Positions 1 to 64,000 of a DNA stretch of 64,000 nt are shown here, piece after piece. Numbering within the stretch: the first letter of the stretch is position 1; every line of letters starts with the position of its first letter. The position numbers and the translations under genes are program-made. The stretch comes from Auanema rhodensis (taxonomy: Eukaryota; Animalia; Nematoda): contig OZ059899.1 of the NCBI GenBank assembly GCA_964057225.1, positions 8,804,001 to 8,868,000 on the forward strand, read 5' to 3'. The notes below the pieces were generated by a model. That model was not told where the DNA came from, did not search any database, and worked only from the letters and a program-made list of their open reading frames with translations.

Positions 1-147
1 AAGTATTGTTATGACTATAAAGAAAAGATAAGATAAACTTTTTAAAAAAACATATATATGTGTATATCCTAGTATATAGTAAAGAAACTAAATCTCAAGA
101 ATCTATATTATGATTTCAATCATAAAAATGTTTTTTGATATACTTAC

Positions 148-282
148 TTGATTATCATTTTCTTTCTGTTTGTTACTATTATTATTAGGATCATAGGTAA
201 AGGAAGCTGAACATTCTTTTGAGCAATCATCATCATAAGAAGAAGATGAAGCCGATGGAGACGACGGCGAAGCCGACGACAT
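148..282 (-). CDS. First coding exon of an unknown gene continuing off the left edge (MSSASPSSPSASSSSYDDDCSKECSASFTYDPNNNSNKQKENDNQ)
   Basis: TTTCAG acceptor at 296-291 just upstream of ATG 282; 45 open codons; GTAAGT donor at 147; GC above flanks. Confidence 0.6.
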
Positions 283-3200
283 TTTGAGATCTGAAATAAA
301 CTAATTAAAACAGTTATATATGGATGTTAAATATTTCGAAACAGGAGAAAACAAAGGAAGTTCGTTAGATCATTCAAATTAGGATAATTTGTTTTGAAAT
401 CTATTCGCAAATTATTTCAATATATAGTTTGAATTTGAAATTTAACAACTTTTAATGAGACTTGAGCATATATTGAGCAATTTGTGCTGTAAATGCTTAA
501 ATTTAGGCTTAAATAACAAAAGATATTTTGGACTATGGCTGAACGTTAAACTGAACAGCTGGGATGAATCAGAGATTTCCCAGTTAAACAGAGAAAGGTT
601 TATATTATAAGAAAGATGAAATGAAGCAAATAATTGAACGTAAAATAGAAAATTTCCAATTAGATTGACTTTTTTCTTTCTCTTCTGAAAATTGTTTCAA
701 ATAACTAAGTTTTGCTTTGAGTACGTTTTCTTCAGTTAAACTCTGTTCTTGTGGTTCCAGCAGAAAATAGATTCTGAAGCAGTTTTCTGGTTGAAATGAC
801 TAGAAAACTGACTTTAGAATTTAGGAAATGGACGAAAAAAAAACAGAAAAAAAAACCATTTCATATTGAGAAAATCAACTTTTCTCAAGTTGTTTTTGTG
901 TATTATTAAAGCTTATGAAAAAAAATTTCATACATGCATATATCAACAGCAGGTATTATACTAATCCTCTGAGAAATAAGAATGATTTAAGAAATATCAC
1001 TCAGACTTAGTTTTGAAAGCCGAAACGCTTTTAAAATTTTAACGGCTTAAACAGATACATTTAGCCAAAGTTTGTCCGATTCGTCATGCTATCATTGCTT
1101 AGTAGTTTGGCATCATAATCAAAGATATGCTGTTTTGTGTTTGCAAAAACAACAACAACAACAGATAGCATCGTAAAAGTTATTGAAAAATATATGAAAC
1201 TTTGTGAGATACCTGATCTATGACCACAGAAGGGTAAGCAACATGAGATGCGATATGTCATCGAAGGGCGATGATGATACAACAAAAATAACAACAACAA
1301 CAACAAGTTGTCTCAGCTTCTTCCAAAAGTTGTATATGATGATGACAGATATCACCAGTACTACTCACAAGATTAGCTATGAGCTGAGTATGAATAGATA
1401 GAAGCTCAGAAGCTCAAACTCGTTTCCTCTGCCTTGGGTTCAGTAACGGAAAAAAGGAGATGTCTGGCTTGAACAGACCGGAAAGAGAGTACACATTGCA
1501 AAGAGGGAATGCAATGAGTCAAGGGAAGAAGCAAGACAAAGTGAATGACAACAAGAGAGGCAGAAGAGAAGAAAACAAGATAACGCCGCAAGTGGGACGT
1601 ATGAGCCAGTAGTTATATTCTCTTGAGGATATAAAATAAGTCATTCTTTTCAATGTTGTCCAGAATGCACATGTTTTACTTGTCATATACGGAAATAAGA
1701 AATTAAATGCGAGGAAGAGTGTTGTAATAGAAGATTTGAAAATAACAAAAAAATAAAAGAGAAAGAGCACAGAAACGAAATCACAGGTTGTTTTTTCTCA
1801 GTTATGTATTCATGTATGTACATACATATGTGTATAGCAAAAGAAAAATGTGGGAAAGGATATGGAAAGTTTAGTAAAAACCTTAATCTCTGACTGACAT
1901 TCGACAGACAAGGCAAGGAAATAATGGGTGAGGAGTAGATGAAGTAGCGAATGCAAAAGCAGGAACCCAATATAGTCGGAATTGACGAACAAAATCGGCA
2001 TCTGAGAAATGATGCTGTTGCTACTGCTTTGGCCTCTTCCTTCTATTATCTCTCTGAGACACCAAAAGGGACAGAAAAGAGACACAGGACACAGCAGGGA
2101 AAAAAAGAGAAATATATAGATATATAGAGAGAAAGAGAGAGAAAGAATTAGAGGAGAAAGAGAGAGAGAGAGATAGAGAGAGAAAGAGAATAATACTAGT
2201 ATTGGTCGTTCAGTCCGACATGAATTAGGAAGTTGTGCTGTTCAGCAGCAATGAAAATGAGAAAGAAATTTTGAAGTGAAGCCGTTGTCGTCAATTCTTT
2301 TATATTATTATATATACATATATGCATGCACACATGTGAAATATAAAAATAAATAAAGTAAAGAAGATAAAAAGGATGTACATGCATATGTACGCTGTAA
2401 ACTGTTTAGACTATTCGAAGAAAAAATGATTGTCATATAATAAGATGTAGAGAAATTCAAAAAAACATTTTATAATATATATATATAGTAAAATGAAATA
2501 TAAGTTTTGAAAAATATGTATCATACTTTATATTCATGTAGGAAAGAAAAGTTTTTTATTTAAATCAGAATGTGTATTATGAGCTAGAGCAAACATCTGT
2601 GTTTGTGAATGTTCTCAATGAGATCGACAAGTATAAGATGAGCTTCACACCACTGGAGGAGAGGTGGAGCTTGGGTTTTGAAGTGGGGAGGGAGATGAAA
2701 AAGATGGATGGAGGGAGCTAGAGAATTAGAGGAACACAGGAAAAAAGATCGGTGTGAGAGAGGTAACATATACATAGATACAGTGAATGAACAGAAGAGA
2801 GATACAACGAGATGTATAGATAGACTTACATTAAGTTTGAGAGGGTCGAATGGGAACAAGTCAGAAATGGAAACAGAGGGAAGGGGAGTGGGAATAGAAG
2901 ATGAAAGAGAGATAGAGTAGGGAAAAGAGAAAAACTACGAGAGAGTATGGAAGAGAAAGAAAATAAGTAAAGTAAGGTAAAAATCACAATGCAAGACTAA
3001 AACAAATTCAAAATGAAGTGGTTGCTAAAGAACAATTCAGGTAATGTAAGTTTTTTAATATTAAACTGAAATTTTTAAAAATCACATGAGTTTTATCATC
3101 TCCTTCTTGTTACTCTCTGTTTAGCTTTTTACGATTTAATATCCAGAAGTATTCAGTAGCTGAGAAAAAAACCCCACAAGTTGTTTTGTCAACTAAACTT

Positions 3201-6200
3201 ATTGAAAAATATAAAAAAATAACTAAAATAAAAATCGTCCAAAAAAAGTATAGAACACACAACATTGTGCAGAATAAATAATTTTTCTCAACTCAAAACT
3301 AAGCATAAAATGATATAAATTCATATTTTAGGGTATATACATAGGTCTGAATTTTATGAAAAATTGTGAAAAAAAGTGTACGATGAACAGCATCACATAC
3401 ATATAATTCTTTCAGAAAAATATTCTTTCTGTCTTTTTTTGTTCTCAAAAATCATAATAAGGAAATTAGAGGTGTGGAAGATAGAGAAATAGGCAGATTA
3501 TCTGTTTGTATCATGCAGATCGTCTAGATTCAAACTTTGAAAGTAATTCATGAAATCAGAAGAGGAAGAGAATATTGTTGTTTGACCACTGGTCTTTGGA
3601 AAAAGACAAAAAGAGAAAAAAACAATTTTAAGAATAGTCATAGCAGCTTATAAGATGTATGTTACCTTTATATACTATAATTGAAAATAAATTAAATTAC
3701 CTTCATAAAATATTGCGCGTATTACTGTTGCATAATACCAGGATAGACTCATGTTAACTAACAAAAAAAAAGGAGAAATGATTCTCCGTTTTCTGTAGTA
3801 TTTATAGGAAAAAAATTATATTGATGTCTGATATGACTGTTCTATGAAGTACTATTCGTCCATTACTTATTATACTAATTCGTTTACAATTCAACTCAAA
3901 GAACGTTAGAAATACATCCAACTTAAGCTATTATGCAAAACAAGAAACTAAAGCATCAACAAACAATATAACTCAATTTTATTTTTGTTTGTACTATAGA
4001 TGATATATATATATAATATATTTATTTATTTTCTTGAAATATGACCATATTTTCAAATATTTTCTAAGAAAATTTGAAAAATTTAAATTAATATGATGAG
4101 AATAAAGAAATGAAACTTGGGGATGTTTCCCGCTAAGCTTTGAGAAACAGCAACTTTAAAAGGAAAAGTAGAAGGAAGCTGTAAACGAAAATAAAATTAA
4201 AGAAGGATTATTTTGGAAACATACAGAAGAAGGACAGGGATCTCTTTTCCTCTTTTCATTTATATAAATATATTTATATTGATTGATTAATATTATCGTT
4301 TATGTAATCTTTAATTGCTTCCATATAAGCTCAACTACGTGCTGTTCACAAACTTTGTACATTCGACAACTTCGAATTACGATCAGTGAACATGAAAGGA
4401 TTATAAGCTGTATATTCAATTGAACAGAAAAACACTGAGAATAGGCTTTTTTCTCAAAAATCAGAAAATAAAAAAGAAAATCAAAAACGGAAGAATAGAA
4501 AATCATATTGTAATTTATCAAATATCACAAGTTGATATTATATAAAACCAGTTTGATGAATGGTTTGCCATGTACGTTCTATGAAGTTCGAGAGCAACTT
4601 TCTATTTGTTTTGAGGAAAACAGTTTCTATGATTATAAATATTGGTTTCTAATGAATATATACATATATTTTTATTATATATTATTAATAAAAGTAAGTT
4701 AATGAAAATATCTTTTGATCTTATTCCGATTTTTTGCATTTTGCAATTTGTTTGTTAAAAATAGTAAATTCTAAGGTGAATGGAACACTAAATAATATAA
4801 CAAAGCATAAAGTACAAAATAAATTAAAGCTTTCTTATTTTTTTCGTATTCCATTGCATTTGAAGATGTTATTAGGAAATATGAAGCAAAACAAATTGAG
4901 AAAATGGCCTTGAACTACAAGTATGTTTTATCTTTGTCCTATCAACTAGCGTAATCAAATCTTTATTTTGTTCTTGTTTTCAAAAAAAAAATTCTATTAA
5001 GGATTTAGAAAAAAATTTTCAATATTCATATACATGAAAGAAAATATTTCTTTCATTTTCATTAAATATATGTGTGATAAGCGATATAATCAAAGAGTAG
5101 AGTCTATTTTATAAAAGACTGCGAAGAAAAATTGGCAATAAATAACAATTTGGCTTTTTCGCAACTCTTCAAAGAAAATCTTTTGCATAGTAAGTAAATA
5201 ATAATAAAATATAATAAAACATTATATGAAAGCCTTTTTTGCAAATTTCTTCAAACTCATAAAATTTATGACCAAATTTTATAAAATTTAGTTAAGCTTC
5301 TCATCACGTAGCTATAACAGAATTATATCAATTATTCTATTTATAATCGTTTGTATTTTAATTGTTTTAACATCACGTTTACAGATTAAAGTTGAAAGTT
5401 TACATATTATATATACAGTTTTTTAGTTTAAAAACTAGTATTAAGAGCCGATTATGACTAATATATCTGCTAACAGCAAATAATAATCCGAATTTTGTAT
5501 GAAAATTTCAAATAGTGAATATTGAAGTTAGAAGACAAACCAGAATGTTATAGGTAAAATATAGAAATATTGATGAGGTAAAAGAAAAAAAGGAAGAAAT
5601 CCAAATCAAAATTAATTTTATGATTTTATTTTTTTTTTCGAGAACAAAAAAGAAGAAATATAAACGAAAGCTATGCAAGAGGGCTTGCAAGACTTCATCA
5701 TCTCGATAAATATCTTAAAAATCAAATATTCATAAGAGATATAACTGAATTATTTTATTAAAATATATAATTGAAATTATATAATTTAATAATTTTATTG
5801 AGTCTTCACTCAATTGTTTGTTAACAATGATAACTATACTACAAACAACTATAAAAATTTTATGAAATAAAATAAAAAACAATATAGATTTAATATATTT
5901 TCTTTAAATAATTATTAACTATATAAGTATAGTTCTAAACAACAAAAAAAGAACAAAAATAATTGAAAAGAAAGATGAGATAGATATACGTAGATGGCTA
6001 CCTTTTTCTTTGTCAAATTCATTTGATCTCATTCGCTCTTTTCTTTTCCAAATGAACATTGAAAAAGGTTTTTCTTAGGCCAATTGTCAAGAGCTTCTCG
6101 CGCAACGAATGACGAGTGGTCTCAGAAGAGTCAAGATTAGCTGAGGAGAACATTTGAAAATTTGAAAAAAAAAAGTTTGTTCTTTCACTTACACTCCGTC

Positions 6201-7465
6201 TCTCTCACAACGCCCAACTTCTTCTCTTTGTTAATTTACTCTGTCTAGTACATTTATCAGCTTTCTTCGAACTTTCCTTCATCTTGTCAATTGAATACAA
6301 ACAAACTGATACAGATTCATACAGCCTTTTCTCAGTAAACCTTTCTTCATCTCTTTTTTTAGTTTCAAACTAATTTTTAAAAATTTTTTTCAATATCTTG
6401 CAGAATATTTGAAGTTAATTTTAGTTGTTGTTGGTTTTAGATATATGAGAATAGTTATATTTTTAGTTTTTATGTAAAAGTAAACTATTTCTTAACTCAA
6501 ATATAAAAAATTATATTGTTAATGATGTCACATCTTTCATACTACTTCTTAGATGAAATTTAGAACAACAAAAAAAAACGTCAGATCTGTGATCTCTTAC
6601 ATTTTTGAAGTTTACAATAGTAACAAAAGCAAATAATTTATTAAGAAACTGATATTGTAAGGAGATAGGCAAATAGCTTAAGTATTTAAAAGAAAAACTT
6701 CGTTGTTAAGCATGATTTTTTGAAAAATTGTAAAAGATTCAAAAATAATAATAGTCGGTCTGTAGTGCTCCTCAAGCCTGCAAATGCCGATAAACTTTTT
6801 TCACAAAATATAATCGAGAAAAGATCAATGTGAAATAATTGTTTAGATTAGATGGGTGGAAAACGAAATGACGGCCGTTTAAGCAAACTTTGAAATCTAA
6901 ATAAAATCAAAAAATGCTTTTCCTTTGTTTTAACGGTAATAACGATATGTGAATTGATCTATTATCCGATATTTATAAAACAAAGAAGAGGATTATGAAT
7001 GTTTTTTTCAGCTTTATCATAGCTTACATCATCATATATTGTAGAAATTGCATAGTGCCAAATATGCACACATATATACTATATACTATATATATATATA
7101 TATATATATTATATTATATAATATGTATATCAGGGATGTGTTGTTATCCAGTCCGTAACTACCTGTTTTTTCATAGTTTTGTGATTCGTCATATAATGAT
7201 GTAAAGTATTTATCATTAAACTTAGAATAGTTAGAGGTGGATCAACTGAACAAGTTAATCATCTTAAAATAACCCAAATTAATTAATCAATAATAAAAGT
7301 TATATATGTAATTATATAGTGTATTATTTGTAATAATATTGATAAAAATAGAATAATAATTGTTTTATTTGATGTTTTATAAATCAATAATAAACGAACT
7401 ATTATAAACTTATTAATTATATATATATATATATTTATTTATATATATTTAGAAAATTAACTATA

Positions 7466-10095
7466 TCAATAAGTCCAACAAATAGCTAATAGAATTGTAA
7501 ATATGGCGGAAAATCCGAGAGATGATGCCATCTTATCAACAGGACCTAAAAATGAAAATTTAATAGACCTATTAAAGAAAGTATAAAAGCTAAATACCGA
7601 TGTAGCTAATAACGGCATCGTGAATTTGTTTTCTAGCAGCGATTAATGCTGGTGGTTCACCCTTATATGAAGGATACATATCCGAACAATGTGCAGTTCC
7701 TGTAGTTAAAATATAAATAAAAGTTATATTTTTGATTTAAATTTAAATAAAAATATTAAATATTAAACGAACCATTGATCAATACCCATGTAGCAGTAGC
7801 GGTATTGTTACCGTAGTATCCAAGAGCATGCCAAGGATCAAGAGAACCATTTGGCAAAATCACATTAGTAGCCTTTAATATTATAAAATAAATATATAAA
7901 TTGTATAAAAAAATAGAGCAAAACATGTAAATTCTAGGAATTAACAAAAGAAAAAAAGAAACATATGCGTGTTATGTTATTAATTAATTTTTGTCTGTTA
8001 TTTTACCTAATCTGAGAGAAGATTAGCACAGATTCTCTATATAACATATATATGATTTGATTTTCTAATCAAAAATTATAAACTTTGAAAAGAAAACTTG
8101 TTTTTTTGAGTTATTTGATAATGGAGTTATACAATTAATACTTCAATGTGATTAGGATACTCACGGTATAGTAATCGGCTCCTCCGAAATAATTTTGAGT
8201 TTTAACGTTTCCATCAAACAAATGATACATATCAGTTCCAAACATATCGACACACATGTTGATAAAGAGGCTGAAAAATTTTATACTGAGAAGCTTAAAA
8301 GCTTACAAAATGTACTTCAAAGGTACAGTGCTTCCAAAGATATTGGAGCCTTGGTCAGTCGTTTGCATATAGCCAACTTGGTTACAGCATAACCACATCC
8401 ATCCACGAGCAGCTCCTAAATATAGACAATTGCATTATCAGTTATTAATGATTTAACTGCTTACCCAAATCTTTACCAAGAGCTGTTAAGTTTCCGGTAG
8501 ATACTGGTAGAATAGCAGCCTTATAGTCATTGGCGAAAGAATCATCTGTGGCACCCTCAAGTTTGTTCATGCTGAAAGTGAAATTATTTTTAATAAAAAA
8601 TTTCATAAAGTTTATTAAAACGTACAAAGTATTCAATTGATAAATACGATTCAGAAGTGTTCCATTACCAGTCATTATATCACATAATTTTCTATCAGTT
8701 TGGTCAGCTTCTGTTTTTTGTGACTTAATTTAATTCATTTCATCCATAAGTTTATAAAATGACTCACTTGACCATCATAAGTATATTGAGTCATGCCTTG
8801 GAAAGTGTTGAAAAGATTTCCAAAGAAGTTGTTGATGTCAAGCTTGGTAGCGTCATCTTTGAAAGGAGGGGTAAGTCTGAAGTTGGATGATAAAACGAAC
8901 ATGTATTTGAAAATGATGACAAAGTCTATCAGCCGTATAATTGATTTATGATTTTGGTTTTGCTCATTAATACCACACAGCCAATAGTCTTCTATTAGAA
9001 AAATTGTATTTGACCCTACTTTAATTCATTGCTTAATGTCTTTCTTCCCTCTTTGCTTAATGAAAGTTGTTGCATCAGTTGGAATGCATCACTAGTAGCT
9101 TTAGCGCATTCAGGCTGAGTCAGAAGTAAATCATCGCTAACAACCATAGCATATTCTATAGATGTATAAAAAAATTTAAAATCTTCCAATATTGAGATAC
9201 TTACCAAAGAAATCAAGTTTTAGGTTGATTGGAGCGCTACTGGCGACTGCTCCTACGGTATGGGTTGGATACTTCTGACGGAACCAAGCAGAAAGAGCTC
9301 CTGAAAAACTTTATTACTTTTTATTTTTTTCTTGTATTTGTTAGAAATTCATATATTTAACAATATTTTGATAAATATACCTGGATAACTTCCTCCGAAA
9401 GTGACCCATTTAGGATTATTGTATTTCATTTGAACATTCATTTGTTCAATAAAATAAGCTAAATCAGCTAAAGCTTGCTCAATGGTCAACAGTCTCAAAC
9501 TCTGAGTACTCATGTCACTAAAAACTTTTTTTAAAAAACATTTTCAAGATATTTCATGTACGCTGTAGGGTAACTATCTCCGAAAAATCTGTGTTCCAAA
9601 TCAAAAACTTCAGCTCCAATCTCTTTTGCCCATTGAAGGTATTGAACCTATGTTATTTACATAGAAGTATCAACTGACAACTTAAAACCTACGTTTTCAT
9701 CTCCAGTCCATTTTTTGCTTTCTGGCCCCTCACCACCAATCATCAAAAAGATAACATTATTATGTTTTGAGAAAGAAGGATTATAATAATATTTCTGAAA
9801 TTAATGATATACATATGTAATTCGAAAATTATTTCTATTTAGTATACTTGTTTCCATGTAGCATTACTGGTCAGATCATTGTGGTCCACAATTTGATCAA
9901 AATATTTAGTTTGAACTTGTGGATATTTGTCTGTTGCATCACCTTCAGCACTCACAACATCTTTTTCGAATAATTTTCTATAACTATAATTTAAAAAAGG
10001 AAAAAAAAATTTTACAACCTTCTCAGCTGAGATGGACTTCTGAGTAGAGCATCAACTCCCACAAGAAGGAAGCAGATCAAAAATAATTTGGTCAT
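7466..10095 (-). CDS. Serine carboxypeptidase S28 family (pcp/prolylcarboxypeptidase-like), multi-exon, signal peptide and GPI-like hydrophobic C-terminus
   Basis: Spliced motifs [10 protein letters not shown] (catalytic Ser), [27 protein letters not shown] (Asp), [10 protein letters not shown] (His); N-term [16 protein letters not shown]; C-term [19 protein letters not shown]. Confidence 0.92.
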
Positions 10096-10748
10096 AACTG
10101 CCTGAACGTTTTTGAAAATTTTTTTTAAATGTAAAGGATTTTATATTTATACTATACATAATTTCAAACTTTAAGTACTATTGTACTTAAAAACAAATTA
10201 AACTTTAAAAGGAATGTAATTACATGTAAAAAAAAATATTTTAAGACAATAAGTTCAAAATTAAAAATGAAATTTTTTTTTATGTCTGAAAGCTGTAAAA
10301 TTGCAAGCCTTTCTAGAACGATGTCTAAATCTTATGTAAGTCTATATCGAAAGTATCCTAAAGACTAGAGAAAAGATTAAATTCAGTTGATAAGAAATTT
10401 GAGAATACAAGTATTGATAAGGAATTTTGAGTCCCTTTAATATATTCAATGATTCAGATAAACTTTTCGTAGGTAAAAACCATTTCAATTTGTTTATCAA
10501 AATGTATAATTAAGCAGAATAAATCATAATCAATCGCATATTTTTGAAACAACAATAAGTATTTAAAACTGCAATACATAGCAAATTAGCTGGATAAGAT
10601 GAGCATTATGAATGCATTTTGAAGAAGTTACACCCACATGATACAGAACGAATGAAGGAAGTCATAGCTTCACAGAAGTTCAAATTTTTAAATTCGTATC
10701 CACATTCTAAACTTTCGCTAAGTTGCATCTTTTTTCTTTCAGCTAAAA

Positions 10749-12855
10749 ATGACTTTAGTCTTTGAAATAAATCCAATATCAACAAATATTTGGTCTATTG
10801 TTGAAAATGATGTTAGAAATTGTCGTCCTCTTTCATATTTAATTGTTGGCGACGAAAAAGGTATTTAAAACTTTTTTTTTATTTAATTTTAATTTTTTCA
10901 AATTAAGTTTTACTTATTGATACTGGATGTGGTTATGGTAATATGTATTTATTTGTTCGAAAGCTCCCTCAAGTTGGAACAAAAAAAATAATTGTCGTCA
11001 ATACACATAATCATCCAGAACAAGTTTGTTATAAATTAGTTTCATCAACTTTTTCTCCTTGTATGTACAAGCAGTGGGTGTGTACCCAAAATCCGGTATA
11101 CTCCAGGAATTTGGAATAAGTTATATAACTAGTGTAAAGAGCAATAGCCTGCCTTAAGTTCGAAATTAAAATTTTAGAAATTTAAAAATTCAAAAACATT
11201 GATGAAGATTAGTAGGTTTATTCGATATATTCCTCTAAACTGCAAAAAAGCATTATAGGGTTATGAAAAAAAATTGCTGTCTGCCAGAGGAAGACAGTTA
11301 CTCAAATTTTTCTCATAAAATGTAGATCAAAAATATATTATGATAGAAGGTTGTATATTATTGTAATGGGTAGTATGCTCCAAATCGGTTCTCTGAGCCT
11401 TTGGATGTAATTATCTTCTATTTAATAATTTACTTACCAAATTTTCGAACCACTTTTTTGACTGTTTCCCTCCTGATGCTGAACTGTTGTTGTTCGCGAG
11501 CCAGTTCGGCTTGCCAATTTAAAAACTCTCTCCATATTGACTCCATTTGAATGTTTTTGTCCAACGAAACTGATCTTCTTGTTAGTTTCTCTAACTCCTT
11601 CTGGAGTAGCAGTTCGGCAGCAGTTTTCCTCTGGAGTTCACTACACTTACTAACTCTTTTTTAAAAAATTTTTTATGATAATTGCTTTGACTGTATATTG
11701 AATACTATCTATTGATTTTTCCGGAAGCAAAAAAAATAATTTTTAACAAAAGGTTTATCCGGAGTCTCCATGAAGTACAATGAGTCTCTAAAACCTCTAG
11801 GCAGTGGATAAGCCTAAGCCTGAGTCTCGAATAGTACTAGATATGTTCTGTATACATCAATTCATTTAGTCCACTTCATTTGAATGAAAGGGGGGATAGC
11901 ATAAAAGCGATAAGAGAAAACTTTGTTTCTAAACTTATAAAAACTTTTTTAGACTGGAGGAAATCAAAATTTCTCTACTACAGGAAAATGGGGTTTGGCA
12001 TTACAAGTGGAAGATCTGTGTGCTTCAAAAAAAAATAAATATTACACACGATTAATGGATAGTAGCTGGCATTGGGAAGTAATTATATAATAAATTAATT
12101 TTAATAAAAAATGTATTTATTCTATATTATAGGTTGGAACATATAAAGTTACAAAATGGTTAAATGATTGTGATATCATATACTTAGGATCTTCAGAAAA
12201 TTTGATTAATATTGTAAAAGTTTGTCTCATATTTCTTGAAATTTTAATGAAGAAAATTATTTGTTCTAGATTATGTGGACACCTGGTCATACACCGGATA
12301 GTCTTGTGCTCTGGTATGAGTATGATTCCCGTATATTTCTTGGAGATCTGTTTTATCGATTTGATGATATTCATTTTACGTAATGTTTATTTTGATATAC
12401 TATACACATAATATTTAATAATATTTTAGATATAAATATACAGATATTAAAGAATATGAATCATCTGTTCGTCGAATATTAAAATTTATTAACAATCAGC
12501 CGAATTATAGAGATGTATTTATATAATATTATATTGAAAATTTAATCTAAAAATCTATTTATTTCAGATTAAATATTCATCTGCAAAAAATGATACAAAT
12601 AATCATTGTTTGCCACAATTAAAGCATTACCATCGGTTCTTGCTTTCAATTTTTGCTGGAACACAAAGCGGTATACCTTTGAGGCTTGTAATACATTGTA
12701 TGTTGAACACTTACTTAATCAATTGTAGAATAGATGAAGCTGAGGGATGGCGATATGAAACAAGAGATAAAGCCATGAGAATTGTTTTAGGAAGGAGCAT
12801 TGTTCAAGTTTTGAATGAAGCTCGCGAAAAAGCCCAACAAAAAATTTCGATATAA
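10749..12855 (+). CDS. Metallo-beta-lactamase-fold protein (MBLAC2-like) with atypical metal motif
   Basis: TTTCAG then ATG; spliced YLIVGDEK-VLLIDTGCG, VVNTHNHPEQ|TGG, WTPGHTPDS, IFLGDLFY; ends KAQQKISI*. Confidence 0.8.
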
Positions 12856-13089
12856 CTTGCTAGTACATTTTAATAGAAAAAATACAATTTTATTTTTAAA
12901 ATCATTTTTTCATCATATTCAAAAGTTTTATTCAAATATGAATTAATCTATATTATTTGAAATATATTGATATACTGTTAATAAATCATTAAAATCTATG
13001 GTTATGTTGTCTAGTATTAAACCATATGAAATTCCAATAAATGAGTTACCTTTTTAATTTCAGGAATACGTTCAAAATGAGAATATTTT

Positions 13090-13780
13090 AGTTTGTTTTT
13101 TACATATAAAAGAATAAAATGGTTTTCAATTGTTTAGACATAATTTACTTCGTCTTGAACCGTCTTTTCCCATCTTTCTTCTAATTTTTGTAAGCCACCC
13201 CTTGAAAAATGCTTACATTTACTCGCGAAAAACTCTGTTAAAAATGTTCCGAATTCTTCCATGTTTTTAAAATCTGGACCTCTAAGGAAATGCTTCATAG
13301 ATCGAAACAGATAATAATCCGTTGGAGCCAAATCAGGAGAATAAGGATCAAGAACATCCCATACAAATTCTTCCAATTTCTCTTTTATCATCTTGCTCAC
13401 ACGGGTGTCTCACATTTTCCTATAAAAATGATATTCTTCTTCTTCTCGGTCGTTTTTCTTTAATATCATCGTTCACTTTCTATAACTGTTCACAATATTT
13501 CTCACTAGTTACAGTCGCGCCATGTTTCAATAGTTCCCAGAGAACAGAACTCTGTCAGAATCCCACAACACGTAACAGAAGACTCAAAATGTTTAGAGCA
13601 GTGTGTAGACATTTGCCTATCATATCACATTTTTCTTTTCTTTTTTTCTTTAAAATGTATAGACGATGTTCGTGCACTCAAGTCATCGAGATCAGAATAT
13701 TTCTTTCCATTCTCCACAACATTTATTCGTTTACAAAGTTTTTTAAAGAGTTTTTACTTTCGAGATGTATATACATATAA
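13090..13780 (-). mobile_element. Degenerate, internally deleted mariner (Tc1/mariner) transposon
   Basis: PYSPDLAPTDYYLFRSMKHFLRG...GLQKLEERWEK (mariner third-Asp motif); upstream WELLKHGATVTSEKYCEQL* with in-frame stop; no intact TIRs seen, so boundaries are approximate. Confidence 0.88.
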
Positions 13781-13989
13781 TAATAAAACAACCAATATTT
13801 GTCAGAAATTCTTGAATCAGAGTCTTAGTATCTGGAGATTTGATTAGTCATACACATGGACATAGAATTACAATGTCTTTTAATCATTTTGCGAAGTAAA
13901 CATATTCATTCGGAAAAAGCAATATTTCATGGATTAATCACATTATAGAGCCAACATATAGAAAGATGCTACTGCAAGAAGAAGATAGC

Positions 13990-16135
13990 TTAAAACTGCT
14001 GTTCCCCACTTGGAGCACTGGGATGGGATGGTCCCGGTGGTGTCAGTGGACGAGCAAGGTTTGATGGTCCGGCAGCAGAAATCTTCTGAAATAAAAATGA
14101 ATAGCTTTTTTAATATGAAATGAAGAATCAATTATAGGGCATGCAAATAAATCTTTTCAAACCAAAGTAGTAAGAAAACCTTTTGTAATCGTTTGTTTCT
14201 CTTCAAGGGAACAATTAGAAATCGAAATCACCTTCTCGGAATTATAGCCAATTGGATTAATATCAGTAACTATGGGAGTTCTCTCATTACTGTGAGCTTC
14301 AATATCATGTCCATTTAGTCTTTGATAAGAATTTTTCTGAGAAACCTTAAATAAAACATTTTTAATATTTTGTAAAATTAATATTACGCTATAGAAAATC
14401 ATTGCGATCAAGGCAATAGCCAAAAGGATTGCTAGAGCAAGTAAAATCCAGGTAACGGTTTGCCATTGAGAAGTTCCAGTTATTCTAAATGTATAAATTT
14501 ATTTATTTCTTAATTTCAAAACTGTACTCGTCTAAAATCGTAGCTCTGTTTTCTACGTCAAGTTTTGGAGTCTCAACCAGTTCATTAATATCATATACAA
14601 GTTTATTTTCACCAACTTGTTTAACTGCTTCCTAGATTTAAACTTGTTTACTGTATGAAACTGCTATTTACCTTGTCTAGCATGGTCTGGATTTTATCTT
14701 CAAGGAAAGAATTAACTTTGAAATTCAAGCTGTCCTGTATAGAATCCTTAAATTTTTAAATCTTTGGTATCAAGCATTAAGACAACACTACTTTAATAGT
14801 TTTTTGGAAACTATCTTTCTTCTCTTTGACAATGTTATATTGATCTAAAAGTTTTTGTTCTTCAACAGTGAGTGAATCGTGAATGTTCTAAAATTTATTT
14901 TAAACTAAAAACTTTTATAATTATTCAAATACCTGAAGATCGCTCTTATATTGATCTTGATTTGCGTCATGAATAGCTTGCTTTTGAGCTTTTCTATCGG
15001 CTCTTTTTTGCATTTCATTTTGAACCAATGTCTTCAATTCTTCCAAAGATTTTTTAGCATCCTCTAACTTCTGAAGAAAAAAACGTTTGTATCATTTCAT
15101 TAAGCATACTAAGCATTTGAGATCAAATTGCATTGGACACATGACTAGACTCCAATCAAATAATATGTTGAAAACAACATTCATATATACAAATCATAAA
15201 TACACTCCACATTAACACAAAGCTTTTGAAACCGTGAAAACATGATTAAAATATTTTTAGAATTTTAAAATAAGTGTTGAAACTTAAAATATTATTCAAA
15301 AACGTTTCTTTCTTACCTGCTGTTCCTGTTGTTTTTTTTCAGCAATAAAGTTATCAAACTTGACTAAAAATTCTTGCCATTTTTTAATAATACTTTGGAT
15401 AGTTTGTGTGAGAGCCTTAAAAAAACATTAGCATTGCATTTCCTTATTATGCTTTACCTGAGCTTCTTGCTCTTTTTCAATCTTCTTCTGCTCTTTTCTC
15501 TTGGTAATAATATCCTTTACTTGATCAGCCAGTTCTTTGAATTGCTTCAATAGATTTGATAACCCCAAACTATGTCTAATATTTTAAAACCTGCTCTTTT
15601 TCTGCTTTGTCGTTTTCTTTTTTGGTCTTCACAACTTCAAAAACTTGCTCAAGTTCTTCAAAAAATTGCTGGAGTTTTTGTTTTTTCTCAGCATCTTGAT
15701 TTTCTTTAGCTTCTTTTACTTCCTAGGAACAGTTAGCGTGCATATTTTACCAAAATAATATTTTAAAACCTCAGCAAAGGACTTAATTTTCTGAATTTTG
15801 TCCTTTAACACGTTTTCGAAAGCAGTAATAGTTTTGTTTAAAGATTCAGCTGCCGCTTGCTTTTGTTGATTACGTTCAGCTCTATCATATGTTTTACATT
15901 TTGTAAATGAATACACAGTTATAAACTTACTGATGTTCTGACCATTTAAGTTTAAGTTGTTCTTTAAGAGAAGCTTCTACATCCAATACTTCCTGTAACA
16001 ATAAACAAGCAAACCTTTAACAACTTATGTGAGTCAGCCCACCTGGAATAAATCAGCGATTGTTTCACCTTCAGCATCTTGTTGAATTGAGAATCCAACA
16101 GCTAGAATAGCTATTAAAATGGATAAAAACCTCAT
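13990..16135 (-). CDS. Type I single-pass membrane protein with K/E/Q-rich coiled-coil ectodomain (paralog A), unknown function
   Basis: Signal peptide MRFLSILIAILAVGFS; many short-intron exons; TM WQTVTWILLALAILLAIALIAMIFY; tail KNSYQRL...PSAPSGEQQF*. Confidence 0.78.
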
Positions 16136-17995
16136 TCTGTAAAATGTTGTTAGAAATAAAATTTTATTTAGATAGTTAGTTAGTTAATTGTTATTATCAT
16201 ATTATGTATCAAAAAGAAAGTTTCAATTTGATTAGATAACAGAAACCTGAGTTCTAACAGATTAAACTACAAAAAAAACAGTAAACTATATTCCTGAGCT
16301 TAATCATTTAAATGTTTAGAAATTCTATACATTTGTATAAAAAATAAATTTGGGAAAATATTGAGTCGTATTATGAAGACAATTGAACAGCAAAACAAAA
16401 TCTCAAATAGAGATTTTCTTATCAATGTAAGCATAGAATCAATAAACCAAATACACTAGATAGTTAGTTGTCGGAATAACATGATGCCTTCCTGATCAAT
16501 AGAGTTCGATCTCAGTAATTAAGATAGAATGTTACGCTTTATTATGATAAAATATTTACATATAGCTAAGTTCAAATCATTGATGTTTCAAAGTTCATGC
16601 TAGACTGTTTTATGCAACTCAATTAATCTTTAAAAATAAGAAGTTTGTGATAAAAGGTGCATCCTACAGCTTGATTATTAATATTTAGTAATTACATGAA
16701 TAACAACAATATCATGATGCTATATTGAGAAAATTGGAACATCAGAAATCATTCGAATATGAGATGTCATCATTGAATAAGCTACAGTAGCACGTTTACA
16801 GTGTTATCATGATCTCATTTCTTTTTATTGAGCAGAAACGTGTCTATTCAGATACAGTGGTAAAAAAATATTTTTTGTTGAGCACATGTTTGAAAAAGTT
16901 CGCCCACAATAGAAGAAAAGTCCAGAATGAGGTTAAAAATTATCTCGAAAGTACTGTCTTTCAATCAACTTGTCACAGTCTTATCTACAGCATTTGAAGT
17001 CTGAACTCTGAATTCAGGTGTTAGACAGATTTTTTTATTTTCTTATCTCTTTAAATTCATTTTGTGCTCATTTCAGTTTTTTATCATTATTAGCTTTCAA
17101 AAAGCGCCACTGCTTGACCTCGTGAACACGATGTTGAAATCTATTTTGTAAATCATCTGATCATATTATTGATCAAATTAAAATTAGAAAAAACATTTTG
17201 CCAAATGAAATTAAAACTTTGAACAGAAATTATAAAAAATATATTGAATATTAACCAAATAAATCAGTTTTCATGAGTTTTTTCAGACCGATATATGAGA
17301 TTTGATCAAACTATAAGAAAGAAGCATAATGGGAAGCTAAACTTATAAATATAACATATTATAAATTAAAAAATGAAAAATGATATAAGTAGAAAAATTT
17401 GATTATTATCAACTGATGGGCAAGGGTGTTTTAAGCGTAGAGGATTTGCACTTCTTAATACATGTTTCTTTAGTGTTATTTGTAATATTATTATTGCACG
17501 TAGACCAAAATAACTTTTGAAATATAGATCAATTCATAAAATAATATTTAATCTTATATGGATGTAGAATAATATTACTTAAGTAGATTTAATAAGGATT
17601 TACAAACAGAGGGTACTTGCTATGTGAAGAACTTTTTAGATTTTCTTATTTAGATTTCATATACTACTACAAATTCTTTTTTGATTTGATTTTTTTGAGT
17701 ATAAGACGTATTAGTTAATTTAAGTTTATATTGTATGTAATGAGCTTAGTATTAGATTAATTATGAAAATTTCAATTAATCTGAAAACAAAAATAAATGT
17801 ATAAAACTATATTATGTTTTATATAATCTTATAGATTTTAATGCATAAAACTTATCATATCACACAAGGTTAACACAAAGCATAATGTACTTTGATATAC
17901 ATTGAATACAAACTATAATTATTCAACTTCATTACTTTTTATCAATTCTTAAAATGAAAAAAGAAAATATTGTCTAAAATTGAAAAGTTTCATAT

Positions 17996-19343
17996 TTAGA
18001 ATTGTTGAATTTCTTTCGTTGGATAGCCAGCGCTGCGTGTTTGAGGAACGTCTTGTCCACCTAGCTGCTCATAATTATTACGTTGCTTAAGCTGAAGCGA
18101 ACATTTGTTTTAACATTAATAATTTTGAAATTACCTGATAAATAATAGTCAAAATAAGAGCAATAGCTAAGAGAATACAAACAATAAGTAAAATCCAAGT
18201 AACATTCTGCCATGCTCCACTTCCAGTGATGCTGAATATGATTAGTTAAAAAATAGAACATGCTCGGAAATAGAGAAAATATAGTTTAAAGCACTAGTTA
18301 TATAAAGAAATTTTAAAAACTTACTCGTCTAAGAATGTAGCTTTTTCTTCGGCAACAATAACTGATGCAATAGTACTGGTGACAACCAAATTAGCATTGT
18401 CGGATTTTTCTTCCGCAATTTTTTCCTAAATATTCATAAATGAAAGGAGAGAAAAAGTGAAACTATACCTTTAAAGCATTAACAGCGTTGTTAACTGTCT
18501 CTGAGAGTTTTTCCTTCAAACTTTGTAACAATACTTCCTCTTCAGCTTCACGTTCAGCTTTCTTGGCATCAAGCTTAATTTTGAAATCGCTCAGAGTCGA
18601 CTTAATTTGATCCCAATGCTGAAATTTTATGAATTCATCTTTCACTACTCTAATTTCAAACTTACAGCTTTGAAATTCTCCTGCTTTTCCTGTTTTTTTG
18701 CTTCCTTCTCTTGGCTAATCTTTTCAATAGCTTGCTTGATATATGGTGCAACCTGATTTTTTAGCTAAATATTAGAAAAACATTAAAATAAAATGATTTA
18801 TAATTGACACCTCATCAAACTGTTTTTGGCGTTCCTCTGATTTTTTCTTAGATTCTGTTGCGATTTTGTCAATGAAAGTCACGATCTGATCAAAAGATTG
18901 AAGCTGTTCGTTAAGTTTCTCCTGCTTTTTTGCAGAAATTTTTGTGCCAATATCCTTAAATACAATATTTACATCGCATAGTTTGCCAGCTTAAACTTAC
19001 CGTAATGAGCCCTTTGGATTCCGGTGTTACTTTCTCATGGAACTTTCCCAATAAATTTTTTAAACTCTGCAATATAGGTATATTAATATACTTCAATGAT
19101 TAAAAATCTGGATTTGTAAAAAAAAGAAACCTCAATGGTATCATCAATTTTCTCGTGAGCTTGAAGCTTCTTCGCATCTTGCTGCTTCTTAAATGATTCT
19201 AACTTTTCTTCATAAGTGCTAGGAATTATGCTGTAGATAATTATGAAACAAAAGTAGATTGAAACAAACGCTTACTTATCCCAGAAAGTACTTTTGGCGG
19301 TAATACATAAAACCAAGGAAGCGCAGAAGAAAATAAGCTTCAT
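17996..19343 (-). CDS. Type I single-pass membrane protein with coiled-coil ectodomain (paralog B), unknown function
   Basis: Signal peptide MKLIFFCASLVLCITA; TM WQNVTWILLIVCILLAIALILTIIY; tail RNNYEQL...KEIQQF*. Confidence 0.78.
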
Positions 19344-19844
19344 CCTATTGTTACAATACTTGAAGAACTCTTAATGAAATGAAGTTAATAAAAGAAAAAG
19401 CAAAAAACATAAACAAATGATACAAAACGTCTATCAAACAGGACCTACCCCTGCTTATCTATGATTTGATACTAGCATGACAAGCCATCAGCAAGAGTCC
19501 TTTAATATCAAGGTCTATTTTTGATTTTCTTGTTTTTTTCTAATCAATTCATTTAGAAATAGATTAATTATTTATTGATATTAACAGAATACAAAGATTA
19601 TCTTAAATAGCCATAAGAAAAAAGGGTCAAGAGATGCACATAACAATAACAATTTTCCAAATAAAACAAGAAACAGCAACAGCAATAGCAGCAGCATACA
19701 ACTTGAGATAAAGTTTTCAAGTCAATCTTATTAACATTGAGTTTTAGTTTTTGGAGACATGGATGAGAACAGTATGGAAAGTTGGAACAATCATGAACGG
19801 AAACAAAGCCAGCTCAAGAGAGGTTAAAGCACAAATTTTTTGAA

Positions 19845-21610
19845 TCAATCTTCAATTGTATCGGCGTTAACATCTGGATAATCGCCATCATTTGCGTTTT
19901 CCACCTCATTATTTTCGTCACCGTCACCGTCACAATCATCAGCATCACCATCACCATCACCATCACCATCACCATCAGCATCTTCGCGGTCTTCAACCTG
20001 ATCTACAGGCTTCTCTTCTTCTGCTTCCTTGTCTTCATTCGCATCAGCATGTGTTCCGCGCATTGGCTTAACTATAGTATCTCCTCCACCCAGCTCTTCT
20101 CGCTTTGTATGCAATTGATCGAGGGTCATTAACTTGTTCTTTAAAATAAATTAAATAAACTACACAAGATAAATATTGTACCTGCTCCCGACGCCAGTGA
20201 GGTGGAGTTGCACTTCGATCCATTCGGGTGAAGCGGAGCTGCCCTCGTCCTTTTACCTTTACGTCGGCTCTTCGAACATCTCGATCATTATTTCTATCTC
20301 TTCCAGAGCTTCTATCATAATCTCTTCTACCATCACGATCACGATAATTACTTTTTCGTGGACTGCGTGAACGTACTCGACGATTACGATCCCGGTCCCT
20401 ACTACGATCGCGATCACGATCTCTACTACGATCACGGTCCCTACTACGATCATGGTCTCTACTCCTATCACGACTTCTGTCTCGGCTTCTTCTTCTTCTA
20501 TCCCGATCCCGGTCTCTGTCCCGTTCCCGATCGCGATCGCGATCACGATCACGATCCCTGTTACGATTTTTATCATTATCACGTTGTCTTCGTCTATCTT
20601 CAGGCGTTTTCGATCTTCTCATTAAAAATGAATGCTGATTAGTAGGCTCAGGCGGAAGATCAGCAGCTGATATTGAAGAGACCTATTTGTTACATTCATA
20701 AATTGGAAAACAGTGAGAAATGCTCACCTGGACCTCTGGAACAGAGTTATTTTCTTTTTCATCGTCGTTACTACGTTTTCCTTTACGTTTTCTGGATTTT
20801 TCTTCATCATCAGAAGAAGAGCTACTGAAAAAATTATAAAATATAAATATTGATATATTGATAACTTGCCTATCACTTTCACTGGAGGACTTAGCTCTCT
20901 TTTTACGAGCTAATTCACCACTATTTATAATAATTACATCAGCAAACGGACGACACTTCGGATCAACTTTGAGAAGTTCGATTTCTGTGACTACTTCAGC
21001 TCCAGAAACCACCTTAATTTCTTATATAAGCTTAAAGATGATAAATAAAACTCGTACTCGTCCAAAAACAACATGCTTGTTATTTAAATGGGGAGCTGGT
21101 TTAGTTGTGATGAAAAACTGGGATCCATTTGTATTCGCACCCTAATAGCATCAATTATAATGTACTTTATATGCAACTTATACCTTATTGGCCATAGATA
21201 AAAGGAAAGGTTGATCGTGCTTCATGGAAAATTCTTCATCATCAAAAATTTCTCCATAAATAGATTCTCCACCTGTACCGTTCCCCATTGTAAAATCACC
21301 ACCCTCAAAAAAAGATTTTGAAATATTGATATGATATTGTATATCCAACCTGAATCATAAAATCCTTGATAACACGGTGAAACGTGGAACCTTTATAATG
21401 AAGAGCTTTCCCACTTCTTTTACTATTTCCAGCTTGGCCAGTACATAGTTGAATGAAGTTTTCACACGTTTTTGGAGCTGAAATAATAATTTTCGCTTCC
21501 GCTAGAAATATTAACCAACCTAATTCATCGAATAACTCGAACACAATACGACCCGCATCACGCCCATCAATAGCAACATCAAAGAAGCTACGACGACGAT
21601 TTTTCGCCAT
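19845..21610 (-). CDS. Cyclophilin-type PPIase with RS/RD domain (PPIG/NKTR class; resembles Brugia CYP-1)
   Basis: [68 protein letters not shown]; RD/RS repeats; KVKGRG and [11 protein letters not shown] motifs typical of PPIG. Confidence 0.93.
20375..20560 (-). repeat. Coding Arg-Asp/Arg-Ser dipeptide repeat (GATCGT/GATCGC-type hexamers) of the cyclophilin
   Basis: [10 protein letters not shown]...RSRDRSRD seen directly in translation. Confidence 0.85.
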
Positions 21611-21851
21611 CCGAAAAGATGACCTATTAGACTAACAACAATATTCATAATACATATGTAAGCTTTGGTTTCAACCAATTTTTAAAAATTCAAAATTTAT
21701 GAATAAATTTATTAATTATTGCCGGATAGCATTTGCTTTACTGAGTGAAAAAACAACCGTTGACAACAAACGGAAAATCGATAAACAAAAAACTCCGATA
21801 TTTCCCAACTAGAATTTTAATAAAAATATAAAATGAAGTTCGTTCAGAAAT

Positions 21852-24760
21852 TTAAGCTTCAAACTCTTCGGCTCCTTCAGCCTCCTTGGTGTATTCATCA
21901 CAGAATCGACGGAATTTAGTAATCAAATCGCCAACCTTGATCTCGCCACGTACCTTTATATATAAAAAAATTCAAATGTTAAATAAGAGCACTTACGGCA
22001 TTATCTCTGGTGCGAACATTTACAGTTCCATTTTCTTTCTCTTTAGGTCCTAAAACGAGGATAAAGTTGAATTGGGCAAGTTGAGCGTTTCTGATTTGCT
22101 TATTCATAGTATCAGAGCAACCCTCATCAAATTCAACCTTCAAAGATAGATAAAACAACGAAACGAAAAAAAATCATACCTCAAATCCAGCATCAAACAG
22201 CTTATCACGGACTTCACGAGCATAATCAGCAATGCTCTCATGGACGGTAATAATTTTTACCTGATGCGTACGAATATACATTACAATAACAAAAAAAATT
22301 ACCTGACGAGGAGAAAGCCAGAATGGCCATTTTCCTCCGAATGATTCCGTAAGAATAGCAGTCATTCTTTCTACAGATCCCAAAACAGCACGATGGATCA
22401 TGACAGGACGATGTTTCTCACCCTTCTCACTTTAGAAAAGCATTAATATATATATATTATAATATCGAACTAACTCGAAATAGGAGAGATCAAAACGTTC
22501 TGGAAGTTGAAAATCTAATTGAATGGTGGCACATTGGTGATTTCTCTTAAGAGCATCTTGGATTGTTATATCAATCTGAAATAAAAAATATTGAACATCG
22601 AACAAAAAATAATACCAACCTTCGGTCCATAAAAAGCTCCATCTCCAGGATTAAGCTTCCATGGTCTACCAGAAGCATCTAAAACTTCCTTTAGTCCTTC
22701 TTCAGCATTATTCCATGTCTTTAATAAAAACACTTATATAGCGAAGCATGAATAGAAGCCTACCTCAACATCTCCTAAAAACTTCTCTGGTCTAGTGGAA
22801 AGGTTCAGTTTGAAAGTAAAACCGAATACTGTTTCATAAGCGTAACTAAGGAAATCTAAGCAAGCTTTGATTTCATCTTTAATTTGATCTTTGCGACAGA
22901 AAATATGGGCATCATCTTGTTGGAATCGTCTGACACGTGTCAATCCAGTAAGAGCACCAGACATTTCATTCCTAATTCAAAATACAAACATGAAAAAAGC
23001 ATGCTTGGTTACCTGTGTAAGACTCCGAAATCGGCAAAACGGAATGGCAAGTCGTTGTGAGTACGAGGCTGGTGAGCGAACATAAGACAATGTCCGGGAC
23101 AATTCATTGGTTTAAGACCAAACGTTTCTTTTTCAATATCAAACCTGGAAATATGATGAGGTTTTAGTTCAATTTCTCAAAATTAATGTTTTACTTGAAC
23201 ATATCATCAGAATAATGTTGCCAATGCCCAGAAGTTTCCCAAAGCTTACTGTTGTACATATTTGGTGTTATTACCTAAAGATGTAGTGTTAGAGTTAAAA
23301 TACAACTGGCTATACCTCAGTAAATCCTCTTTTTCTATATTGCTTCTTAATGAAGTTAACTAGCTGATTATAGATGTGAGCACCTTTAGGATACCAAAAG
23401 GCCGATCCAGGAGAAAGTGGATTGAAGAAGAAAAGTTCTTGTTCACGTCCGATTTTTCTATGATCACGTTTGGCTGCTTCTTCCTAAATCATACAATTTT
23501 TAATTATTTCCATTTGACTTGACCTGCCTGGATTTTTTGCCATTCTTTTAATTGCTTGGAATCGGGGAATGAAATTCCATAAACACGTTGAAGAGTTTCG
23601 GCTTCACAGTTACCCTCCCAATAAGAAGAAGAAGCTTTAGTGATTTGCATAGCTTTAACTTTTCCGGTATGACGAACATGAGGCCCTCTACATAAATCGA
23701 TCAAGGGTCCACAACGATAAACGGTCGTAGTCGGGGTTTTGACTTTTTCATTAAGGATTCGAACCTGAACGAAGCAAATTTATTATAAATTCAATGTAAA
23801 TGTTGCCTTAAACTGATTATATTTGAACATCTCCAGAAGATCTTCTTTGGATACTTCTAAACGTTCGAACTTTTGTTTGTCCTAAATCTATAAGTTTGAA
23901 AAGAGAAAAAATAAAAAAACAAACCTTCACAGCACATTTAACGATTTCTTCAATCTTAGGGAAATCTTCTTGCGAAACTGTACGATCCTTAATAGCATGA
24001 TATATATCAAGAAGGATAGATAGAACATCAAAACTTTTCAATGAGTATAAGTAGTATTAAACAAGACAGGTGTTCAAACACAAACACTAATAAAGCAGAG
24101 AAGCTGACAAACCTCATGCCACATATCGTAATAAAATCCTTCTTGGATCGGAGGACCATAGCATAAATGACCACCGCAGTATCTTTCTACAGCTTCTCCA
24201 AGAATATGAGCAGAACTATGCCAGAAAACCTTAAAATTAATTCTTGAAATTTTATTAAAATTTCATTTTACCTGTTTTGCTTCATCATCATCAAACTTAA
24301 GAAGATGAAGAGTGGCATCACCTTCGAAGGGGCGATCCAAATCCCAAACCTAAAAACAATAATAGTAAATTAATTAAATGTCCCTTAAACTTACTTCTCC
24401 GTTTACTTTTGATATAATCGAATTTTCAGCCAACCCCTTGGAAATTTTTTCCGCTATTTCAATAGGGGTAGTTCTCCACGATTCACCATCGAATTGTTTC
24501 CCATCAGGAAGGGTAATTTTGATAGGTTTTGTCTCCTTCATTACTGTAGATTAAAAAAGATTTTTCTATATCACTTACTTTTGCAGCTAGTTCTTCCTTA
24601 TATTTCACCATTAATTTATCGAAAAGATCAATACGTTCTTGAATATAAGCAGGCCAAGGCTTCATCTCGGTCTTAGCCAGAGTCATCTATTAAACACATT
24701 AAGCATTTGTATAAATAAGCAACAAACCTTTTCCGGAATATTTTCTTTGGCTTCAACCAT
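21852..24760 (-). CDS. tars-1: Threonyl-tRNA synthetase (cytosolic start MVEAK; upstream in-frame extension listed separately)
   Basis: [13 protein letters not shown] domain, [58 protein letters not shown] anticodon-binding domain. Confidence 0.97.
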
Positions 24761-25374
24761 TTTTGAACAATAATATCTACCAGATGGGCCAAATGGGTAG
24801 AATACTCGACAGTTCAGAAGGCTACGTACGAGACGCGTCGTGACCTTTTCTAGAGGTATACCTAAATTAAGGCAACCATATAAAAGATAAATGAATAGCT
24901 TGAAGTATTAAAACAACATCAGATAATATAAATGACTTTGTTCGTTTGAAATTCCAGCCTATAGAAAGCCATCACCATTTGCCGTTTAAATAAAAATTGC
25001 TACGTATAACGGCTTTCGTTGCAGGATAATTATCAATTGAGAATAGGCAAAAAGTTGAATTTAATTCTGTTATAACTTCTATAGCAAAACCAGTAACGCT
25101 GATGAAGTATATTGAAGGTTACATAGAAAAAAAATCATAATAAGACAAATTATAACATAGAATATTAGTTGTTTTACAGCAAGCATATTCAGTATATACG
25201 AAAAAAATTCAGGTATATAAATGTGAGCTATAATGAATATTTTAAATGTAATACAAATATTTTATCAAGCATGCGATTTAGTTTTATATTCAAAGAGGAG
25301 CATTCCCATCACGTTGTGTAACATTATGAAAACTACGTACCCGTTTTTGAAAAAACGTTCTCAGGGGAAAACAT
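24761..25374 (-). CDS. Putative 5' extension of tars-1 encoding a mitochondrial presequence: exon part 24861-24761 plus candidate AUG micro-exon 25374-25341
   Basis: In-frame TTRLVRSLLNCRVFYPFGPSGRYYCSK before MVEAK; phase-1 acceptor before 24861 matches the phase-1 donor of micro-exon MFSPENVFSKTG. Confidence 0.55.
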
Positions 25375-25572
25375 CTAGGAAAAACTCTTATGTCTAATGT
25401 AATTGTTCATAATATAATTCAAATATTTTATCAAGCATGCGATTTAATTTTATATTCAAAGAGGAGCATTCCCATCACGTTGTGTAACATTATGAAAACT
25501 ACGTACCCTTTCTTGAAAAAAATGTTCTCAGAGGAAAACACCTAGGAAAAACTTATGTCTAACATAATTGTT
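25254..25572. repeat. Tandem duplication, 2 x ~166 bp
   Basis: caaatattttatcaagcatgcgattt... starts at 25254 and again at 25420, highly similar throughout. Confidence 0.95.
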
Positions 25573-25850
25573 TGATAGGGATAGAAATGGTGACAACTAT
25601 TTATAATCGTTTGTAATAAGTGTAAAGGCTTTATTTAAGTGTACTATTTTATCCTCATACATTTAAAATGGAATAAATTTATTAAAAAATTTAAGAACAC
25701 TCAGTAGAAAGTTCATTTTTTTGTTTTCTATTGTTCGTGTATAACATAACACAGTTGTATTTCACTTTCGTACATCAGAGCGGAACACTTCTGTAACTTC
25801 CTTTCTAATAAATCTTGTTTTTTTTTACTTTGTATTCATTCTAGATCTTC

Positions 25851-27131
25851 ATGGCATCTTACGTTGGGTCCGCTCTATCGACATTACGATTTTTCAAAGA
25901 CTACGCATTCAATCTCGGTGCATATCTTCTTGCGAGTAAAGGTCATAAGTATGTTATCGTTATTATTGATTGAAAACAGTTTTTATTATTTTCACTTTAG
26001 TTTTTTCTGTAATACAATTTTTGATTTAAGATCAATGCCGACTTTAACTCAGCTTGAATCTATTTCTCAGCTTAGCCCTCTTGTTATCAGAGTTTTAGGA
26101 CAAAATCCTGGACCATTTACTTTACAGGGCACTAATACATACATAATTGGAAATGGGAAAAGGTTGGCAAGAAATAGTTAATTGATTATTTTAATTTTCA
26201 TTGCAGAAGAATTTTGATTGATACTGGAGAGCCAAATGTACCGAACTACATTACAGAATTGAAAAAAGCGCTGGGGGTAAATTTTTGTTTTAAATTTTTT
26301 TCATATTGGTTTTTAGGATACTGAGATTGATTCTATCATTGTGACTCATTGGCATCATGATCACGTGGGAGGATTGCCTAATGTGTTGGAAAAGATAGTT
26401 GGACATAAGGTTTGTTTTCATCGTGAAATCTTTTTGATTTCTCAGTCACTTGTTAGATTCCTGTTTATAAGTTCCAAAAGCAAAATGGTGAAGAAAATCC
26501 TGAGCATTTTAATTATGTCACTGATGGTCATGAATTGAAAGTAGATGGAGCAACAATTCGTTTCATCCACACTCCTGGACATACTGTAGATCATGCTGCA
26601 TTGTACTTATTAGAAGAAAATGCTGTCTTTAGGTATCAGTAAAGTAAAAAAAAAAGTATTCTCCCTATTTAGTGCTGATTGCATTCTGGGAGAAGGTACA
26701 ACAATATTTGAAGATTTACACGATTACATGAATAGTCTACAAAAGATCAAAAGTTTTAATGCTGCAAAAATTTATCCTGGTTTGCTGAGTTCTCTGCTTC
26801 ATATTTTATTAGGTTCTTTTCAGGTCACGGTCCTGTGGTTGAAAAGACTGAGGATAAAGTCAATGAATATATTGAACACAGAATGAAGAGGGAACGAGAA
26901 ATTGTTAATATATTAACTGAGAAGAAAGAAATGACTAGTATGGATATAACTAATGTAGTTTATACGGTATCATTGTTTTCTATTGTTTTTCAAAATCGTA
27001 TTTATTATTAGTCTTCTCCATGGTCAGTTCGTTTGGCTGCACTTAACAATGTGAAACTGGTATTAAACAAGTTGATAAAGGATGGTACTGTTCAAAAGGT
27101 TGGATTTGAGATGTATCGAATTGTAGAATAG
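25851..27131 (+). CDS. LACTB2: LACTB2-type metallo-beta-lactamase endoribonuclease
   Basis: [69 protein letters not shown]. Confidence 0.93.
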
Positions 27132-27282
27132 TAAGTAAATATGTATATATTTGAAATATTAAAATGATCAACTAGTCGTGTACAAATGATTTTAATACAT
27201 AGTAGTTTTAATGATGATATGATATATAAGAAATAATATTATATATTGAATAAAATATTTGTACTTGATAAAGTTTATTAGT

Positions 27283-30200
27283 TTATTTTCCCACCCAAAC
27301 TTTGCATCGTTGGTCAGAAGTTGGGAACATTTTAGATCCTTGCGTACACTTGAAATCCTGAAAAAAATATGTTTAATATCGGAATAATTTTTCATTGAGT
27401 TACATTTGCAAAGGCTGGAATATCTTGCATAACCTGGTTGGTGCGACATTGTGCTGGAGAATGAGGATTGGTCAATAACTAAATCAAAGTTTAATGAATT
27501 TGTATAGATTTTAACATTACTTGATTAACAAGGTTTTCGGTGGTCTGTTTCATGCACCATGAGAATCCATATGTAATCCAGAAAACTTGATTTGGTGTAA
27601 AATTCTCCATTCCAGGGAGTCTTCAATAGTATTTATTTGTAGATTATCAACGTACTTATATATACCTGTCTTCTTCACTTCCCTTCTGTTGAATATATTT
27701 TCTGTATGCATTGTAGGCAGCTTGTTGGCCTGAATTTAAAAAATGGTTCAATCTCATCATAAAATTTCAAACCTCCGAGATCAGCTATGTTTTCTCCTTG
27801 TGTTGTTGCTCCATTTACGCAATGTACATTACCTGTTTTTACAGGACAACATTGAGTATTGAATTGGGAAACAACACATTGAGCCATATCATTGAAACCA
27901 GCGGCTGATTTATCATCCATCCAACCACATTTATTCCATGCGCATGGTGTAAGCGAACCATCAGGTCCAAATTGGACTCCTATTTATAGAAAAATATCTT
28001 TCATTTAGAAAAAATTACTTATAAAAACTTATTACGAAGTCGCTTTTCAAAAACTTGTAAATAAGAGATAAAAATATACCTTCATCATCGTAACCATGAG
28101 TAAGTTCATGTCCTCCTGTTCCACCCTGGCCAGCAAAGTTATAAGCTTGTGGGAAGTCAAACCTATAGTAAGGTGGGTTCCATGCAGCGAATGGGAATGT
28201 GATTGAATTTCTTTCTGGTTGATACCAAGCGTTAACCATAGCTGGCGACTGAAGGAAGTTGCTTCTGAATTAACATAATTTTTATAACTGAATTTTTGGA
28301 AATAAACGAAACCTGGACGCACTCTCTTTCAACAGGCGGAACGCTTCTCGAACTTCCATACCTTTTTTAAGAATGAGAAGTATATCATAGAATTCGCTAA
28401 CATTGTGATTTAAAATGTTTGAGTAGTCCTGTAAAATTATAAAACGATATTAATAAAGTATTAAAATATTTACATTGTTATAGGCATCAAGTTTGGTTGT
28501 ATCTTTAAAGTCATTGAAGAGTTCCCTTGGCCAGCCATAGTTTTTAGCCAAGTTGTTTGCTGAAAAAGTTCAAAGTATTCGCAGTTATACCTACAATCAT
28601 GTGTTTTACCTTTAGTTTGTGCGCTAGTTTTAGTCTCGGCATCCATCCAATCCAAACCCTTAACCATATCCTGAAACATTAAAATTTTTGTAATTACTGA
28701 ATAGAGCTTATTACCATGAAACTAGAAATAATTAGATCAGTTTGCTTCATGATGTCGCCTACTACATCATCACGATTTCCAATACTCTTGACATAAACGT
28801 ATCCTAAAAACTTATTGTTTTAGGTATTGTTTTTTTAAATTACCTGGGCCGTATGGCATGTAAGCCATTATTAAATCCAAACATCCAATACTTGCTTGAT
28901 CAACATCATCATACATTCGGTGCTCACGGCGACCAATTCTGTTTCACGGCATTAATTTAAGCTGAAGTTAATTGATTTACCTGGTAACTCCCTTTCCTCT
29001 TCTCATGGCGTATGGAACATAATTAGCCTTTTGAGCAAGTTTACTCATGGGACCCCAATTTCCAGCATCATCCAACAACCAGTTGACAATCATGTAATTA
29101 GCGATAATTTTCTTATCAACCAAATTACCAGCAAAGATTGATTCTAACCAAGAGAAATATGAAGGTTGAGATAGAACAACCTAAACACATTTAGCGTTAT
29201 TGACAACTAGAAATCTGAACATACTCCATCCTCTGCTATTTCCTTTGCATTTTGTATACCATCAAACAAGCCTTGAAGATAGTTAACCCATTGAATAGTG
29301 GGATATGATTTGTTTAAATCATCAAGAACGTATCGATTGTATTGAAGAAAATAGTTTCTGTTTATAAAACAATATTAGACGTTAAATGCTTGAGAAAAAC
29401 CTCATCAAATCATCTGGCCATGAAGCAAGAGCGATCTGAACTTCAAAGTTGGCGACGTCTTCGGCAGCCTATATATTTTTCCAATTTTATTTTAAAATAA
29501 ATTCTTGTGATAACCTTTTCGATGAAAGCACTATCAACAGTAACACCAGAATCTTTAGCGAATTGGGTCATAACATCAGCAATTGTTTGTTTGCGTTCAG
29601 TTAGTTTCTCAATAAATTGAGGTTTAACGTAATAGTCCCTTGGCATAGAGAGAGATGGCTGAATTTAAATTATTTTTTGTTTTTTTTTACACTCATTACC
29701 TGAGAGATATAAAGTGCATTTTTGGTGACATTCTGATAATCAACTGATGACCAAGAGAAAAAGAGAGTTCCCAAGGCATGGTTCTGTTCGATATATCCAG
29801 CGGCATTAAAAGGTTCATAAGTTGTGCTGAGATCCTGTTTCAAGAAAGGAATTCCTCCAAATCTGAAAATTGAAATTTTGTTAGGAAATAATATAGAAAA
29901 ATACATTTTCTTGATATCTTCGTTGATCCTTTTGTTAAGATTAGGTGCGGTATCAGCATTCATAGCATACACACAAGAATCCAAGGCCTAAATTAACATT
30001 AAAAGTTTTATTACCAAATATTTAACTTGTTGATCATACCCTCTTGGTTATTTGTTCAGTTTTGGAAGATTTATCGGTAACAGCTTTTAATGCTTCGGCT
30101 ATTTGAGTGTTAACCAAAATTTGGGAATCAGCGTATGTTCCTTTTCTTGCAACTTGAAGTTGGGTTAGATTAATTGATGCCAAATAGTTATTGCAGGTGA

Positions 30201-30921
30201 AAGCATAAAAGTCGTCGCATGGGTCAACAGATGTATCGATACCGACCAACAACTTTTTTCCTGCTTCCTGAAAAGTGTAACTTTAACTTTAGCTTGTATC
30301 CTACTATTAGAAACATCGTTATATTGTTTGCTTTTGCAATTAAACATTTATAAAGAGCTTTAACTCGTTAAGCTCTGCAAGTATTAAAAGGAATTTAAAT
30401 GTTATCAAACCTTATCTATATGTAAAATCTCTATTCAGTTTTCAAATAATGAAACGCTACTTCATTTACTTATTCTGACAAACTAATAAAATTGAAAACT
30501 TCGTACAAAAAATAAGTAGTATCAGCATTTTTTTTGTTACAAAATTTAAATAATGATATTTGATAAAATAAATATTACCGTCCATCCAGATGCTTGACTG
30601 ACTTTACAACCAGGTGCGTTACAAGGAGATAAATAAGGTTGCTTTGGCTTATTCGTTGAATTATGATTATTGTTATTGTTATTATTATTATTATTATTAT
30701 TATTTGAATTTTTCAAACTATTAGTGTTTGATAAAATAATAATATTCAATACTAAGGATGCTATAGCCACAGCGGCTGCTAGTACGACCACAACTGAAAA
30801 AGAAAAATGATCTTTAAAAATATTATTATTCTCTAAATGTGGGAAACAAAAGCTTCTTAAATCAATTTGAGATGTTTAAATTGTAAAACTTACCGGTCGA
30901 GAAAAGTATAAGCTTGCTCAT
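27283..30921 (-). CDS. Neprilysin (M13 zinc metallopeptidase), type II membrane protein
   Basis: N-terminal anchor VVLAAAVAIASLVLNIIIL; VDPCDDFYAFTC; VNAWYQP; GHELTHGYDD; GENIADLGG; DPHSPAQCRTN. Confidence 0.96.
30662..30704 (-). repeat. Coding (AAT/AAC)n poly-Asn tract in the neprilysin stalk
   Basis: SNNNNNNNNNNNNHN in ORF 30546..30791. Confidence 0.85.
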
Positions 30922-31549
30922 CACCACGACGGAGAGAACAAGTCTAGTGTCAGGTCTTCTTATCTTTACACTATGATGTTTTATTATTTCAATTATTCCT
31001 TATCAGCTTACATGATTTATCATTTTAGAAAGGACCTGATTAAGGTCTACAAGCGAAACATTATTCAGTTCATCGAATGTTTCGGAAAAAAAATTATTAA
31101 ATAGCTCTAAAATCAGTATAAAATTTTTTGATTCTTATATATGTATATTAGATATACATACATATAATACATACTTATATAGTATAATTATTTAAAAGTT
31201 TTAATTATTGAAGAAAGATTCAAAGCAGACAAGAGATGGAGATCAAAAAGAAATATAATTTATTGCATTGCATTGCATTTACAACTTCTTGATATGATAT
31301 TGAAAATTTTCATTTACAAAACTTGTAGATAAAGATCCAGCTCATCGCTTGAAAATTCGAACAAGCCGGACCTCTCTCACGTCTGAACTTGTCTGGTATA
31401 TTATTAATCAGCAGTGTTCTTATTTGTAATTTGATATATGTGTTAGAAAAGTTAAAAAAAATATTTTCAACTGTATATATTCATTATTAAAAGTACGTAC
31501 AATACAAAGTCTATAAGAATTGCAATGCAATAAGTATGAAGATCATTGT

Positions 31550-32750
31550 CTAGAGAGGTCGGAAAGCATAACATGTCACATCATCTTTGCTTGTTTGACA
31601 AAATGATTCGGTATGTGCTAAATAACTGAATTCTCCACGGCCACAAATTACATTAACCATAAATCCAAGAGATTCTTCAGCAGCCTTCTGTATAGCTCGT
31701 TTGGATTCACTAGCATCTGTCACGATGTTCTAAAAAACAATAGCTCATGAAATTGAAATTATTGTTATATTTCAATACATTTTCAATAACATCTCGTAGT
31801 TGAGAGTTATTGCAAGATGGGTCCACAGTTTTTGAGCCAAAAGCAGCAGCTCGACGACGACTTTTATAACGACATGGCGATGAACATCCGCAGCAGCAAT
31901 CATTCTGAGAAAGCATAAAATTAAATTCTTATCATTCATTTTGAGAATCATCGTTAGTATATCCAACTTTCATGATACTAACAAAAACTAACTTGTGCAG
32001 GTAGTCTTGGTAGCATGGCTGGTCCACCACATCCTCCTGCATAAGACGTATACATTGGGGCTGGCATTGGTTGGTAGAACATTGGACGAGCTTGTGAACA
32101 AGCACATGGTGGCGGAGGTGGTGGAGGAAGTGGTGGAGGACATGGAACGGGTAGAGGTGGAGGTGGACAGATGGGTGGTGGAGGACAAAACCTGTAATAT
32201 TATTACATAAAAAGAAGAAATCTGCCTGTTACATGAAACATATTAATAAACACTGTTCCTATTGAAACTTGAAGTTTTTCTATTTGTAGTTTGTTTTGAG
32301 AAAAAGAAAAATACTTACTGTGGTGGACAGGGAGGAGGAGGTGGACACATTGGCATTGGCATTGGTTGTGGCTGCGGCATACACATGGGTCGCGGAGCAC
32401 ACATTGGAGTGGGACAGCCACCACATCCACCACCGAATGTAGGACCCATTGCATACTGAGCAGATGTATGAGAAACTAAAGTTACCTAGAATAAATAATA
32501 ATTATCTTTTGTAAGCTAAAATAGTTTTGAAATAAATTAGAATTAAAAGTAATCTTACATATTATAAAAAATATGATATTATATTAAAAAATTCCGTAAG
32601 GAAAGTCAAATGCTTTAAGAACCAGAAGAGTTTTTAATAAACAGATGAAGCTTAGATAGGAAAAACTGATAAGTTGACAAAATTTTTTCAATTATTAAGT
32701 GTTAGTTTAATCTAACTTACCAAACAGATTGAGAGAAGTTGTAACCACAT
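31550..32750 (-). CDS. Ground-like (hedgehog-related, grl family) secreted protein with Pro/Cys-rich N-terminal region
   Basis: Signal peptide MWLQLLSICL-VTLVSHTSA; CPPPPPC repeats; DPSCNNSQLRDVI...SKRAIQKAAE...NVICGRGEFSYLAHTESFCQTSKDDVTCYAF. Confidence 0.92.
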
Positions 32751-34696
32751 CCTCGAGTTTCGAAAACAACGAAAACTTAAAGCCGAATGAGATAGATTTC
32801 AAAGAATTTCATTATTTATATATGGTAGCAGCAGTAGTTTAGAGAGTAAGAAGAAAGACCGGTTACATCAGATTTCCTCCTACTCTCTCTAACACTCTCT
32901 CTTTCTTGTCATCCACTTCTTAGACTCATCATCAAACTCTTCTACCGGTATTGAGAGATGCAAAGAAAACGGAATTAGATGAGAGAAAATTATTTTCTAT
33001 TGTAGTGACGGAAACAGATTTCCATATTAATTCGAAACTGGAAGCGGATTATCTTCAAGGAAACGGCTCTTCTAATGATCTCATGCCAATTGTGACAATA
33101 CCTGTGCCAGCTTGATTGATGGCCAAGGGCATATTACAAGCTTGAAGAAGTAACTGTGCAGTCTTGTTTCAAAATTTGAGCTATATGTGTGAGAGGAAAT
33201 GTTCTGAACATGAACAGTACTCGCACCGTTTAGGATTAGTTTGGTCGATTATCTTTTTGCGATCCCAAGTTTAAAGTTTAAATGAAATATACGATAGAAG
33301 TATACTAAGACGTTACGAATCACTACTACGAACACCGTTGTTCATGTCGTATTCTACATATTTTTTCATTTTTATCATACCCAGGTTTAAAATTTTTTAT
33401 TTTTGGCAGACAAAAATAATTTTATTTGATTATCTGTGAGCTAAATTTGCTGGAGTCTCGGTTTTGCTACTACATTTGGTTTTTCTTTGAAGGTTATAAG
33501 TGAAGAAATAGTTGTTTAAGTGATTTGGTTTGAAACGTAATATATCCAGTTAGATTTATAAAAAATAATAAAAAGGTCAAATTTCAACAATTATAAACTT
33601 TTATAAAGCAAATATTTTATTCACTGTGACAGTTCCACAGAAAAAAACCCAGTTTTTACAACTTTCTCTTTGAAGGCCTTGGAGGGTGAGACGGAAACGA
33701 AAATATAATATCTTAATAAACAAATATTGAAATCTTCGGCAATATATCTATTCAAATTTTTTATTCTACCTAGGGCGGCAAACAACAGAACAACTGCGGG
33801 ATTTTCCTTATGTCCTTGGGACGGTGTGTATTTACTTTTGCCAAATAAGTATTTGAATTTCCATGTGCAGTATGAGCCATACACTAAATCTTTTACTTCA
33901 ATACTATATTGGGGTTCAACAAATGAGAAATAGCTTTTTATATCAAAGTTTAATTGAACATGAGATTATTTGGAGGTCCATGCTGCTAAAAAAACATTTC
34001 AATATGATTTTGGTTCTATTAAGGATGACAGATTATTTTTGTATTAGTTTATAGAATATACGGTATATCTTATATTTTAATTCATATAAAGAAGCAAGAT
34101 ATATAAATTACTGTAATAAAATAATATTACATGAGATTCATATACAATGTTATCAAAATTTCTCAGATATTTTGAATAGAATTATCAAAATTTTCGATTT
34201 AGTATATTAATAACATATTTATTTTTAAAATTATCTTATAACTCATTAGCATTTTATCAAAAGAACAATAAAAAATGTTTATTTTCTGAACAAATACATA
34301 AAAAATAAAAAAAGAATGATCACTGACCATAATTACAAGTATCTATAAAGAATTAATGTGCACAACTATAAATAATAATTGATTAAAATTAATAATGTCT
34401 TTTAGTATTTTCTCGAAAATAATTGTAGTAATTAAGGTGATTATTTCTCTGATACGGTAAACATTCAATTTGGTTTACGGTAAACATTTGTTATAAGGTG
34501 TATCTTTACTTTCCCGAAAAAAGTAAAATAAAGATTGTATGCCTCGTTTTCAGTGAATATGTAGTGTGATAAACGTTCGAACTAAAACATAATCTTATCT
34601 TGTTGCTCTTTAATTTCTTGGTAATATTATCTTTTAAATATTTCTTTCATCTTTCAATTTGATTTCTATGTAACTAATTTTATTTCAGTAAACAAT

Positions 34697-35941
34697 ATGA
34701 TAAAGTTGAAAGAGGAAATACAAGAAACTGTATCACTTGATCGTATGTTTTTTTAACTTTTAGATTAATTTTAAACATTATCATTGTAGAAACCCAACCT
34801 CCAACTCATTCACCAAAACTATATCGTTATGAACCCAAAGAAACAGCTGATATATTTTCATCTTTACCCAACAGTATATACTTTTAAGAAATTTTTTCAT
34901 CAATTCAGTCAAGCTTTAGCTTTTCCTATTGATCGTGAGGCCTCAACAGTATCTGCGCTATATGAACCATCTGATGGACCTATTTATGGAACTACCAGAT
35001 TTCTGTACGAATCATTATGTGCGTTTAATAATGTTTTTCGAGATTGTTGTATTCGTTTTCCAGTGAGCAATAGGGATAGTTTAGAAGTTGACTCTTTTCC
35101 AATGACATCCCCAGATGTACCACCGGATGCTCTGCACCTTCCAGCCAGGAGTAAGTTTAATAATTGTTAGGAAATTATGATAAATATTAGTAATCACATT
35201 AAGCTAGTTCTATACATCCCTTACGGTTTTCTTCTAATGATCAAACCTTGAGAGATCCCCAAGAACAGAGTGAAGAGACGGGAACACTGTTCAGTCGCTT
35301 TGATACTCGTAAGAAGTTTATATTTACCTCAGTTAACTTTTAATTCATTTAGTTCCTTCTCAAAATACCATAACGGAAAGTTATTTCCCCTCAAGTGCTT
35401 TACAAAACAAATTTGGAGGTAAAACAGTTCAACATCGATTTTCTTATTTTTTGTCTTCAGAAAAATCGAATAGAGTTGAAGTGAAGCAAACTACTTCGAC
35501 AGCCAAACGAAGATGTATAGTAAGCGACACATCACCTGACTTACCTCCAGAATCACAGGAAAGCTGTCAAAACAGTATACCCCATGAATCATTTTCATAA
35601 AATTAGTTGATATTGCAGATTTGAACGTAGAGAGAACAGATGAAGTTATGGATGATGATTCCGATGCCCCACGTATCGTTACCAATTGTTAAAAACATGA
35701 TTTTGATTTATTTCAGCTATCCCCCCTCCGGTAGATTATAAAATTTCTCATAAGAAATTATTAAACGAAAGATTTGAGCCATCTAAACAAAATGAACGGG
35801 TGAGATCTGCTGAACACATTTTAATTGAGATATTAATTTTAGACACATGTTGATGTGAGCTCTATTCACTTACCTTCTATACTAACATTAAAACAAGAAC
35901 ACGATCTTCTATCATCTGTATGGAAAGTTTTATCTAAGTAG
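34697..35941 (+). CDS. Unknown multi-exon protein (may have further 5' exons around 33340-34060)
   Basis: TTTCAG before ATG; chain of GT-AG short introns; exon SQALAFPIDREASTVSALYEPSDGPIYGTTRFLYESLC...; ends WKVLSK*; no recognised domain. Confidence 0.55.
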
Positions 35942-36591
35942 TGAAATCAAAATTTAATTTATTTTGTATATTCAGTCTTTCATCATACGACTTTATAAGA
36001 ATTCATAAATGTACATAAGATTTAATGAAAGGTTGCTTTATAAAATGAACATGAGACCAAATTGCTTATTACCCATTCATGAGTCGAACATTAAAACGAA
36101 AAAAAAACTAAATTATTAGAAACAAAAGTAATATTCTTCTCAAAAGATAGGAAGTAAAATAATTACTTGTGACTGACTGAGCATAAAGAGTAAGTGTAAA
36201 TTGTTAACAATAGGTTTAGCATAATGGTAGCTGGGGTAGGGGTATATTATTATTTTTTTACAAAGCAATCCGTCAAGATCAATCTGAAGTGAAGGTGAAA
36301 AATAGAAAAGGCATTCAAGTCACGAAATGGTTTGGAATTTTAAACAAATTTGCATTTTTGAACACGAACGAAGTAACAGCCAAAAGCCAAAGAGAATATC
36401 GGAAATATTCAAAGTGATCGATGGAAATATAAAAATATTGAAAAACATTTCTATATTGGAATAATATGTTCTAATTTAGAAGACCCAACGTAGAACCAAG
36501 ACTTTCGGACCGACCCATGATAAAGCTGCACGAAGAGAAAAGTATACACAAAGCTCGAAAATAGACAGAAAATCACAGATAATAAGGAAAT

Positions 36592-39500
36592 TCAGTGATG
36601 ACCAGGCACTTTAGAAGGGTTAGTAGCCAACGCCATCTCCTGGCGAACGTCAGCCACCACATTGTTCAACGTAGTGGCAAACGACGAGGAACAAAAGCCA
36701 ACAGGCACCTGGAACCCGACATCTCAGATCACATTTTTTGAGAACTTCTGAGGATATAACGAAGCTATGAAGCTGAACTCACGTTGGGAGGTGGCAGAAT
36801 AGGAAGACTTGCAGCGATGGGCTGGTGAGGAGCATTAGTTTCTTTTTGTTTCTGAACCAAACTAGACAAGTTGGTAACAATTTCAGACGGGGCGTACTGC
36901 CGCAACAATTGATTTTCAGATTCCAACGCGGCAACCTAAATGAAAACAACTTTAATGGTCTCAGAACGTAGATATTACTTTCATTTCCAAATCCGAGATT
37001 GTTTGTCGTAAAATTTCAACTTCTTCACGAACAGCAAAGGTCAAATGAGTTTTAACAAGATCCTGAAGAGGAAAAACTGATTAAGCACCCGAAATTGCTT
37101 TTTCGAACCATTGCTTGTTCAATTTTATTATCGATTGCTGCTACATTTGGAGCTTGTAATGTTCCATTGGATCCAGAACTTCTAAAAATTATATAATAAG
37201 GAAGTACAATGTTTAGTCTTCGATTTATCATCAACCCATATATCAATTCGATCAACTGTGAAACCAAATATGTGCTCATTGAGCCGAAAAACATTGATAA
37301 GGCTGTCAACGAAAAGATATTCTAAAGATATAATTTACTGTCGAATTCCGATAACAGAAACACAGTAAACAGCCTTATCCCTTTCATGTACAGATTTAAA
37401 GCCTAGACTAATTTCGCACTCAACAATAACTGTCTGTAGTGTCAACAATGTAGCGTTTGTCATAATCATTTAGTATACCCCTTTAGAAAAATCGTTTACA
37501 GTAGCGAATGAAGCTAGAGTTTGTCTATAAAGATGCCTATGATCAAAGAACAGAGCATCGTCACACATAACCCTGAAATGCCTAACACCAGACAATCCTC
37601 TAGCAAACATCTTATAGTAAACTGTAGAACATGACGACATAAGATCATTAAGAGCAAAGTATTCAAGTCCTCACCTAGGAGCATATGTATCATTTTCGGT
37701 CAAAACATTTAGAGGACGGCAGTATGGAATAACTGGTGTATTTGGTGGAATCTTCTGAATGGGGGTACACACAGGAGATCCATAATCGAAGCTGTTTATA
37801 TCTTCCGATGCAGGTAAAGCTGAGGGTGTTCCCGGAGGAGTCATTGGCAAATTTTTTCCCAAAACAATGTGGCGAGACAAAAGAGTTAGGGAGGAATCGA
37901 GCTCCTCAACTGAAGACATACGAGAGTAGGGGCTGGCTCCCCATCTGGTGGATGGTTGTTGCTGAACTACGGCGGACATTCCTCAAATGGACAACATTCA
38001 GAAACTGCTATGGCGAATAAAAGCACGAAACAGTACAATGAAAATCAAGGACAATAGGATTCAAAGATAGAGTGGACAGACTATAAAATGAAGATGATAG
38101 CCCGATGGTAGTGATGAAGGCGCACATGGAACAGAGAAGCGGCGATATGAACAATAACAATCGGTGGGAGAGGTTATTGAAAAACAAACAGACTAATGCT
38201 CATTGAAATAAGCACACGATTTTAAACATATGAAACAATGCAAATGCTCAAGTATTCAAATTATTCAAAAAAAAATAGAATTTAATTTTAATCACAGAAA
38301 GAGATGGAAATTTATTTACTGGAGAGGATTTGATAAACCAAATGAATGAATGTGGGATAAATTTGGAAAATAGACCGACTACTGTAAAACAGAAAAAAAA
38401 CTAAATAAGAGAAGAAATAAAAAAGAAAAGTAATGCGAATAGATGGAACTCTAAAGCGAATCGGGACCCAAACACGAATCCAAGCGACGCCTAAGCACCA
38501 ACTCGAGAAAAATCAGATGAAATACAGCTGACCCTGCGAGCTTTTATTCAAATAAAAACCCATCCATGAAGAAAGCAAAGGGCGGAGTTAAACTATCAAT
38601 AAACAAATCAAAACTTCAGAAGAATCAAGTGTTCTAAAAATCAGTTTGCACAAAAGGCCAGATCGACAACATATGATATGAGAACATACACAAAGAAAGC
38701 TTGGAATCAACGTGAAAATTTTATACGTGACGCAATTTCTATTATTCTTATATACGATAACTGTTTTTTAAGCTAACGGCTGAGCAAATATTTCCAATAC
38801 AGCCAGAAACACAATAAATGAAGCTTTTCTGTATCATTTAATTCTTGATTTACTCTCTCTTTCTCTCTCTCTTACGTTGTCAATCAGTCGCTGTTATGCT
38901 TTTCAATTGGCACAGTACACATAGCAGATTATAATATAAGTGGGACAAAAGAAACAAACTCGTCAACAGAATAAAAATAATAAAAATGTTGAAGCATCGA
39001 GTGAGGAATTAAGTTGACAATGAAGAATGACGAGTCTTGAAAATATAAAATGGGAGGAATCGCTATTTATCTACTGTATACATAATGCTACTACTATCTT
39101 AGATTAGAGCTTGGAAGGGTGGGGGAGCAATTTCATTCTAGTTGAAAACACAACCATATCATCGTGAAAGATGTGTCAAACTCCATGAGACCTTTGAACT
39201 CTAAAGAGAAACGAAACCCACAAACTGGATTAGAACCTTCCTCTTTGCTCTCGAAATGTTTATCTCATGAGCAACAACGTGGCACATGTGCACCTCTTCC
39301 TCAATAATTCAATCAACAAAAAAAACCGGTTAATGTTCGCTCAGCTAATGAATAAAGACATGGAACGATGAAAAGACACAATTAACATTTACTACAGTTT
39401 TGTAGTTTCAAGTTTGTAAGAGGGAAGACGAACATAAATGCATAAGGAAGATGCTGCTTACATGAAAAGGTTTGCATGTTCTCAAAAACAAGATTGGGTT

Positions 39501-41024
39501 TGGTAATCAGATTCAATTTGAAGCATCAAACACCTCTCACAGATGTAAGCCTACTAGCGATGAAAGTAGAGCAAGAAATGATGAAAACGAGAAGAACAAA
39601 GTTCTAGGGAAGACTTCAACACTGTGAAAAGATAATTGTGATAAGAGAAATGGAATGTTGGCTGTTCACCATACTATACTTGAAGAATGAGGTGAGAGGA
39701 CTAGGTTGACTTCATTAATGAAAGTTAAGTGATCCTATATTTGCATATAAGAACCAATTAGAAAATAAAATTCATTCATGCATATTGGACTAAACCAGTT
39801 AGTGCATGAAAGAAACTAAGAAACGGACTAAAATTAGAAATGAAAATGGAGAAGGCTATTTGAGGACTGGTGGTCTTATCTACCTTTTATACTGAAGAAA
39901 GCGAAAAATCATCTGTGATCAACTAAGACCATTGATAATATATGAAATAAAAACACTCTTCTCAAAAGAAATCCTACTTGGCAAATACTAAAGATAAAAA
40001 TTTGAAAGAAACAAACCCTTCTTCCTCGAGCAGCGTTGGTGTTTCAGTTGGTCGCATAATCTATGAGCAAGATAATTACTTCATTAAAGATATTTAAAAC
40101 ATACTGGTGTAGATTGAACAGAGGGGATACTAGCACACTGTGCCATTCCTGTAACAGATGTAGACACAGGAATATGCTAAAAAAAACTTCTAAGGTAAAA
40201 AAAGGAAAATTATTATCTACCTGTTGAACAAACTCATTAGAAGAACTTACGGTATGGACTGTAGGACAGCCTATTACGGTTTCAGCATGTGAGTGTACAG
40301 CCTAAAAAAATATAAATATATAATCAACAAAAAACAATATGATCATACAGGTGTAACAAAGTTTGTGAGATTTTCATTCAAACTCTGAGGTGTACCATGC
40401 AGGTTAGTTGTAGGAGCAGGACCAACAGATGTTACTACTATAGTAGAAGATTCCCTCTAAAAATGAAAAAGAAATGATAACAAAAACAAAACAAAAACCA
40501 ACAATAGGAATACTATCTGAAGAAGTGACGGTATCAAAAGAAACGCATGTGCTAGCCAAACTATCAGTAGGACCCTCACTTGTCGTCACACTAACTGTGT
40601 TAGCATTAGAATCTGTGACTAAAACATATATTTGAAAAAAATATGGACAAGCATTTTCATAAACCGCTTATCATTCTCATCAACGAGGAAATGTAATAAA
40701 ACAATTGTTTGACTTTTTGTACTTATTTGACGAATGGTTGTTCGTTAGATGAATTTAATTCCAACCTGGAGTTATATCTCCTTTGTCTTTTTCAAACTCC
40801 AAAATTTCCTTTTTTTCTACTTGAGCTTCATCTCTTGGTTCCAAGTAATCCCAACATTTCCATCGACCTCGCGTAAATACACCGGGCATCGGAACAACCT
40901 ATTAAATAAAAAAAATATAAGTTAAATGATAATTGAGAAATACCTGGAACTGCCTTTCACGAGGTTTACTTGTGGCAAGTTCGGCATTCTGCTGACTTAA
41001 GTTATCTATTTCAGAGGCTCCCAT
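36592..41024 (-). CDS. tsct-1: TSC22/DIP/bunched family leucine-zipper protein, long isoform (alternative first exons 37979-37675 and 37294-37236)
   Basis: TSC box [47 protein letters not shown]; long-isoform motif RQFQVVPMPGVFTRGRWKCWDY. Confidence 0.9.
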
Positions 41025-44000
41025 ATTAAGTTTAAGAGAGAACCTCTATAAGAAAAATATTAAATATATAACAAATTCGTGAAAAGACGATAATGATTAA
41101 TAAGCCTCACTATAGAAAATTAGGATAATATATCAGCTTACAAGTCTCAAATCGCAAACTTATTATAAAATTATACAATGAAATTTCTATAAATAAAGAA
41201 AAAATGAAAGTTACAATTTTTTAAACAGCTGAATGAGCTCAATTTTAACTAAATCCTCTATACAGGTTTATAATTGATTGAAAATTAAAGTGGTTTTACA
41301 AGGCAAACAAATGAAAACCTCTGTGCCGCCTGTGCAAGCTTTCATAATAAAGAAATTATGTGAAAATTAGTGAAACTTTAAAGTTAAGTAAAAAAGTTAT
41401 GTAAAGCATATTTATACTAGTAGCTTATAACAAATTTTTAAAAAAATTAAGCAAAGATTAAAGTTAAAAAACAAAATTATCAAGCTCAAAACGTGAGAAG
41501 ATAGTGGAATTTCAGACACGCGCGCGAGAGCAATCAATGGGATTACGGTATAAATGCAGCGCGCTTTCAGTGTGCAGCAACGGAAAAATGCCCTGGAAAA
41601 ATAGGAAACTAAAAAATATCAAAAACGTTTTTCCATGAATATTAGTTTTAACTGTGAAATAAAGTTTAAAATGAGATTGACTCTCAACGTGAAATGTATG
41701 TAGTCTGCATATGTGAGCATGCATGTTTGTGTACATGATAGTTGGGTTGAGAATAAGTTGAGAGTATGTGTGTATTTGAGCGAGGCAGTGAAAATAATAT
41801 AGGAGCGAAGGGTGAGGATGAGATACACTGACACACCAAGATCTATGGTTCCTTCAAATCATTCTATAAACACACTAATTTTTCTTGATGATCAGATGAA
41901 AGAGATCAGTTTCTTCCAAGTTCTTTTCAGAATTTCTATATAATATATAGGATATAATATTCAAAACTAATGATAACTATTCATGAACCAAAACTATTGA
42001 TGCGATAGGATTTTCACTCATCAATATATTGAACTATTTATACAAAGTTATTTCATGCGTTAACAAGTAATAAAACTTACTAAACGTTCTGCAGATTCAT
42101 CATTTTCTTCAACTTTGAATAGTTTAGTAGAAAATAGGGATATAAAGCACAAAATTGCGATAAAGATTTTTGAAACGCAAAAATCTAGTATTTCGGTAAG
42201 AGTCATGTGAGTAAACGTTTGATTATCACTGAAACTTTGAAAACTTAAAAATGTTTTCATGTTCGTTGGCACGCTAACAAGTTTCACTCATGATATGCAA
42301 CAAAATCAAACTTCGATTTTTCATATCTATTAAACTTTTTAATTGATATTTATAATGTTCAGATTTTCATTTGAGGGTTCAGTGAGCTCCGATATTAAAA
42401 TGATAGTAAGAAATTACTTTTTTTTAATTTTTGTTAAGAAACATATGTCCTGTGCAGAATATGCTAGCTATCACTGCTCTATGGATTTTAAGACAAAGAG
42501 TTCAAGGAAAATTAAGAGGTCGAAAGCGAATAGAAAACGAGGTGAAAAGAGAGTGAATGAAGATGAGAGCTGGAAGACAGAGAAGAATAGAGGAAACTTT
42601 TTGCATCTTTCATAGCATTGGAGGATAAGTGTCATTACAACTCATAGGTTCTTGAGGTGCACACCGAATAGAAATACTTCTCAAATCGGAGAGATAACAG
42701 AAATTTAGATTGCTATATCTCTTCCAGATGCTTCAATCTCAGACATTTAAACACATTCCTATTTCCTTTATCTATGAAGAATACACGTTGTTCAAAATTA
42801 AATTCGTTCTGCTAGGTTTCTTGTTAACAAGTGCAAGTCTATTACGACTGAATATAATTCAACTTTTAGATATTTATTAATATCTTTTATACATTAACCA
42901 TTTACATATCATATTATATTTATGTTTACTTATACAAATTTCGGTATGAAACATGGGAAAAACTGTTCTCTCCATAATATCCTAAAATATCTGTAAATGA
43001 CATAAACAAAGAAGTATGAATCATGTTCTATTGAGAAGACAAAAGGCTATTCTTCGTTTTTTGTGCAGTATTTTTTCGAATCCATGAAATATGTTCTCAC
43101 GCTTCAAAAAATGGAGAATAAATTAATCATAAAACCTATTGTTTGGACCAAAAAAAACTTAAGATATTCATTACATGAAAATAGTCAAAACTACATACCT
43201 TACTAATTGTTCCTCTTTGTTTTCCTTTCTATTTAGTTATTTAATAATTAGAAATCTTCATGAAATCATAATTTGCAGAAAACAACAATTTGAAGAATGG
43301 CGTTGCTTCTGTTTCGTAGAGATGCTCATCCATCATCTTCAGATTTTCTCAAAAAATATTGAAATAATGCACATATATGTATATATTGCAGCTGAGCAGT
43401 ATATCATTTTCATTTATCTCTTTTTAAACTCGTCATCATCAGTCTAGCACTCACTCATTTCTATTCTAGTATCCATATGTGGCATAGGATGTTGTTAGTG
43501 GTCATTGATTCTGATGGCTCCTCCTTTCTATCTTCATATAACCCCCCCCCTCTCTTCGTTTTCCCTCCATTTTTCTCTCTATTTCACGTTTTTCTGTATT
43601 CCTCTCTTTCTAATTTTCTTTTTTGATTTTCCTTGCTTTGAAGTTTTGCTTTAAAACTTTCGATTCTCTTTTTCTTTTTTAAATTGAACGTTTCTTTCAT
43701 AGTCTTCAACGCACTCATAATGTCTGTCTATGAAAATATAGAAAATTCCACACTTCTCATGTTCTGCCAGAACTTCTGAATTACGTTTAAGTTTTCACAC
43801 TTCTTTTAGATCAATTATTACAAGCCTACATTCTATTTGTCTTAACCATTTGTACTGAAAATTTGGGAAATTCTTTGATTATCATACAAATCTAATGATT
43901 AATAGCTTGTTTTTAATATAAGCATTTTTATGAAGAGAAAAAACAATTTGAACGAATTTCTTTAAAAGCAAGTGTTATTTTAATTTTATTCTTTTCAACA

Positions 44001-46455
44001 TTTAAGTAAGTTTCTCATTTAACTTCCAAATAAGCTTCAACTCAGCTGAATAGGAAAGATTCCACTTTATTATTTCAAGCAATTCCTTCATAACATTCTT
44101 TTATTTTTTTCTTTCAAATAATCAAATATAATTTAATATAGTTAGTTGTATAGAATTAGAAATAAATGATAACGATGACCAAAAAAAAATAATTTTTTTT
44201 GCAACACTATACAACTCATTAAGTTCCTATTATGTTAATTTCCTTCTTTATTGAAAAGATTTTCTCTTGCTATCAATTCTTTGTTACAATTTTATCATTT
44301 CTTAAGAACTGATTTATGTCTTGTTCAAAATTTGAAAAAATATTTATGATCTTTTTTTTTGCTGATGCCCGGACATCCTTCTTGTTTTCAACCCTGAATG
44401 GCAAGGTAGTATATTGATTTCAGGATCTTATGCTCCATCTGCTAACAACCTAATTCAGTTTTCGTCGTATTTAGTTTCTCTGATTACATTCTTACCTAGT
44501 TAATCAACATTTTTTTTCAAAATTTAACAAAGTTTTAGAAGTTTTGCATGGAATTGGATTAGTCGTGCGTTTTGCTGATCAGAACTCCTAATGTAAACTA
44601 CATTTCTTACCGATCATAGTTTTATCCATTCGTTTGTTTTGTCATTTTCTGAACAATTGTTCATTCAGCCTTCGGCTTTTCCTGTCGGACGTGATTGTTG
44701 ATTTGCAGTACCATTGCCTCTGACTTGCCATCATTGTTGTTTTTTTCTCACAATTTTCACATTTAAACGTTTTAACAGTCATTAGATAAATCAAAAAATA
44801 TGTTAAATATTATGAATTCGCTAAAACTGAAGAAAGAGTCGAAAGGAGGAGCATGAAAAGACGGATATCAAAGCGACTTTTCAACAAAAAGGTTCAATGG
44901 CTGTGCCGTGCTGTAGAACTAACTCAGTTTTTGTTTTCTTTTATCTGCGCAGCCATTCATTTCATCCTTTTCTTCCGTCCTGCTTCTTCAGCCATTATTC
45001 AATTCTTTCGGCTCTATAGTTGTATGCTATTTTCGTTTACTCCCTTTTTTCTTCTCTCACACCCTCTCTTCCTTTTTTAATCTCCAATTTTCTTATAATA
45101 TTTCTTTCTCTCAAATTCTCGCATTCTTTTCATGTATCATACACATCCTGATGGACAGAAGAGGCAGTAGTAAAGATGACGTTGAAGGCATAGTTAAGAC
45201 AGACTCAAGTTAACAGAAAGAGAGAAGAAGACATAGGAAGTGAAGGCGTGTGAGAACGAAAGAGCAAACGAGGAAAGATATGCTTGTCAGAAAGAGAGCG
45301 AGTAAGGGAGAAAGACAGAGAGTAGGCCGTTTTAGAAAAATATTAAGGAAAAGAAACACGAGTTCATCCTTCGTTTTAACCGATGCCAGCTTATATCATG
45401 CTACGAAGAAGCTGATCGAACTTAGCGCAATCTCATATTTCGTTATTTTTACTTTTCGCATAACATTTGATTTTAATTATCATAACTATTTTAATTATTT
45501 TTCTTATTTTTTGTTCGTTTTTCGATCAACATTTATCTCATTAAAAGTTGAAACAACGCAAAAACTATAATTTTGTAACAAAACTCGGATCTGGTTTCTG
45601 TTTTCAAGGCAATCACCCAATCGTCTTTCTGAGTTTTAGCATTTTTAAGAACGAAAAGAATAATATTTCTTCTACGATACGTTTTTTTTGTAAGATTTTT
45701 GAGGCAATAATTGAATATTGCTTTTCTTTTACCAATATTTACATGTAAATCTCTCTTCTCTATCATTTATGGCAAAGACGTTCATCTATTTTTCGTGGTC
45801 ATGAGTAATTTAACATTACAGCCAAATATTAGCACAGCAAACTCATTTCCCGTAGCATTTATGGCATCATACATACATGTATATACGAGTTCAAAGAAGG
45901 ACACGAAACTTTTCAAGCAATATAATACTATTCTTTTATGGATTTTTATAGATCATACATATATAAGCAGCATTTAGTTTTGTTGGAAATGGATTTTACA
46001 GACAAACGGACTCAAATTTATTTATTTTCCGGGAAAGCTGTCAGCAAAATTTAATTGTTCTATCTACTATCTTATTTGCTATTCTTCTACATACAGATAT
46101 GTTTCTGTTAATCTATCTTCCAAAGTTACAGATTTTAAATTTTTTTCTGAATTTCTTTAAAAAAAACAATTTTCGTTTAGTTGTGCTTTTCTTCATTCAT
46201 CTGTTTCACATCTATAATACTTTTTTCGTATATACATTTATTTTTTCTTATATTGTCTTCTTTAGACAAAGTGTCTTTTTAGTTTTTTTTTATTCTGAAG
46301 AGTATTGATGACAGGCCCAGCACGTAATTCTCTTGAACAAATATGGCCAGGTTCACATACGTTGTGATCTAGGCGGCTTTTATTGCAAACGATCTCAATC
46401 TTTCATTACAATTTTAAAAACAATTAATATCCAAACATTTGTCTTTTGCATAAAT

Positions 46456-46458
<3 letters not shown>

Positions 46459-46502
<44 letters not shown>
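46459..46502. repeat. (AT)n microsatellite
   Basis: About 22 perfect AT units. Confidence 0.95.
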
Positions 46503-46507
<5 letters not shown>

Positions 46508-49500
46508 CTTATATAGCTTTGTAATAATATATATATATGTATATATTAAAAATATAATTAACAATATTATAAAAGATATTTGTTTTTAACTTTATTATCA
46601 TATTACTTTGTTCGATTAAAATTGATAGATGGCAAAATAAAGAAAGAAAAAAAGCTTATCCGTCAATGGATATTCACTAAGACCACCAATCTAAGATTTT
46701 GAAAAACATTCCCACGGAGCTTCCAGCTCAACTCATCGATAGAATTCAAGTCTTTGAAGAAGTTGTTCATCAATTTGTAATAGAATTATCGTTTTTCTAG
46801 TTATGCCGTTTAGCAAATAATTCAAAAAGTTTTGGATAGGCATATTGCTCCATAAAAACATTTATATTAGGCTTTTTGCCTAAGTTCTTATCGAGCTTGT
46901 GTAAACGAGATAACAGAATCGACTTTATCCTACTAGAATTTTTTGTTTTATCATTGGCATCTTTGATTGACTCAACTATTTTTGTTCATCTATGTCTATA
47001 TATCCCATGAGATTTTCTTGATTTTGAAGCATTTGTTAGAACTAAGAATTTAATCCAAAATTAAAATTTTTTTATTGTGGTTTGTAGAAATTGTTGATAA
47101 TCGAGATATGTGTCACCTAGTAATATGGCGGGGTGAATAGCGAAAGGTGGTAAGCTCTCCACATTTCAACACTACTGTGGAAAATCATATCAGATTTCTT
47201 TCTCCCTTTCTTCCGTCTTTTAACCGTCTGTTTCTCAATCTCTCATGTGAGCTTGTTCTGAATGAAGTAGTAAGAATCCTATACATATCTGCCATGCTCT
47301 AGGCATCTCTCACCTGAAACCTTTCTCTCATTATATGATTCTCTCTTGGCTCTCATCCTCAAATACTCTTGTTCAATATATCTCTTCTTCACTACATCTC
47401 GTTTCTTTCCCGAGTTTCTTAATATTTTCGTGTTTCCGTTTATAAATAAATATTGACAGTTTCTTAGATTCCACTTCAAATTTTAGATTTTATCATTTGA
47501 AAGCTGATCTTATTTCTTGTAATCATTTTCTATTCTTTGTGATATAATTATTATTTTTACTAACTATATAGATATGATTTTCCAACTTATATTCACAAGA
47601 AAATATTTTTAAGATTAACCATTTAAAACTTTGTAAATTCTTAATAATATTTCTTCATATTTTCTAAAAAAATTAGAAAAACAAATAAAATTATAGAAAA
47701 CAAAAACTATTTTTAACAGTTAATTACCTATTTTAGATTATTTATTATAAAAAATTGTGAAGAAGAAATAAGTTTGTATGTTATTAGCTTCTTCATTTTT
47801 TTATTATTAATATTTCATATTTCAACCTCTGAGTTTTCTTTTTATTTTTTTCACATTATTCACCCAAATTTCTTGTTCACTCCATATTTTTCTTTTCTTT
47901 GTTCTATCTTATCAGCTGTGTGCCAGGTGTTGTGTCCTCTGTTCGATAGAGTTGTTGTTCAGATAAAGAACACGCTTAAAGCATCTCTTATGGCCATACT
48001 ACTGAAGTATGTAACTGATACACTATTTTCCATTTTCTAAAGTTTCAAATCATTGATTTGATGGAAAATTCCTCTGAGGAATGAAGCTAATATCATAAGA
48101 TGTACAAAAGTATATGTTTAATTGATTCATTTAATTTCTCATTATTTCTTATTATTTCTTATCGTTTTTTTATCTAAATATAGATTTTAATATTAACAAT
48201 GTTAAAGTATTTTTTAATAATTATATATCTCAAATTATAACAACTTCTTGAACATTTAAGTTCAATTATCTAATACTATATTCATGTATATACAACATTA
48301 CTTCTCAGCTTTTGAAACGCTGTTAACGATTTTAGTAGCATGAATTATATCCTTTCTTTTGACTTTCTTACAAATCATTTGAAATGACCTTCACCACTCT
48401 TCAAGCTCTTTTTCATGTATCTATTGTGCTGTTAATTCTCTCTTAATTCTAAACTTACTCTGACTCGCCAGCCTTATTCATTTTCTTTCCCTTTCTGTGC
48501 TTCATGGTCGCTTTCAAATAGCCGTCACCCTTCCTCTGAGCAAAGCTTCACAGAGCATCCTCTGAACAATTATATAAGCTAGTCGATGTCTTCAAAACTT
48601 GGTGTGGACACCCATTTTGAAAGAAAAAAGACAATGACTAAGCTAGTTAAAATAAAACAGAATATAATTGTTCATATGCACATACATACATACATATATG
48701 TATACATTCATATTGATATTCAACAAATAAAACCAATGTAATAGATGCTCAAAAAAGAACTCAAAAAGCTTTATTGTTGATTATAATGAAGAAATAGAGA
48801 TTTTTATTTTTTTTTCATCACAAACAGGTTTCATGAATTGAAATCATTATTCCTCTTTCAGCTATTTATCAGTTGAAAATTCTAAAAATTAATTATTTGT
48901 TATTTAAATAACTTTGATTACTACCAAATATAATATTAACAATGATCATTTCATTATTACAAATAACAACAAATTCTGGGTTTTTTTTTGATAATTCATT
49001 TAGTTTAATCCAATTATTAGCTTAAATATATTCGATTTTATATATTAGTTAACTTGGAAAATTATTTATTGTGAACTTAATTGAGTTTTCCTATCCTCGC
49101 CCATCTTCCGTTTGTTGGAAAATTTAATATTTAGTATGAAATATTTTGGAATACAGGCGTCTACTTACTCATTCAATTTTAAAACTTTCCGATACTACAG
49201 ATTATTCGTCCACTAAATAGTATATTTTACTTCAAATATTCTTTTTTTTTGTTTTAGGTTAAGACAACAATTTTTTTTAACTTTTCACTTTAAAAGCATC
49301 TTATTCTTTTTTCAAAATAAAAATAAAACAAGTCAACAATATACTCATACATACATATATGTATGTATGTAGATATGTGTATACATATGCACATGTGTGT
49401 ACAAAGGTTTAAAAGGAAGACATATTGATATGATGCATTCTGATAAACAATATCCTGATAATATTTCGAGCATTTCTCTCAACAAACAACAAAATTTTCA

Positions 49501-49780
49501 TCAATTACAATTTTTCTAATGAGAAAATAGTTTATCAGTTAGAGAGGAACACGGAGAAAAATGAAAAACGTCCTGCACATATGCCTCGACATATTGTGTA
49601 CGATAATTGTTGTTTTAACTCGAAAAAAATCCATCTACTTCCGCTCGTATTCTTTCGAATTATAGATTTTCAGTTTTTTTTTAATTTTGTTGATACATTT
49701 ATGTGTTCTTTTTTATATTTATTCATTTTTATAGAATTTCTTTCCAATACGATAGAGATTATCCAGTCTATGTCTTTCCG

Positions 49781-52700
49781 ATGGAGTCAACGACTCCAGA
49801 TGAGTCGGCTCTCTTGGCGCATCATTATGAAATAGGAGAATTAATTGAAAGGTGAGTACAAACATTATTATTTCAACTTAATAATATATGTTAATTCAGA
49901 GGGCCTTTATCTGTAATACATAGAGCTGCTCATAGAACTACACAAGTGCCTCATTCTATTAAAACTATCGATATTGAACGATATGAATCTAACACTGGTT
50001 TAGGACGTCAAGGTAAGAATCAGTCTAAATATGATGCAATATTCATTATATATTTCTAGAAGTTGATTCAGAAATTGAACTTTGTGCTTCATTAAAACAT
50101 ACTTATATTTGTGAATTAAAAGATGTAATTGCTGGAGATAAGTAAGTTAATCTTATTAAAATATTTAATAAACATGATTTGATTATTTATTTTTCTTTCA
50201 TTATAGATCAGTACACTTAGTTTTTGAATATTTGGATGGTGCAGATATTTGCTTTGAAATTGTTAAAAGAGCTGGTTGTGGTTTTGTATATTCCGAAGCC
50301 GTTATTAGGTATAATCTATATTGCTTCTAATATTTATTATTATTATTTTAGTCACTATATGCGTCAATTGCTTCAAGCTTTAGAGTACCTTCATAGTAAT
50401 AATGTCGTTCATCGAGATATCAGGCCACATAACATCAATCTTGCTAGTCCCGATAACTCGGCTCCTTTGAAACTATGTGGTTTTGGAGTAGCAGTTAAGC
50501 TTGATAGTACAGAAGCTAAATGCAAAGGAGGTTTGAACATCTGTTTTGCTACGACAATTGAAATTAACATCATGTAGGAAAGGTTGGCGTTCCACAGTTT
50601 ATGGCTCCTGAACTTGTTGCTGGAAATGACTACAATACTAAAGTAGATCTTTTTCCAATTTTATTCTAATAAATATTAATTTTCCCCTATTATAGATAGA
50701 TGTTTGGAGTGCTGGTGTAGTTCTTTACATTCTTTTATCTGGCAAACTCCCATTTACTGGTAGTACTGAAGAAATTTATGAGAAAATTGTTCAAGGAAGC
50801 TATCAAGTAGACTTTTGTTTTTGAATATTTTTGACTTTTTTGCCTATATCAGACGCAAACGGGATCGTGGGGACTTATATCCGGCTCAGTTAAAGATTTA
50901 TTAAGGAAAATGCTAATGGTAGATTCTGAGCAACGTATTACAGCAGCGGAAGTACGATAGTTAAACAATTTTTATTTGAAAATTATTTTATTTAACAGGC
51001 ATTAGAACATGAATGGATTCGGGATAGAGAACATTGTGCTCCAAGACGTCATATGCAAGATTCAGTGGAGAATATTCGAAAATATAATGAAAGTCGTAAG
51101 CTTAAGGTAATTTTTGTTTTTTTTTTGAATGTTATTTTCAATATTGTTTTATTTTGAAAGGTTAAAGATATACACATAGTTTTAGCTTTTAATAAAATAT
51201 CTCAAACAATTTGTTTACACAATTTAAACTAAAACTTAAAAGGTTTCTTAGCTTTTTGTTTTTATTTTCAGTCCTCTGTTCTTGCTGCCGTAAATACGGA
51301 TAAATGGAAACTTCTTCAGAAATCTCCTTCTACATACTTAAACGGTGATGCACCTGGTATACATTTATCGTCAACAATTTATTTTTGTCCATATAACTTT
51401 CTTAAAATTGTTTTATAGGTGGGGATTCATGTCATCCAGATGGATGTGTACGATCTGAAAATAAACCAATAGCTGATGATTTAGTAGGAGCCCATAAAGT
51501 AAGTTGAAACTATAATTATATCAAATAATAAGTTTAATGTAATACAATTAATTGACTTTTTTATTAAAATTAAATTTAACTATTTTAACATATTCCCTGA
51601 AAATATCTGACCGAATTTTCAAGTGTTTAAAGAGATGAAACTCATGATTATTCATAGATCCAAAGGTGTGAACTTGATGAATGATTTTTCCGTTTGGCTT
51701 AACAGACAGCTGATTCCATTTCATTTATTGATTGATGCATCATCTTTGAGTTTATAAAAAGCATTTATGATTTTGAAAAATGCTTCTTAGTTTGTTTTAA
51801 AATGTCACATTTCTGACAGATTTTCAGCCATCAGTATAATGCTTTATCACTCCGTTCAAAACAGTTTATCATTGTCAAACCAGTGCTATGTTAGATCATA
51901 TTTTAGAAATAGGATATAGCTAAAACGATTAACTACATAGGATCATTTTCAAAATGAAACATTCTATAATATCAATGTGAACATAGCGATAAGATAAACG
52001 AAAAGCTCTTGAAATTTTCTCTCTGAAACGTTTTATGGAAAAAAATGAACGATGTATGTTCTGATAAGCAAGAAAGATGTATAAAACTCAAAGCCCTGTT
52101 GGGTCTTGTGTCAACATGTATAACATCTTTCGTCGTGCTCGAATAGACAAGTTGATTTGAAGTGATGACAACCAACGTCCCGCTAGGGCTTCACTGTGAA
52201 TTGCTTCTACAGAATCACTTCTGATTTATTCTAATTAACTGTATCTAGTTTTTTTAATCATTATTTTCTTGTAATATTGTTATTTTGATTATATTCATAT
52301 AACAAACTACCTATATTTCTGTTATTAATGACAAGATATGTGGTGTACAGGAAGTCCACGAAAATTTCGTTATCCAACCCCACCTCCACCGGTATGTATC
52401 TTAAATGTAGTTTCTCGATAACATGATCAAAGAAAGAATTGTAAAATAACTAAAAAAATACATATACATATATACATATATTGATAATAATAAAAATTAT
52501 TATTATTTAGATACTTTGTTCATTGGATGCAATTGCTTCATTATCCGATCCAGACAGTTGCACTACAGAATCTAAACAGGCTATGATTAATGACAAGAAA
52601 TTCGTCTCATTGTTATCTGTACGTTTGAATTTTTTAAAATAATTTTTGAAAAGTAATTATGATGTGGTTGAAGAGAACTGTCAATTTTTCACACGAATGT

Positions 52701-55700
52701 GTTTATATGCTCATTGACCCTAATGATGTTTTGTGATATTCATCTAGCATTTTCCATGCAACTTATGATCTTTTTTTCCTATCCTTGACTATATTGTCAA
52801 CTCTTTACGACATTTCTGATCTTTTTTCTGCTAATGGCCGCTTGCTCTCGGCTAAATGGGATTTCCTCGTTATTCATATGAAGACAAATAACGTCTGAGG
52901 AATCTTGCAGAATTGTAGTCTCGCGCTTTGTCATATCCGTTTTCGTCTATTTGCGTTAATATCAGGCTGAATACTGAGAAACAGCAAATCTCAAATAACT
53001 ATTAGTTTTGAGTATACCATTTCATATTCAATAAAATAACATTTGTTTTCATTTTTTTTAACTTCAAAAATATTAATTTTTAATTTGAAAATTAATACAT
53101 TCATATCTATTCTAAACATTCATCGATGTAGTCTTCTGTTTATGAACCTGATGGAGAAACTTAAAAACTTCTTACCAAGCATGAAGCATAAAATTGCCGG
53201 AAACTATAACCTGAAAAGGGAATCCTACACAATCTCATTTCTTAAATTCGAAAGTTTAAAATGTAGCAAGCAATGTTTCAGCTTAAAACAGAAAAAAAAT
53301 TTTTTTTCCCGAAATTTGTATGACTTATTGAAGACGAAAAGAGAAAACTGTAAAATACTTTTCTTTTTATTTCTTACATACATAATAGTATTTAGAAATA
53401 TTTTGAAAGTTAAAATAGAAGAAAAAAGAAAGGGAAAGAGGTTGGAAGAGAAATAGAAGAACAACGAAATGCGAAATAACCAAGAAATGAAGGTTTTGAT
53501 CTAAAAAAACATGATATAAAGCTTGAAGTGCTTTTAAAAAATCAAGCAAACTGTTATAAATATGTATATAAAAGAATATAAAATGATATCATTTTTATTT
53601 CAAAAATATATATTAATTTTTTAAAAATAATAATATATTTCTTGAAATATATGATGTTTGATACAAATAAATAATTATTAAATTTGATTAAATTGTATAT
53701 ATTCTTTATTATTCACAAAACAATTTTTTCAACAACACTTTTTTTTTGCTTAAATTGCAAAACAAATTTATTTCGTTTTAGAAAAGCTGATTTTGTTTTC
53801 TATTACCTCTTCATTTGTAACCATGAGTATTTGGAATGTAGAATGTATCTCCACTTCTGTTTTACAAATTACATCTTAAAGAACATCAAAATGGTTTCCA
53901 ACAACGTAACCACTTTAGAATTAAACGATAGTAGAAATTTCATGTGGAATATTTTGAAGAAAACATTCTTAGAGCATAGAATATACATGAATTATATCTA
54001 TAGATATTTATAATTTGTTCACATAGTTTGCAAAGTTGTATATATTCATTTACTTAGAATATATATACATATTTATCGATGAATGTATATACATACATCG
54101 ATAAAGAGAAAAAGAAAGAGAGAGAGAGACAATTTGACAAAGAGTTAATTCTTCATCATACAACCGTATTTCTTCATTATTATCTATATTAAATATTGGT
54201 TTATAAAGTTTATAAAATTTTAATATACTTATATATGTATGAATGCGAATAGATCTCGTTCTAGTATTATGATTCCAAATAAAGAAAACAGATCGAGATA
54301 TAGATAAAACGTGGTGCAAATTTTTGAAAATAGCTGAAATATCCATCAATCATATGGAAGGAGACGTCACTTATGTTCATCGAACTTTTCATTTTCGAAA
54401 TTAGCCAATGCTTTTGATGGTTTTGTTTATAGATTCTTGAGCTATATTCAGTTTGATGTATTAATGCGGAAAAATGAATTTGTCCATCCGGTACATCAAA
54501 AAATAAATGAGCACTTAGTATGTAATGGTCTCTGCTCATTTAATCAATGAACTGTATACACATGCTTGTAAGTTGTATGCTTCATCTATGTCATCATCTC
54601 TTTCTCTCGTTCTCTCTGAATTTCTTGTGATTTCTTGAGATTTAGTTGTTGTATTTGAAATACTTCATGACACTTGTCTTTTTTCATAATGTAACTAATC
54701 GAAAAAATCGTTTACCATGTAACTAAGAAGAAATTTTGATCGAACTCTTGTGAGACATTGATCGATTGTGCAAATCTGAGCGTTCTCTTATATTATATAT
54801 CAATTTCTTAACAACACTCAAGTTTGCTTTCAGTGGCAAGCATAGAGAGACGGCAGAAAAGTTAGTAAAAGTGAGAGGACAAGTGTTGAAGCAACCATAT
54901 TCACTTTTCCCTCGTTATATTAGTCTTAAGCTTTCTATCTCTCTATTTCTGCTGTTCCTTGTCTCTCTCTAATTGTCTCTTTCTTATTATATCCTCTCTC
55001 ACTCCTTCTCTACTACTTCTGTTACTACTCTGGTGTAGACTGGTGGCCAATGTGGTGGGAAAAGTGGGCGTGTCAACTGGACATGTGGCCAAGGCCGGAA
55101 TCGATCGGATTCCATCCGAGAGAGAGAGAGAGGGGCTGGTCTAAGCCTTAGTAGACGGAACGACGACGAACCAACGAAGACCTTAGGGGCTTCTCAAGCA
55201 GCATAGCCACTCTAACAGCATCCAAAGCTCCCTTTTCTTGCTCTCCCTATTTCTCTAGCTAGCTTTCTTGTCTCCCGCAGTCAGCAGAAGCAGAACCCTA
55301 AACCCCTCTACTGCAGCAACCATCAAGACGACGACATCCACGGCGTCAAGCGTGAATCTGCGCCAGCTATCTAGTCAGCTGCTGAAGTAGGGCTATCGAC
55401 AGCGCAGCTTTAAGAAAATCATCAGCAATTCAGTCGCTTCATCTTCGTCGCCAACGACATCCGACTTAAGAAACACTAGACTTAACCTCTAAACGTTTAG
55501 TACAAATTCTGGAGTCGCTAACTATTTTAAAAATTCAACGGACAACGTCCTGTCGTCCAGCTAAACCATATCAAATATTCAATTTTTTATTCAATGTCGT
55601 CGAGCGTACAAGCGGCTGACGCCCAAGTAGCTCAAGTAACAGTTCCTCAACAGGTAGGACTCTTATTTTTAAACTAATAATGCAAAAACTGGGTTTTATT

Positions 55701-58700
55701 ACTGCGTTAACACTCACTACTTCTACTATTTGTATAATATTTGTGATAATATTCTGATTGTTGTTTGGAAAAAAGTTGTTGATTATTTGCAAATAAGTTT
55801 AAGTTAAAGCCAAAAGGTTTAATATATTACAAAAGAAGAAATTGAATTTTATTCAAAACAGAATTATAAACTTTTCTTCGTTAACCTTATGATAAGTTGT
55901 ATAATCTGAAGAAAAATTGAAAAATACAATAATTTTTCGGAAACAAGTAAAAAATAAATGTTTGGGAATATATTATAAGACAGAAGTGTAGAAAGTTGAA
56001 ATTATAGTCAATTCATAGATGCACTAATCACCAACCTTCTACTTGAGTAGGACACTGATCATGACATTTCTTTCGAAAAAAAAATGGGCGGAGCTCAGAC
56101 ATTATCTATCTCGCCACAAATGCTTCAGAAGAACTAACTTCCAACGAAGGAAAGAGATAACACTGAAGGTCTTCTTTTGCCTACCCACTTCTCTTTTCTT
56201 ATCCTGGATTCATTCCATCTCTCTAGTATATTCGTTTTTTCTATTCCTTTTACTTCCTCTACATCTCCATCTACAGCTAGCCCATTTCCAACTCCCTGGT
56301 TCTCAAGATCGGGAACAGAGCTGATTGAGAGACTCTACGAAAAAAGAGAGAAAGTGTGTAAATGAGTAAGAGAGGGAAGCAGATAAAGAAAGAGAAAAGA
56401 AGAGAGTGACAGGGAGGCGGAGTCAGGTATTCTTCTTATTCGCCTTCATCACTTCTCAACAACATCAGTTCGTTGTTAGACCAGGAGCAGCTGGTCTTGG
56501 GCTGGATACCAGTAGTGCGTGTGGACTGAAATCAAAAATTACACGTTTTTGATATCTATCTAATCATTCAACTGCGGCCAAAACTTAGATCATTCGGATT
56601 AACAATTCCTAACCACTTGATATCTCATCCCACATATCTTATTCTATCCTCCGCACAATAAATACAAAGCTAGTAAAGATATTCAAGCATTTATTTTATT
56701 CTGAACTGCATATTCTCTATTCTATATTCACTAATCTATCGACAAAAAATAGTTCTAACCAAATTCGTAGTTAGATAGGGACTCTGTTATTTCTGTAGAT
56801 GGATTCGACCGTTTTTCATAACAGTCTTTTGGCAGTGCTTATTGGTTCATTCCTTGTGTTTATCGTGTGCGTCCTTTGTATAGGAGCTGCTTCCGATCGA
56901 GGCCTTTGCTGTCGTGACGCAGGCAATAATTCGAACGTGTTGCACAAAAACGTAGAAGCTGGAGTAGCCGAGTGTATCTGCGATAGTAAAAAAGGATTTC
57001 CACCATCTACACATCCGCCTGCGCTAGCAAACTCACTACAGGTTCCTGTACGTAACAGTACGAAGCTAGAATCAACGTCACAAAAGTTGAAACGCGTGTT
57101 ACCACCAGTAGTTCATCTGAATGGTAACGGAGCGTGCTGTTCTTCTCTGAATCTAAATTCATCTAGTAAATCAACAGAAAGAAACGGAACAATACCATCA
57201 TCCATATTACCCCAAGATAGTACCATAACCCAGGTCTTAACGTCATCTCAGCAGTATTTGTATGATGACGAAGATGAAAATTATGGATTCGATATGCAGT
57301 TTGATAGTGGTAATTTTTTTATATTTCTTTATTTATTTCTCTTTTTTTTCTCATTTTTATGGAAATTTTTATGAATAATTTTTTTTTATCTATATATAAT
57401 AGCTTATTCATAAATTCAAAATTTTCTAATTTTAAAAAGACTCGTAGTTCAGTAGTAACTTTTACTTTTTTTATTTCCAAACCTGACTTGAAATACTTAG
57501 AAACACCCCCGGAAACGTCTAATCCCTTTCAAAAATTTGAAGGATTTGTCGTTCTCTTTGCATTAATGCTTCATTATTTTTTATGCTATTTCCATAATCC
57601 ATATACTATTTATGAAGATGAAGGAGCAAAAATCGAACTTAAATCAGCATCTCTATCATTCCTTCGTATTTGATTCTTTTCTAATTTATTCTCATCATAA
57701 AGCTAAACGTTCGTTATTGCAAAGGTTCACAATCTTTCCTAAACAGACTATTATTCAGTTTGTTTTTGTTTTCCTGAAAAACAATTCATATAAGCTAAAT
57801 GCAAAAAAAAAACTTTCTAAAAAAGTGTGGAAAAGTACCATTCTGAACGATTGTTTATTTTTTTTTCCCATTTTCATCTTCAAATTTAAAATGAGTTTAT
57901 TGGCTCATTTCACTAAACAAAATTCAAGTTCAATATGTTTAACTACTTGTTTATTTGTAAAAATGTTGTTGAATTTTGATATGAAACTTCATATTTCACA
58001 CCTGGTGGAGAGCTGAACGCTTATATCGTTAGTTTAAAACTAAGACTAGTTGAGCTAAAATCGCGGATCCGAAATAGATTATCCGGATAAGATGAGAACA
58101 CCTGGCTAAGGTGCTGTGAATCTAATCATTCTTATCTCTTTTTCGTGTCTCTGGTCCTATCCCTATGAATGCACATATCGTCGACCTTTCTTCCGGATTC
58201 ATTTTTCTAACTTCATTTCGTTTTCTTCTATTCTATCCCGGACCCCGTCTGACAGAATTCAACTTTTGAAAAGATTTCTTAACAGTTGTTCATCAAACGA
58301 CAAAGCTGCATTACAACCATAAAACTTTTCGTTTCAAACTAAGAAGAAAATCACTCAAATGAGACAAGTACGAGACATGCTTGTAAAATCTACAACAATT
58401 TCAGTGTTAACACATGATGCTTTTTTGTTGTTAATAATATCATTGTTGGTACAAAGTCGTTTTGACTAAATGTAAAGAGAATATTACAAAACACTTGATC
58501 CTTTGAAGTAATTGTTAAGAATATTCTATAATATACTGATTTCTTTACACCAAATTCGTTAAACATTGATTGGAAAGTTAGTACTAATATAGATCAACGT
58601 TTACAATGTTTTGATTTCTTTTTGAAAGTTGCCAATAGAATTCAGCCAATGACAACCGCAGATGCTATAAAATTCTTGTAAATGACGCTTTAAAAATAAA

Positions 58701-61700
58701 TTCAGGGTTTTCTCTCAAATTTCTTTAAAATAATATCATATCTTTTCAGTTGTATGATAAAATATCTCAACTTAAATGTGGGCCAGTAACAACAGAACAA
58801 GAAGCATCATCGCTTAAACGAGATGTATGTTTTAATATTATACATATATAGTTAATTGTTATTATAAACTATATTATTTTAGGTTATTGCAGCAATTGAT
58901 TCTTTATTAGGACCATCACCAGAATCCCGAGAGCTTCGACAACTTCTTCTTGCAAATGATTTAACTGTAAGTATAATATTTGCAAATATTTATTAACTTA
59001 TATTTGATTGTATTGTATCAAAATGATCGTTTCAGTCTTGTCTTCAAGCTCACGATGTTATAGTTTCTGAAGTTTGCGATGAAGACCGTACATCACCTAC
59101 ACAACAGTCACAACCATTAAATAATGTCTCAGGAGTAAGTTGAATATCTAAAAATATTTTGTTGAATTTTTTTGTGAATTTTGATTATTCATCTATAGAC
59201 ACCTCCACCAGTTCCATATTCATATTTAAATGGCGGAGTATTACCATTAGGAGCTAACAAAGCTGGAACATCAACTGAAGAATTCCCTGCTAGTCTTGGT
59301 ATTTATTTTTTTTAATTTTACAATTTATTCCAAATATATTGTTATAGGTGAAGATGACGATGACTTGATGGACTCTGTTTCGAGAGTACGTTTGGTTCAG
59401 TTCCAAAAGGACACAGAAGAGCCAATGGGTATAACACTCAAGGTTCGTTTCGTTTTCAATATTCTATGGACTCTTGGACTCTTGAGTAGAACTCAATTAG
59501 TACAAGAAGAAAGTGAAAGGAAAATTACATTTGTATTTTGCATGATTACTCTTTGAAATTAATTTGTTTAGGTAACAGAAGATGGACGATGCTTTGTTGC
59601 TCGAATCATGCATGGTGGAATGATTCATAGGCAAGGCAAGTATAAACATTTATATAATATTATATTATTTCAAACTTTTATTTGTCTTAGAATATATTAA
59701 TTTATAAATTTATTAGATTTATTATACAATGTTAAGATCCTTCACACTTATTCTTTCGACTATATATCTCTTTCTCTCTCTTAAGCATTACGTAGTACAC
59801 TCTCTTCATTTCTTTACTTCACTCTCATTTCCGATGTGCTCTCTCTCAGATACATCTTTTACTTACTAAACTCTCTTACTTTTTCCCGTTAGTTCTGACT
59901 ACTTCTTCTACTCTAATCTAATTCCATGTTCTCAATGGTCCTCGGAAGATGCACATTCACTTCTAACTCATAAGGGAAAAAGCCTATGTTGCTTAATTTT
60001 CAATACATTTCTTGTATACATATAAGGCTCTAATCCAACAAGTTGAAATTGAAAATCGGATTCTCAACTGAATTTCGCAAAAATTTATTTCAAATGTTTA
60101 ACAATATGTTTTCAGCTACATTGCATGTTGGAGATGAAATACGAGAAATAAACGGCATTTCAGTAGGACATAGATCAGTTGAGACATTGCAGCAAATGCT
60201 AAGAGATGCAAGAGGACAAGTGAGCAAGAATACCAAACATAGCTTTTGACATATATAATTTAGGTTACATTCAAAATAGTTCCATCTTATCGATCAGCTC
60301 CACCTGCTTGTGAAATCTTTGTCAGGGCTCAATTCGACTACGATCCAGCACAAGATGACTTAATTCCCTGTCCACAAGCGGGAGTACCATTCAAAACGGG
60401 AGATATTCTACAAGTGAGTATACAATCTGTGTTTTATATATATATTTCATTAACATTTAGGTTATATCTAAAGATGATCATAACTGGTGGCAAGCACGAT
60501 TTGTATCTTGTTTTCCTTCACTTGGTGGAAATTTATCATCTACTAGTAGTGGACAAGGCACAATTGCTGGCTTAATTCCTTCTCCTGAACTACAGGAATG
60601 GAGAACAGCTTGTTTAGCTATGGAAAGAGCAAAAGATCATTGTAAAACTTAAATCATATTTTCTATTTATAATAACTTTGTTTTAAGCTCATTGCATGTG
60701 GTTCAATCGTAAAAAGAAGTATTATACAACCAAGTATTTGCAAAAACATTCTGCTCTATTCGATCAGTTAGATCTTGTTACCTATGAGGAGGTTTTAAAT
60801 TATTAAAAAAGGGACAAGTATCACATAATATTCTTAGGTTATGAGGCTATCACAATACCGTCGTAAAACATTGGTATTACTTGGAGCTCATGGGGTTGGC
60901 CGTCGTCATATCAAAAATACATTAATTCATCGTCATCCAAATCGTTTTGCCTATCCAATACCACGTAAGTTATAATACAAATTACCTAATTATATCGATT
61001 ATGCATTTCAGATACAACAAGACCACCTCGTAAAGATGAAGTAGACGGAAAACATTACTTCTTTGTGTCTAATGATCAAATGATGTCAGATATACAGAAT
61101 AATGAATACTTAGAATATGGAACACACGAAGAAAGTAAGATTTACGTTTTTTTTTTTAAACTTTAAATAAAGATGAAAAACTGAAATTTGAGAAAGGTAA
61201 TGATATACATATGTATGTATGAATATGAAAAGTTGTAATGATCCAATGCAAATGTGAAAAAAAAACATGATTTATCTAAGCTTGTTCATTTGAGGTATGT
61301 ATGGTACAAAGTTGGAAACTATTCGAAACATTCATAAAAGTGGAAAGATTGCTATTTTGGATGTTGAACCACAGGCTTTAAAAGTTTTACGAACGGCAGA
61401 GTATTCTCCATTTGTTGTCTTCATTGCTGCTCCAAATTTACAAGGTCTCCAAGATGTGAGTTTTTCTTTATTTACTTGATGATATTTTCAACTTTTTTTT
61501 TCTTAAATTAATAATGATTTATATAAATATTTATAAATTAACTATTTTCAGCCGGATGGTTCATTGGAGCGCTTATTACGTGAATCGGAAATTTTGCGAC
61601 AAGCATTCGGTCATCTTTTCGACTACATCATTGTAAATAATGATATAGGTTAGTATTTTGAATATTGTTTATAATAATTATAATAATATTATATTATATA

Positions 61701-61806
61701 AGATATATAAAGTATATTTTCAGATGATACTATTACTCAATTAGAGCGTATAGTTGAGAAGTTACCAGCTTGTCCCCAGTGGTTACCCGTTTCATGGGTG
61801 TACTAA
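49781..61806 (+). CDS. lin-2: LIN-2/CASK MAGUK (CaMK-like, L27, PDZ, SH3, guanylate kinase)
   Basis: [28 protein letters not shown]; [14 protein letters not shown]; [20 protein letters not shown]; [26 protein letters not shown]; [10 protein letters not shown]; [12 protein letters not shown]; [15 protein letters not shown]; [10 protein letters not shown]; QWLPVSWVY*. Confidence 0.97.
52338..52391 (+). CDS. Putative alternative first exon of lin-2 ([18 protein letters not shown]), kinase-less L27 isoform
   Basis: AG acceptor 2 nt before ATG; 18 codons; GTATGT donor, phase 0 matching the next exon at 52511. Confidence 0.6.
54940..55593 (+). promoter_or_regulatory. GC-rich internal promoter / 5' leader inside the large lin-2 intron
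   Basis: Abrupt GC rise, CT/GA tracts, CCAAT and GGGCGTG boxes, directly upstream of ATG exon 55594. Confidence 0.4.
55594..55653 (+). CDS. Putative alternative first exon ([20 protein letters not shown])
   Basis: 20 open codons ending CAG|GTAGGA; phase 0, compatible with the exons starting at 56799 or 58750. Confidence 0.5.
56799..57309 (+). CDS. Transmembrane-segment-encoding exon within the lin-2 intron (probable alternative lin-2 N-terminus)
   Basis: TGTAG|ATG acceptor; 170 codons; hydrophobic [22 protein letters not shown] followed by LCC; G|GTAATT donor where composition drops to intron-like. Confidence 0.7.
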
Positions 61807-62403
61807 ATGGCTTTTGGCATATGTACTTATATTTTCTCAACAAAGTATTTTATTTACTATGTTGTGTAAATATATTTCTATGCTGATATACTATTTGAAA
61901 ATCACCAAACTATTGCTGATTCTTCTGTGATGTTTACATTCCCAGCTCAAGGCCTACATAAGTTTACATGGTTCATCAATTTATCTTTTATCTTGGTTTA
62001 GTTAAGGATTTTTGCAAAGTTTTTTTTTCAATGGTGCTCCTTCATTATCACTGTTATTATTGATGTCTCTTGTTCTCTATGCCTTTCTTTTTTAGAAATA
62101 TTTTCCAAATTCTTTAGGAATTTCTTAACTTCCAAAGTGTCCTTATTTTGTTTTATTATTTAAATTATATTGCTATAAAGATTTTTATGTTCAATTACTT
62201 TTATATAATTTATTGAAATACTAATGAAAAGATAATAATATAATCAACTATTCCAAAAAATAACCTGTTATATATTAAAAAGTATTATTACTAGATTAAA
62301 AATAATAAGAATATGCACTAATTTTATGATAATTGTATGTGAAGCATTATTATCATCAGATGAAGTATTACTTGTATTCAATTAAAAACACATTATATAT
62401 AAA

Positions 62404-62432
62404 GAGAGAACGAGAAAGTGAGAGAACGAGAA

Positions 62433-62488
<56 letters not shown>
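62404..62488. repeat. (GA)n microsatellite preceded by a 16-bp direct repeat
   Basis: gagagaacgagaaagt x2, then about 26 GA units. Confidence 0.95.
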
Positions 62489-62491
<3 letters not shown>

Positions 62492-62523
62492 GGAGATACC
62501 TATGTACATCCATGACCCATCTT

Positions 62524-64000
62524 TTATGGTAAATATCCATCTATTTTTTCCATGAACTGTTTTTCCAATTCTTCGAAGTTTTCTATAAGGGCTATCCTTA
62601 ACGGCTTTTCTAAGGAATCATCCTTCTCCAACAACTTTTTTGCAACAAAAGCAAATGTATCGCAATCATTTCGGAAAGCCTGAAAAGAGAAAAATGAATT
62701 TATTAAAGATTTAAGAAATTATTTACAAACCAATTCAAGTTTTTTCTTTTTGACTAAAAATCTCTCCAAATCTATTTCATTCAACGAAGTTATTTTTTCA
62801 TCACTAAAGTTAAATTGTATTCAATACATTCAGTGATAATATATTAATCACCGTAAACGGCTTCGAAGTTCATCATCAAGATCATCAGGTTTTGATAGAT
62901 TAGACAATCGTAGCTTTTTATTATCTTAATCGCATAACTTATTTAATAATATTGAACTTTATCTTACCACTTCCACTACAACTCACAGCTTTAACTGTCA
63001 TTAAAGCATTATTTTGAATATCTTTAAGTTCGTGAAAGTACTGAGATACTTTCAAACATGTTGTTTGGAATGAAGCTCTAGTCTAAACAATTTACTTAAG
63101 AATAAGATAAGAAAAACTTTGAATCATTTTTACCTGAGCTGTAGGATCACCTACTTTAGATGGCGGAGAATTTTCAAAACTATTTTCTTCTACGTTCACT
63201 GATATGCTTTGTCTTTTATTTTCTGTTTGTTGTCGTGGTAAATTAATAGATGATCGAACTTGTTTAGGAATTAAGCTTGTTGGTAGAAGCTTCACAGTTA
63301 GTGGATTGAAGGAAGAGGTTGAAGAAGGTTCTTCCTTAGATACTGCAGCTTGAAGCTCATTAACATCATCTGTTGATTCACTTCTTATTTTTCTGCAAAA
63401 TATCGATATTTATCTGGTTTCAAACTAAATACCAAAATTATAGCAATCATGTATTTACTGACGTTTTACGAATTAGAAGCTGCTCTTCGTGAATGGAATC
63501 GTATGACTGTATGTTTGGACTCGGAGTTCGTGATTTTGGAGAATCTATATCATCTATAGCTGGCTCGTCGATTGTTGTTGGTTCCAATATTTTTAAAGTT
63601 ACATCCTCAAATAAAAATAGGTTTTTGATTCCATAAAATATAAAATAAATACTTTTAAATTGATCTTCAATTGGTTTGTAGGAGCGACATTTTTTTCAGA
63701 CTTATTCAAGAGCAGTGGCGTTTCAGAATTTTCGCTAGTGGACATTGTCTCTGGATTTTCCTTATCATCTGAAAATGATGCCCTGTTTTCATTTTCTAAC
63801 ATTTGATTTATAATTCGTTTAGAATTATATTGACCATTCAATTGTTTGTCGCTTAGAGAGCGTGGGCTGTTCGAATCTCGTTTAGAATGTTCTGATGATG
63901 TACTTCTACTTCGAGAATATCGAGAAGATCTATATTATATTTTTTGATTAAAGAAAATTTTATCTGTTAGAGCAACCTTTCTTTTTCTCTTCGACGGCCT
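62524..64000 (-). CDS. Periphilin-like protein, 3' part (5' end outside window)
   Basis: Last exons encode DLERFLVKKKKLEL|AFRNDCDTFAFVAKKLLEKDDSLEKPLRIALIENFEELEKQFMEKIDGYLP*, resembling the periphilin C-terminal helices; upstream exons are S/R-rich and disordered. Confidence 0.65.

What the first reader, a model, noticed from the sequence alone, without database searches (positions are those of the whole stretch)
24758..24866. Cryptic mitochondrial presequence on ThrRS with tandem ACG-ACG codons (possible non-AUG start)
Seen: 27 in-frame codons upstream of the cytosolic ATG (24760) read ACG ACG CGT CTC GTA CGT..., giving TTRLVRSLLNCRVFYPFGPSGRYYCSK. This is Arg-rich, has no acidic residue and ends in a cleavage-like RYYCS. 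The exon contains no AUG, and the nearest acidic residue (LEK) lies just upstream of the ACG pair. Established: yeast ALA1 initiates its mitochondrial isoform at redundant upstream ACG codons. Inference: dual targeting by near-cognate initiation after trans-splicing at 24862. The AUG micro-exon (next finding) is a competing explanation.
Basis: partly seen in the sequence, partly recalled or inferred. Interest (0 to 1): 0.72.

Follow-up and report, generated by a model that had tools for sequence, protein, structure and literature searches.

The report
ACG-started mitochondrial ThrRS presequence
This nematode's only visible threonyl-tRNA synthetase gene seems to make its mitochondrial form by starting translation at a conserved ACG codon upstream of the normal AUG, a trick known from yeast but, as far as I could find, not reported in worms.

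Summary
The minus-strand gene is the nematode ThrRS (tars-1 orthologue). Its cytosolic part is 90% identical to the Auanema sp. JU1783 protein.

Spliced RNA assemblies put the SL1 leader on the acceptor AG 24863-24862. The mature mRNA therefore carries a 101-nt leader with no AUG in any frame, open only in the ThrRS frame.

From the ACG at 24838-24836 the leader encodes 26 Arg-rich, acid-free codons. These align with the experimentally validated C. elegans TARS-1 presequence, and the C. elegans ATG1 falls in the same alignment column as this ACG.

The same in-frame ACG, always with A at -3, heads an AUG-less presequence-like leader in nine other species of clades V and IV. In the four pairs scored, changes downstream of it are codon-patterned: synonymous changes, Ser TCN/AGY switches and 3-nt indels. 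Changes upstream of it are not.

Exceptions without the ACG are Diploscapter and Enterobius.

Best explanation: weak ACG initiation, with leaky scanning to the AUG at 24760, gives mitochondrial and cytosolic ThrRS from one mRNA. Translation itself is not shown.

This is a new member of a known kind (yeast ALA1-like). The C. elegans two-AUG arrangement looks derived. The scan had not noted this elsewhere.

The parts
24862..24863 (-). AG of the 3' splice acceptor (ttaatttAG|G) used for SL1 trans-splicing; exon 1 starts at 24861
   Evidence: loose ends in runs X1 and X4 at 24863, reverse complement CAAGTTTG, plus genomic AG, equal the 3' end of SL1. No contig depth at 24951-25772.
24839..24861 (-). 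23-nt untranslated leader between SL1 and the conserved ACG; it contains the species-variable first ACG (24841-24839)
   Evidence: 16 of 23 nt identical to Auanema JU1783. 5 of the 8 in-frame codons spanning the junction (24862-24839) differ, none synonymously, so there is no coding signature.
24836..24838 (-). Conserved in-frame ACG with A at -3: proposed weak start codon of the mitochondrial isoform
   Evidence: the same ACG with A at -3 occurs in 10 species; it aligns with ATG1 of Caenorhabditis. ACG is 8-12% of Thr codons in this gene, in JU1783, in L001 and in H. placei.
24761..24835 (-). 25 codons of the presequence (RLVRSLLNCRVFYPFGPSGRYYCSK): Arg-rich, acid-free, ending in an R-x-[YFL]-C-S motif
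   Evidence: Against JU1783: 6 identical codons, 7 synonymous-only, 12 replacements, one 3-nt indel and a Ser TCA/AGC switch.
24758..24760 (-). AUG of the cytosolic ThrRS in strong context (tcaaaaATGg); 696-aa product
   Evidence: The MVEAKEN-type start is conserved in clade V orthologues.
24728..24861 (-). Exon 1 (134 nt): leader, presequence and the first 11 cytosolic codons
21852..24861 (-). ThrRS gene: 18 exons, stop TAA at 21854-21852. Two introns are GC-AG (23765-23806 and 23484-23527).
   Evidence: joints. The cytosolic part is 90.4% identical to Auanema sp. JU1783 P0277.
24973..24975 (-). ATG of the candidate micro-exon (aaATG|gtgatg): rejected
   Evidence: joined to 24861 it gives ATG GTA TAC CTC TAG. 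No RNA depth there and no conservation with JU1783.

Best explanation
One SL1 trans-spliced tars-1 mRNA makes two ThrRS proteins by leaky scanning.

A minority of scanning ribosomes start at the near-cognate ACG at 24838-24836 (A at -3), and possibly also at the adjacent ACG 24841-24839. They translate a 26-codon, Arg-rich, acid-free presequence fused to ThrRS, and this form is imported into mitochondria. It is probably cleaved near the conserved R-x-[YFL]-C-S motif.

Most ribosomes pass the ACG. They meet no other AUG in any frame and start at the strong-context AUG 24760, making the 696-aa cytosolic enzyme.

Shown: the mRNA structure, the absence of any AUG, the homology of the extension to a validated presequence, its coding-type evolution, and the conservation of the ACG and its -3 A.

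Inferred: initiation at ACG, Met as the first residue, import, the cleavage site, and that this genome has no second ThrRS gene.
For: 1. RNA structure. Four spliced assemblies show 17 intron joints. Two carry the SL1 tail at the 24863/24862 acceptor, and nothing lies upstream.

2. Leader content. The SL1-plus-exon-1 sequence has one ATG only (24760). The ThrRS frame is open from SL1's own TGA, and the other frames are closed.

3. Precedent in C. elegans (PMC10196762). C. elegans has a single tars-1 gene and one mRNA. ATG1 plus residues 1-41 is a proven mitochondrial targeting sequence, and ATG2 gives the cytosolic form.

4. Alignment (A4). The ACG-encoded Thr of eight AUG-less species and the Met1 of five Caenorhabditis species share one column. 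MRL in C. elegans matches (ACG)RL here.

5. Species breadth. In-frame ACG with A at -3, 1-25 nt after a splice acceptor, with no ATG anywhere before the cytosolic ATG, is found in:
- the window
- Auanema JU1783
- A. ceylanicum
- H. placei
- a strongylid contig (L001)
- Mesorhabditis
- P. pacificus
- P. fissidentatus
- S. carpocapsae
- B. xylophilus

6. Coding signature after the ACG. Counts are identical / synonymous-only / replaced codons:
- window vs JU1783: 6 / 7 / 12
- L001 vs H. placei: 14 / 11 / 10
- L001 vs A. ceylanicum: 10 / 7 / 16
- the two Pristionchus species: 17 / 8 / 9
All indels are multiples of 3, and there are Ser TCN/AGY and Arg CGA/AGA switches. Before the ACG there are no synonymous-only changes.

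7. Codon rarity. ACG is 8% of Thr codons in this gene and 12% in JU1783, L001 and H. placei. Multiplying per-lineage ACG fractions over about 7 independent lineages gives roughly 2e-4 (my estimate).

8. Composition. All extensions have 5-8 Arg+Lys and 0-1 acidic residues. The cytosolic N-terminus has 7 acidic residues in 36.

9. Public gene models. Those for H. contortus, Cooperia, P. pacificus and P. fissidentatus are Met-less or flagged partial at exactly this extension.
Against: - There is no ribosome profiling, N-terminal proteomics or localisation data for any ACG species.
- In HEK293T cells an ATG1-to-ACG mutant of the C. elegans gene lost the mitochondrial signal, so ACG is not automatically used in every context.
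- Two species do not fit. Diploscapter pachys has an open 47-codon leader but ACT or CAG at the homologous place. Enterobius has an AUG-less open leader with an in-frame CTG as its first complete codon and no in-frame ACG.
- In Pristionchus and Mesorhabditis ACG is the commonest Thr codon (55-77%), so those lineages add little to the codon argument.
- Contig assemblies cannot exclude a rare upstream-AUG transcript.
- Acceptors in species other than the window are inferred from sequence only.
- I could not check this genome for a separate mitochondrial ThrRS gene.
Confidence: 0.72

Rival explanations
1. The extension is translated and is a presequence, but it starts at another codon. Candidates are the first ACG (24841), ATA (24859) or CTG (24817), or several of them redundantly.
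For: One search lists in-frame near-cognates ATA, AAG, ACG, ACG and CTG. The tandem ACG ACG recurs in A. ceylanicum. Yeast ALA1 uses ACG as its alternative initiator (PMC2909995, abstract).
Against: Only the second ACG is conserved. In JU1783 the first ACG is AAA, ATA is TTA and CTG is CTC. The coding signature starts at the second ACG. The first ACG has G rather than A at -3.
Confidence: 0.1
2. The mitochondrial form comes from a rare transcript with an upstream in-frame AUG exon. The SL1 mRNA would then make only the cytosolic enzyme.
For: Contigs drop rare variants (caveat). Ten phase-compatible ATG...N|GT candidates exist upstream by chance. Public models for H. contortus (817 aa) and A. 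ceylanicum (762 aa) add upstream AUG exons.
Against: The named micro-exon is out of frame and stopped. There is zero RNA depth at 24951-25772 in four runs. The upstream intergenic DNA shows no similarity to JU1783 (best E 0.099). The added exons of H. contortus and A. ceylanicum are unrelated to each other and are acidic, which is not presequence-like at the N-terminus. This idea also does not explain the conserved ACG and the -3 A.
Confidence: 0.07
3. The leader is an ordinary untranslated 5' UTR, conserved for RNA-level reasons. Mitochondrial ThrRS would come from another gene.
For: 101 nt is long for an SL1 mRNA but not impossible (my knowledge of typical leader lengths, not checked here). 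The pre-ACG part is conserved at nucleotide level (L001 vs H. placei 24 of 25). I could not search the genome for a second ThrRS.
Against: Substitutions follow a codon-wise pattern, indels are in frame, and there are no stops in 12 species. The extension is homologous to a validated targeting sequence. C. elegans has a single ThrRS gene. Folding of the leader is no better than shuffles in the window (z -0.4 to -0.8).
Confidence: 0.05
4. C-to-U RNA editing turns the ACG into AUG in a fraction of transcripts, creating a canonical start.
For: It would explain strict conservation of ACG rather than any near-cognate codon. ACG-to-AUG start creation by editing is well known in plant organelles (my knowledge, not tested here).
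Against: The RNA contigs show no differing letters anywhere on the stretch (table 3), although minor variants would be lost. I know of no such nuclear mRNA editing at start codons in nematodes.
Confidence: 0.03

Closest known systems
C. elegans tars-1: one mRNA, two AUGs (Guo et al. 2023, PMC10196762)
   Same: It is the orthologous gene (80% identity over the enzyme). A single mRNA carries an N-terminal extension that is the mitochondrial targeting sequence, with weak upstream and strong downstream initiation. The extension is homologous: MRL... against (ACG)RL..., and both end in an R-x-[FYL]-[CS]-S motif.
   Different: The upstream start here is ACG, not ATG. The presequence and the cytosolic AUG share one exon here, whereas C. 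auriculariae has an intron between them. The mRNA here is SL1 trans-spliced 23 nt before the ACG. In C. elegans the authors' ATG1-to-ACG mutant lost mitochondrial signal in human cells.
S. cerevisiae ALA1 (ACG) and GRS1 (TTG): mitochondrial aaRS isoforms from upstream non-AUG codons (PMC2909995 abstract)
   Same: One gene serves both compartments. The mitochondrial form is an N-terminally extended product of a near-cognate codon upstream of the cytosolic AUG.
   Different: The enzyme (ThrRS) and the phylum differ. The leader follows a trans-spliced SL1, in some species only 1-7 nt before the ACG. Use of the codon is inferred here from conservation and was not tested by mutagenesis.
Cryptic mitochondrial isoforms from near-cognate N-terminal extensions in yeast (PMC6582344 abstract)
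   Same: The general principle is shared: an upstream in-frame near-cognate start adds a targeting peptide.
   Different: Those are mostly minor extra pools of proteins. Here the extended form would be the only source of an essential mitochondrial enzyme, if the genome has one ThrRS gene as C. elegans does.

Membership tests
Dual-localised aaRS made by upstream non-AUG initiation (ALA1/GRS1 type) | In-frame extension upstream of the cytosolic AUG on a mature mRNA that has no upstream AUG | tested here: met
   SL1 at 24861, one ATG only, frame open for 34 codons.
Dual-localised aaRS made by upstream non-AUG initiation (ALA1/GRS1 type) | The extension has the properties of a mitochondrial targeting sequence | tested here: met
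   5 Arg+Lys and 0 acidic residues in 26; it aligns with the C. elegans Met1-Lys41 segment, which imports GFP and yeast mt-ThrRS. No dedicated predictor (MitoFates, TargetP) was available.
Dual-localised aaRS made by upstream non-AUG initiation (ALA1/GRS1 type) | A near-cognate codon in a favourable context, conserved among relatives | tested here: met
   ACG with A at -3 in 10 of 12 AUG-less species. The exceptions are Diploscapter and Enterobius.
Dual-localised aaRS made by upstream non-AUG initiation (ALA1/GRS1 type) | Initiation at that codon demonstrated by mutagenesis, start-site profiling or an N-terminal peptide | not testable with these tools
   Only assembled RNA contigs were available.
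Dual-localised aaRS made by upstream non-AUG initiation (ALA1/GRS1 type) | A single gene supplies both compartments | not tested
   Stated for C. elegans in PMC10196762. This genome could not be searched as a whole, and the scan's notes hold no other ThrRS.
C. elegans-type tars-1 with two in-frame AUGs | Orthology of the enzyme and of the presequence | tested here: met
   80% identity to P0444; alignment A4.
C. elegans-type tars-1 with two in-frame AUGs | An upstream AUG (ATG1) heads the presequence | tested here: not met
   there is no ATG in the leader; the homologous codon is ACG.
Eukaryotic class II threonyl-tRNA synthetase | TGS, SAD (second additional domain), class II core and anticodon-binding domains in order | tested here: met
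   The 18-exon model translates to a 696-aa protein. It is 90% identical over its full length to P0277, which carries PF02824, PF07973, PF00587 and PF03129. Pfam was not run on the window exons themselves.

The most novel reading that the evidence does not exclude
ACG initiation of mitochondrial ThrRS is the ancestral and usual state across rhabditid nematodes (clades IV and V), often only 1-25 nt behind the trans-spliced SL1. An essential mitochondrial enzyme in many free-living and parasitic worms would then depend wholly on a non-AUG start. On this reading the textbook species C. elegans, with its ATG1, is a derived exception produced by a single C-to-T change.
Probability: 0.55. Interest if true: 0.75.

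Novelty: new member of a known kind. Interest (0 to 1): 0.63.

Why it matters
If true, three things follow.

1. It would give a deeply conserved, essential non-AUG start codon in animals. It sits in a system where CRISPR tests are easy (P. pacificus), and C. elegans serves as a natural ATG control.
2. It explains why public gene models for this gene are inconsistent. They are flagged partial, start at the cytosolic Met, or are padded with unrelated upstream AUG exons (H. contortus, A. ceylanicum, Cooperia, Pristionchus). It also shows how to correct them.
3. It reframes the published C. elegans two-AUG mechanism as a derived state. This raises a testable question: how is the ratio of mitochondrial to cytosolic enzyme set by start-codon strength directly behind SL1?

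Tried and rejected
- **Representative search with one exon.** It gave mostly fragments and non-nematode representatives. A follow-up word search with P0003 turned out to be a copepod lineage and was wasted.
- **Scaffold alignment of all 18 exons (A1).** MAFFT misplaced the short exons, so I dropped it. A trimmed version (A3) worked and found the nematode proteins.
- **The joined spliced protein was never sent to a database tool.** Searches used single exons by reference, stored protein ids, or alignments of such references. The joined CDS existed only in scratch, for translation and for local blast against loci already fetched.
- **RNA structure around the ACG.** The window leader folds no better than shuffles. 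JU1783 has a long-range helix (z -4.6) that is not shared. The small stem pairing ACG with CGU Arg codons is probably a by-product of the two triplets being complementary.
- **Upstream AUG exon.** The ten chance candidates have no RNA or conservation support.
- **The scan's own notes.** They held nothing on ThrRS or non-AUG starts.
- **Literature.** No report of an ACG start for nematode ThrRS was found in the held library. This is not proof that none exists.
Full report
**What is there**

The finding lies at the 5' end of a minus-strand gene. Laying the contigs of four public runs on 21800-25900 gave 17 intron joints, so these runs are spliced RNA. From the joints I built an 18-exon model. 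It translates without a stop into a 696-aa threonyl-tRNA synthetase starting at the ATG at 24760. This protein is 90.4% identical to the Auanema sp. JU1783 protein P0277 and 80% identical to C. elegans TARS-1. P0277 carries the TGS, SAD, class II core and anticodon-binding Pfam domains. The window therefore comes from a rhabditid close to Auanema (inference from identity and from synteny).

**The observation**

Contigs of runs X1 and X4 end at 24863 with eight loose letters. Their reverse complement, CAAGTTTG, together with the genomic AG, makes the last ten bases of SL1. No contig covers 24951-25772. The mature mRNA is therefore SL1 followed by exon 1 from 24861.

In this RNA the only ATG in any frame is 24760. 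The ThrRS frame is open for 34 codons back to a TGA supplied by SL1, and the other two frames are closed by stops.

**Link to a proven presequence**

Guo et al. (PMC10196762) showed the following for C. elegans:
- It has one ThrRS gene and one mRNA.
- ATG1 plus residues 1-41 sends GFP and yeast mt-ThrRS into mitochondria.
- The stronger ATG2 gives the cytosolic enzyme.

I obtained nematode ThrRS proteins with a profile of stored references and fetched the DNA of twelve orthologous loci. In alignment A4, Met1 of five Caenorhabditis species falls in the same column as a Thr in eight AUG-less species. C. elegans MRL... matches (ACG)RL... here. An R-x-[FYL]-[CS]-S motif recurs near the end of several of the extensions.

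**The ACG**

In ten species the Thr codon at the head of the extension is ACG with A at -3. It lies 1 to 25 nt after a 3' splice acceptor, and no ATG occurs in any frame before the cytosolic ATG. The species are:
- the window
- Auanema JU1783
- Ancylostoma ceylanicum
- Haemonchus placei
- a strongylid contig (L001)
- Mesorhabditis spiculigera
- Pristionchus pacificus
- Pristionchus fissidentatus
- the clade IV species Steinernema carpocapsae
- the clade IV species Bursaphelenchus xylophilus

The first ACG of the window's pair is AAA in JU1783 and ACA in two strongylids. It is ACG again only in A. ceylanicum. The conserved codon is therefore 24838-24836.

ACG is the rarest Thr codon in this gene (3 of 36). 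It makes up 12% of Thr codons in JU1783, L001 and H. placei. It is the commonest Thr codon in Pristionchus and Mesorhabditis, which therefore add little to this argument. Multiplying the per-lineage fractions over about seven independent lineages gives roughly 2e-4. This is my own rough estimate, and it takes the Thr itself as given.

**Coding signature**

Downstream of the ACG, pairs of species differ in the way coding sequence does.

| Pair | Identical codons | Synonymous-only | Replacements |
|---|---|---|---|
| Window vs JU1783 | 6 | 7 | 12 |
| L001 vs H. placei | 14 | 11 | 10 |
| L001 vs A. ceylanicum | 10 | 7 | 16 |
| P. fissidentatus vs P. pacificus | 17 | 8 | 9 |

- Window vs JU1783 also shows one 3-nt indel and a Ser TCA/AGC switch.
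- The Pristionchus pair has in-frame indels and two Ser switches.
- Upstream of the ACG, five of the eight in-frame codons differ between the window and JU1783, none synonymously.
- In strongylids this upstream stretch is almost invariant at nucleotide level (24 of 25). That looks like an RNA-level constraint, perhaps start-codon context.
- All extensions have 5-8 basic and 0-1 acidic residues, against 7 acidic residues in the first 36 of the cytosolic protein.

**Mechanism proposed**

The mechanism is leaky scanning on one SL1 mRNA. A weak start at ACG gives presequence-ThrRS for mitochondria. The ribosomes that pass it meet no AUG until the strong-context 24760 (tcaaaaATGg) and make the cytosolic enzyme.

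This is the yeast ALA1/GRS1 principle (PMC2909995) applied to the gene that C. elegans runs with two AUGs. Because clade IV and most clade V species share the ACG, the Caenorhabditis ATG1 is most simply a derived C-to-T change (inference).

**Against, and limits**

- Nothing here shows translation or import.
- The C. elegans ATG1-to-ACG mutant lost mitochondrial signal in human cells.
- Diploscapter pachys keeps an open 47-codon leader but has no ACG at the homologous place.
- Enterobius has an AUG-less, acid-free open leader with an in-frame CTG as its first complete codon and no in-frame ACG.
- Acceptors outside the window are read from sequence only.
- Contigs cannot exclude rare isoforms or a low level of C-to-U editing.
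- I could not search this genome for a second ThrRS gene.

**The rival micro-exon**

The ATG at 24975-24973, followed by GT, would join to 24861 as ATG GTA TAC CTC TAG. That is out of frame and stopped. The upstream intergenic DNA shows no similarity to JU1783 (best E 0.099). Ten chance ATG...N|GT candidates lie in DNA without RNA depth. Public models that add upstream AUG exons in H. contortus and A. ceylanicum add unrelated, acidic peptides. Other models for H. contortus, Cooperia and both Pristionchus species are simply Met-less or flagged partial at this extension.

**Novelty**

Five full-text searches found the C. elegans two-AUG paper and the fungal non-AUG cases, but no report of an ACG start for nematode ThrRS. 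I file this as a new member of a known kind. It is well supported by comparative sequence and awaits a translation experiment.

The joined spliced protein was not sent to any database tool. It was used only inside scripts.

Noticed in passing
window 23765-23806 and 23484-23527 (minus strand): The two introns flanking the 237-nt exon are GC-AG rather than GT-AG. Both are confirmed by RNA joints in all four runs. Two adjacent GC-AG introns in one gene is unusual.
   Followed up: partly
window 25245-25572: A tandem duplication of about 166 bp (two copies, 92-95% identical) lies in the intergenic region between tars-1 and the divergent upstream gene.
   Followed up: no
window 24839-24861; L001, L003, L009 leaders: The untranslated stretch between the acceptor and the ACG is more conserved than the coding part after it. 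L001 vs H. placei is 24 of 25 identical, and a CCTCT-like pyrimidine motif is shared with the window and JU1783. It may be a context element for non-AUG initiation.
   Followed up: partly
window about 25851 onward (+ strand); L002 850-2090; L003 321-2837: A metallo-beta-lactamase-fold gene lies head-to-head with tars-1. This divergent arrangement is conserved in Auanema JU1783 and A. ceylanicum. A cyclophilin-type gene follows tars-1 here (21178-21610, minus strand) and in P. fissidentatus.
   Followed up: no
L007 1860-2000 (Diploscapter pachys): The leader is open in frame for 47 codons and is basic, but it lacks both ATG and the conserved ACG (ACT or CAG at the homologous place). In-frame TTG and CTG are present, so the start codon there is unclear.
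   Followed up: partly
L012 about 1880-2000 (Enterobius vermicularis): This clade III orthologue also has an AUG-less, acid-free open leader of about 40 codons. An in-frame CTG is its first complete codon after a putative acceptor, so a non-AUG start may extend beyond clades IV and V with a different codon.
   Followed up: partly
P0272, P0275, P0280, P0286, P0388, P0421 (public protein models): Public ThrRS models in several parasitic and free-living nematodes are Met-less or flagged partial at the presequence, or carry unrelated upstream AUG exons. These are probably artefacts of forcing an AUG start.
   Followed up: partly
L008 1985-2003 (C. auriculariae): A short out-of-frame uORF (ATGATG...) overlaps ATG1. 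It resembles the uORF across ATG1 that Guo et al. describe in C. elegans.
   Followed up: no

What the first reader, a model, noticed from the sequence alone, without database searches (positions are those of the whole stretch)
62524..62805. Periphilin-like C-terminal domain: a possible HUSH-complex subunit in a nematode
Seen: KKKLELAFRNDCDTFAFVAKKLLEKDDSLEKPLRIALIENFEEL, preceded by S/R-rich disordered exons. From recall, the human periphilin-1 C-terminus (KEIEQVYRQDCETFGMVVKMLIEKDPSLEKSIQFALRQNL) aligns without gaps (R.DC.TF..V.K.L.EKD.SLEK....AL..N). Established: this helical region homodimerises and binds TASOR in HUSH, which was described as vertebrate-conserved and absent from Drosophila. 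Inference: this nematode retains a periphilin, either within a divergent HUSH-like silencing system or acting independently of TASOR.
Basis: partly seen in the sequence, partly recalled or inferred. Interest (0 to 1): 0.7.

Follow-up and report, generated by a model that had tools for sequence, protein, structure and literature searches.

The report
Nematode periphilin homologue with an RRM
The stretch is the end of a worm gene that is a true relative of human periphilin (an RNA-binding subunit of the HUSH gene-silencing complex), but the same gene is already catalogued in C. elegans and many other nematodes, so the homology is real and not new, while its partners and function in worms remain unknown.

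Summary
Observation confirmed. On the minus strand, window 62731-62803 and 62524-62679 are the last two exons of a 13-exon gene of about 562 codons that runs past the window end. The last exon alone matches Pfam Periphilin_C (E 1.6e-14, 54 bits against a cut-off of 27) and human periphilin-1 in PDB 6SWG (E 4e-9). The human dimer-interface residues (L326, L333, I337) and the TASOR-contact residue (L356) are kept as hydrophobic residues.

The gene encodes an N-terminal RRM, an Arg/Ser/Tyr-rich disordered region and the periphilin hairpin. It is the orthologue of C. elegans Y57G11C.9, probably the gene called melo-1/periphilin 1. The same architecture occurs in Rhabditina, Tylenchina and Spirurina, and UniProt already names several members "Periphilin-1 C-terminal domain-containing protein". 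A 2011 paper saw the Brugia match. So the homology is already on record.

HUSH membership is unresolved:
- No TASOR signature domain was detectable in this genome, which is weak negative evidence.
- One chromodomain-plus-ankyrin gene with MPP8-like architecture does exist elsewhere in the genome.

The HUSH literature says no subunit has a recognised RNA-binding domain and dates HUSH to cartilaginous fish. The RRM-bearing worm form, probably also present in flatworms, is therefore a modestly interesting and testable comparative point.

No RNA reads could be obtained. The spliced protein was never searched as a joined sequence.

The parts
62524..62679 (-). Exon 13 (last exon): 51 codons plus the TAA stop. 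It encodes the core of the Periphilin_C helical hairpin: the end of helix 1, the turn and helix 2.
   Evidence: Pfam PF25234 E 1.6e-14, 54.4 bits, profile positions 28-77 of 84. PDB 6swg_A E 4.4e-9. It is the only such locus in the genome. Human L326/L333/I337/L356 map to L/L/L/I.
62680..62730 (-). Intron 12, 51 nt, GT..AG with a TTTTCAG acceptor.
62731..62803 (-). Exon 12 (DEKITSLNEIDLERFLVKKKKLEL): the N-terminal part of hairpin helix 1.
   Evidence: It aligns to orthologues without gaps. It is too short to score in Pfam on its own.
62852..62924 (-). Exon 11: the nematode-conserved motif LRLSNL followed by an acidic stretch.
   Evidence: Conserved in all nematode orthologues aligned (L35 invariant and S36 nearly invariant in A1). 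Disordered in the AlphaFold model of the Auanema orthologue.
62968..63082 (-). Exon 10: the nematode-conserved helix motif (YFHELKDIQNNALMTVKA).
   Evidence: Predicted helix 8-20 of the orthologue model, pLDDT about 74-85. The donor at 62968 rather than 62987 was chosen because the spacing then matches the orthologues. Not confirmed by RNA.
63134..63392 (-). Exon 9: Ser-rich linker with the conserved LPTSLIPKQVR motif.
63463..63605 (-). Exon 8: acidic/Ser-Pro linker. Its donor is the unusual AC|GTCAGT, the only choice that keeps the frame.
63653..63929 (-). Exon 7: the end of the Arg/Ser/Tyr-rich region, then a polar linker.
   Evidence: R7 S19 of 92 codons; begins SSRYSRSRSTSS. Aligns loosely to the RS regions of orthologues.
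63977..64000 (-). 3' part of exon 6 (RS/RY-rich), cut by the window end. Exons 1-6 continue in the genome at positions equal to window 63977-65093 (L003 1977-3093). Exons 1-3 encode the RRM.
   Evidence: Exon 2 alone: RRM_1 E 0.012, profile 18-57 of 70. Orthologues: RRM_1 26-41 bits. tblastn of the Auanema protein: 75-88% identity over exons 1-2.

Best explanation
The stretch is the 3' end of the single-copy nematode orthologue of vertebrate periphilin-1. The same gene in C. elegans is Y57G11C.9, probably melo-1.

The protein, about 562 residues by my unconfirmed exon model, has three modules:
1. A canonical N-terminal RRM.
2. About 100 residues rich in Arg, Ser and Tyr, resembling both an SR-protein RS domain and the Arg/Tyr-rich N-terminal region of human periphilin. 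A polar linker with two nematode-specific conserved motifs follows.
3. The periphilin C-terminal helical hairpin.

Most likely mechanism: a nuclear RNA-binding adaptor. The RRM and RS region hold nascent or unprocessed RNA. The hairpin self-associates through the conserved Leu/Leu/Leu patch at its turn, and the conserved hydrophobic stripe on helix 2 adds a third helix from a partner. In humans that helix comes from TASOR. In worms the partner is unknown.

Shown here: homology, architecture, single copy, conservation across nematodes, and conservation of the interface positions. Inferred: RNA binding, dimerisation, partner recruitment and any silencing output.
For: - Domain identity.
- Gene model: all 12 introns are GT..AG, 11 of them 42-70 nt, and the reading frame is closed over 1689 nt. 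Every major exon aligns to the Auanema, Diploscapter, Angiostrongylus and C. elegans proteins.
- Orthologues carry RRM_1 plus Periphilin_C at the two ends of proteins of 513-669 residues.
- Phyletic spread over three nematode suborders, and reach to vertebrate periphilin-1, in an exhaustive HMMER search: 51 hits at E<=1e-3.
- A gapless 51-column alignment of 29 nematode-type and 14 vertebrate-type sequences keeps D, C, T, V, L17 (=L326), K, D, L24 (=L333) and L32, with a hydrophobic residue at the L356 position. Residue roles are from PMC7544229.
- An AlphaFold model of the Auanema C-terminal 129 residues (pLDDT 80, pTM 0.68) superposes on 6swg_B at rmsd 0.7 A over 62 columns, TM 0.81 by target.
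- In human cells periphilin is the RNA-binding HUSH subunit, and its last 83 residues suffice when it is tethered to RNA (PMC11754731). This is the same RNA-binder-plus-adaptor logic.
- Synteny with Auanema: convergent with lin-2/CASK.
Against: - Exon boundaries, above all the exon 8 donor and the exon 10/11 junction, rest on frame and homology only.
- The RRM is below threshold on this genome's own exons taken singly. It is inferred from orthologues and from 75-88% identity to them.
- The homodimer test gave no verdict.
- No partner was identified.
- The AlphaFold monomer model folds two upstream helices into a compact model (pTM 0.68). I could not inspect contacts. If they cover the third-helix surface, no external partner may be needed.
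Confidence: 0.8

Rival explanations
1. It is a working subunit of a nematode HUSH-like complex. The hairpin binds a very diverged TASOR-like scaffold that also holds an MPP8-like chromodomain-ankyrin reader. The complex directs H3K9 methylation to transcribed invaders.
For: - Dimer and TASOR-contact positions are conserved, and the hairpin geometry is identical.
- TASOR-like proteins (DUF3715-SPOC-DomI) are reported in invertebrates generally (PMC10578480).
- This genome has one gene with an N-terminal chromodomain and downstream ankyrin repeats (G000:C3:5005445-5007681+). Its chromodomain is closest to MPP8 among solved structures: E 3-5e-5 against 1e-3 for CBX3.
- The genome carries many dispersed repeats.
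Against: - DUF3715 and TASOR_alpha-beta were not found in the genome at E<=1.
- PIN_TASOR gave only a 23-bit, stop-ridden hit in sequence that does not look coding.
- The MPP8 lead over other chromodomains is only about 4 bits, and the ankyrin exons show no specific MPP8 similarity.
- The papers I read name no nematode TASOR. The DUF3715 paper mentions no nematodes.
Confidence: 0.3
2. It is an SR-like RNA-processing or splicing regulator. The periphilin hairpin serves only for self-association or for binding another RNA-processing factor, with no role in chromatin silencing.
For: - The RRM plus RS-rich region is the SR-like architecture: 52% R+S over exons 4-6.
- C. elegans Y57G11C.9 is listed with rsp-5, rsp-6, rsp-7, swp-1 and asd-1 among genes that make NMD-targeted alternative isoforms, a hallmark of autoregulated splicing factors (PMC5777819).
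- melo-1/periphilin 1 ranks fifth by degree in a neuronal splicing network model (PMC12084653).
- A conserved upstream block with a short uORF suggests post-transcriptional control.
- No TASOR was detected.
Against: - The network paper itself says melo-1 has no established role in splicing, and its model has an 8% true-positive rate.
- Strong conservation of the third-helix surface over the distance between nematodes and vertebrates implies a conserved partner.
- The equation melo-1 = Y57G11C.9 is my inference and is not verified.
Confidence: 0.35
3. The similarity is molecular mimicry, or a gene picked up from a vertebrate host by parasitic nematodes. Mimicry is how the 2011 survey listed the Brugia fragment.
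For: PMC3050887 listed Brugia A8PSR3 (TFGFVTKMLIEKDP) as a mimicry candidate for periphilin-1. In my search the named hits were only nematodes and vertebrates.
Against: - The gene is present in free-living species (Caenorhabditis, Auanema, Diploscapter, Mesorhabditis, Acrobeloides) as well as in plant and animal parasites.
- It has a nematode-specific architecture, nematode-type introns and conserved synteny.
- An Atlas cluster of 59 proteins, 98% with Periphilin_C and 20% with RRM_1, is mostly from flatworms. This points to old bilaterian ancestry.
Confidence: 0.02

Closest known systems
Human periphilin-1 (PPHLN1), the HUSH subunit; C-terminal domain solved with TASOR in PDB 6SWG
   Same: - C-terminal helical hairpin: Pfam Periphilin_C, about 41% identity, no gaps, rmsd 0.7 A for the orthologue model.
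- Conserved dimer-patch and third-helix hydrophobic residues.
- The domain sits at the extreme C-terminus, behind a long disordered Arg/Ser/Tyr-rich region.
- RNA-binder-plus-adaptor logic.
   Different: - The worm protein has a canonical RRM at its N-terminus. The HUSH literature states that no HUSH component has a recognised RNA-binding domain.
- The worm protein has two nematode-specific conserved motifs just upstream of the hairpin.
- No TASOR was detectable in the same genome.
C. elegans Y57G11C.9 (NP_502786, UniProt Q9U203; probably melo-1, WBGene00013307) and its nematode orthologues
   Same: - Same architecture: RRM_1 near the N-terminus and Periphilin_C at the C-terminus, in a protein of 513-669 residues.
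- Same conserved motifs.
- 52% identity to C. elegans and 80% to Auanema in the last exon.
This is the family to which the gene belongs.
   Different: Nothing of kind. The RS region and linkers differ in length and sequence. Some database models (Meloidogyne, Acrobeloides) lack the RRM, possibly because the gene models are incomplete.
SR and SR-like proteins (RRM plus RS domain)
   Same: N-terminal RRM followed by an Arg/Ser-rich low-complexity region. The C. elegans orthologue shares their NMD-coupled alternative splicing.
   Different: SR proteins have no periphilin hairpin. The RRM here is generic: its nearest solved relatives are nucleolin RRM4, Pes4 and hnRNP H, at E 5e-7 to 2e-5. It is not an SRSF-type RRM.

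Membership tests
Periphilin C-terminal domain (Pfam PF25234) | Profile match above the curated gathering score | tested here: met
   54.4 bits against a cut-off of 27, E 1.6e-14, on exon 13 alone. 51.8 bits in the whole-genome scan, at a single locus.
Periphilin C-terminal domain (Pfam PF25234) | Helical hairpin fold as in PDB 6SWG | tested here: met
   Tested on the contiguous Auanema orthologue (80% identical in the domain), because this gene's exons were not joined. AlphaFold pLDDT about 90 over the hairpin. Foldseek to 6swg_B: probability 1.00, TM 0.81 by target, rmsd 0.7 A over 62 columns. The Foldseek E-value is only 0.2 because the match is short.
Periphilin C-terminal domain (Pfam PF25234) | Hydrophobic dimer patch (human L326, L333, I337) and third-helix contact (L356) | tested here: met
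   These map to L, L, L and I in this protein and stay hydrophobic in nearly all of the 43 sequences aligned. Residue roles are from PMC7544229.
Periphilin C-terminal domain (Pfam PF25234) | Homodimerisation | tested here: inconclusive
   Complex prediction on two copies of the Auanema C-terminal module returned 'no answer'. This is not evidence either way.
HUSH complex (periphilin-TASOR-MPP8) | A TASOR scaffold (DUF3715 pseudo-PARP, SPOC/DomI, PIN) in the same genome | tested here: inconclusive
   PF12509 and PF23314: no match at E<=1. PF24630: 23 bits with 3 stops, in sequence that does not look coding. The scan works exon by exon in six frames and had no positive control, so absence is not shown.
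HUSH complex (periphilin-TASOR-MPP8) | An MPP8-type reader (N-terminal chromodomain plus C-terminal ankyrin repeats) in the same genome | tested here: inconclusive
   One gene has this architecture (G000:C3:5005445-5007681+). Chromo 28 bits; Ank 30 bits; an open GT..AG exon chain links them; the best solved relatives of the chromodomain are MPP8.
HUSH complex (periphilin-TASOR-MPP8) | Physical binding to TASOR and transcription-dependent H3K9me3 silencing of intronless elements | not testable with these tools
   This needs IP-MS, reporter assays and ChIP or CUT&RUN in a worm.
SR-like RNA-binding proteins | At least one N-terminal RRM | tested here: met
   Orthologues: RRM_1 26-41 bits against a cut-off of 20.7. 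This genome's exon 2 alone: 15.9 bits covering profile positions 18-57. Exons 1-2 are 75-88% identical to the Auanema RRM. The joined RRM of this genome was not scanned.
SR-like RNA-binding proteins | Arg/Ser-rich low-complexity domain | tested here: met
   Exons 4-6: 21 R and 22 S in 82 whole codons (52%), with RSRSRS runs. Exon 7 starts SSRYSRSRSTSS.

The most novel reading that the evidence does not exclude
Periphilin is an ancient bilaterian RRM protein. Nematodes (and flatworms) would keep the ancestral form, whose RRM does what the degenerate N-terminal region does in vertebrates. In worms it would work with the MPP8-like chromodomain-ankyrin protein and an unrecognisably diverged scaffold as a HUSH-like, RNA-guided silencing module. 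That would put the origin of HUSH far before cartilaginous fish and make it testable in C. elegans genetics.
Probability: 0.2. Interest if true: 0.7.

Novelty: already known. Interest (0 to 1): 0.35.

Why it matters
As a sequence observation it adds one more orthologue to a family that databases already label. Its value is comparative.

Reviews of HUSH date the complex to cartilaginous fish and stress that no subunit has a recognisable RNA-binding domain. Yet worms, and probably flatworms, carry a periphilin whose adaptor hairpin and interface residues are conserved and whose N-terminus is a textbook RRM. That supports the view that RNA binding is the ancestral job of periphilin.

It also offers a genetically tractable animal (C. 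elegans Y57G11C.9) in which to ask what the conserved hairpin recruits when no TASOR is recognisable. I found no functional study of the worm gene in the library.

Tried and rejected
- Exons were searched singly by reference, and the contiguous Auanema protein P0001 served as proxy for folding.
I redid that step with numeric coordinates only.
- Complex prediction homodimer: 'no answer', score 0.01. It is reported here only.
- Word-index protein searches: 3 hits each, swamped by low-complexity words. They were useless for finding other phyla, and the cap is now spent.
- The Penaeus vannamei hit P0006 (26 stretches) is a repetitive protein without Periphilin_C, so it is spurious.
- PF12480 was a wrongly remembered accession: it is GARIL_Rab2_bd, not a TASOR domain. 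Ignore.
- The PIN_TASOR sub-threshold hit at C7:14706503-14706757 translates to stop-ridden text among short ORFs. I rejected it as noise.
- A poison exon in the long intron 1 (327 nt): there is no DNA conservation with the Auanema intron, so this is unsupported.
- Paper search was badly framed and returned nothing relevant.
- The Atlas search with the chromodomain exon gave only generic chromodomain clusters.
- PDB searches with ankyrin exons 9 and 10 gave nothing specific to MPP8.
- No supplementary files were held that could confirm melo-1 = Y57G11C.9 or list the DUF3715 species.

Full report
**1. What is in the sequence**

On the minus strand, window 62524-62679 is an open exon that ends in TAA. 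It reads AFRNDCDTFAFVAKKLLEKDDSLEKPLRIALIENFEELEKQFMEKIDGYLP. A 51-nt GT..AG intron with a TTTTCAG acceptor separates it from exon 12 (62731-62803), which ends ...FLVKKKKLEL.

**2. Is it periphilin?**

Yes, on several lines of evidence.
- The last exon alone scores 54.4 bits (E 1.6e-14) against Pfam Periphilin_C, twice the curated cut-off.
- It matches the periphilin-1 chain of the TASOR-periphilin crystal structure 6SWG at E 4.4e-9 without gaps.
- A whole-genome scan finds this locus and no other.
- The structure paper (PMC7544229) names L326, L333 and I337 as the dimer patch and L356 as the TASOR contact. In the alignment these fall on L, L, L and I of the worm exon.
- In a gapless alignment of 29 nematode-type and 14 vertebrate-type sequences those columns stay hydrophobic, and D-C-x-T, V, K-D and L32 are almost invariant.
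- An AlphaFold model of the contiguous C-terminal 129 residues of the closest orthologue (Auanema sp. JU1783, 80% identical in the domain) has pLDDT 80 and pTM 0.68. It superposes on 6swg_B with rmsd 0.7 A over 62 columns.

**3. The whole gene**

The gene leaves the window, so I fetched the next 10 kb (L003; window = L003 + 62000).
- A chain of 13 exons gives 1689 nt, or 562 codons. Every intron is GT..AG. Eleven introns are 42-70 nt and the first is 327 nt.
- tblastn of the Auanema, Diploscapter, Angiostrongylus, C. elegans and an unnamed (Logan) protein lands on the predicted exons. Identity is 75-88% over exons 1-2.
- Spacing in the orthologues favours the exon 10 donor at window 62968.
- Exons 1-3 encode an RRM (…TIFIRGLPG… / …RLFVAVRFE…). 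Exon 2 alone gives RRM_1 at E 0.012 over profile positions 18-57.
- The orthologues, which are contiguous proteins, give RRM_1 at 26-41 bits.
- The RRM is generic. Its nearest solved relatives are nucleolin RRM4, Pes4 and hnRNP H.
- Exons 4-6 are 52% Arg+Ser with several Tyr.
- Upstream of the hairpin lie two motifs conserved in all nematode clades sampled: F..LKEFQ..LL..VKYE and GLRLSSL.
I used exon references and the Auanema protein as proxy.
- No RNA reads could be obtained, so the model rests on frame, splice signals and homology.

**4. Relatives and prior knowledge**

An exhaustive HMMER search with the 51-residue exon found 51 cluster representatives at E<=1e-3.
- The named hits are nematodes: Auanema, Diploscapter, Angiostrongylus, two Mesorhabditis, seven Caenorhabditis including C. 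elegans Y57G11C.9, two Meloidogyne, Globodera, Bursaphelenchus, Acrobeloides, Parascaris and Thelazia. The other named hits are vertebrate periphilin-1.
- The unnamed hits fall into the same two sequence types.
- One shrimp hit is a spurious repeat protein.
- UniProt already titles several of the worm proteins 'Periphilin-1 C-terminal domain-containing protein'.
- PMC12084653 writes 'melo-1/periphilin 1' for a C. elegans gene.
- PMC3050887 reported the Brugia fragment in 2011, reading it as host mimicry. The wide distribution in free-living worms, the shared architecture and the synteny with lin-2/CASK in Auanema rule that reading out.
- The ESM Atlas adds a cluster of 59 proteins, mostly flatworm, of which 98% carry Periphilin_C and 20% RRM_1. 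This is a lead that the RRM-periphilin form is older than nematodes. I could not retrieve those sequences.

**5. HUSH or not**

The HUSH review dates the complex to cartilaginous fish. Another paper finds TASOR-like proteins in invertebrates without naming nematodes.
- In this genome the Pfam models for DUF3715 and TASOR_alpha-beta found nothing at E<=1.
- PIN_TASOR gave one 23-bit hit full of stops in non-coding-looking sequence.
- These scans work exon by exon and had no positive control, so they do not prove absence.
- For MPP8 I crossed the genome's chromodomain and ankyrin hits. Exactly one pair lies close together on one strand.
- That pair belongs to one gene at G000:C3:5005445-5007681+. 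An open GT..AG exon chain links a chromodomain (28 bits) to ankyrin repeats (30 bits). The chromodomain has Phe, Trp and Tyr at the three positions I take, from memory, to form the MPP8 aromatic cage. Its nearest solved relatives are the MPP8 chromodomains.
- The MPP8 margin over CBX3 is small and orthology is untested.
- So one HUSH partner has a candidate and the central scaffold has none.

**6. Function**

Human periphilin is the RNA-binding subunit of HUSH. When it is tethered to RNA, only its last 83 residues are needed. The worm protein has the same two-part logic, with a true RRM in front.

The C. elegans gene is listed with SR-protein genes as a source of NMD-targeted isoforms. It is a hub in a low-confidence neuronal splicing network.

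I therefore commit to an RNA-binding adaptor whose conserved hairpin recruits a helical partner. I put roughly 0.3 on a HUSH-like chromatin role and roughly 0.35 on a purely RNA-processing role; the remainder covers neither reading or a mix of the two. The homodimer prediction gave no verdict.

**7. Verdict**

The claim of a newly found nematode periphilin is not new, because databases and two papers already hold it.

Two points may be worth a specialist's attention. First, the canonical RRM contrasts with the statement that HUSH has no recognised RNA-binding domain. Second, an MPP8-like gene is present and TASOR is undetected. Both are testable in C. elegans.

Noticed in passing
G000:C3:5005445-5007681 (+), = L009 3445-5681; the gene continues 3': A gene with MPP8-like architecture: an N-terminal chromodomain, a linker of about 330 residues that is acidic and Ser-rich, then ankyrin repeats. 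The chromodomain is Pfam Chromo at 28 bits, has F/W/Y at the aromatic-cage positions, and is closest to the MPP8 chromodomains among solved structures. The exon chain is open and all GT..AG. Exon 10 more likely ends at L009 5186, giving a 40-nt intron, than at 5207, which would give a 19-nt intron.
   Followed up: partly
Genome-wide, e.g. G000:C7:9014403-9102822 and about 90 other places: About 90 near-identical chromodomain hits (37-38 bits) lie inside open frames of 377-415 codons, so they form a dispersed repeat family. Other agents' notes call them chromodomain integrases of Maverick elements. I did not check this.
   Followed up: no
L003 3324-3400 (minus strand; equal to window 65324-65400, outside the window), aligned to Auanema L004 2831-2909: An 80-nt block about 230-300 nt upstream of the start codon is 79% identical between the two species, while the flanks and introns are not conserved. 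It holds a TTTCAG acceptor-like site and a short upstream ORF, M(W)VTWET-stop, kept in both. It may be a 5' leader with translational or NMD control.
   Followed up: partly
window 62436-62490: A (GA)n microsatellite of about 55 nt starts roughly 35 nt beyond the stop codon, in the presumed 3' UTR. It reads (TC)n on the gene's strand.
   Followed up: no
window 61000-61806 (+): The guanylate-kinase end of a lin-2/CASK-type MAGUK gene converges on the periphilin-like gene; the two stop codons are about 720 nt apart. The same tail-to-tail pair exists in Auanema sp. JU1783.
   Followed up: partly
L003 2642-2968 (equal to window 64642-64968, outside the window): Intron 1 is 327 nt (about 240 nt in Auanema), while all the other introns are 42-70 nt. 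It splits the RRM after RNP2. There is no sequence conservation with Auanema, so there is no evidence for a regulated cassette exon.
   Followed up: partly
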